Origin: an uncultured archaeon
GTDB lineage: Archaea; Asgardarchaeota; Lokiarchaeia; Sigyniarchaeales; SOKP01
Direction of reading: 5' to 3'
Assembly (NCBI GenBank): GCA_964486045.1
Contig: CAZALK010000025.1
Coordinates: 1 to 41,494 of the forward strand
Length of the DNA: 41,494 nt
Positions 1 through 41,494 of this stretch are shown here, piece after piece. Numbering within the stretch: position 1 is the stretch's first letter; every line of letters begins with the position of its first letter. The translations under genes were made by a program, and so were the position numbers. Under the pieces are notes generated by a model that saw only the letters and a program-made list of their open reading frames with translations, did no database searches and was not told the origin of the DNA.

Positions 1-413
1 TGTAGTAGAGAATAAAATTAAAGATATTGATAGGAAAATTTATTATACAAAATTACTGCTGTACAAACCAAATTTAGAATAATTTTTAATTTTATTCCTA
101 AATTTGTAGTTTTTGTATATTACATGTTCATTAGTACTTTTTTCTATTTAGAATTGTTTTTTTCATTATTCAGAAGCATTATAAAATATTATTATTTTAT
201 ATATTTATCTTGAATAATTAACAATTTATTTATTAATCAAAGATTTTATATTTAAATCTTTTTGTTCAAAAATACTCCGGTCATATAAATAATTGTAAAG
301 AAAAATAAAGAAAAATGACTTTTTTGGTACTATACCTAAAGTTTTACACAAAAATTGATCTTTTTTTAATAATGAAAATTTTTAGATTAAAATCTTTTTA
401 CTAAAAATTGAAT

Positions 414-1268
414 CTAATCTGAACCTGATTTTTTATTGGATTTATCTTTTTTATCTTTTCTTGATTTTTTCTGTCTATCTTTTTTTTGATCAAGTTCGGG
501 TTTTTCGGTTTTTTCTTCTTCAGGAGTTTCTAGGTCATCTTCTACATCTTCAGTTTCTTCTTCTTTTGGTTCAGGTTCAGGAGGTTTAGGCTTACGTGAT
601 ATAACTACTTTGGTATATCTAATAACATCTTTACCATATTTCCAACCATCTTGGATTATTTCTAATATGCTATTCTCGGGGTCATCCTCTCTTTCAACCG
701 AAGTTAATGCTTCATGTTTACTATAATCAAAAAGATCGCTAATTTTAACTTCAATCGGTTCAGCTCCATAAGATTTGAATACGCTCATAAATTGGTTGCA
801 GAAGCCACTCATTATATTTTTTTCACTTTCATTATCACCATCGAGAGCTTTCTTAAAGGAATCATATAAAGACAAGAAATTTTTTAAGACAGAAGCAGTA
901 TACTGAGATTTTAAATCCTGTCTAGTTTTATTCCAGCGTTTTTGAGCATTTTCAAATTCGGCCGGGAAGTGCATGTATTTTTTTTAAAACTCATCGTTCT
1001 CTTCTCTTAATTTCTTCGCAGTCGTTTTAACTTCTGTCAGCTCATTCTCAATAGTTTTAACTTTTTCAAGGACCTCATCTTTAGAAAAATATTCTAATTC
1101 AAAATGTTCTTTTTCTTCTAATAGTTTGATTTCCTCACTTTCTACTTCATCAAGAGAATCATTTTGATCTTCAGTAGTTTCGTTCTGGATTGCTTCTTCT
1201 TTTTTGGTTGAGTTTTCAGTTGTATTATTAGATGTTTCTTTTATTTCATCGTTATTGTCTTCAGCCAT
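414..1268 (-). pseudogene. grpE: GrpE nucleotide exchange factor interrupted by one in-frame TAA (984-986)
   Basis: ORFs 984..1268 and 414..974 share a frame: ...ENDEF*KKYMHFPAEFENAQKR. GrpE motifs AEFENxxKR, FDYSKHEAL and QDGWKYGKDVIRYTKVVIS are present, plus an acidic/Lys-rich C-tail. Confidence 0.8.
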
Positions 1269-1445
1269 ATCAACTCCCTTGAAATAATGATCCGCAAATA
1301 TATGATTTAAAATTTGATCTAAAATTTATTTTTTATGATATTGAAGCTATTTTTAATTTCCCCACATTTTAAAATTATCTCTATTATTAATAAATTTTCA
1401 AACTCTCTTTATTTATATTTAGTAATCTCCTCCAATATTATAAAC

Positions 1446-1650
1446 ATGAGACTCACAGAACGGATTCAATTAAAGAAGACAAGACATCTATCCCGCTTAT
1501 GTCATCTAGCAAAAAACCTGTATATTCTTGCGAATTATTATATACGACAGGAATTTTTTTATTTAGGGAATTGGTTGCGTTATTACGATTTATGGTATAT
1601 GTTAAAAGAGAAAGAACCATATTAAAATCCTGCCTTCCCAAACAGCACAA
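1446..1650 (+). pseudogene. tnpB: N-terminal remnant of IS200/IS605 TnpB
   Basis: MRLTERIQLK...LCHLAKNLYILANYYIRQEFF...YDLWYMLKEKEPY, then after a frameshift KILPSQTAQ, which are typical TnpB N-terminal motifs. No RuvC portion follows. Confidence 0.75.
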
Positions 1651-1659
1651 CCGAATCAA

Positions 1660-1806
1660 GCTGCACACTTATTAGGCATTAATTGGATCGGTTATGAAAT
1701 CACCAAAAAATATAAAGTTGATATTGAAAAACGATTCAATTCAAATTTAACCTTAGCAGATTTAGGTTATGAAGAATATGAAGTAGGAGATATGATGTTA
1801 AAATAA
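1660..1806 (+). pseudogene. C-terminal fragment of an N6/N4 DNA methyltransferase
   Basis: Manual translation AAHLLGINWIGYEITKKYKVDIEKRF...* resembles the AAxxLGRxxIGxEIxxxY segment that follows the SAM-binding motif in beta-class MTases. Confidence 0.55.
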
Positions 1807-2012
1807 AATGAACCGATAAAAGAAAATGAGTGAAAAAGGAACGCTTTTATGTAGTGATTGTAAGAATAAATATAGTGATCTCGATGGGTTATTCTTTTGT
1901 ACGGAAGATGGAAATCCTGCAGACCAAAGTACTCTACAAGGATGTAGTTGGTTTGAACCACTCGAAATAAAGAAGAATAAAAAGTCAGAATAAAAAAGAA
2001 GTATTGGACAAT

Positions 2013-3233
2013 TTAAATATCCTTTTTTGTTATATCTTTAAGATATTGTTCAAGTTTAACCTTATCAATCATAGGAAAAAGGATTTTGGCCATTTCATTC
2101 AAAAGATTTACTTTATGTTCAATTTTATTGTTTTGTTTAATTAAGAAATTAATCTGCTCGTCTTTTTTAGCCATATCTTTCTTAAGGTTAAAAATCTCTT
2201 CATTAGTGGCGTCATAAATCTCGCAGTCTATACAAATTGATTTTTCCACTTCTAGCCATTTAGTATAAAAGTAATCTATCTTTCTTAGTTTTGTATTATA
2301 AGACTGGCTTAAGTCCTTTGCCTTATGCCCCATCAAGTGTTCCTTAAACCATTGTTTAACCTCCTCAACGTCTTCTAGTGAACTATTGAAATATTTTCTT
2401 ACACAGTGAGTTTTGATATTTTGAGTTATGCCCATTTCTTTTCCGATTGTTTTAATTCTGTCTAAGTAATCATATTGTTTAATTCTAGTGCCTTTTTTGG
2501 TTTGAAAAATCGTAGTTAAATCTAATTTTGTCAAATCACTCATATAAATTGATTGCATCAATGTAGTTAACTCTTTTGGGAAAAACATGAAATTAATAAT
2601 TATTTTCCATTTTTGAGAAACAAATCTCCTTACAAAATAATGATTCTTATATTTCTCAAGTTTGTATTTTCCATTTGTCAATTCTACTAACAAATCATCA
2701 ACCCTTAAACCTAATAAACTTTGACTTTTTAAGAGTAATCTATACTCTGCTCTGTGCATTTTAGCTATAAAAGGCTTTAAATCATTCCTTTCAAAAATCA
2801 TCTCGTCTTTGTTAATCCCTGCTGAATAAGATTCAATTCCTTCCGTTATAGGCGATCCCCTTGCAGAGTAAAACGATTTAATTCTTGATTGCCAATTATT
2901 AACGACAGAAACTTCATTTTTCCCTGCTTTTATCATTTCTGTAAGATAATTAACCAATCTTATATTTCTGTCATCAATGTGTTCTTCTAACAATTCTGTG
3001 GGGTTTTCACACTTATAAAAATTGCAATATTTTTTCAATTCATTCAAATAACCAGTAATTGAGAACTTTTTAGGATCTTTGCCTTTTTTACCGAATTTTC
3101 TAACTTTTGATTCAATCCATTTTTTCACTTCATCATTTTTAAAAACTGAATATTTCTTTTCCCATGCGTCAATTTTAACATCACCGTAAATCTCCCTTAA
3201 GTCTGTTTTATTTATGGTTTTTATTTTTTCCAT
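2013..3233 (-). CDS. Tyrosine recombinase/integrase with C-terminal coiled coil
   Basis: Catalytic motifs GLRVDDL (R), HCVRKYF (H-x-x-R), EHLMGH and SQSY (Tyr). Confidence 0.85.
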   Translation of the reverse strand: MEKIKTINKTDLREIYGDVKIDAWEKKYSVFKNDEVKKWIESKVRKFGKKGKDPKKFSITGYLNELKKYCNFYKCENPTELLEEHIDDRNIRLVNYLTEMIKAGKNEVSVVNNWQSRIKSFYSARGSPITEGIESYSAGINKDEMIFERNDLKPFIAKMHRAEYRLLLKSQSLLGLRVDDLLVELTNGKYKLEKYKNHYFVRRFVSQKWKIIINFMFFPKELTTLMQSIYMSDLTKLDLTTIFQTKKGTRIKQYDYLDRIKTIGKEMGITQNIKTHCVRKYFNSSLEDVEEVKQWFKEHLMGHKAKDLSQSYNTKLRKIDYFYTKWLEVEKSICIDCEIYDATNEEIFNLKKDMAKKDEQINFLIKQNNKIEHKVNLLNEMAKILFPMIDKVKLEQYLKDITKKDI

Positions 3234-3455
3234 TTTATTTAATCACTCTCTCTTTTGTTTTTTTATCAGATCGAAACCTTTAAATAGTCTGTTTAAAATG
3301 TTTTTTACTCTTAATAGAATCCGTTTCCGCAGTCTTGAGGTTTCTTTTCTGATCATACTATTAATAAATAAAATAGAATATTGAAATTTCAGCTTGTAAC
3401 CCAATAATTTTGTATAAAATGAATAAAATAATAAAAAAAGAGATGATTTAATAAA

Positions 3456-5186
3456 ATGAAGATAGGAAGACGAATGAGCTTTGGATTTACGGTCTTAATT
3501 ATATTATGTACGGTAATTGGTATTGTTGCAATTTTCCAAATTAATTCATTGACTGCATCTATAGATCAATTAACCAAAATAGATATGGAAACTACCGATA
3601 ATATCATGGAAGTAAAATACGATATTCAGACAATGGTATTGATTATCCATATGTATGAGGATGGCGAAACTGAGGGAGCGAGAACTGTTTTTGGTGATGC
3701 ATATAATGATGCAATAAGTCGGATTTCTACTCTTATAGGCTTGCAACCCTCTCATAAAGATGGTTTGGAAAATTTAGATGGACTTGTTGATCAAATTTTT
3801 AATTTAGGCAGTGCTTCGGGGGGAATATTTGATCGATTTGATTCTTATATTCTTAAACAAACAGAAATCCTCGCGGAGGATAACCTAATCGACTTAGACT
3901 TAGATAACCTAATAAGTTATCAGAATAAAAGCGCAATGATTTATAATGCGACTGCCGTTAAATACGATCTGGAACATCAGATCTTAATTACATTTCAATA
4001 TTTTTCAGCTGATAATGCTTCTGAAAGAACACTCCTAAGGTCAGAATTTAATACAGCAATAACTGAATTTGACTCTCATATAGATGCAGTGATAAATGAT
4101 GGGAACGCTACTTCTTTAGCAAGTAGTATTGAAACCTGGCATAATACTGATTTTTTAGTATTAATTACGGCTCCCGACACCGGATTATTTGATGCAGTAG
4201 ATGCATTACATTCTAACGATGAAAATCTTGAAGGAACATATGAACAAGTGGATATATATTTAGGAGAGGGGGAACAAGGCCTAGAAACTCTAATTAACGT
4301 TGTTATCACCCAACACATTGAGGCAGCTAGACTTACTGCTACCATTGCTTTTATTGTTAGTGTAACCATTATAATAATTGCTGTAGCAGCCGGTATAGCT
4401 GTAGCTGTGCCTACTGTAAGAGGCATTGTGAGGGTTACCAAAAACATGGAAAACGTGTTAGAAGCAGGATCTAATGCAAGTGTGAATGTATCGAATATGG
4501 CTACGGAATTATCAGCAAGCGCAAGTGAAGTTAATGCTGCTTCCGAAGAAATCGCTTCAACAACCCAAGAAGTTTCTCAAAATACGCAGAGTCAAGTTAA
4601 CTCCCTAGTAGAAATTAGCAGGATGGCAAAGGACATCAGTTCCTTCTCACATGAAGTTATGGGCTCAACTAAAGATATTAATAGGATAATGGATTTAATC
4701 ACAAATATATCTGATCAAACGAATTTACTAGCACTAAATGCTAGCATAGAAGCAGGTAGGGCTGGTGAGCATGGTCGAGGTTTTGCTGTTGTAGCTGATG
4801 AGGTTAGGAAACTTGCTGAGCAATCACAAACCGCAGTTATTGAAACAGCTAACAAAATAGAACAAATCACTGCTAAAATTGAAAAAACTGTTGAGTTAAT
4901 CGGAACTATAACTGTGGATATTGAAGCTGCAACCTCAGCGGGTGAAGAAAATTCTCGAGCAATAGAAGGCATTAGTGCCTCTGCTGAGCAACAAACTGCT
5001 TCAATGGAAGAAGTCACTTCGACAGCAAACAAATTAGGATCAGTCGCAGAGGGATTAAAAGAGGAATTGGCTAAAACAAATGGCAATGGGCGAGTTCGTA
5101 GTGAGAAATCGAAAGAAAAAAAGGCTTTAAAAAACTCGTTGGTTTCTTTAAAAAGCATTGGACGAAAAAAAAATATTGAGGAATAA
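3456..5186 (+). CDS. Methyl-accepting chemotaxis-like membrane receptor
   Basis: Two TM helices flank a helical sensor domain; MCP signalling hairpin [35 protein letters not shown]. Confidence 0.92.
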
Positions 5187-5442
5187 AGATACGCATATTC
5201 AAGAAAATTTCATAAAAATGTGGAAAAATAATATAATTTAAATTGTGGATTAAGTTTCACACATTTTTTTCATTAATTCAATTAAAAAAATTTTCAAAAT
5301 AAGTATTTCTGAGAAAAAAAAGAAAAGGTGATTTTTATATAAGAAAAATAATGATTCATATAGTAATTCTTTATCAAAATTTCAATAAATGGTATAATAT
5401 CTAAGTTATTGTAAGCAAATCCTAAAACGCCTTAAAACAATG

Positions 5443-5471
5443 GGGGTTTATCTAATTTATAGATAAACCCC
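5443..5471. repeat. Perfect 12-bp inverted repeat (GGGGTTTATCTA-5 nt-TAGATAAACCCC)
   Basis: Read directly from the intergenic sequence. Confidence 0.8.
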
Positions 5472-5619
5472 TAAAATTAAGATATAAATAAGTTAAAAAT
5501 AATTTTGTACAATAGGATGACGGATGTCATAAAAACTATAAGATTAAATTAAAATAAACTAAAAAATTTGTTAAATTTTTCATAAATTTTATAAAAAAAG
5601 AAAGGAGGATTAAGAATAA

Positions 5620-5898
5620 ATGAGAAGAAAAAGCCAGGTTGAAGATCTCTTAAATTTGGAATTAATTCTTAACAAAAAAATTAAAACCATAAGAGATATT
5701 CTGGATTCTCTAGTTCAAATCTTTATTTTGCTAGATCCTTTATTGAATAAAATGCTATTGATGGAGGAAGCAGAAATATTTTACAAAAATGGAACTTTTA
5801 AAAAAGCGATACAACTTTTCGGCGATATATCACTCCAATGCAAAGAATTAGGGTATCCTTCAATACCACCTGAAGTATTAAAAAATCTAAAAAATTAG
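5620..5898 (+). CDS. Small hypothetical helical protein
   Basis: 92-aa ORF with an upstream AGGAGG; no recognised motif. Confidence 0.65.
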   Translation: MRRKSQVEDLLNLELILNKKIKTIRDILDSLVQIFILLDPLLNKMLLMEEAEIFYKNGTFKKAIQLFGDISLQCKELGYPSIPPEVLKNLKN

Positions 5899-5913
5899 AA
5901 AATTTGGTCTTAT

Positions 5914-6093
5914 TCACCTAAATATGGGAGAGAAAAACAAAAAGGACAAAATGGGTGTAGCTTCTGAATTTGATTTTTTTAGTGCAATGAGAAAGGGGAA
6001 TTTCTCTTCAATCTTCAAGCGCAATTTTTTGAATTGTGGATATTTAATGAATCTATCTGGAAATTCATGAATCTCATTATGTTGTTCATCCAT
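5914..6093 (-). CDS. Small hypothetical protein or gene remnant
   Basis: Protein-like composition from the internal Met (MDEQHNEIHEFPDRF...). Confidence 0.3.
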   Translation of the reverse strand: MDEQHNEIHEFPDRFIKYPQFKKLRLKIEEKFPFLIALKKSNSEATPILSFLFFSPIFR

Positions 6094-6968
6094 AATATAC
6101 TTACTTATAGAGATATAAAAACCAATGTATAAAAAAATCAAGATAAATTGAACAATTACCTGAAACTGTTGAATTTGATTTGATGATCGTGAAATCCCGA
6201 TTTCATGAAATTAAAAAATAAAAGATCGGATGCATTGGTTCAAATTTAAATATAATATTTAATATACTGCAAAAATTAGCAATAAAAACTGGAACCTTAA
6301 ATGATAAAATTATTTATACATCAAAACAAAAAAGATTAGGTTAAACTCACTTTTCAGTCTTAAACAAATCTAAGACTTTGTGTAGACTTTCTAGTAGAAA
6401 ATCATTTATAATATTGCAGTCAAAAAATGAATAGGGAGAGAATAGGGCTGAAGTCCTATTTTATCTACAACTTACCACAAATTAAATTCAAATTGATGTT
6501 TTAAAAATGGCATAGGCTGGTAATATAGTGGGAAAATCCGTATTTTCTTCCCAAGAAGAGAAGGGAAAAGAAATTTGAGCCTAAATTAAATAATCAGGGA
6601 GAGATTAAACTCTATAGAGTTTAATAGAGGGCGAAATCCAATGATAGCCCAAATTATCTTTAAATTAATTTCCCTTCCCTATTTTCTATAGATATATACA
6701 AATATTAAAAAACTTGCTTTTTTGTGGCATTTCTTAATAAAATATGATTATATCTTTCTTGGTATTAGATTCAGAAGTAAATATGTTAAAGACAGTGAAC
6801 GAAATTAGTGAGGGATAATTCAACAAAACATCATTGATACTATTATTTGAAATAAAGTAAGGGTAGTTTAACTCATTTTAATAGTCTGATAAAGACTTGT
6901 GGTTTAAATACATAAAGATCAAAACAAATTTCAAGCAAGCTGAGTTTTAGTTTTTTAATTTTTATTTT

Positions 6969-7437
6969 TTGAATAATTTTTTAGAGTTTTTGAAGTTGGA
7001 TCAAAAAAATGAATGTTTTTGGTGTGATGAATTAATCAAAAACAAAGAAAAGTTTGTTACCTTAAAGTTCATGGGCAAAGCAAGTCCGTTAGAGCTTTAT
7101 TTTCACCTTTCCCATTATACCACATTTGTCTTTTGGTTGGAAGAAAAAACTCAATTTGAGAAAGACTCTAGATTTAAGGAGTTTTTGAAATTATCATGCT
7201 GGGGAACGTTATGAAGAGGGGCAGGTCACAAAAGAACAAGGTTTAGATAGTGAATTCAGGAAGGATTGTTTTACCCTATTTAATGTGTTAGTCTATAACA
7301 CAATTGAAAAAACATTGGCTGACGAGGAAATTTGTCCGGTTACTAAAGAATTGGTATCAATTTTGATCTGTTATGAGTGTCCAATCTCTGAATGCCCTAA
7401 AGAAGAATATTGTTTTCCAATTAAATTACTTGAGTAA
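6969..7437 (+). pseudogene. Frameshifted Cys-rich (Zn-binding-like) hypothetical gene
   Basis: The 81-aa ORF (CFWC...FH) continues in another frame after ~7190 as YHAGERYEEG...ICPVT...CYECPISECPKEEYCFPIKLLE*. Confidence 0.45.
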
Positions 7438-7750
7438 GTAAGGTTATTCTATTACTTTTCGACCACCGGACCAAAAAATTAAGGAATTTATAACAGATAA
7501 ACAGTTTGAATTTTTAGAATTGTTTTTCAACGGTTATGAATATTAAAGACTTTTTCTTAATCCTGATTTAATGTTTAATGATAATCAACTATTGACCAAT
7601 CGAAAGAAATAAGCTTCATTTAAAATATTAAAGGAAAAATTAGAACAAAAGAGAGGTAATTCTCCATCGCTAGGTTCAATAAATAGTTTTGTCCAAAAAT
7701 TAAGAAAAATTCAATTCTAGATAAATATCCAAATCCTAAAGAAAAAAAAA

Positions 7751-9529
7751 CTTAATTGTTGATCTACACTCACCCGACAAAATCAATACGGCTGCGTCTT
7801 CATGCTAGAAAGATTTATCTTCGTTAAATCCTTATTATTATTAATGCCAGCAAAACCTTCTGATATCCAAAAAAGCACGATTTACACGTATTGGGAATCT
7901 CAGGATGGATTTATTTGTCCCTTGTGTTCTTCGCCGCTCAAACATGAATTTAATAATGGAGGAAGGAGAGTCGTAACATTAAAAGGTAATTTATGGGTTG
8001 TAACGAATTATTACAGCTGTACTAACTCCGAATGTGAGATGCAAGAAGCTTTTCCTGCAGCTTATCATTCTGCCATGCGTAGGAAGCGATTTTCGTTGGA
8101 AGTATGGGCTAAAATCATTCAACACCATTTCAAGTATCATCTTAATTATTCGACTATAGTAGGGCTGATGTGGGACGATTGGGAAGTCTCGATTTCTAGA
8201 AGCACGGTAGCAAGCATTTGTCAGTTCTTTGAGATGGCCGGTAAGCAATACACGGATGAGAAAGTATTGGAAGAAATTAGTTTGAACGGTAGGATCGTGC
8301 TTTCGCTCGATGGAGCACAACCAGTCAAGAAAGAACCGTCACTTTGGGTATTTTCAGATCGTCTCACGGGGAACGTCCTTCTTGCTAAAAACTTGGATAG
8401 CGCTTCAGCAAACGTGTTAGAAAAGCTTTTTGAAGAAATTGAAAGCCTCTATGGGGTTCCTATTGTCGCAGTAATATCGGATAAGCAAAAAAACATCGTA
8501 AATGCCGTTAAGCGTTTTAATTCTGATATTTCTCACGCCTATTGTCAATTTCACTTCCTAAACCATGTGGTAGAACCGATTGCTGCGAAGGATTCTTTCT
8601 TGAAGAAAACGCTTCGAAAGGCCGTAGCTAAACGTTCAATTATCCAAAATAGAACGCAAGCCGAGACTAATCCCTTATACAGGCTATTTGAGCCGATCAG
8701 TGAAGAGTTACGATGTGCAACAGCCACAAGAGGTGATCGATTTAACGTGTTTCCGGGACTTGAAGCCTACAAGAATTTAGAATACGTGCTAACTCAATTA
8801 GAACGCTTCGAAGGCTTATCCTTGCCTATAAAACCAGCTAATACGTTAAATTTTCTTCTCGAATTTCTACGGACGTGTCTCGAATCTAATCGTTCATTAG
8901 CGGAAGAAATAGCGACTTTAATTCCTGAATTTCAGCATGTTCGCGTCATATTGTCCAAAAGAAAGAGGAAGTCTCCCCAAATTCGAAGAGAATTGATCAA
9001 GTGGAAATATAAGCTCCAAAGTCGATTGAAGCGGAGGGGATTAGAATATGATCCATTAAAACTCAAATGGAAACAGGCTTCATATGGCATGAATTGCGGG
9101 GAAACGTGGCAGCAATGGATCCGATTGGTCAATTCTTACCAAGACGGATTATTGGTTGCCTATGAGATGGAAGAATTGGATTTCACGAACAATGCGATGG
9201 AGCAATTATTTCACCGAAGCAAACACCATTTTAAGGCCTTATTAGGACGGGATAATGTTTCAAGAGCGTTTCTAAATCATGGAGCACTGCACGTACAGCT
9301 TTTAGATGTTGACTTTTCCAAGGAAAGCGTGTCAGACGTGTTATTAGCATGCGAAACACCTCTCATTGAAGCGAATAAACGAGAATTTAATGCTCAATAT
9401 GCAACCGTCAAGCGAACGTGGAGAATCAGGGATGTTGACACCGGAAACATCGCACGTTTTGAAGATAATCTAATGCAATTAGAGGGCACCTAAATGATTT
9501 TGTCGAGTGAGTGGGCTTTATCAATTAAG
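7751..9529 (+). mobile_element. Complete insertion sequence (IS256/Mutator-like DDE)
   Basis: Imperfect 35-bp TIRs: CTTAATTG-N8-CACTCACCCGACAAAATCA (7751-7785) versus the reverse complement at 9495-9529, with the inner 19 bp having 1 mismatch. Flanked by A9 and A8 runs (8-bp target duplication). Visibly more GC-rich than its flanks. Confidence 0.9.
7802..9493 (+). CDS. DDE transposase with N-terminal Zn finger (likely start 7844)
   Basis: CPLC...CTNSEC Zn finger; SLDG (D1), ISDKQ (D2), YCQFH (C-x-x-H of the IS256/MULE superfamily), TNNAMEQ (E). Confidence 0.9.
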   Translation: MLERFIFVKSLLLLMPAKPSDIQKSTIYTYWESQDGFICPLCSSPLKHEFNNGGRRVVTLKGNLWVVTNYYSCTNSECEMQEAFPAAYHSAMRRKRFSLEVWAKIIQHHFKYHLNYSTIVGLMWDDWEVSISRSTVASICQFFEMAGKQYTDEKVLEEISLNGRIVLSLDGAQPVKKEPSLWVFSDRLTGNVLLAKNLDSASANVLEKLFEEIESLYGVPIVAVISDKQKNIVNAVKRFNSDISHAYCQFHFLNHVVEPIAAKDSFLKKTLRKAVAKRSIIQNRTQAETNPLYRLFEPISEELRCATATRGDRFNVFPGLEAYKNLEYVLTQLERFEGLSLPIKPANTLNFLLEFLRTCLESNRSLAEEIATLIPEFQHVRVILSKRKRKSPQIRRELIKWKYKLQSRLKRRGLEYDPLKLKWKQASYGMNCGETWQQWIRLVNSYQDGLLVAYEMEELDFTNNAMEQLFHRSKHHFKALLGRDNVSRAFLNHGALHVQLLDVDFSKESVSDVLLACETPLIEANKREFNAQYATVKRTWRIRDVDTGNIARFEDNLMQLEGT

Positions 9530-9674
9530 AAAAAAAAGAGAAACGATTGAGAACAGAAATTATTGGAATTGACAAAAATGTTATATACTAAATTGTATTC
9601 TATAAGAATAACGAAATCTAAGATAAACTAAAAAAAATATTATTATAAATATTTAATATTTTGGGGTAAATCAC

Positions 9675-10268
9675 ATGACAAAAGAAGAATTAAATCAATT
9701 TATGGAAAGTTTAGAAACCCTAAAGCAAATCTCAAGCCCAGATGAAGGATATCGTAAAATTGCTGATCTTATAATAAAATATCGCAGTGATTTTTGTGAA
9801 TTACTAAAGAAACGTATAAGAGATACTATTGATTATCTATGTAAGTATGTTGATACAAAAGAGATGGATTTCTGTGATGACGAAATTAATAAGATTATTT
9901 CAACCTTGTGTAAATATTATGAACTCTATAGGAAGTACTGTTGTTTCCCTTGTTGTAGTCCAAAAATTCCCGAATGGGATTTAATAGTTATGAATCTAAA
10001 TGTAATCAACCAAAACTTAAATCTAGAAACACTAGCTCCAAGTCTTAATCTGGAAATTCCTGAAATTGATCCTGGACCCATAATCCCTATCTTTCCATCA
10101 AAAATCTGCGAAGAACTAAAAAATACTTTAAATCAACTCGTATATATCATATGCAAATATCGTGAGCAAAATTTATGTGCTGATAATGAACTCACAAGAA
10201 GTATTACCAAACTCTGTAAGGTATATCCGTACTTTCGAGGACAATGTTGCGATAAGGAATTAAAATGA
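9675..10268 (+). CDS. Cys-rich protein with two copies of a ~50-aa repeat
   Basis: FCELLK...YLCKY...FC.DEI...STLCKYY...KYCC aligns with ICEELK...IICKY...LC.DNEL...TKLCKVY...GQCC. Confidence 0.75.
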   Translation: MTKEELNQFMESLETLKQISSPDEGYRKIADLIIKYRSDFCELLKKRIRDTIDYLCKYVDTKEMDFCDDEINKIISTLCKYYELYRKYCCFPCCSPKIPEWDLIVMNLNVINQNLNLETLAPSLNLEIPEIDPGPIIPIFPSKICEELKNTLNQLVYIICKYREQNLCADNELTRSITKLCKVYPYFRGQCCDKELK

Positions 10269-11026
10269 TTAAACTCAATCTAATTTAATCAAAACCAATA
10301 CCTTTTTTTTAGTCTAACTTAAAGAAAAAAAATCTTCAAGCGGAAAAACATTTTTGGAGTTTCTATTAATAAGAAATATTATAGAGTTTATTCAATTAAG
10401 CTTTCAAAGTGTTCAATTTCTTTTAAGATTGATTTCATTTCTTGTTCGAAAACAGGAACAGGGATCATTTCATATTTACTTGAGATTAAAATTACTTCCA
10501 TGAGCTTTTCCTCAAATTCTATGATTTTAGTTTTAATAGCTTTATTAACATGTTTTATTCCATAGGTATTCTTGTACTAAAGGTACAAGATCTTGTGGCA
10601 ACTGTTCAATAGTGAGTTCATTTGATATCTATAAGGTTTTTATTTTAACACATAATAGATGAGAACATGTTTGACCTAGGTTTTTTCTACCTTACGAATT
10701 TACCAATAAGTGGTGTAAACATGGTATTTTAAATTTTTTCAAAGATCCTTGTTCTTGGATTTTCTGAAATCTGCAAATAATAATCATTGAATATTCTTCT
10801 GGTGGATCTCTTTTTATCAATATTTCTCTTTTACACGTAAATAATGTTCCACATGTCAAACAGTAATACCACCAAAGTTTTTAGTCGTTTTCTGAAATCT
10901 AAAGTTTGTGTAGATTTTTTATTAAAAATGGCATTTAACAGAGAATATCCCCAGACAAATCATTAATTAATTAAAAAAAAGAATTATTAAATTTTTAAAT
11001 TATCTCATAATTAGATGTAGTTTCGT

Positions 11027-13318
11027 TTAATAGCTATCTCTTTTCTTTTCTATCTCCCCCAAAACCGTTTGAAGGATTGGACGTCCATGTACTCTACGTT
11101 TTGACATGGTTTCATATAAAGTATCTTGAGTCTTTATTGCTTCTTCTCTAGCACCTTGTTTTACTAGCCAATCACTAAACACATCAACATGCCGTTTAAA
11201 ACTAATATGCCCAAATGATTCAACAGCGATTTCTGGTTTATTAATTAAGGCTGTAGATAAATAATTCTGAGCTTCTTTGGTTTGGGCTGGATTAATCTCT
11301 ATGTTATATAATTGTCCTCTTTTATTATTATTTCTAACCAGTAATTTATAATTACGTGCCACCGTATTACCAAGGATAAAATTAGCGTGAAGGGCTACTC
11401 GTCTTTCCGGTAATTTCTCTATAATTGCATTTAGAGTTTTGTTTCCATTGGTGAAAAATTGACTGCCTTTAAATGCAAAAATGCGACCGATATCTTCCGA
11501 AAAGAAATCTTGAGCAATTAATTCTTCTTTGTAGTTGTGTGCTGGTGTTATACGTAATTTTAGCGGATTTGAGACGATATCATTTCCATCTACTTTAGTG
11601 GCAAGATTGATTGTATAATCCCCTGGTAGGGATATGTCCCAACCGTTCCGTCCAGCAGAGACACTAAATACCTCGTATAATGATTCACCAGGTTGTAACA
11701 CTATCTTCTTTTGCTCCCATAAATATCTAGCATAAGGATAAAATTGCCGTGCAGGCTTCCCTTCTGGTTTAAGAACTACAATTAAAGAATCAGACATAGA
11801 TAACATATGTTCGTCAACTAATTGAGGTTGAGTAGAAATGTTAGTAAGCTTTAACTCCAAATTTACTGGTTCCAAATATTCAAAAACTGTATTCTCTCTG
11901 TTAACTCTTATCTCTAACTTATATAATGGCTCGTAAAATGGTTTAAATCCTTGGAATCCATGATCATCAAACCAATCAGCATTTCCTGGCTGTATAAATC
12001 GGGTTGGAGTATGGCGTAAAAATAGTAATTCTCCATCGCTAAATCGAAACTCAAAGTCGGAGAAAAACGCTGCTTGTCCACCTGTAACTAAGGATGGATA
12101 ATTCATAAAACTACGCGCTTGTGGTTCATTAACGAGAGGAATCCAGCCTGTGTCCCATGATTTCTGCCAAGAATGTGCTAGGTTAAATGCATGTCCCATC
12201 TCATGACAAGCAGTCCAGAAAAGGTTTCGTTCAACCCAAGCTACTGGATCTGCGTCTCCTACAGGTGCATTAGATATAAATGAATCATTAAATATGGCTG
12301 TTCCTTGACGATGATTAGGGCCGATGTCATCAAACATAATCCCTCCAAGGCCCGTTCCCATTTCATGAAGGGAAGCAAAAAATACCCAAATCGCCCATTG
12401 ACCTTGAGATGAAAAATGAGACCAATAAGTTTGCATGGCATCATGCATTTCTTGGTTACTCCATTCTGCATCGATACCTGCACCCATAATCGGAACTACA
12501 TCACCAGATGTTGTCGTGACATCAAATCCTGCGCGTCTATAGACAGTTTCAATTGTCAAATCTTCGCAGCGTATATTATTTGGTCGATTAGGATGTGTGC
12601 ACGTATTATAAGAAGTTGTTGCAGATTCACCGGTAGCACTATCGAACTCAAAATCAACACCATGAAAATATTTAGATAGAAACTTATATGTCCGTGAAAA
12701 AGTAGTTCCACCCCCACCTGTAAAAGTTATAGTCAGGGTACGTTGGGTAGGAAAGAGCCCATAATTGACAGTAATATCAACATGGGTATAAGGAAATAAG
12801 TTAACATCTCCGTCTTTATACCAAATATCTCCATCCCAACCAGTGGGATTTGTTCTCAAGTTAGCAATCCAATGGACTGAGTATTTAAAACCTATTTTTA
12901 TTCCACTTACCACCATTTGTGGATAATCCCCATCAACATCCAGTCGAATTTCTTCTCTTATAAAAAAAATAGGAATCGGTTGAGGTATAGGTTGGGGGAA
13001 TGGTTGAGGAATTGGTTGTGGTATAGGTTGGGGGAATGGGTAAGGAATAGGCTGTGGTGTAGGTATTGGATTAGGAAATGGTGAGGGTTGAGGTATGGGT
13101 GGAATTCGAGGTAAAAAGCGATTTAACGGCTGAATTGGTTGAATAGGTTGATCTAGAATCTTTAAATAACTATATTTATAAAGTCCACTTACAGAAGGAA
13201 AGCACAACAATGTGTAAGCGAGAGGTCCTTTAAGTACTAAAGAATCTTTTGCTTGTTCAGTAAGGTTTTTTTTTTTATTTTCTTGAATGATTTGTTCTTG
13301 CTTATTTAATTCTTTCAC
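11027..13318 (-). CDS. Zinc metalloprotease (metzincin-like) with N-terminal Pro-rich repeat
   Basis: HEMGHAFNLAH (HExxHxxxxxH) followed by the Met-turn SFMNY; PQPIP/PQPFP repeats; Ig-like and helical C-terminal regions. Confidence 0.85.
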   Translation of the reverse strand: MKELNKQEQIIQENKKKNLTEQAKDSLVLKGPLAYTLLCFPSVSGLYKYSYLKILDQPIQPIQPLNRFLPRIPPIPQPSPFPNPIPTPQPIPYPFPQPIPQPIPQPFPQPIPQPIPIFFIREEIRLDVDGDYPQMVVSGIKIGFKYSVHWIANLRTNPTGWDGDIWYKDGDVNLFPYTHVDITVNYGLFPTQRTLTITFTGGGGTTFSRTYKFLSKYFHGVDFEFDSATGESATTSYNTCTHPNRPNNIRCEDLTIETVYRRAGFDVTTTSGDVVPIMGAGIDAEWSNQEMHDAMQTYWSHFSSQGQWAIWVFFASLHEMGTGLGGIMFDDIGPNHRQGTAIFNDSFISNAPVGDADPVAWVERNLFWTACHEMGHAFNLAHSWQKSWDTGWIPLVNEPQARSFMNYPSLVTGGQAAFFSDFEFRFSDGELLFLRHTPTRFIQPGNADWFDDHGFQGFKPFYEPLYKLEIRVNRENTVFEYLEPVNLELKLTNISTQPQLVDEHMLSMSDSLIVVLKPEGKPARQFYPYARYLWEQKKIVLQPGESLYEVFSVSAGRNGWDISLPGDYTINLATKVDGNDIVSNPLKLRITPAHNYKEELIAQDFFSEDIGRIFAFKGSQFFTNGNKTLNAIIEKLPERRVALHANFILGNTVARNYKLLVRNNNKRGQLYNIEINPAQTKEAQNYLSTALINKPEIAVESFGHISFKRHVDVFSDWLVKQGAREEAIKTQDTLYETMSKRRVHGRPILQTVLGEIEKKRDSY
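12970..13150 (-). repeat. Tetrapeptide PQPI/PQPF tandem repeat (coding)
   Basis: Degenerate 12-nt periodic repeats; GGTATAGGTTGGGGGAATGG occurs twice. Confidence 0.8.
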
Positions 13319-13680
13319 TCTTTTTTCGCCTTCTTTTGCTGTGTAAAATAATTCAATCTCTTTTCCTTAACTACTCTCTTTCTCTTTGATCCTTGAAAGA
13401 TATAGCTAACTTTTCGATTATGAATCTATTTTTGGATTATAGCAATATAATAAGATTATGAAGTATTATATAAATCTTACCTTTTTGTCTAAGTTACATT
13501 TTATTTAAATAATTTTGATTCTTAATTACGAATAGGACTAATCCAAAAAGTTAGAATTTTATCAGATAAGGTAAAAGTGATAATTTCAAAATTCTTAAAG
13601 ATATTTTTGTTAAAATTACATAATACGGATAGAAGACTAATATTAAATTTGAGAACACTAAAAATGAGGATAGAGGAAGA

Positions 13681-14085
13681 ATGGGAGAAGGGAATATAGA
13701 TAGGATAAAAGATCATGTGTTTGCTACAGTTTTTCTCCATTCTAAAAGAGAGAATTCTTCTTTAGAGAAACAGCGAAAGGAAACAAAGGATGAATATGGC
13801 TTAAAGTATAACCCCGAAGTTTATAAGATGGTAAGAACAGAGCTTGAAAAGATTGGATTTAACATAGTCTCACAGGGTGACCTTAACTTTACAATTCATT
13901 CAACGAGAAATCACTTTGAGGAGGTTTTTGGAATTAAATTAGATCAAAAAGAATTTCCAATGTTTAAAGGGAAAGATCAACCAACTGTAAAATTTTATGT
14001 TACAGAAAAAGTCATCAAAATACCTGATAATCTGAAGTATTTAGTTGAACGAATAGCTTTACCTAAACCTTACTATTATTTATAA
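13681..14085 (+). CDS. Stand-alone protease propeptide-like protein (sedolisin/subtilase prodomain-like)
   Basis: V..ELEKIGFNIV......TI......FEEVFG.KL...IPDNLK.LVERIAL resembles S53/S8 activation domains; no catalytic domain follows. Confidence 0.5.
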   Translation: MGEGNIDRIKDHVFATVFLHSKRENSSLEKQRKETKDEYGLKYNPEVYKMVRTELEKIGFNIVSQGDLNFTIHSTRNHFEEVFGIKLDQKEFPMFKGKDQPTVKFYVTEKVIKIPDNLKYLVERIALPKPYYYL

Positions 14086-14559
14086 TCAAACATTTTTTCG
14101 TTTCAGAAGATAATATTGCTATAATTGCCCAAAGAGATTATTGATTTATTAAGAAAATTGTCTCTTAATATGTCTTATCAACAAGTACATGAAGTTCTTT
14201 AGCCCCATACTTCTTATCGATGATTATCCTATGATGTCCATCATCTTGCACATAATGATATTACCTTAGGAAATAACAAGGAAAAAGTAAAATTCAATTA
14301 ATGTCTTCAATGAATTTTGAATTTCACATTTTTATTTGCAGTCATTTCTTTAATACATTCAACTAATAATTGAATGGATTCTAGTTATGGACTCGCATAA
14401 CAATATGTAAACTTTTTCTAATTGAAAGAACGACCAGTCATTCATAGGATGCGGAAAGGCAATACTTTAAATATCAAAATGTATGTTTTAGCTATGACCA
14501 GTAATAAATCCAATTATATCATAAAAAAAATCAATTTAGATTTAGGAGAGGAGGAAATC

Positions 14560-15780
14560 ATGAGAGGTTTAGAGATAGAATTTAACCCTAATGCGATGGC
14601 TTTGGTTCTCTCAGACGTGCACTTGGGTGCTTTACATACAAAAAAGTCATTCTTTGACTTATTTTTATCGAGTTTATGTTATAGTCTTGAAAAAGAGAAG
14701 TTAAAGAATTTAAAAGCCTTAATTATTCTTGGTGACTGCTTTGATTTAATCATGGATACCCATCAAGATCTTTTACAATTTGGGGTATATCAAAATATTT
14801 TAGATAAGTTTAATCAATTACATGAAAATCCCGATTTTAATTTAGTTTTTGCTCTTGGAAATCACGAAGTTCCGGTTGTAGATAATTATGATAACAATTT
14901 TTTTACTAATAAGGACAAGATGTTGAAAAAGTTCGATACCATGCAAGATGAGATGGGTCTGAATTATTCATTTTTCAAAAATGATATTTTTACTCAGTAC
15001 GTTTTGCTACAACCAGAAGAATATGGAAAATCAGAGCCGTTAATTAAATTATTCGATACAAGACAAGATATAGTGAAAGACAAAGCAGTAAATACACTTC
15101 CTCTTGGTGTAAAAACTCAATCAACAGAATTTAATAATTATTTTATGGCACATGGTTATCAATTTGATCCAGGTTTAGCTGGTTTTGCACGAATATGGAA
15201 TTTAGGATTGATGGGCTCGATTAGCTTTATAAAACAGATTGGGGACAGAATCTGGAATGGATTTATCAGAAAAATTTATAAAAGGGGAAAAAAGCTTGTT
15301 TACTTTGCTCAAGATAAAATTGACCAGATGGTTAAAAAGATAACAGACAAATATATTAAAAAGAAAAACTTAAACACGGCACAAAAGCAAGAGGTCCATG
15401 AAAATGTTAATATAAAGTGTAAATCTGAAAATCACAGAGAAGCAATTAGAGAGAATGAGGAAAGCATCAAAAAAATTGTAGAGTTCCTCCCTGATTTAAT
15501 TAGTATGGGTTATGATGTTCCAATTAACCATGTTATTTATGGGCACACACATGACACGTTAAGACCGGTTGAAAAATGGTTTTCTAGGGAAGTACAGCCA
15601 AGTATAAACCAATTCCAAGTTGACATTGAATCTGAAGAACGTAAATTCTCAATCAGCAACACAGGAGCATGGCAACATGTCGAGAAACCAAGTTTTATTG
15701 AAATTCATACTGATTGGAAAGTTAACACACAAGAAATTCCAACAAAGATTCAAAAAGTTGAGAAAATAATTGAACGCTAA
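14560..15780 (+). CDS. Calcineurin-like metallophosphoesterase (LpxH-like)
   Basis: SDVHLG, LGDCFD, GNHE, HGY and GHTH motifs. Start placed at the ATG after GGAGAGGAGG; the ORF track starts at 14422. Confidence 0.85.
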   Translation: MRGLEIEFNPNAMALVLSDVHLGALHTKKSFFDLFLSSLCYSLEKEKLKNLKALIILGDCFDLIMDTHQDLLQFGVYQNILDKFNQLHENPDFNLVFALGNHEVPVVDNYDNNFFTNKDKMLKKFDTMQDEMGLNYSFFKNDIFTQYVLLQPEEYGKSEPLIKLFDTRQDIVKDKAVNTLPLGVKTQSTEFNNYFMAHGYQFDPGLAGFARIWNLGLMGSISFIKQIGDRIWNGFIRKIYKRGKKLVYFAQDKIDQMVKKITDKYIKKKNLNTAQKQEVHENVNIKCKSENHREAIRENEESIKKIVEFLPDLISMGYDVPINHVIYGHTHDTLRPVEKWFSREVQPSINQFQVDIESEERKFSISNTGAWQHVEKPSFIEIHTDWKVNTQEIPTKIQKVEKIIER

Positions 15781-15811
15781 TTATTATTTTTTTCCAATTT
15801 AGTGATGCAAA

Positions 15812-16447
15812 TCATTTTAATACAGCTTCTTCTTTACTCATTAATGAATGTACTATAGTAGAAAAAATCCAGACCAATATCAATATTGTTAATATCCATT
15901 CAACAATTGCTAATCTTAAAACAAGGAGCAATCCAAAGAATATTACCACTAGAACACCTAAAAAATGGATAAATAGATTATACTCTTTTTTTAACCGCAT
16001 TGAAATACTAAAAAGTACAATATAAGCCGAAGTACCCCCAAAACTAATAAATGCCATGATATTGTGAAACACAGCAAATTCTAAGGGGAAGTTCTTATCC
16101 GGAATTACCCCAATTAATCCTATAGCCATACAAGACACTATCGATACCGCAGTTGCTATTCTTCTATAATTCTCTCCATTAGCTACTAATTTTAATGATT
16201 TCTCTAATTTTATGTAGAAGGGAATACATAACGAACCAGCAATTATAAAACCAATACTAAATAGAGTTTTACCTTCTTCATCTGCTAATGAACTTACAGT
16301 TCTAAAAACGGGATTAAAATCTCCATCATGAATAATAGCCCCTATTAGAAAAACTATCCATATTATTACTCCTGCTAAACCAAAAATATATTCCATCTTA
16401 TTTTTTAATTTGATTTTTAATTTATTTATCAATTTCATTTTTATCAA
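15812..16447 (-). CDS. Multi-pass membrane protein (DUF998/Frag1-DRAM-like)
   Basis: About 6 TM helices; TVSSLA...FSIGFIIAG and FHNIMAFISF; C-terminal EW motif. Confidence 0.65.
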   Translation of the reverse strand: MIKMKLINKLKIKLKNKMEYIFGLAGVIIWIVFLIGAIIHDGDFNPVFRTVSSLADEEGKTLFSIGFIIAGSLCIPFYIKLEKSLKLVANGENYRRIATAVSIVSCMAIGLIGVIPDKNFPLEFAVFHNIMAFISFGGTSAYIVLFSISMRLKKEYNLFIHFLGVLVVIFFGLLLVLRLAIVEWILTILILVWIFSTIVHSLMSKEEAVLK

Positions 16448-17048
16448 CTCCTATTCATTTTAAATATTAAATTATATTGTAAGGACATGTAATTACCATT
16501 TGAATCATCAGATCTATAAAGGACATTTAAAAGGTGATTTCAATTACAAGTATTTTTATTACATTCGGTCTGATTTAAATCATTGCATTAAGGATAATTA
16601 TAGCAGGCTCTCATTGATAAGTTAATCCTACAATTCTGATAAATTTCGCCCAGACATTTTTAACGATAAAGAAGACATTTTCATATTTAAATTTGTGTAA
16701 ACCATTTATCATTTTAATTAAATCATCATTATCTAAATTACTACTCATTCTGTGGATTTTCAAACCAATTTGAAGTCTGTATAAAGCAAAAATCTGAGAA
16801 TGCTAACTAATTGATATCCTAATAAAAAAAACTTCTCCTACAATTGAAAAGGTATTAGGAGAATATTTAGAAGGAATTCCAGAAGATTTTATTAATGATA
16901 TATCCAGGGAATTAAGGAATAAGATTCATGATAAAATTTGCGAATTTAATTTTAACCTGGATTAACTAGAACAAATGTTTTTCTTAACAAAAAAATTGGG
17001 TTTTAAATGTGTAATTATTAACATTTTCTTATCATTAACTAAAAATTC

Positions 17049-17578
17049 TTAAATTGTGTTAATACCACTCCGAATCTGCATATTTATGGATTCCAAAGGT
17101 AGGATCTCATCTTTATTTATATAAATTTCATTTACTTTTTTAAAAAATTCCTCAAATGCCTTCTTGTCGTCTAATAAAATTCTATCACGTTCAATTTTAT
17201 GAAATATCATTCCAATTCTTTTGAAATGAAGTATTGGTATTATAGGATATTCAACATCTCGAAGAAGTATTATAGCATATAATTGTTTTGCCCCTCTAGC
17301 AGATAAATCCTCTATTTCGATCTTATAGATTTGAGCGTAAAATAGATTAAAGTCCAATATTACAAATTGATTTTTAGTATTTAATGCATCTCTTAGAAGA
17401 TTTCTTACAAATTTTTCATTTTTAAGGGGTAAGGAGAAAATAATGCTCTTGGTCCTAATATATGATCATATTTTCCGATGATTATAATAAAAGGATAATT
17501 TTCTAAAGCTTGTTTAAAAGTAGGAGTAATATCAAGATCCTCATTATTAGGATTATTCTTAATTTGATTATTTTGCAT
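17049..17578 (-). CDS. Longin/uDENN (folliculin-N-like) protein, frameshifted at the T5 run 17419-17423
   Basis: Manual translation from ATG 17578: ...FIIIIGKYDHILGPRALFSP.../NEKFVRNLLRDAL...FYAQIYKIEIEDLSARGAKQLYAIILL. Adding one base gives 176 aa. The xDxxxGP and DxxARG...Y motifs resemble folliculin/SMCR8-type longin domains. Confidence 0.6.
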
Positions 17579-17800
17579 AATTCCTTTTATTGTTTTATTC
17601 TCCCCGAACTTAAAATATTAATTAATCTTAATAGTAAAATTAAAATTTTTGTCAGAAATTCTTACGACATAAACTAATCTTTAAATAAATTAGAAAAGAA
17701 ATTGTATTTAATTTTAACTTTTTTGTAATACGATTCGTATTAAATATAAAAAAATATGATTTATGTACAAATTTATAAAAGTGAAGAATATTAATAATTT

Positions 17801-19284
17801 ATGCCTGAATCAGCAAATACAATTATCAAGTATTTCTGTGATCGTTTTTTAGATATTGATTATTATCCATCTAGTTTAAAGGTTATTTTAGATCTTGAAT
17901 TAAAAATAATAAAGAATATTAAAAAAGCAGATTTACAGAAATTCCAGAAATTTAACATAACAAGTTTTCGAGATCTTTGTAATTTAGAGCAGTCCGATTA
18001 TGAAAAGTTAATAAATCATTCATTTATAGAAAAAACTATATTAACTAATACGATAATAGCAGCAACTTTAATTGCTAATGCATGGAATAAGAGAAATATC
18101 TATTTAAAGAAACCAAAAATGAAAGTTGTTGTGGTTGGTCTTGATTTTGCTGGTAAAACATCTTTAATTAATAGATTGATACATGATTATAATTACAATG
18201 ATATGATTAATATTGAGCCTACAATAGGGGCAAATATTGAAGAATATCAATCAAAATGGCTGAATTTAATTTTATGGGATTTAGGTGGTCAAAAGGATAA
18301 TATTAATGAATATGTAGAATCTCCTGAAAAATTTTTCGTACAGTTAGATGTTCTAATTTTTGTTATTGATTCCCAAGATGACATTAGATATAATGAAGCT
18401 GCTCAATATCTAAGAGATTTGACTGAAATACTCATATTTTTAAATGAGAACCCTTATATCGTTGTTTTGTTAAATAAAGTAGATTCTGACATAGTAGATG
18501 ATCCTGATTTTCAAATTAAACTTGAATATTTAATGGATAAAATATCTAATATTTTTGATAAAAGTCAAAAAACCTGGAATTTTGAGCTCATTCCTACCAG
18601 TGTCTACAATTTCTACTCCACAGAGCCTGAAATTACAAAAAGCATTAAAAGAATTTTTTCAAAAGAAAAATCAGAAAGAAAATTGGATACATTACAAGAT
18701 ATTGAGAAGAAACTTGAAAAAATTTTAAATATAAATCTAAAATTAATGGATAAAGTAGTTTCTGAACTTTCTGAAATAAAGCGAGTTTTATTTAGATTCA
18801 CACCTTCTGATATCTCTCATTCACTTTTTCCCATTCCTTTTGAGAACGTTCCTATCGAATACAAGGCGGTTGGTCAAGGATCAAATCAAAGAGAAGAGAA
18901 GAAAAAGAAAAAAGCTAAAATTAATAAATCAAAAAAAAAAAGAGAACCAAAAAATGTTATTGGATCCCCAAAACGGATAAAATCTATCTCACCACCAATA
19001 GAAGTTGAACAAAAAATAAAAAATAACCAAAAAATCACTGAGGAAAAATTAAAAAAAATTAAAACAGAATTAATCCCAATATCTCAATCATCTAATCTAC
19101 CCTCTACACCTCCAATAGCGCCAAACAAAGCCTATATCAATATAGATTCTCTTAAACCTCCCCCCCCCCTCCTAGAATTACCTCTAATGATGAAGGTTCT
19201 TTAGAAATTACTAGAAGGCATATTATTTCAGAATTAAAGGAATTGTTTGTGAAAAAAGGATTAGTCCCTCATAAAAATCTTTAA
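17801..19284 (+). CDS. Arf-family small GTPase with N-terminal extension, coiled coil and Pro-rich tail; frameshift in the C10 run 19160-19169
   Basis: G1 GLDFAGKTS, G2 EPTIG, G3 WDLGGQ, G4 NKVD. The alternative frame after the poly-C reads PPRITSNDEGSLEITRRHIISELKELFVKKGLVPHKNL*. Confidence 0.88.
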
Positions 19285-19631
19285 ACAAAAATAACTTTCT
19301 ACTTTCTTAGATTAAGATCTATTTTTTTAGTAAGAAAATATGAAACAATAAAGAAATTGATTAAATAGAGTTTTATTTTTGTCAATTTTAATATCAAATT
19401 TTATTCAAATTATTTAAATGAAGTTTGGAATAAATCCCTATAAACTTGAGAACAGATTATAAAATTAAAGGGCGGATATTAGAGCGAAGTATACCAAATC
19501 ATATTTTATACTATTATAAGGAAATCCTTGGAAGTTATAATCTTAATACAACAAACCCTAATGTAAAAATCCTCTGAAGTTGATTGAAAAAAATACCTTA
19601 TGTTTATACCATGTTTTTTGGTCAAATATTA

Positions 19632-19850
19632 TTAATTATTTGATCTTGAAGAGTATTTTTCAATTATATAATTTTGTAGGGAACATGCATATTTTTCTAA
19701 ATTCAAAATCAAAATCTTTTGTTCAACTTGCCTAAGATAAGATACATCCAGTTGCTTAAATAATGATTTCAGGCGATCAATTTTTTCAAAAATTTCAACA
19801 ATTACTTTCCAATCATTTTCCCATTCTATATCCTGATATTCAACCTGCAT
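19632..19850 (-). CDS. Small helical hypothetical protein
   Basis: Clean 72-aa ORF with an amphipathic pattern. Confidence 0.6.
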   Translation of the reverse strand: MQVEYQDIEWENDWKVIVEIFEKIDRLKSLFKQLDVSYLRQVEQKILILNLEKYACSLQNYIIEKYSSRSNN

Positions 19851-20009
19851 TTTTTATTGAAACTCTTTTATAAATTTCTTTATTATTCATATGATTTATC
19901 TAATAAAAGCTAACTCTTATCATAATTAAATAACTAGATTTAAAGTTAAATATCGATTTATGACATTTCTGAAGCATTTCAACATTTTGGACATCGAGTC
20001 ACTCCTAGG

Positions 20010-21779
20010 ATGATGATATCAATTCCAATTGATTCCAGCCCGGATCAAAGGAATTTTAATGAATTACCTTCACCAGATATTAGTGGAAGAAAAAATAGAT
20101 CCTCATCAGAATCAGTGTGGTTAATAAACGTTAGTCATAAATTAAATTTAAAAGAAAAGACTTTATTGATGAAACAGAAAAAGGAAGATACGAATACTGT
20201 TCAACAATCTAATACTCGAAAATCCATTAATTACGATGAATATCTTAAAGTAGTTAACGAAAGAGACGATCTGGTCATGGGATTAACTCCTGATCAGTTT
20301 AAAATTGTTATGAAAAAAAATGATATACTCCCCAAGGGAGATCGTTTACGTAAAAGTCATGTAAAATTACCATGGAAATGTAAAGCTGAAAATCATGAAT
20401 TCATTACATCTTATAGTAAAATTAAAAACATAGGTCAGAAATGTCCAAAATGTCAGAAGACTTCCTATAAAAATTATCTCGAATTGGTCAAAGCAAGACC
20501 AGATTTGATTATTGGGATGACTCCGGATCAATTTAAAAATGCTATGGAAGAAAATGATTTGCTTCCACGGGAAGAACGGGTAATTCCAAGTTATGTAAAA
20601 TTATTATGGAAATGTAAAACGAAAGGAGACACATGGTCTGCTTCATATCATAATGTTAAAGCGGGAACAAAATGTCCGTATTGCTCAGCAACAGCTTCAA
20701 TTACTTATGAGAACTACCTTGAAGTAGTTAAAAAAAGGTCTGACTTGGTTATTGGGTTAAGTAAAGCAGAATTTAACAAGATTATGGTTGATAATAAATG
20801 CCTACCCAAGAATATACGAAAAGCCCCCGCTCATGTACATAATTTAAAATGGAAGTGTAAAGCTGAAAAGCATAAATTCCTTGCATCTTATAGTAAAATT
20901 AAAAATGAAGGTAAAGAATGTCCTGAATGCCGAAAGATTTTATACAAAAATTATCTCGAATTGGTTAACGAAAGACGGGATTTAGTTATTGGGTTAAGTG
21001 AATTAGAATTCAAAGTCGCTATGGATGAAAATGATATGCTTCCACGGGAAGAACGGTTACGCCCAAGTCGAGTTCGATTACCATGGAAATGTAAATTAAA
21101 AAAACATTCATGGTTGGCTCCATATAATAATATTAAAAAAGGTCATGGATGCCCATTCTGTGGTGAACAAGCTAAAGTTATTGGTCTATTAAGTCACCCA
21201 ATAATTGAATATTACAGTTTAAAGTTCCTTATTGACTTAAAAGATTGCCAAGTAAAATACGAGAAAAATGTTACTCAAGAAAGAAAATTTCGTCCAGATC
21301 TCCTTATCGATAGAGACTCTAATTTCAGAATTAACATTGAACAACTACAAAGAATTGTATGGTTTCCCAACAAAATTAGGATAGTAGTGGTAGATATCAC
21401 ATTTGGATTAAATATTGTTGGGATATTAGATAAATGTTACAGACAATATCAGAGCGAAGATAGATATTTATTGATAGTGATGATGCTTGAACAAAATGGT
21501 AGTAATGTAGAGATTATTCAAAAATTAATACAGGAAGCAGATGATATTAACAAAAAAGACCATATCAAGGTAATTAACTTCAAAGAGTATCTAGAATTCT
21601 TAGGGCTTCGAAAGAAGATAGATAATTTTAGCTCTCCCTCTGAAGCAGAAAAAGAAATTGCCACAAGATTTCACCGGGTAGAAAAATTAGCTTTAGACTC
21701 TTTTGAATCTGAAACAGAATTTAAAAAATTAATAAAAGCTGGTAAACGTCATTCTGATTTAATTAGCAAATATAAATAG
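20010..21779 (+). CDS. Four zinc-ribbon repeats fused to a PD-(D/E)XK-like nuclease domain
   Basis: Four ~78-aa units ending WKC..xH.W/F...Y..IK.G..CP.C; C-terminal YEKNV...FRPDLLID...VVVDIT. Confidence 0.75.
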   Translation: MMISIPIDSSPDQRNFNELPSPDISGRKNRSSSESVWLINVSHKLNLKEKTLLMKQKKEDTNTVQQSNTRKSINYDEYLKVVNERDDLVMGLTPDQFKIVMKKNDILPKGDRLRKSHVKLPWKCKAENHEFITSYSKIKNIGQKCPKCQKTSYKNYLELVKARPDLIIGMTPDQFKNAMEENDLLPREERVIPSYVKLLWKCKTKGDTWSASYHNVKAGTKCPYCSATASITYENYLEVVKKRSDLVIGLSKAEFNKIMVDNKCLPKNIRKAPAHVHNLKWKCKAEKHKFLASYSKIKNEGKECPECRKILYKNYLELVNERRDLVIGLSELEFKVAMDENDMLPREERLRPSRVRLPWKCKLKKHSWLAPYNNIKKGHGCPFCGEQAKVIGLLSHPIIEYYSLKFLIDLKDCQVKYEKNVTQERKFRPDLLIDRDSNFRINIEQLQRIVWFPNKIRIVVVDITFGLNIVGILDKCYRQYQSEDRYLLIVMMLEQNGSNVEIIQKLIQEADDINKKDHIKVINFKEYLEFLGLRKKIDNFSSPSEAEKEIATRFHRVEKLALDSFESETEFKKLIKAGKRHSDLISKYK

Positions 21780-21799
21780 TATATAATAAAAAAAGATTT

Positions 21800-21993
21800 A
21801 TAATCAGACAAGAGAAATACTCAAGGGTGCAACACCAAGCGAACGCTTTAATAAATAAGTAATTAATAGTTTGACTGAAGAAATTCTTTTTCAAAAGGGT
21901 CAGTATTGGTCTAAAGAGTACCAGAAAGAGCCAAGTTGGGTAAACCCCCACCTTGAAGCAATTTTTCCTAAAGAAAAGAGAAATATTGAATAA
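21800..21993 (+). pseudogene. Gene remnant with an in-frame stop
   Basis: Translates as NQTREILKGATPSERFNK*VINSLTEEILFQKGQYWSKEYQKEPSWVNPHLEAIFPKEKRNIE*. Confidence 0.35.
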
Positions 21994-22054
21994 TGCACTT
22001 TTGGTAAACATTTTTTAGGTATTTTTTTTTCCAGTGAAACTTTATATTTTCTTA

Positions 22055-23421
22055 TTAACATTTAATTATCTCCAATGTCTTCAATAATAAAATAGTATCA
22101 TTATAACTTAATTTAGCTTCCCAATCTTCTACATCAAGGAGATTCCATGAGCAGAATCCTTCCTATTCCTAAGAGTTCCAATTAAATTTATCCCCGATTT
22201 TAATAGACTTTTAATTCCGCCATCAATACCTATAGATGATTTTTTAAAGAGAGAATTTATCGTCTTTTCCTTGATTATTTTTTGAGTTAATTTAGATATT
22301 GAGTCTCTTTCAAATTCTTTTTTTTGTCCTAATAAATGTTTATAAAAGTGCTCAATAGCTTTACAACAATATAAAGGAACACTATTCCAGTCTGCTTCCA
22401 GTATATGTAATTTGGCTTTTTCAAGATTCTCAATGACTTTTGGATATTTCTTTAAATATCTAAAGACTTCTTTTTCCTCTTTTTCCTCTATGCTATATCC
22501 TATAAGCATTAATTCTCCATTAATACATGATACCCAATTATAACCCATTAATTGTAATATTTCATTAATAAAATTATCAAATTCCTGTGGGGTTAAGATA
22601 TTAAATTCTTTTAAGTTATGTTTGAAATGAAAAATTTTTGTAAATATTATTTCTAAAGGAAGTTTCTCATTATAGAGAGAATTTGCAACATATGAATTAT
22701 ATTCCATTCTTACTAATTTACATCTAAGTATTTCCTTTTCTGAAGCACTATTGGGAAGCTTTCTTTTCATTTTATATTGGTCATAACTCATTGGTAATAA
22801 GTTATAAAGGTTGGTATCAAATATGTCATCTTTCGTTAATTCTTCCATTCTTTGATTATATTGTGCAACTTTTTTTAACCTCATTTTAGCCTTAATTTTA
22901 CGATATTGCTTGAAAGCATCCCCAATTTCTTTTCTTCTTCTTAATTGCTGTAAGAATTCTGAATTCCAGCCCCCCTTATTCTTAAGATAGTCAATTTTAT
23001 CATACATTATTTTAATCCATATATATAACTCCTTAAATTGATTATTGAGAATTATTCTTTCATTTTCTTCTTTATACCCAAAATTTTTTATAAGCTTATT
23101 CAAGTGATTTACCAATTTTTCTCTAATTTCTATGATGTTTTTTTTAGTAAGACTTTTATTTTCAATATAATTAAGCCAATCTCTAAAGACTGGAAAACCC
23201 TTTCTATGGCATATTTCAATAATTCCACAAAAAGGTCTTTCTGGAATATCACTTTTACGAAAGAATTTTTGAGGAGTTAACCATCCTATATTGTTAATTT
23301 TAGATTTCCTAGGATGATATGGAAATAGTATTAAGAGGTTTGAAAATTTTGCAAGTGCTTCTTTAATATCAATTGTATTATAACTATATGTCAAATTATT
23401 TTTTTTCTGAGGTAACTTCAT
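22055..23421 (-). CDS. Abi_C/HEPN-like putative defence protein; 1-nt frameshift near 22140
   Basis: LEKA...CCKAIE...IGTLRNRKDSAHG (RNxxxxxHG). After the shift the frame continues LDVEDWEAKLSYNDTILLLKTLEIIKC*, as expected for the last Abi_C helix. Confidence 0.65.
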
Positions 23422-23588
23422 CCATTAATTCACTTATTAATAATAATTTCCTCGATTTTTTCTTCAAATAAATAGTGGAAAGATACCTAAATAAGTTTTA
23501 TTGAGATATATATTAACTTTTAAATTAAAAAGAAAAAAAAAGAGTAAGTCATAATGAAGTAAAAGATCTTAAAGAACTAGAGAAATTT

Positions 23589-23668
23589 ATTGCCACAAGA
23601 CTAAACTGGGCAAATAATTAACCTTAGACTCTTTTGAAGCTGAAAAAGAATTTAAAAAATTAATAAAA
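23589..23668 (+). repeat. Diverged direct copy of 21657-21737 (3' end of the zinc-ribbon nuclease gene)
   Basis: Shared ATTGCCACAAGA...TTAGACTCTTTTGAA.CTGAAA.AGAATTTAAAAAATTAATAAAA. Confidence 0.85.
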
Positions 23669-23680
23669 TTTTCTTATTTC

Positions 23681-24799
23681 TTATTTTTTTTCTTGAGATT
23701 TTTTCTTCTCTCCTTTCTGGCAATGAAGTAAAGTAAGAACAGTATCCCATCCAATTTCTTTAAAAAAATCTTTTCTTGCTATTTGCTTTTTCATTTTATT
23801 TAAATAGGAATCGATCCAGTTGTAATAATTCCGCCCTCTCGTTGTAAAAAGAGAATAAAGACGAAAATTAACTCTAAACTGAAAAACAACATTGAATACA
23901 ATATAATTGTCTATAAAATTTGCTAAATCGATATCTAAGTAATATTCGGGAAATCCCTTGGGAAGAATTGTTGAAAATCCTAAAAATTCTATCTTAATCT
24001 CAAGATTAATTAGATCCATTTTTACAATTATTTTTTGATTGTTTATTCTTTCGATTTCAGAATTTTTTGGCAGTGTTAAGCTGAATTTCTCATAAATTAT
24101 ATGCCCATCTTCAGTAGGTATATTAGCCCAGACAATTTTATGATTAGTATCATTAATTTTTATATCACTTTCTTTATCTATGTTCTGATATTTTTCCTCT
24201 AGAAAATGAGATCTTTGATCCATTGGTTTAGAGAAGAGTTCTATAAAACGATTATTTAAAAGAATTTCGGGAAGTTCATTCCTTTCGAATTCTTTTAGTT
24301 CTTCATCATCGGCAAATTCATCTTTATTGAAATAATCTTCTAAATGAGTAGATAACTTAGATAAAGCATAATATTCTGAAGCTTCTTGAATAATTTCTCT
24401 TGATTTTGATTCTTCAAAAAATTCATTAACAGATAACGGCTCATTTTCCCAAATTGACTTAAGGGCTTTATCTTCGGCGAAAGCGTCCTTAAGACAATCT
24501 TTCAGCATTGAGGAAAAATCGTATCGATAAATATCAATTATTTTATTATTTTCCTTATTAAAAATAAAAAAACCTTCAAATTGTAAGTTCATTACTCTAT
24601 TTGATAATAGACGATTTAGAAAATAAGAAACTGAGATTACACATATAAAAATCCCTAAGGAAAGGTAACATATCGGATTTAACACTATTATCTCTGAAAT
24701 ACTTTGTGAAATGATATTAATGGCTAATGCTATAAAAAGGGATAGGATAATGATTTCAATTAAATATTTTCGTTTTCCGAAAAAATCGTTTAAAAACAT
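23681..24799 (-). CDS. Hypothetical protein with two N-terminal TM helices
   Basis: 372-aa ORF; two hydrophobic segments followed by a soluble alpha/beta domain. Confidence 0.8.
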   Translation of the reverse strand: MFLNDFFGKRKYLIEIIILSLFIALAINIISQSISEIIVLNPICYLSLGIFICVISVSYFLNRLLSNRVMNLQFEGFFIFNKENNKIIDIYRYDFSSMLKDCLKDAFAEDKALKSIWENEPLSVNEFFEESKSREIIQEASEYYALSKLSTHLEDYFNKDEFADDEELKEFERNELPEILLNNRFIELFSKPMDQRSHFLEEKYQNIDKESDIKINDTNHKIVWANIPTEDGHIIYEKFSLTLPKNSEIERINNQKIIVKMDLINLEIKIEFLGFSTILPKGFPEYYLDIDLANFIDNYIVFNVVFQFRVNFRLYSLFTTRGRNYYNWIDSYLNKMKKQIARKDFFKEIGWDTVLTLLHCQKGEKKKSQEKK

Positions 24800-25212
24800 T
24801 TTATTATCGGATTTAACCGTTTGAATAAAACACCTTATTTTATTATTGGGTTAGATTTTTTTCTTACAATATATAAAGACCCAAAATACTTAAAAAATTA
24901 TTGTTCATATTTTTTAAAATATTTACATGAGTGTTCCTATGTAGCAATCTTCCTTCTCCTTTAAATTGTGTTCTTTGCTATTGCTTTATTATGATATAAC
25001 TTCAAGAAGTGTTAGGAATCCCATCACACTGGTAACTCTGAGGTGAACATTCCAATCGCTTCACCTTGGGCTCCATTGTTTATATCGTAAATTACATAAC
25101 AGTTCGTGGGTTCTTGTATTATATTTCAAATAAAATATAATGAAAAAAGGATTTCAGTATTCCTTTAATCTTTATTAATTACCACTATATTATATTTTCC
25201 ATCTTTTCTACC

Positions 25213-25863
25213 TTATATATATAACGTATTGGTATTTTTTTCATATTTAATCTTATTTAATTGTAAAAGATGCAGAAGGAACACGAATTCTTCGTAGATT
25301 TTAATTTGATCTTGCTCATTCGCAAATATCTCATCAAATGAACAGGGAAATTTATTTTTAATATCGTTGTAGAAACGATTTATTTTTTCAGTAAATTTTT
25401 GTTCAGGAACTTCTAATAAAAAATTCTGCTTTATTTTAACCTTGTCTATATGATCTATTGTTATTAAATAGCCACTTCCTTTATTTAACTTTTCTCTTGA
25501 AGTATTAAGAAAATTCAATGATAAAGATTCAATATTGAATAGCTTTATCCAACATCCATTAAGGATATTATAAATTTCTAAATCTTTTGGATTTGATTTT
25601 AAATACTGGAAAAAGCTCTCTTTTTTATCTAGGTTATTAATTAATATTTTCAGTTCCTCAAATTTTTCAACTAAAAGTTGGAAGACCTTCTTAAAAGTCA
25701 ATGAATATCTTTTAATATTCTCAATGTCGAGTTTATCCTTTATATTTTCAAAAATAGGAACTAACTCTAAATCTAATAAAGTAATCTCCCCGGATAGTAC
25801 TTTCTTTTGAATTTCCTCGACTCTTCTATTGATTTCTGCAGAGAAATCTTTAGATTCTCCCAT
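25213..25863 (-). CDS. ScpA/kleisin-like SMC partner
   Basis: Starts 9 nt after the SMC stop. N-terminal helical domain (LLDLEL..IF); C-terminal winged-helix-like SFDEIF...FVFLLHLLQLNKI as in ScpA. Confidence 0.6.
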   Translation of the reverse strand: MGESKDFSAEINRRVEEIQKKVLSGEITLLDLELVPIFENIKDKLDIENIKRYSLTFKKVFQLLVEKFEELKILINNLDKKESFFQYLKSNPKDLEIYNILNGCWIKLFNIESLSLNFLNTSREKLNKGSGYLITIDHIDKVKIKQNFLLEVPEQKFTEKINRFYNDIKNKFPCSFDEIFANEQDQIKIYEEFVFLLHLLQLNKIKYEKNTNTLYI

Positions 25864-25872
25864 TTTTCTATT

Positions 25873-28800
25873 TTATTTTTTCTTTATAAGTTTTGGTTTA
25901 AAAACAGAGGAGACTTCATTCTTTCCGACTCTAGCAATTCCTATTATTTTTTCAGCAAGTAAAAATAGTGAAGATGATGATTTAGGTAAAAACATGAATA
26001 ATTGGATCGGATTTTGCTCCAACGTTGATTTAATCAATTGATATGCTACTTCTGAATTCTTCTCATCTAAAAACATACCAGCTTCATCAAGCATACATAG
26101 TGGAGAAGGCTTAATCTCTTGTAGAGATAAGATCAAACAAATTGAAATAAGAGAAACCTGGCCCCCACTTAGTGCAGTAAACGATTTTAATTGATCCTTG
26201 GAAGTTGCTGCTTTTATCTCAACACCTAAATCCTCAAAATTTCCTGTTAATTTAATAGAGCAAAATGATTTTACTTGAGAAATTTCAAACTTTTGGTTTA
26301 CTTTTGTTTGAAGGTTGTCAAGTACAATACTAAATTTATCTTTGTAAGTTTTTTCCAATTTGTTTTCTGTTTTTATTGCAGCTTTAATATCTTCTTCTAA
26401 ACTAATTTGATTTTTGTTGATTCCTTTAAGCGATAATATTATTTGATCTTTCTCAACTATTAGCACATCGTCAACGTCTAAATAATTAATTAGATCTTTA
26501 TCTATCCTTGAAATATCTTTATTAATCTCTTCCATAGACCTAATTTTAATAATTTTCTCAGAAATAAGGGGCTTTATTTCAGAATTAATTCTTTCCAAAT
26601 CTTTTCTCTTAATTTCTAAATCTTGATTTAACGTATTCAGCTTAATATTTTCTTGTTCTAAGTTTAGTGTAATTTGCAAAATTTTTCTATCAATTTCGAT
26701 CTTCCTATTTAGATCTTGAATTTTCGCATTTTTCAAATCTAAGATATTCTTTTCAATAATTTCGAGTTTTCTTTCTGTACTTTCTAACGTTCGGTAAGTT
26801 TCAAAGGCAGTTTTATCTGCTTTTTGAAAGATCTCCTTCTTTTTTTCAAATTCTAGTTTATTTATGTTTAACTCATAATGTAAGTTATTTAATTTTTCCT
26901 TAACACTCTTTAGGGTATCTGAACTCTCATCTAATTTTAAATTCCATTTTTTCTTTTCATCATGTAAAGAAGCCAATTCGTTCGGAATTTCATTGACTCT
27001 ATCACTCCATATAAAAAAATCAGGATCCGTTTGATTTTTTAAATCTATTATCTTTATTTCTATTTTTGTAATATCTTCTTTATACACTGAATTATCTTTC
27101 TCTAAAGAATGCTTTTGATTATATAATTGATTTTTCTTAGTAGTAATCCTTTGTTTTTGATTAAAATTATATAAAAGATCGTTAAAAGATTCCTTTTTCT
27201 TGAAAATATCTTTTTGAATATTATCTAGTTTAGATTGTTCAATCCTTAATTCCGATATCTTATCATTTAAAGAAGTTAAATCTGATTCTAATATGCTAGA
27301 TTGTTCTTTTTGAGTTGTAGCACTTAATAAACCCTTTAATCTCTTTAAATATGGTGTTTCGAAAACATATTTATAAGAAATAATTTGTTCACCTGCTAAT
27401 GTTACACATTTTCCCTTAAAATTAAGTTTATTATAAAGTCCTCTTCCCGAATGGTAATCTTTAACAACTAAGCAATTTTTTACCTTCGAGTATATAACTT
27501 TTTTAATATCAATATCATCACTGACGATTTTAATAAGCTCTGCTAAATAACCCAGAACACCTTCAGCAGATACACCAATCAAAGGTTTTATAGATAATTT
27601 TTTAGCAAGATAAATATTACAATAAGCGCCATATTTTTCTTTTAATCTTTTTAACAGAGTTAGAGTATCCCAATCTTCAGCTACAAAGCTATATAATAAT
27701 TTTTCTCCTAACACAGATTCAATAGCATAGCTTAATTTATCATCATATTTAAGGTACTCAATTATAGGACCTTTAACTCTTAATTCACGCCTATTAATCT
27801 CTTCTCTCAGAATTGAAATGCTTGAGGGAAGAATTACTCGACGTTCTCTTAGCGATGTGTTTAAAACTTTTAATTTTTTTATCTTTTTTGATTTCTGAAA
27901 TTCTAATTGTTTTATTTCAGAGTCTATTTCATATATTCTTAAAGATCTTTTTTTAAGTTCTATATCAAGGTCTTGTAATAAGGTTTTAGAAGGATTTTCT
28001 AAAAACCATTTATTTTTTTCAAGTTTATGCTCAATATCCTTAAAGCTTTGAAAGAGTTGGTTGATTTCATTGTTTAGAGAACTGATTGTCTTCTTATTAT
28101 TATGTATATTAGATTGTTTTATTTTTTTATCATTACCAATTTTAGTATACTCATCCAATAAGGTTTTATTTAAAGTAATTTTCTTTATTAATAGGCTTTG
28201 CTCCTTTATTAGGCTCTCAATTTGTAAATTTAATCTTTTAAGTTCCCTGTCTACTATTCCTAGTTCACTATCCAAACGTTCTTTTTGTTTTTCTAAATTT
28301 ACTGAAATTTTTTCAAATTCCCCTACTTTATTTGACAGACCATCTAATTCTTGTTTTGCTAATATCTTTTCATTTTGCCAATTCTGGATTTTTGTAATTA
28401 GATCTTGTCTTTTATAATCCAATTCACCGAGTTTCTTTGTAAGTTTATTGATATTTTGTTCTACAGTTGCAATTTTCTTCTTTAAATTTTCTGCTCCTAA
28501 ATCACATTTTTCCTTTCTTTTTCTAATTCCAAATATAACTTTTTTGAGATTTTCAATTAGGTCATTATTTCTATTTATCTCTTTTTTTAATTTATCTCTA
28601 TTTGCCCATAAGAGCTCATCATTATACTTTTTCCTTATTTTTAGTATCTTTTTTTTTTCTTTCAATCGGTTTAATTTCGGTGTTAGAAGCTCTAAACTTA
28701 TATTTAACGTGTTTTTTCTACTTTTCAATGACTTTAAATCATTATTTAAAGTGTCTACGCTTCTCCTCTGTTGTAGAATTTCATCTCGAAGAGAGCTTAA

Positions 28801-29340
28801 CCCAATTCCTTCTTCAAGAAAAGAGCATAATTCTGTAGGTTTTAAATTCTTTATAGAATCAATTTTACCTTGGCTTACAAAAGCAAATTGGTTATCAGGG
28901 TTAATATTTAAGCCCATAATTTCTTTTTGAACTTCCTGAGCTTGGATCTTTCTAAAATCCTTATCACTCTTATTTTGTATTTTAAAAAAGGGTGATTGTC
29001 CTCGTATCACATATCTCCTGATTTTTATTAAATCTTCTCCATTTTGAATATGAATCTCGACCATTGCATGATTCTGATCATTTCTAATAAAATTAGACCA
29101 CTTCGTATAACGATTATCCCTTTCATTACTTCCTAAAGCAAATTTTATGGCTTGAAAAATAGAAGTTTTTCCACTCCAGTTTGGTCCTACAATAATTACA
29201 AACTTAGCTTCTCCAAAATCAACCTCATCTTTCTGAAATGATAAAAAATTTTCTAAAATAACTTTTTTGATGAAAGTTTTCCGATTTTGTTCTTCTATTA
29301 CTCCTCTTTTTTGGTTCTTATTGTCTGATTGAGAAGCCAA
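25873..29340 (-). CDS. Smc5/6-like SMC ATPase
   Basis: LENFLSF, Walker A GPNWSGKT, NINPDNQFAFVSQ Q-loop, coiled coils, hinge (GPIIEYL...AIESVLG...SFV), LSGGQ, MLDEAGMFLD and a His-less switch QLFMFLPK. Confidence 0.88.
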   Translation of the reverse strand: MASQSDNKNQKRGVIEEQNRKTFIKKVILENFLSFQKDEVDFGEAKFVIIVGPNWSGKTSIFQAIKFALGSNERDNRYTKWSNFIRNDQNHAMVEIHIQNGEDLIKIRRYVIRGQSPFFKIQNKSDKDFRKIQAQEVQKEIMGLNINPDNQFAFVSQGKIDSIKNLKPTELCSFLEEGIGLSSLRDEILQQRRSVDTLNNDLKSLKSRKNTLNISLELLTPKLNRLKEKKKILKIRKKYNDELLWANRDKLKKEINRNNDLIENLKKVIFGIRKRKEKCDLGAENLKKKIATVEQNINKLTKKLGELDYKRQDLITKIQNWQNEKILAKQELDGLSNKVGEFEKISVNLEKQKERLDSELGIVDRELKRLNLQIESLIKEQSLLIKKITLNKTLLDEYTKIGNDKKIKQSNIHNNKKTISSLNNEINQLFQSFKDIEHKLEKNKWFLENPSKTLLQDLDIELKKRSLRIYEIDSEIKQLEFQKSKKIKKLKVLNTSLRERRVILPSSISILREEINRRELRVKGPIIEYLKYDDKLSYAIESVLGEKLLYSFVAEDWDTLTLLKRLKEKYGAYCNIYLAKKLSIKPLIGVSAEGVLGYLAELIKIVSDDIDIKKVIYSKVKNCLVVKDYHSGRGLYNKLNFKGKCVTLAGEQIISYKYVFETPYLKRLKGLLSATTQKEQSSILESDLTSLNDKISELRIEQSKLDNIQKDIFKKKESFNDLLYNFNQKQRITTKKNQLYNQKHSLEKDNSVYKEDITKIEIKIIDLKNQTDPDFFIWSDRVNEIPNELASLHDEKKKWNLKLDESSDTLKSVKEKLNNLHYELNINKLEFEKKKEIFQKADKTAFETYRTLESTERKLEIIEKNILDLKNAKIQDLNRKIEIDRKILQITLNLEQENIKLNTLNQDLEIKRKDLERINSEIKPLISEKIIKIRSMEEINKDISRIDKDLINYLDVDDVLIVEKDQIILSLKGINKNQISLEEDIKAAIKTENKLEKTYKDKFSIVLDNLQTKVNQKFEISQVKSFCSIKLTGNFEDLGVEIKAATSKDQLKSFTALSGGQVSLISICLILSLQEIKPSPLCMLDEAGMFLDEKNSEVAYQLIKSTLEQNPIQLFMFLPKSSSSLFLLAEKIIGIARVGKNEVSSVFKPKLIKKK

Positions 29341-29360
29341 CTATTTATCACCTGTTTGTT

Positions 29361-30626
29361 TTATTTACCAAATGTTTGTTTTATAAGATCAACTCTCTTT
29401 TTTGCTTTCTCTAAATTGATTAAAGCCTTATTTGGTGAATTATTAAGTATAAACGGATATTCTGCTAACAATTTTCTATCATTTTTCTCCAATGGTTCAT
29501 TTTTCTCCAACTTATCAATTATAATAACAATCTCAACGTAATTTTTAAAAGCAGCGTCTTCGTATAATTGATTTAGCATGAAATCTGATAAACGTGAATC
29601 TCGAATATTATTTACATAGTTATCTATTTGTTCTATCCTCTTCACACTCTCCACTTCTTTTTTGGAGATACTGTCAGGATTTAGTAGATTAATTTCACTT
29701 TCCACTGATATTTGTTGATTTTCTGTATAATCAGGAGGAATTGTAGGTATATACTCGCCAAATTCAATCAGATCAAGTAAAATTTGCGTAATTTCATTAC
29801 TTGTTTCATTCAACTCTGAATTTAAAAAATGCTTCAAAATTCCAGCTTTCAATACTTGCTTTATATCTTTTATTTCCCATCTATCAGTACAATCTACTAA
29901 AGCATTGATATCAAAAACAATTTTCGGGTTCCTCTCCAAAAAGTCTCTAAATACTGCTTCCCTTTCAATTCTATTTAATAACTGGAGTTTAATAAATAAA
30001 TCAAACGAATTATACATGTTTGAAGCATTCTCTATGACATCTTGAATATCGTAATTAATCCATATAAGAAGGACATTACTTCCCAAAAAATTGAAATTTT
30101 CTTCATTTTGCTCTGAAAAGTAAATTTCAAGGAGGTTTTTTCCTTTTAATAAAGTTTTGAGATTTAATTGTTGATTAATGATTAATATTCTTTTTTCAAC
30201 ATTTTTTTCAGAATCCATTAGACTTTTGTCGATATCTTCATTTTTCGATTCAAGATCCGTTTCGAAATTGATATTTTCCCCAAAAGCTCTTAAAATTGGA
30301 GTAAAGCTTTTCAAGAACCTTTCTGGTTCTTTCTTTATCTCATTATAGCTAAACTCAATCAATTCTAAATAATAGTTTGTTGAAATTAATTTTAGGAAAT
30401 CTAATATATCAGTTCCTGGATTAACGTTAATTAGAATTGCCCCTTTTGGTGATAGATATTCTTCCAAAGTATTTTCACCATTGTATGTAGCCATAACCTT
30501 AACAAAATTGATTATTTCATTATATTTTTCCCGATAAAAGATTTCTTCTTTATTAACCTCGATTTTTGTTGGTGAAATTACACGAAAATACTTCATAAAT
30601 TCTGGAATCTCGCTTAAATCCTTCAT
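29361..30626 (-). CDS. Degenerate (probably inactive) AAA+ ATPase
   Basis: PKGAILINVNPGT (Walker A without GKT); FDLFIKL...ER.AVF; lid DINALVDCTDRWEIKDIKQV; no Walker B DE. Confidence 0.6.
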   Translation of the reverse strand: MKDLSEIPEFMKYFRVISPTKIEVNKEEIFYREKYNEIINFVKVMATYNGENTLEEYLSPKGAILINVNPGTDILDFLKLISTNYYLELIEFSYNEIKKEPERFLKSFTPILRAFGENINFETDLESKNEDIDKSLMDSEKNVEKRILIINQQLNLKTLLKGKNLLEIYFSEQNEENFNFLGSNVLLIWINYDIQDVIENASNMYNSFDLFIKLQLLNRIEREAVFRDFLERNPKIVFDINALVDCTDRWEIKDIKQVLKAGILKHFLNSELNETSNEITQILLDLIEFGEYIPTIPPDYTENQQISVESEINLLNPDSISKKEVESVKRIEQIDNYVNNIRDSRLSDFMLNQLYEDAAFKNYVEIVIIIDKLEKNEPLEKNDRKLLAEYPFILNNSPNKALINLEKAKKRVDLIKQTFGK

Positions 30627-30962
30627 AAAAATATCAACAATAGTTTAATCGATTTTTTTAAACACTATTTTAATGACCAATTACACATATATATTTAGCG
30701 TTGAGTATATTTCCCCATAAATAGATTTCCGACAAAAACCATTAAATTTATATAATAGGATTTTTTTTCATAAACTCAAAAATCTTGTATGAGACTTTTT
30801 TACCACTGAATTCTGTTTAATTAAGTCTCATTGAATGAATTTTAAATAAAACTATCAGAGGAAAGATATTTTCTAATTTACTAATAAATGATCTAACAAT
30901 TTAGTTTAACAATTTCTCTCTTTATAAAATTTGAAAACCTAATTTTTGATTTAGTTTTCAGG

Positions 30963-31994
30963 TTAATATGATTTGTTATCCTCATTAATGTAAGGTGCGT
31001 AAGAGCTAATATATTTAACTGCGTCATCTGGGGCAATAATAACAGCCAGTCCATCATGGTTTTTAGCATAATTTAATGCAACGGCTAAAATTGCACCTGT
31101 AGATGGACCAACTAATATTCCATTCTTCCTCGCTAATTCAATTCCAGTTCGATATGCATCATCATCACTCACTTCGAAAATCTCATCAATCACACGTTCA
31201 TCTAATATTGCTGGTATTAAGTCTTTATCTAAGTTAGATATTTTTTTCAGACCAGGTATATTATGTAATGACTCTGAAGGTTCAATCCCCAAAATTTTAA
31301 CCGAAGGTTTTTTTTCTTTTAAGTATTTTCCTATCCCAGTAATGGTACCTCCTGTACCTGTCGCAGCAAAGAAATAATCAATTTCTCCATTTGTTTGCTC
31401 CCATATTTCTGGACCAGTAGATCTATAATGCGCTTGAACATTTAAAAAATTTTCATACTGGTTTGGGTTAAAATATCGTTCTCCTCCTTTACCATTTAAT
31501 ATACCGTTGACTACACCTCTCGCACCTTCGTTGGGGAATGCCGGGCATAAATCATCATCAGCTTCCCATAAAACCTCTACACCAAGCATTTTTAAAAGTA
31601 ACTTTGTTTCTTCAGGTATTCTTGTTGGCACTGCAATTTCAACGGGAATATTTCGAGCGTTAGCTAAGGATGCTAAAGCAATTCCAGTATTGCCAGAAGA
31701 AGGTTCTATGATACTTTGACCATCCTTAAATTGATAATTTTTCAGCATTGATTGTGCAATTCTATCTTTTATTGACCCAAAAGGATTATAACACTCAAGT
31801 TTTATATAAATTGGAAAATTTTTATTTGGATTAATTCTCTCATTTAATTTGACAAGAGGAGTGGGATTTTCAATATTTGAAATTAAATCTTCTATACTTT
31901 CATAAACCCTTAATTTGTTATTTACCCCATTTTTTCCGTTTCTATTATTATACGATTGTGCTTTCATAATTTCATCCTTTATTTTAGTGTTCAT
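30963..31994 (-). CDS. cysK: PLP-dependent cysteine synthase family (CysK/CysM)
   Basis: TPLV, KLECYNPFGSIKDR (PLP Lys), SSGNTG, GTGGT and GPSTGA. Confidence 0.88.
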   Translation of the reverse strand: MNTKIKDEIMKAQSYNNRNGKNGVNNKLRVYESIEDLISNIENPTPLVKLNERINPNKNFPIYIKLECYNPFGSIKDRIAQSMLKNYQFKDGQSIIEPSSGNTGIALASLANARNIPVEIAVPTRIPEETKLLLKMLGVEVLWEADDDLCPAFPNEGARGVVNGILNGKGGERYFNPNQYENFLNVQAHYRSTGPEIWEQTNGEIDYFFAATGTGGTITGIGKYLKEKKPSVKILGIEPSESLHNIPGLKKISNLDKDLIPAILDERVIDEIFEVSDDDAYRTGIELARKNGILVGPSTGAILAVALNYAKNHDGLAVIIAPDDAVKYISSYAPYINEDNKSY

Positions 31995-32156
31995 TTAAAA
32001 AATTCTACAATTTTAACCAATCAAGCGTATAATGAAAGCTAAAAAATTGATGGTTAGTTGAGAATTAATAAACTGTTGTTTAGCAACAACAACACATGCA
32101 ACAACAAGTAGAGGTAGAAGTTCTTACCTTGTGCTCATAATTAATTCTCATCAACT
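31995..32156 (-). promoter_or_regulatory. Candidate cysteine-responsive attenuator leader
   Basis: 11-bp IR 32059-32069/32140-32150; ACAACA after the stop complements the Cys codons; a further imperfect stem ~32015-32024/32047-32056; U6 tracts at 32041-32046 and just before the cysK ATG. Confidence 0.6.
32080..32151 (-). CDS. Polycysteine leader peptide MRINYEHKVRTSTSTCCCMCCCC
   Basis: ATG AGA ATT...ACT TGT TGT TGC ATG TGT TGT TGT TGC TAA; same strand as cysteine synthase, ending 85 nt before its start. Confidence 0.8.
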   Translation of the reverse strand: MRINYEHKVRTSTSTCCCMCCCC

Positions 32157-32224
32157 TATATATGAATTGTACATTTTAAAATGTTGGGGTTATTATGTTA
32201 AAACTGCATTTCTGATAATACAAA

Positions 32225-32249
32225 TTTGTATACCAAAAAAGTATACAAA
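32225..32249. promoter_or_regulatory. Operator-like inverted repeat TTTGTATAC-N7-GTATACAAA
   Basis: Perfect 9-bp arms ~75-100 bp upstream of the leader ATG. Confidence 0.45.
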
Positions 32250-32514
32250 ATTTACAATTTAACAAATACATCAACTAACCTACATTTAACTTAATTTGCG
32301 ATAGAGAGCTAATAATGCTATAAACTTTTAAAGGATCTTCAAATACGGTAATGAGAGAAATGTTCCTAAACCGGAATTCATCTCGAATGAGATCAAAAAA
32401 CACTTGCTCCAACTGAACATTCATAAGATAATTACTGTCCCCAAACACTTCTTCAATCTGCTCCTAAATAGCATGTAGAAGAAGAAAAAATAAAAAAAAG
32501 TTTTAAAATTGAAT

Positions 32515-32763
32515 CTATTTCGCTTCGTGAGGCATGCAAAAATACCCTTTTTCAAGCTCGTATTTTGGAAATAAACCACAACCGAAACAACTACACCCTT
32601 TGTTTTCTATTTGGTCTTGTGGTTTCTGTGATTTTCCCCTTGCACAAAATAGGGCATGGGGTTCAAATTCATTGAGCTTATTTGGTTTAAATGAGGGACA
32701 CGGCCCACAAAACTTCCTACACACATCCATTGATGCTTCATCATCTGGAACTGGTATTGGCAT
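32515..32763 (-). CDS. Small Cys-rich metal-binding protein (DUF2769-like)
   Basis: C...CGPCPSF...LFCARGKS...GCSCFGC...YFC pattern. Confidence 0.7.
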   Translation of the reverse strand: MPIPVPDDEASMDVCRKFCGPCPSFKPNKLNEFEPHALFCARGKSQKPQDQIENKGCSCFGCGLFPKYELEKGYFCMPHEAK

Positions 32764-33002
32764 ATTTTTATCTCCTTTCTTAGATTTTAATTAATTTTTA
32801 GATTTAAACAATAGATTTTAACAATATATCTTTCAGATTACGATTAAATTAGGTAAATTAGTTTTTAAAGTTAATAATTATAAACTATTAATTTTAAACA
32901 ACAAGTAAGATCTTAGAGAATTCTGATTTAAATTAGAATAAAATAGAATTTGATGATTTTTAATTTAAAAAACTATTTCTTATTTAATTATTTTTTTTTA
33001 AC

Positions 33003-34811
33003 ATGGAAAAAATAAAGCATTTTGAATTCCAAGAAAGAAGAGAAAAGTTTCTCAATAATAATTATAAGACACCTCTCAAACAGATATTGTCATATCTTTG
33101 GGAATACAAGAAATTATTTAGGATTATTGTAACTCTTGGAATTGTGCAATCAATATTATTTTTAACGTTTCCGTTATTTCTAGGTCCTGCTTTGGATGTC
33201 TTAGTAAACCCAAGCATCTTTATCGGGAATATACTCCCCATTTTTATTATAATATTGATCATTCAAAGTATCGTTGGTATTCTCTTTGGGTTACTTATTT
33301 ATGCTAATAGGTGGATAGGGGCCAATGTTATATATAATCTAAGGAATGATCTTTTCTCGACAATACAAGTCATGTCTTGGTTATGGTTAGATGAAAATAA
33401 AACAGGAGATTTAATTTCAAGAACAACTAGTGATGTAAATCTTCTCAAAGAGTTTCTTCAAAGTAATTTTCAACTTTTTATTAGGCAGTGTGCTACTTTT
33501 ACCTTTAGTTTAGTTATATTATTTTTTATAAATTATCAGTTAGCATTTTTTGTTCTAGGTATTTCTCCGGTGTTATTTTACACACTTTTGATGTTTAAGC
33601 GCAAATTACGTCCAATTTTCAAGAAATCTAGGGAGACCTATGCAAAAATGACTCACATTATACAAGAAAATGTACAAGGAATAACAGTGGTAAAAGCTTT
33701 TGGCAGAGAAACGCATGAAATTAAGAAATTTCGCAAAAAAAATGAGGATTATTATAAGGATTCAATAGGAATCATTAAGTTGCAGGCTACTTTTGACCCT
33801 CTCGTATATCTACTTGATAATATTGCATTTCTAATTGTAATTTTATTAGGGGGAGTATATGTGATTGGTGGTGACATGACTTTTGGAACTTTTTTTTCAT
33901 TTTTAATGGTATTGAATTTCTCTGTTGAACCTTTATATTCTATCTCACGCTTTTTAGGAAATATGCCCCAAATAAGTGAAACTTGCGAGAGAGTGACCAA
34001 TATTTTAAATTCTAAGGAGAACGTGATTGAAAAAGATAAAGCCTTTGAGATGGTTCCGATTAAAGGAGAAATCGAATTTAAAAATGTTTCATTTTCATTC
34101 GGTTCACAATATAGTAGTAATGTATTAAAAAATTTAAATTTTAAAATACAACCTGGGGAAAATATTGCAATATTAGGGGCTACAGGTTCGGGAAAATCTG
34201 TTTTAGTAAAATTAATTCCAAGGTTTTATGATGTTGTTCAAGGAGAAATTTTGATTGATGGTATTAATGTTAAAGACGTAACATTGAAATCACTAAGAAA
34301 ACAAATTGGTTTTGTATCTCAGGAGCGTTTACTCTTTTCTCGTTCAATTAAAGATAATATTGCTCTTGGTAATAAAAATCTTACTTTAGAAGAAGTTAAA
34401 AGTGCTGCTTTAGCCTCAGATATCAATAATTTTATCGAAAAAGAATTACCAGAAAAATATGATACCGTAGTGAGTGAAAGAGGAATGACTGTATCTGGAG
34501 GACAGAAACAACGAATAGCTATAGCTCGAGCATTAGCAATAAAGCCTAAAATTTTGATTCTCGATGATGCCACATCTTCAGTCGATGTTGATACAGAGTT
34601 TAGAATCCAAAACAATTTCAAAGAAATTTTCAAAGAAGCTACTACTTTTTTAATAACTCAAAGATTGTCCAGTGTTAGAAACGCGGATAGAATCCTCGTG
34701 TTAGATAAAGGAACGATTGTTCAATTAGGGACTCATGAGGAATTGATGAATCAAGCAAATGGAATCTATAAAAAATTATATTCAACCCTAAAAATCGAAG
34801 AGAGGCAATAA
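33003..34811 (+). CDS. ABC exporter, fused TMD-NBD subunit 1
   Basis: Six TM helices, GATGSGKS, VSGGQKQR and degenerate Walker B LDDA with ITQR. Confidence 0.95.
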   Translation: MEKIKHFEFQERREKFLNNNYKTPLKQILSYLWEYKKLFRIIVTLGIVQSILFLTFPLFLGPALDVLVNPSIFIGNILPIFIIILIIQSIVGILFGLLIYANRWIGANVIYNLRNDLFSTIQVMSWLWLDENKTGDLISRTTSDVNLLKEFLQSNFQLFIRQCATFTFSLVILFFINYQLAFFVLGISPVLFYTLLMFKRKLRPIFKKSRETYAKMTHIIQENVQGITVVKAFGRETHEIKKFRKKNEDYYKDSIGIIKLQATFDPLVYLLDNIAFLIVILLGGVYVIGGDMTFGTFFSFLMVLNFSVEPLYSISRFLGNMPQISETCERVTNILNSKENVIEKDKAFEMVPIKGEIEFKNVSFSFGSQYSSNVLKNLNFKIQPGENIAILGATGSGKSVLVKLIPRFYDVVQGEILIDGINVKDVTLKSLRKQIGFVSQERLLFSRSIKDNIALGNKNLTLEEVKSAALASDINNFIEKELPEKYDTVVSERGMTVSGGQKQRIAIARALAIKPKILILDDATSSVDVDTEFRIQNNFKEIFKEATTFLITQRLSSVRNADRILVLDKGTIVQLGTHEELMNQANGIYKKLYSTLKIEERQ

Positions 34812-34813
34812 TT

Positions 34814-36718
34814 ATGCGAAAAAAGAAAAAACAAAAGGGGGATCCTGAAGACGAAGATTCGTATAAAGGAAGTACATTTAAAGTTATTAAACGATTAATT
34901 CATTATGTTGGAATAAATAAGAGGCTAAAATATCTTCTTATCTTATTTATTACATCAAATGTTATTTTTAGTTGGACTACACCCCTTATTTTTAGATCTC
35001 TTGTAGATGACGGATTAGGAGGAGGAATTGGAGCTACTCAAGGAAATCTTGAAATTATAATAGTTTTAGGATCTATTTTCTTTAGTGTAACAATTGTAGG
35101 AGTTATTACTAAAATTGCTCAAGGCTATATTATCTCTAAACTTGCTACGAATACTATGTATAACTTAAGAGCCGAATTATTTACGAAGTTTCAGTATTTA
35201 GGATTAGATTATCATGAAAGTACAAAAAGGACTACTGGAAAGAAGATTAATTATCTTACAGGAGATGTTAATACAATACAGGAACTAATACAATCTGGAT
35301 TATTGGTATCGGTTAGCAACTTTTTCATAATATTTGGTTCATTATCCTTCATGATAATTCTAAGCCCGGTTTTAACAGTAGTCTCATTTCTAATTGTTCC
35401 TGTTTTTTTTGTTATATCAGGAGTTCTCTTTAAAAAAGTGCGAAAGTTTTTTAATGAATTAAGGGAACGAATAGCAACTGTTACCAGTAAACTTGATGAA
35501 TCCATTATGGGAATGAAAGTAATTCAATCATTTGCTGTTGAAGATGAAAATTATGCTGAATTTAATGATGCGAATGAACAAGAAAGAAAAACAACAATGA
35601 AAGCTGCTAAATTAATGGCATTTATGCCGGGAATCATCATATCAATTATTACGTTAGGATTTAGTTCTCTTTTTTTAGTTTCGGGGACACTAATTCGGCA
35701 AGGTTCTTTATCGCAAGGAACTCTTGTTGCCTTTATATTCTATTTATTTACATTTTTTCAACCGTTATTTTCATTAGTTGGATTTTTATCGCTTCTACAA
35801 AATTCTGTAGCTGCAGGTGCTAGAATAATACGATTGCTAGATGAAAAAATCTCTATAGAAGAAAAGGATGATGCTGTGAGCTTAGATACTGTTGGAGGGT
35901 TAATAGAATATAAAAATGTAAATTTCTCTTACAATTCAGAAATCCCAGTTTTAAAAAATATTAATATAAAAATTAAAGGGAAGGAAAGGTTAGCTTTAGT
36001 AGGGTATACAGGGGCAGGTAAGAGCACTTTTGTAAAATTATTGAGTAGGTTTTATGATCCAACACAAGGTGTAGTCTTAATTGATGGGAAAAACTTGAAA
36101 GACTTGAAAATAAATAGTTTGAGAGGAAAAATGGGAATTGTTTCACAAGAAAACTTCCTGTTTTCAGGAACGATTAAAGATAATATTAAATTCAGTAAAT
36201 TGGATGCTTCAGATGAAGAGATTGTATCAACTGCCAAACAAGTCCAAGCACATAATTTTATTATAGAACTTGATAATGGATATGATACTATTGTTGGTGA
36301 ACGTGGAATTAAATTATCAGAAGGTCAAAAACAATTGATCGCATTTGCCAGAGCTCTCATATTAAATCCTCCTATACTTATACTAGATGAAGCAACTTCA
36401 TCGATCGACCCTTACAGCGAACTTCTAATTCAACAAGCATTAGAAACCTTATTAAAAAACCGTACGAGTATTTCAATAGCTCATAGACTTTCAACCATAA
36501 TAAATTCAGATCGTATTATAGTTTTAGATAAAGGAAAAATTATTGAAGAAGGTTCACATCAAACTTTGGTTGATTTAGATGGTTTTTATAACAAGCTTTA
36601 TCAAATGCAATTTAAAGATCCATTCAAAAAAGAAAAAATTGATGAAGAAGTTTTACCTGATATTGATATTCGAGATGACCCTTTAGATAAAGGAGACCGG
36701 TTTTCTAGATTTATTTAA
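34814..36718 (+). CDS. ABC exporter, fused TMD-NBD subunit 2 (heterodimer partner)
   Basis: GYTGAGKS, LSEGQKQ, LDEATS and IAHRLS. Confidence 0.95.
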   Translation: MRKKKKQKGDPEDEDSYKGSTFKVIKRLIHYVGINKRLKYLLILFITSNVIFSWTTPLIFRSLVDDGLGGGIGATQGNLEIIIVLGSIFFSVTIVGVITKIAQGYIISKLATNTMYNLRAELFTKFQYLGLDYHESTKRTTGKKINYLTGDVNTIQELIQSGLLVSVSNFFIIFGSLSFMIILSPVLTVVSFLIVPVFFVISGVLFKKVRKFFNELRERIATVTSKLDESIMGMKVIQSFAVEDENYAEFNDANEQERKTTMKAAKLMAFMPGIIISIITLGFSSLFLVSGTLIRQGSLSQGTLVAFIFYLFTFFQPLFSLVGFLSLLQNSVAAGARIIRLLDEKISIEEKDDAVSLDTVGGLIEYKNVNFSYNSEIPVLKNINIKIKGKERLALVGYTGAGKSTFVKLLSRFYDPTQGVVLIDGKNLKDLKINSLRGKMGIVSQENFLFSGTIKDNIKFSKLDASDEEIVSTAKQVQAHNFIIELDNGYDTIVGERGIKLSEGQKQLIAFARALILNPPILILDEATSSIDPYSELLIQQALETLLKNRTSISIAHRLSTIINSDRIIVLDKGKIIEEGSHQTLVDLDGFYNKLYQMQFKDPFKKEKIDEEVLPDIDIRDDPLDKGDRFSRFI

Positions 36719-36732
36719 GTATGATATTTAAA

Positions 36733-37083
36733 TTAATCAATTAATTTTTTTATTTTATAATGAATATATTTCCCGCTTTTTACACCTTCAATCAATCCTG
36801 CCTGTTCTAAGATCTTTACATGATGTGAGATACTTGGTTGGGTTAAATCTAAGATTGTAGAGAGTTCACATATGCACATTTCTTTCTTTTTAATTAGATT
36901 ATATATCAAAAACCTTGATACTTGACCAAGAGCTTTATGAGAAATAACCTCCTCTTTAAAATCTTCTCTCGCTAAAATTTCATCTCTGTTTTTTTCTAAA
37001 CCTTTAATATATTCATAAACGTCTATATCTAATCCAATACATTCGATTAGTGTTTTGATATCATCTTTGGTTTTTTCAGTCAT
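36733..37083 (-). CDS. arsR: ArsR/SmtB family repressor
   Basis: KALG..SRF.I, EMCICEL metal site, TQPSISHHVKIL; divergent from acr3. Confidence 0.88.
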   Translation of the reverse strand: MTEKTKDDIKTLIECIGLDIDVYEYIKGLEKNRDEILAREDFKEEVISHKALGQVSRFLIYNLIKKKEMCICELSTILDLTQPSISHHVKILEQAGLIEGVKSGKYIHYKIKKLID

Positions 37084-37204
37084 TCTGAATATAAAACGAA
37101 TAGTTAATAATTATATAATGTCATATCGATAAATTTAAATTTGTCTATTTATTACCTAAATTAAATATTTCCCTCTAACCTAAGAAAATATCCCATGATG
37201 CGTT

Positions 37205-38230
37205 ATGAGCGAAGAAGAAGGTAGAACTATCAGTTTTTTTGAACGCTTTCTTACAATTTGGGTAGCATTATGCATTGTGGTAGGAATTCTCTTTTCCCAA
37301 ATTATACCCGGTATTGGGGTAGCGATTAACAGTTTACAGATTGGGGGAATATCTTTACCAATTGGGATATGCTTATTTCTTATGATGTATCCTGCGATGT
37401 TGAATTTACAAGTTGCTGAATTAAAAAAGTTAGGGAAGAATCCTAAACCTATAATCTTGACAATTGTATCTAATTGGCTTATCGCTCCTTTTGTCGGTTT
37501 ACTTATGGCACGGATATTTTTACAAGGTTATGAACAGTTAATTGTAGCTATTATACTTCTTTCTAGTTCGCCGTGTACAGCTATGGTTTTGGTGTGGGGT
37601 TGGATGGCTAAAGGCAATCAAGAGCAAAATGTTATGAACACAAGTTTAAATACTATAACAATTATAATCGGCTATGCTCCTTTAGTTACTCTATTAACAG
37701 GTATCCAAAACATTCCGATTGATTGGGTTCTCTTATTAGTCTCGATATTAATTTTTATCGGGCTTCCATTGTTGGGAGGGGTAATCAGCAAAAAATTAAT
37801 TATTCGCTCAAAAGGAGAAGATTGGTTTAATGATACCTATCGTCCGATTGTAGGAAAAATATCCATTATCGCTTTATTAACGACATTGGTTGTACTTTTT
37901 TCATTGAACGGTGATGCTCTGCTACAAAATCCAGATTTATTATTAATAATTTCAATACCCCTCTTACTTGGTTTTGTAATTGTAGTTGGATATAATATTC
38001 TGATTACAAAACTCACCAAATTGAAATACCGAGAAGCTATTATTACGGTGATTATTGGATCCTCAAGCCATTTTGAAATTGCTATTGCTACTGCTATAGC
38101 TATGTATGGAATTGGTTCAGTGGCTGCTTTGGGTACTACAATGGGTCTTTTTTGGGAAGTTCCAATTATGTTATCTATAGTATATCTAGGCCGTTTTCTT
38201 AAAAAACGAGGTTTTTGGGAATCGAAATAA
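37205..38230 (+). CDS. acr3: Arsenite efflux pump Acr3
   Basis: FFERFLTIWV, MMYP, NWLIAP, PCTAMVLVW and SSHFEIAIA. Confidence 0.93.
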   Translation: MSEEEGRTISFFERFLTIWVALCIVVGILFSQIIPGIGVAINSLQIGGISLPIGICLFLMMYPAMLNLQVAELKKLGKNPKPIILTIVSNWLIAPFVGLLMARIFLQGYEQLIVAIILLSSSPCTAMVLVWGWMAKGNQEQNVMNTSLNTITIIIGYAPLVTLLTGIQNIPIDWVLLLVSILIFIGLPLLGGVISKKLIIRSKGEDWFNDTYRPIVGKISIIALLTTLVVLFSLNGDALLQNPDLLLIISIPLLLGFVIVVGYNILITKLTKLKYREAIITVIIGSSSHFEIAIATAIAMYGIGSVAALGTTMGLFWEVPIMLSIVYLGRFLKKRGFWESK

Positions 38231-38298
38231 TTAAAAATATCCAAAAAATATATTTTTCAGAAGAAACTATATTAATTAAAAAGAAGAAGCAAAAAGAA

Positions 38299-38505
38299 AT
38301 GACAAACAAAGATATAGATAAGACCATAAAAGACATAATGAAAGAAATGCGTAAATCACCAGATTATTTAGGACATTCTTGCAGCGCTCATTCAGATTCC
38401 TCGTGCGACCCTAAAAGCCAATGCAAAGACTCCGATAATCCTAAACGTTTAAAAAAAGGTATTAATTGTGGAATTAATCCCAATTGTGAGCAACTTAAAA
38501 ATTAA
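38299..38505 (+). CDS. Small Cys/His-containing protein downstream of acr3
   Basis: 68 aa from the internal ATG; five Cys (HSCSAH..SCD...QC...NCG...NC). Confidence 0.5.
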   Translation: MTNKDIDKTIKDIMKEMRKSPDYLGHSCSAHSDSSCDPKSQCKDSDNPKRLKKGINCGINPNCEQLKN

Positions 38506-38564
38506 GACAAGAATTACCAAATCTTCTTTAACTTATTAAATTTTAATTTATTTATTATTTTGGG

Positions 38565-38921
38565 GTGATTAATAAAATTAAGAACATTAAACTAACAATT
38601 TTTGCACCAGATCCAGAAAAAAAGTTGTCGAAAGGGCTTGAATACAATCCAAGTATTAATGATAGCGGAACTGTAGTTGACACACTCAGCGCCATAGATA
38701 GAATAGTTTATGCCGACTCTAAAAAATCAATATTTCCAATTTATAAAGGTTTGATACACAGTTATCTACAATTGATCTGGGATAGTGAAGAGAACAAGAT
38801 TTATGATGACTGTGCTGTAAATGCATATGGTCCAAACAGAGAATTTATACCACTACAGGAAGATATTAATTTTAATCTTTATCCTGAAAGTGAAATAACA
38901 ATTGTTGTTCATGCTGACTGA
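38565..38921 (+). CDS. Hypothetical protein, possibly beta-grasp (MoaD/Ubl-like)
   Basis: KLTIF...GTVVDTLSAID...NL.P.SEITIV pattern; ends HAD-TGA-TGA. Confidence 0.55.
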   Translation: MINKIKNIKLTIFAPDPEKKLSKGLEYNPSINDSGTVVDTLSAIDRIVYADSKKSIFPIYKGLIHSYLQLIWDSEENKIYDDCAVNAYGPNREFIPLQEDINFNLYPESEITIVVHAD

Positions 38922-38933
38922 TGAGCTGATGTT

Positions 38934-39306
38934 ATGAAAGAACGATTAGATTTTGGATCATTTAAAAAAACCTTAATGAAAAATTATGGAAAAGATCAAG
39001 AACCTTTTGTCCACTATTTTACTATTAAAAGAACGGGTTAAATTTAAGAATGATGTCTTTCAATAAACGTTAGTGAAAGATTAACTGTAGGAATGCTTCC
39101 TATTCCCTTCTAATTTTGTTAAGATATCGGAATAATTTTTGCCTTGAACATTAATTTTTCGTTAATTTTGTTAGTTTTATTCTTAGTGGTTTTCGGTTTG
39201 TTAATATTCAGATTCTTTGTGATATTTCCCAAAATAGCGTACCTTCATTGTAGTGCTAAATTTACTTGCCCTATCGGAGAAAAAATAGGAGTACGGGATA
39301 AGTAAA
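38934..39306 (+). pseudogene. Decayed membrane-protein gene
   Basis: MKERLDFGSFKK... with several stops, a hydrophobic segment and a C-terminal FPKIAYLHCSAKFTCPIGEKIG. Confidence 0.4.
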
Positions 39307-39369
39307 TAAAGTATTAAATCTTATTTCTCTTCACATCATTTAACCTAATATTTAAACTTTAGAATCGAA

Positions 39370-40338
39370 ATGGACATATTCACTCATATAATAATGGGAA
39401 CTTTATCATGTTTCTTACTACTTGGTAAAATAAGTCCTGAAGCAATAATTCTCCTTTGGATTATGGCCATTTTTCCAGATGGAGATATATTTGTGGAACC
39501 ATTTACTAAAAAACGAAACCTATACTTTTTGTCACATAAAGCCGCATCTCATTCATACATTATTGGGATAATTATAACTGCCATTATCAGTGTGTTTATC
39601 TCATTTCTTCGAGGTGTCCAATTCTTTGAGATCTGGATTGCTGGAACTATTGGATTTAGTATCCATGTTTCATTAGATTTCTTTGCTGCTTCAAAAGTCC
39701 CCCTTTTTTATCCATTTTCTAAAAAAGAGTTTAGAGTCATAGCTGATAGAGCAATAAATCCATTACTAGCTTTATTTTCTGCAATTAACCTCCTAGTTTT
39801 GCTTAGTTATTATGTGATTAGCCCATATTATCATGTTTTTATGGCGTTGACTTCATTTTATTTAAATGTCTATTTTGTCTATTTTGGAACCCGGTTGACA
39901 TTAAGACTAATAATACAATTGTTATTACCAAAAGGATCGCATTATATCCCTGATTTCATACCTTTTTTTTATCTTATTTATTCAAGAAATTCAACAGAAG
40001 GGAGTATTAAATTTAATTTGTATCGGAAATTTGCATTTTCCTCAAAAAGAAAGATGCTTTTGAATCAAACCTTCTCAAAGAATTCAGAAATAACTACCTA
40101 CATTGAACAAACAATCCAAATTAGTCAAGAATATAGGTTTTTCCATAAATGGAATTCAATGATACCATTTATCCGTGAAAATGAGCAAAACATTAATGTT
40201 GTTCTAATCTTGGCTGAAAGTTATTCAAGAATGAGATCGTATTTTCTCTCCGTCGTTATAGATAAACAAACAAAAAAAATTCTTTCAAGAGAAGACGGAT
40301 TTGGATCTTTTCACTACTGGAAAAGCATAGAATTTTAA
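39370..40338 (+). CDS. Membrane-bound metal-dependent hydrolase (YdjM-like)
   Basis: MDIFTH, PDGD, HKAASHS, HVSLD and LFYPFS motifs. Confidence 0.85.
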   Translation: MDIFTHIIMGTLSCFLLLGKISPEAIILLWIMAIFPDGDIFVEPFTKKRNLYFLSHKAASHSYIIGIIITAIISVFISFLRGVQFFEIWIAGTIGFSIHVSLDFFAASKVPLFYPFSKKEFRVIADRAINPLLALFSAINLLVLLSYYVISPYYHVFMALTSFYLNVYFVYFGTRLTLRLIIQLLLPKGSHYIPDFIPFFYLIYSRNSTEGSIKFNLYRKFAFSSKRKMLLNQTFSKNSEITTYIEQTIQISQEYRFFHKWNSMIPFIRENEQNINVVLILAESYSRMRSYFLSVVIDKQTKKILSREDGFGSFHYWKSIEF

Positions 40339-40359
40339 TGATTTTCAAGGAGAAAGTAG

Positions 40360-40956
40360 ATGTTAGAAAAAAAGTTGCTTTCAGAAGTGTGGAATTTTGC
40401 GCTTAAAAATTCTGAAAAAGATGATATCCATGGTTTTTCTCACACTGAGCGAGTATATGAGTTATGCGTCAAGATTGGAAATGGTTTAAAAGCTAATCTT
40501 TTTGTTTTAAAAATCTCTGCATTGCTTCATGATATCGGTAGAGTGAGTGAAGAACAAGATATTAGTATTAGAAATCATGCCGATCTATCAGCTGAAATGA
40601 GTTTAGATTTTCTAAAATCTCAAGACTTTCATATATCTCAAGATGATCTTGATAATATAATACACTGTATTAGAGCACACTCCTTTTCAAACAAAACTAT
40701 TTCAAGAACTTTAGAAGCAAAAATCTTGTCTGATGTGGATAAATTAGATGCCCTTGGAGCAATAGGACTTTACCGAGTCATTGGATTTACAATAAAAAAA
40801 AAAGGTGGAATTGAGCAAGTTATTGAACATCTGGAAAATAAAATATTGAAGCTAAGAGATCAATTATACTTGGAAGAATCGCAAAAAATCGCAGATGAAA
40901 GAAAACAAATAATAATAAATTTTTATCATAAACTAAAGCAAGAAAGCAATATCTAG
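40360..40956 (+). CDS. HD-domain phosphohydrolase
   Basis: HGFSHTERV, LLHDIG, NHA, AHSF and DVDKLDALGAIG. Confidence 0.92.
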   Translation: MLEKKLLSEVWNFALKNSEKDDIHGFSHTERVYELCVKIGNGLKANLFVLKISALLHDIGRVSEEQDISIRNHADLSAEMSLDFLKSQDFHISQDDLDNIIHCIRAHSFSNKTISRTLEAKILSDVDKLDALGAIGLYRVIGFTIKKKGGIEQVIEHLENKILKLRDQLYLEESQKIADERKQIIINFYHKLKQESNI

Positions 40957-41237
40957 ATCCCTTTTTATCCTTTCCTTGTTATTTCCTTGTTATTAGGAAC
41001 TCTAAGTGTTAAAGATAACTTGATAGATTATTTAACACAATTAAACGATGATAAAAATGAGAAGATTTATTCTCAAATAGCCGACTTTTTTAGAAAACTA
41101 GGTGAAAGTTAGAAAAAAAGAAAAAATATACAGAATTTTATTTTAATCTTTTTTTTAATCTGTCATGTCACTTTAAATCTAGAGGTTTAGGAGGATTAAA
41201 AAGGGGAGAAAAAATAAAAAAATAAAAAAATAATAAA

Positions 41238-41494
41238 TTAGGTCTTGAGTCTTCTTCTTAGTTTTATCGTTATTACGGTTATTAATACACTTACAACCCC
41301 AATCAGAATTGGAAGATTATAACTGGGGATCAAACTTGTAGGCACACTGGGATCGTTAGGAGGATCATCAGGTGGATCCTCAATAGGGTCGGCTCCTGTC
41401 ATTCCCGCAAAATAGATTGATAGAGACGGGTCATGTATTAATTTCTCACCGTTCCATAATGGATAGTTCTGAGTTTCCATGCTAAAAAGGCTAT
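41238..41494 (-). CDS. C-terminal end of a surface protein with a Loki-CTERM-type sorting tail (partial)
   Basis: Frame open to the window edge; Pro/Asp linker, IPSYNL, TM helix and a basic tail KLRRRLK. Confidence 0.7.
   Translation of the reverse strand, partial: SLFSMETQNYPLWNGEKLIHDPSLSIYFAGMTGADPIEDPPDDPPNDPSVPTSLIPSYNLPILIGVVSVLITVITIKLRRRLKT

Follow-up and report, generated by a model that had tools for sequence, protein, structure and literature searches.

A conserved poly-cysteine leader ORF upstream of a cysK-family gene in Asgard archaea, a candidate cysteine-responsive attenuator

Leader ORF, cysK-family gene and their surroundings

The window analyzed here is the whole stretch of 41,494 nucleotides; it has a G+C content of about 29% and belongs to a genome of 5.18 Mb in 45 contigs. 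An earlier note on this DNA had called the host Asgard-like, and this agrees with the element-bearing relatives, which are deposited as Promethearchaeota or Promethearchaeia archaeon MAGs. Read from 5' to 3' on the minus strand, the locus consists of a TATA-like box, 22 nt, a short open reading frame (sORF), a spacer of 112 nt, the Shine-Dalgarno (SD)-like motif AGGATGA and the ATG of a cysK-family gene (Table 1). The 23-amino-acid poly-Cys ORF described in the earlier note could be read directly from the sequence; Cys occupies seven of its final eight codons and Met the remaining one.

A scan of both strands of the 5.18 Mb genome for ATG-initiated sORFs of 8 to 50 codons identified nine with at least 4 Cys in the last 8 codons, and 7 Cys were found only in the sORF at this locus. 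Among the other eight candidates, seven lie inside long ORFs, out of frame, and one is without a true Cys run; the window sORF is the sole intergenic poly-Cys sORF in its own genome. A second poly-Cys frame, MRFNNKHFFCCCCCC (C6:77670, contig 6), was rejected as an artefact, being out of frame within a short-chain dehydrogenase gene. Runs of Trp, His or Met codons were not found in intergenic sORFs upstream of genes in this genome (for other residues, the analysis covered counts only). With one such locus, and without other amino-acid-run leaders in Trp, His and Met contexts, attenuation does not appear to be a general habit of this organism.

The protein encoded downstream of the sORF carries a PALP domain (Pfam E 1e-62, 212.7 bits). 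Its best NCBIfam models are cysKM, cysK and cysM, all below cut-off (265 vs 344 for cysKM and 245 vs 351 for cysK), and because these scores lie under the equivalog cut-offs, the enzyme is called cysK-family rather than CysK. Its earlier identification as a cysteine synthase therefore holds at the level of a cysK/cysM-family PLP enzyme but not at that of the cysK and cysM equivalogs. A cysE gene that scores above its NCBIfam cut-off is found in the same genome, which makes an O-acetylserine route plausible. Another contig of this genome, C2, carries two further cysK-family genes and cysE within 20 kb (38559-39461, 42975-43973, 56859-57338), none of them with a poly-Cys leader. The cysK copy in the window looks like an extra, separately regulated paralogue.

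The SD-preceded ATG (31967 here) is kept in every relative, and motifs such as GGGUGAU, GGGAGGU and AGGGAUG stand in the same place as the SD-like motif of the window. The ATG at 31994 is not conserved, and in the orthologue of one relative (G013) the frame from the earlier ATG meets an in-frame stop. The sORF-to-cysK distance of 85 nt reported previously is correct for the ATG at 31994, whereas the distance to the conserved, SD-preceded ATG is 112 nt.

In the MRIN-type relatives that were inspected upstream, TTTTAAA(T/A) is found 21-22 nt before the sORF ATG with no SD preceding it, and three other types have different TATA-like boxes 21-23 nt before the ATG. Position statistics for 1475 genes of the same genome with unambiguous ATG starts showed that TATA-like hexamers peak at -31..-29, which is the position of the sORF box, and SD-like pentamers at -15..-11, which is the position of the cysK SD. 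A TATA-like box at leaderless spacing, together with the lack of an SD, makes a leaderless start of the sORF likely, and the conserved cysK SD implies that the transcript must begin further upstream. From these sequence features, we infer a leaderless sORF and an SD-led cysK on the same RNA. The AGAAUUUU region, 26-28 nt before the cysK ATG, resembles a BRE/TATA promoter, and the AGAAUUUU(AA) block resembles the promoter-like GAAUAUUUUAAA of the sORF; judged by this resemblance, cysK could have a second promoter of its own. Such a promoter would fire about 4 nt before the cysK ATG and would leave the conserved SD untranscribed.

Beyond cysK, positions 25873-30626 of the window (minus strand) encode two proteins, one an SMC-family ATPase (Pfam SMC_N, hinge) and the other, of 421 aa, with no match in Pfam or NCBIfam. 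The gap of 336 nt between cysK and these genes makes cysK appear monocistronic behind its leader. On the other side, the leader is preceded in this genome (G000) by a small, Cys-rich DUF2769 gene (window 32515-32763, minus strand). By-eye alignment revealed look-alikes of this gene at L036:1807-2061, L037:1145-1399, L038:1138-1398 and L039:1126-1260, and none in G062 or G072; in G002, the DUF2769-like frame is interrupted by a TAA at the position of a Gln in the others. The gap of about 360 nt between DUF2769 and the sORF promoter is about 250 nt longer in G000 than in its relatives and contains UUUGUAUAC ... GUAUACAAA, a palindrome of 9 bp that is perfect and has a U6G loop (window 32222-32252, minus strand); it may be the terminator of the upstream gene.

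Table 1. Features of the poly-Cys leader and the cysK-family gene, in 5' to 3' order (positions are those of the window)
Feature	Position	Strand	Remarks
TATA-like box TTTTAAAA	32181..32174	minus	22 nt upstream of sORF ATG; putative promoter of leaderless transcript
Poly-Cys leader sORF	32151..32080	minus	23 codons + TAA; encodes MRINYEHKVRTSTSTCCCMCCCC
P1 5' strand, segment 1 UGAGAAUUAAU	32150..32140	minus	holds start-codon U and G; nearly invariant
P2 hairpin inside sORF, GGUA...UACC	32128..32113	minus	GGUAAG/CUUACC in most relatives
Cys-codon tract TGT TGT TGC ATG TGT TGT TGT TGC	32106..32083	minus	
P3 3' strand ACAACAG	32079..32073	minus	pairs with last Cys codons (UGUUGU), stop codon in loop
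P1 3' strand, segment 2 AUUAAUUCUCA	32069..32059	minus	invariant in 21 MRIN-type sequences
P4 hairpin UAACCAUCAA (32056..32047) / UUGAUUGGUUA (32024..32014)	32056..32014	minus	one bulge; variable loop holds U6 32046..32041
Segment 4, AGAAUU then U6	32006..31997	minus	GAAUU complementary to segment 2, in 20/21 aligned sequences (one: one-column gap)
SD-like AGGAUGA before likely cysK start	31978..31972	minus	similar motifs at same place in relatives
cysK/cysM-family PLP enzyme, 334 aa	30963..31967	minus	conserved start; ORF-track start 31994, 27 nt earlier

Conservation of the leader and evolution of its peptide

All three of the closest orthologues in the genus (78-86% identity) have an MRIN...poly-Cys sORF at the same place. 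A covariance model built on the leader (R1) gave one match in the own genome; it also matched 7 of the 54 genomes that represent the genus and two further genera, one strongly (G110) and one weakly (G072, 32 bits). The weak match represents a diverged leader that encodes MRFRQQNQPNSYFCNCCRDCCC ahead of a 70%-identical orthologue. The model found no match in five single-contig genomes (G006, G023, G032, G033 and G038), and a cultured carrier of the leader may be lacking. Overall, the leader was seen in nine genomes of three GTDB genera, all in one Promethearchaeia family, and in about 20 metagenome contigs, with marine sediment among the sources. The public sequencing runs listed as containing this DNA were all DNA runs from marine sediment metagenomes, one of them probably the source sample, and no RNA run was among them. 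On contig C34 of G110 (L042), which is assigned to another GTDB genus, the leader and cysK are about as similar to those of G000 as the copies within the genus are (R1 169 bits; protein 79% identical), which could reflect transfer, binning or taxonomy.

Protein searches showed that the leader-bearing cysK clade is patchy, as it was found in 9 of the family's 135 genomes; the sORF accompanies each close orthologue (in G019, the cysK gene is cut by the contig end). No sORF was found upstream of the two most divergent copies in the family (64-67% identity; the paralogue on contig 2 of G000 and the copy in G022), nor in other Asgard families, where a gene for a cysH-like reductase stands immediately before the orthologue (57-61% identity). 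The cysH-like gene that adjoins these distant orthologues upstream has a PAPS/APS-reductase-type YRSLGCAPC motif, recognized by eye, which fits sulfur assimilation. The same arrangement, with the orthologue straight after the cysH-like gene and without an sORF, was seen in higher-GC relatives (L063, L064, L067) and in many metagenome loci (e.g., L124, L126, L128).

Metagenome contigs were scanned with the enzyme N-terminus alone as the query, and the scan was hence blind to the leader. Upstream Cys content among the 80 loci returned was bimodal: 22 loci had 4-8 Cys per 9 codons, and the rest had no more than 3, except for one out-of-frame artefact. In a quick maximum-likelihood tree of 87 homologues, with SH-aLRT support only, the MRIN and MRFR types fall together in a single clade (27 rows). 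The sORF is present in all 26 rows of this clade that have upstream sequence, the 27th contig beginning inside the gene, and these 26 members encode 22 distinct peptides. Between 4 and 8 Cys codons were found in all 24 distinct relatives, and the distance from the sORF stop to the cysK start is 102-115 nt throughout the main clade. The gene preceding the sORF, by comparison, can be DUF2769, an ArsR-like regulator (G062) or a membrane protein (G072). As the upstream neighbor varies while the distance to cysK stays fixed, the sORF travels with cysK. This distance and the conserved cysK SD lend indirect support to a shared transcript. The earlier note had made its proposal depend on a conserved poly-Cys sORF upstream of orthologues, and such an sORF is present at every close orthologue with upstream sequence.

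Further sORFs, MKYGEDSRKDSCFLCSCSCMCCC (L100, MKYG type) and MATNKLSNSCTCCCTYCC (L134 and L136, MATN type), were found before more distant cysK homologues elsewhere in the tree and are unrelated to the MRIN type. In these as well, the Cys run is read in the frame of the ATG and is directly followed by the stop, past which lie a complement and, further downstream, a cysK gene. The ATG, the frame, the Cys run and the adjoining stop are kept across four sequence-unrelated types. L134 originates from groundwater, and L134 and L136 may be bacterial. A Cys-rich frame that may start with TTG, in L089 (GC 43%), was considered doubtful and not included. In L100, the distant cysK homologue behind the MKYG-type sORF (1480-2682, 400 aa) has a C-terminal TusA sulfurtransferase domain, and the Asgard g79 orthologues, with open frames of 404-418 aa, may be TusA-fused likewise. 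L100 also has a second sORF of 22 codons (1407-1475; MLKLNDYQMINPDDKFKDFEEK) with its own strong SD between the poly-Cys sORF and cysK; the cysK SD lies within it, and 3 nt separate its stop from the ATG of cysK, a layout that suggests translational coupling to cysK in the MKYG type.

Among the 22 peptides, only the Cys run is constant, and even here the length of the run (4-8) and its interruptions vary, as in CCCMCCCC, NCCIFGCC, CCCCCCR and CNCCRDCCC. Synonymous TGT/TGC exchanges were observed at the Cys codons. Residues 5-14 vary without constraint, in part as a result of compensatory changes in the predicted helix P2, which overlaps residues 8-14 and in which G-C to A-U and other double changes preserve pairing and alter amino acids; the MRIN at the start, which is conserved, falls on the 5' strand of P1. 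A Cys run that is kept while other residues are altered by helix-compensating changes points to a leader peptide, of which the codons matter and the product does not.

This non-conserved evolution of the peptide argues against a functional, Cys-rich micropeptide. Such a metal- or sulfur-binding, metallothionein-like product would act in trans and would be transcribed alone or with cysK, with cysK being expressed from its own AGAAUUUU promoter. The micropeptide would account for an ORF that stays open in all relatives, for the promoter-like block before the cysK ATG and its similarity to the promoter of the sORF, and for Cys-rich neighbors (DUF2769) in several genomes. By contrast, it is at odds with the variation in Cys number and spacing, with a non-Cys part that differs between types and changes by RNA-compensatory substitutions, with an sORF that goes with cysK and not with DUF2769 and with a conserved SD that transcription from the AGAAUUUU promoter would not include. 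Taken together, we consider a micropeptide unlikely.

Predicted RNA structure and regulatory output

Four helices (P1-P4) were predicted with RNAalifold and a covariance model, and the three pairings listed in the earlier note, namely segment 1 with segment 2, the Cys codons with ACAACA and UAACCAUCAA with UUGAUUGGUUA, are all present in the sequence. P1 comprises 11 bp and closes the whole sORF, with 97% of cells paired in 21 sequences and a duplex energy in relatives of -10.6 to -13.2 kcal/mol versus a shuffled mean of about -4. In G072, this helix is reduced to AUGAGA/UCUCAU, and in the MKYG and MATN types it did not reach significance. P2, inside the sORF, has compensatory changes at three pairs, e.g., from G-C to A-U in three sequences. 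P3 covaries both within the MRIN type (UGUUGU/ACAACA and UGUCGU/ACGACA) and between types (CUGCUGU/ACAGCAG-like and UGUGUU/AACACA). The core of P4 is UAACCA/UGGUUA, and the stem is kept with other sequence in the G072 type (CCAUCAU/AUGGUGG); its loop is not conserved. In the alignment of 22 sequences, which had been fitted to the model, pairing holds for 95% of cells, the covariation score is above all 500 shuffles and double changes occur in 10 cells versus 3.1 +/- 1.5 in shuffles. Covarying stems, for which the earlier note had proposed to look, are represented by the compensatory changes in P2 and P3; P1 is invariant.

In several types, the first Cys cluster pairs with an upstream ACAAC-like element, and with both Cys clusters in predicted helices, all Cys codons would be helical in free RNA. 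Two further candidate hairpins, P5 (AAAAUU/AAUUUU, 91% paired) and P6 (AAUUUUA/UAAAAUU, 80%), were rejected, being all A-U and indistinguishable from the AT-rich background.

A structured non-coding leader RNA, which could be riboswitch-like, protein-binding or an sRNA, would explain part of this pattern. Under this alternative, the frame would be incidental and the UGU repeats would be kept only for pairing with ACAAC. In its favor, no Cys-codon cluster falls outside the predicted helices, compensatory changes were seen in P2 and P3, the conserved residues MRIN and NQN fall on helix strands, and the indels in the tract come in units of 3, as slippage of a TGT repeat would give. A helix, however, needs just 5-8 nt, yet 4-8 Cys codons are retained, and an incidental frame does not account for the ATG, Cys run and adjoining stop that recur in four unrelated types. 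A search of Rfam gave 0 matches at the gathering threshold, with chance-level ones up to E 5 and none on the leader. A non-coding RNA would also leave the link between Cys codons and a cysteine-synthase gene unexplained, and it is judged to be improbable.

An alternative pairing is available to segment 2. Its AAUUCU, within AUUAAUUCUC, can pair with the AGAAUU at 32006-32001, with 98% of cells paired. For the free RNA, most sequences had minimum free energy (MFE) folds in which segment 2 is paired with the 5' end; when the 5' end and the Cys region were masked, mimicking a stalled and a queued ribosome, it paired with AGAAUU in 16 of 21 MFE folds. Neither P1 nor the alternative pairing varies, and covariation is therefore neither evidence for them nor a test of them. 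The segment-2 switch, as modeled from these invariant A/U-rich segments, is accordingly presented here as a hypothesis.

How the predicted refolding would act on cysK was addressed at the levels of termination and translation initiation. U6 tracts are found at 32046..32041 and 32002..31997 of the window. The first tract, in the poorly conserved P4 loop, is T6 in G000, G013, L070 and G062, T5 in L069 and shorter or absent in the majority of the others. For the second tract, the U run ranges from 2 to 6 among the relatives, with 2-4 T in most, and the hairpin adjacent to it consists of A-U pairs throughout (91% paired). Termination at oligo-U, whether at 32041-32046 or at the second U6, as suggested in the earlier note, thus finds no counterpart in the relatives, in which neither tract is conserved. 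A conserved terminator before cysK, either as a hairpin with a U run or as an archaeal oligo-U tract, was not found among the relatives. Folds constrained by a ribosome placed at the first or last Cys codon or at the stop, or by a disome, showed no consistent change in the accessibility of the cysK SD and AUG. SD sequestration according to the mycobacterial model was rejected, as the Cys tract pairs with the ACAACAG after its own stop and not with the cysK SD.

A probable cysteine-sensing leader and comparison with known systems

The sORF probably represents a Cys-sensing leader peptide that controls the cysteine-synthase-family gene in cis. This reading of the sequence draws on the uniqueness of the sORF in its genome, its linkage to cysK, its leader-like evolution, the leaderless-type spacing of its promoter, the cysK SD, the predicted structure, the mycobacterial precedent and the presence of cysE; translation of the sORF, its co-transcription with cysK and the direction of the response are inferred. 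A precursor or carrier peptide (RiPP-like) that is modified by the adjacent PLP enzyme, or delivers sulfur to it, would fit a small Cys-rich peptide beside an enzyme gene and the TusA sulfurtransferase domain fused to one distant homologue, but it is very improbable given a peptide without a conserved recognition leader, the absence of maturation or export genes nearby and a 112-nt structured spacer that is atypical of a precursor-enzyme operon.

For a Cys-sensing leader, transcription would begin at or next to the sORF AUG, and the leaderless mRNA would run through the 112-nt spacer into the SD-led cysK. A ribosome loading at the 5' AUG would have to decode 4-8 Cys codons, which would be base-paired in free RNA, the last ones in a hairpin with the bases just past the stop. 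When charged tRNA-Cys is scarce, the ribosome would stall at the Cys codons and hold these helices open, and the stalled ribosome together with a queued second one would keep the 5' segment GAGAAUUAAU from pairing with AUUAAUUCUC. The freed AUUAAUUCUC could then pair with the conserved downstream AGAAUU, the spacer would refold and cysK expression would rise, through an effect on transcription termination, translation or RNA stability. When Cys is plentiful, the ribosome would depart and the 5' end would close on AUUAAUUCUC, with the start codon being hidden too.

The output could differ from that of either bacterial design. In such an Asgard leader read by the ribosome, the start codon would be closed by a helix once the sORF is transcribed, only a pioneer ribosome trailing the polymerase would read the Cys codons, and stalling would pick between two pairings of one invariant segment. 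We offer this version of the mechanism tentatively, as a possibility that is rather doubtful in its present form.

Ribosome-mediated attenuation is a textbook bacterial mechanism that needs translation close behind transcription, and archaea couple transcription and translation. The literature that was searched in full text did not contain an archaeal amino-acid attenuator, in agreement with the remark in the earlier note that no well-characterized leader-peptide attenuator is known from archaea; upstream ORFs (uORFs) appeared there only as ribosome-profiling signals. If the proposed function is correct, the element would be the first published amino-acid attenuator in Archaea. As a conserved, gene-linked element whose start codon, Cys codons, SD and three short complementary segments can be mutated, it offers a concrete test of ribosome-based amino-acid sensing in (Asgard) archaea. 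The leader also marks this cysK paralogue as a putative inducible cysteine-synthase copy in these sediment archaea.

Archaeal uORFs are known from ribosome profiling, for example in Methanosarcina mazei (PMC11456600). The leader described here resembles them as a short ORF in the 5' region of a gene; the reports on those uORFs give no amino-acid-specific codon run and no demonstrated sensing.

The leaderless poly-Cys sORFs of mycobacteria (Ms5788A type, "Cys ribulon"; Canestrari et al.) have been shown experimentally to be Cys-responsive attenuators, in which stalled ribosomes free an SD that is otherwise hidden by the Cys tract (10.1101/834739). The Asgard leader shares with these sORFs an ORF with which the transcript begins (predicted for the Asgard leader), a 3'-terminal Cys run, a structured spacer about 100 nt long, a downstream gene of Cys metabolism and Cys codons that are predicted to be paired in free RNA. 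It differs from them in its archaeal domain, its TATA-type promoter, the lack of sequence similarity and a Cys tract that pairs just past its own stop and not with a downstream SD, with no SD sequestration predicted. Furthermore, there is one locus per genome in the Asgard host versus six in the mycobacterial system.

The trpL, hisL, leuL and thrL attenuators of Proteobacteria have in common with the Asgard element a leader ORF in which codons specifying the pathway's amino acid are enriched. As in trp-type attenuators, AUUAAUUCUC is predicted to be able to pair with either of two segments, which is comparable to the 1:2 versus 2:3 logic of these systems. In contrast to the classical attenuators, the Asgard leader has no conserved G+C-rich terminator hairpin with a U run, its regulatory codons are located between the competing segments and not inside segment 1, and its start codon lies in the closing helix. 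The element probably works like the mycobacterial and classical attenuators, yet it is a member of neither group.
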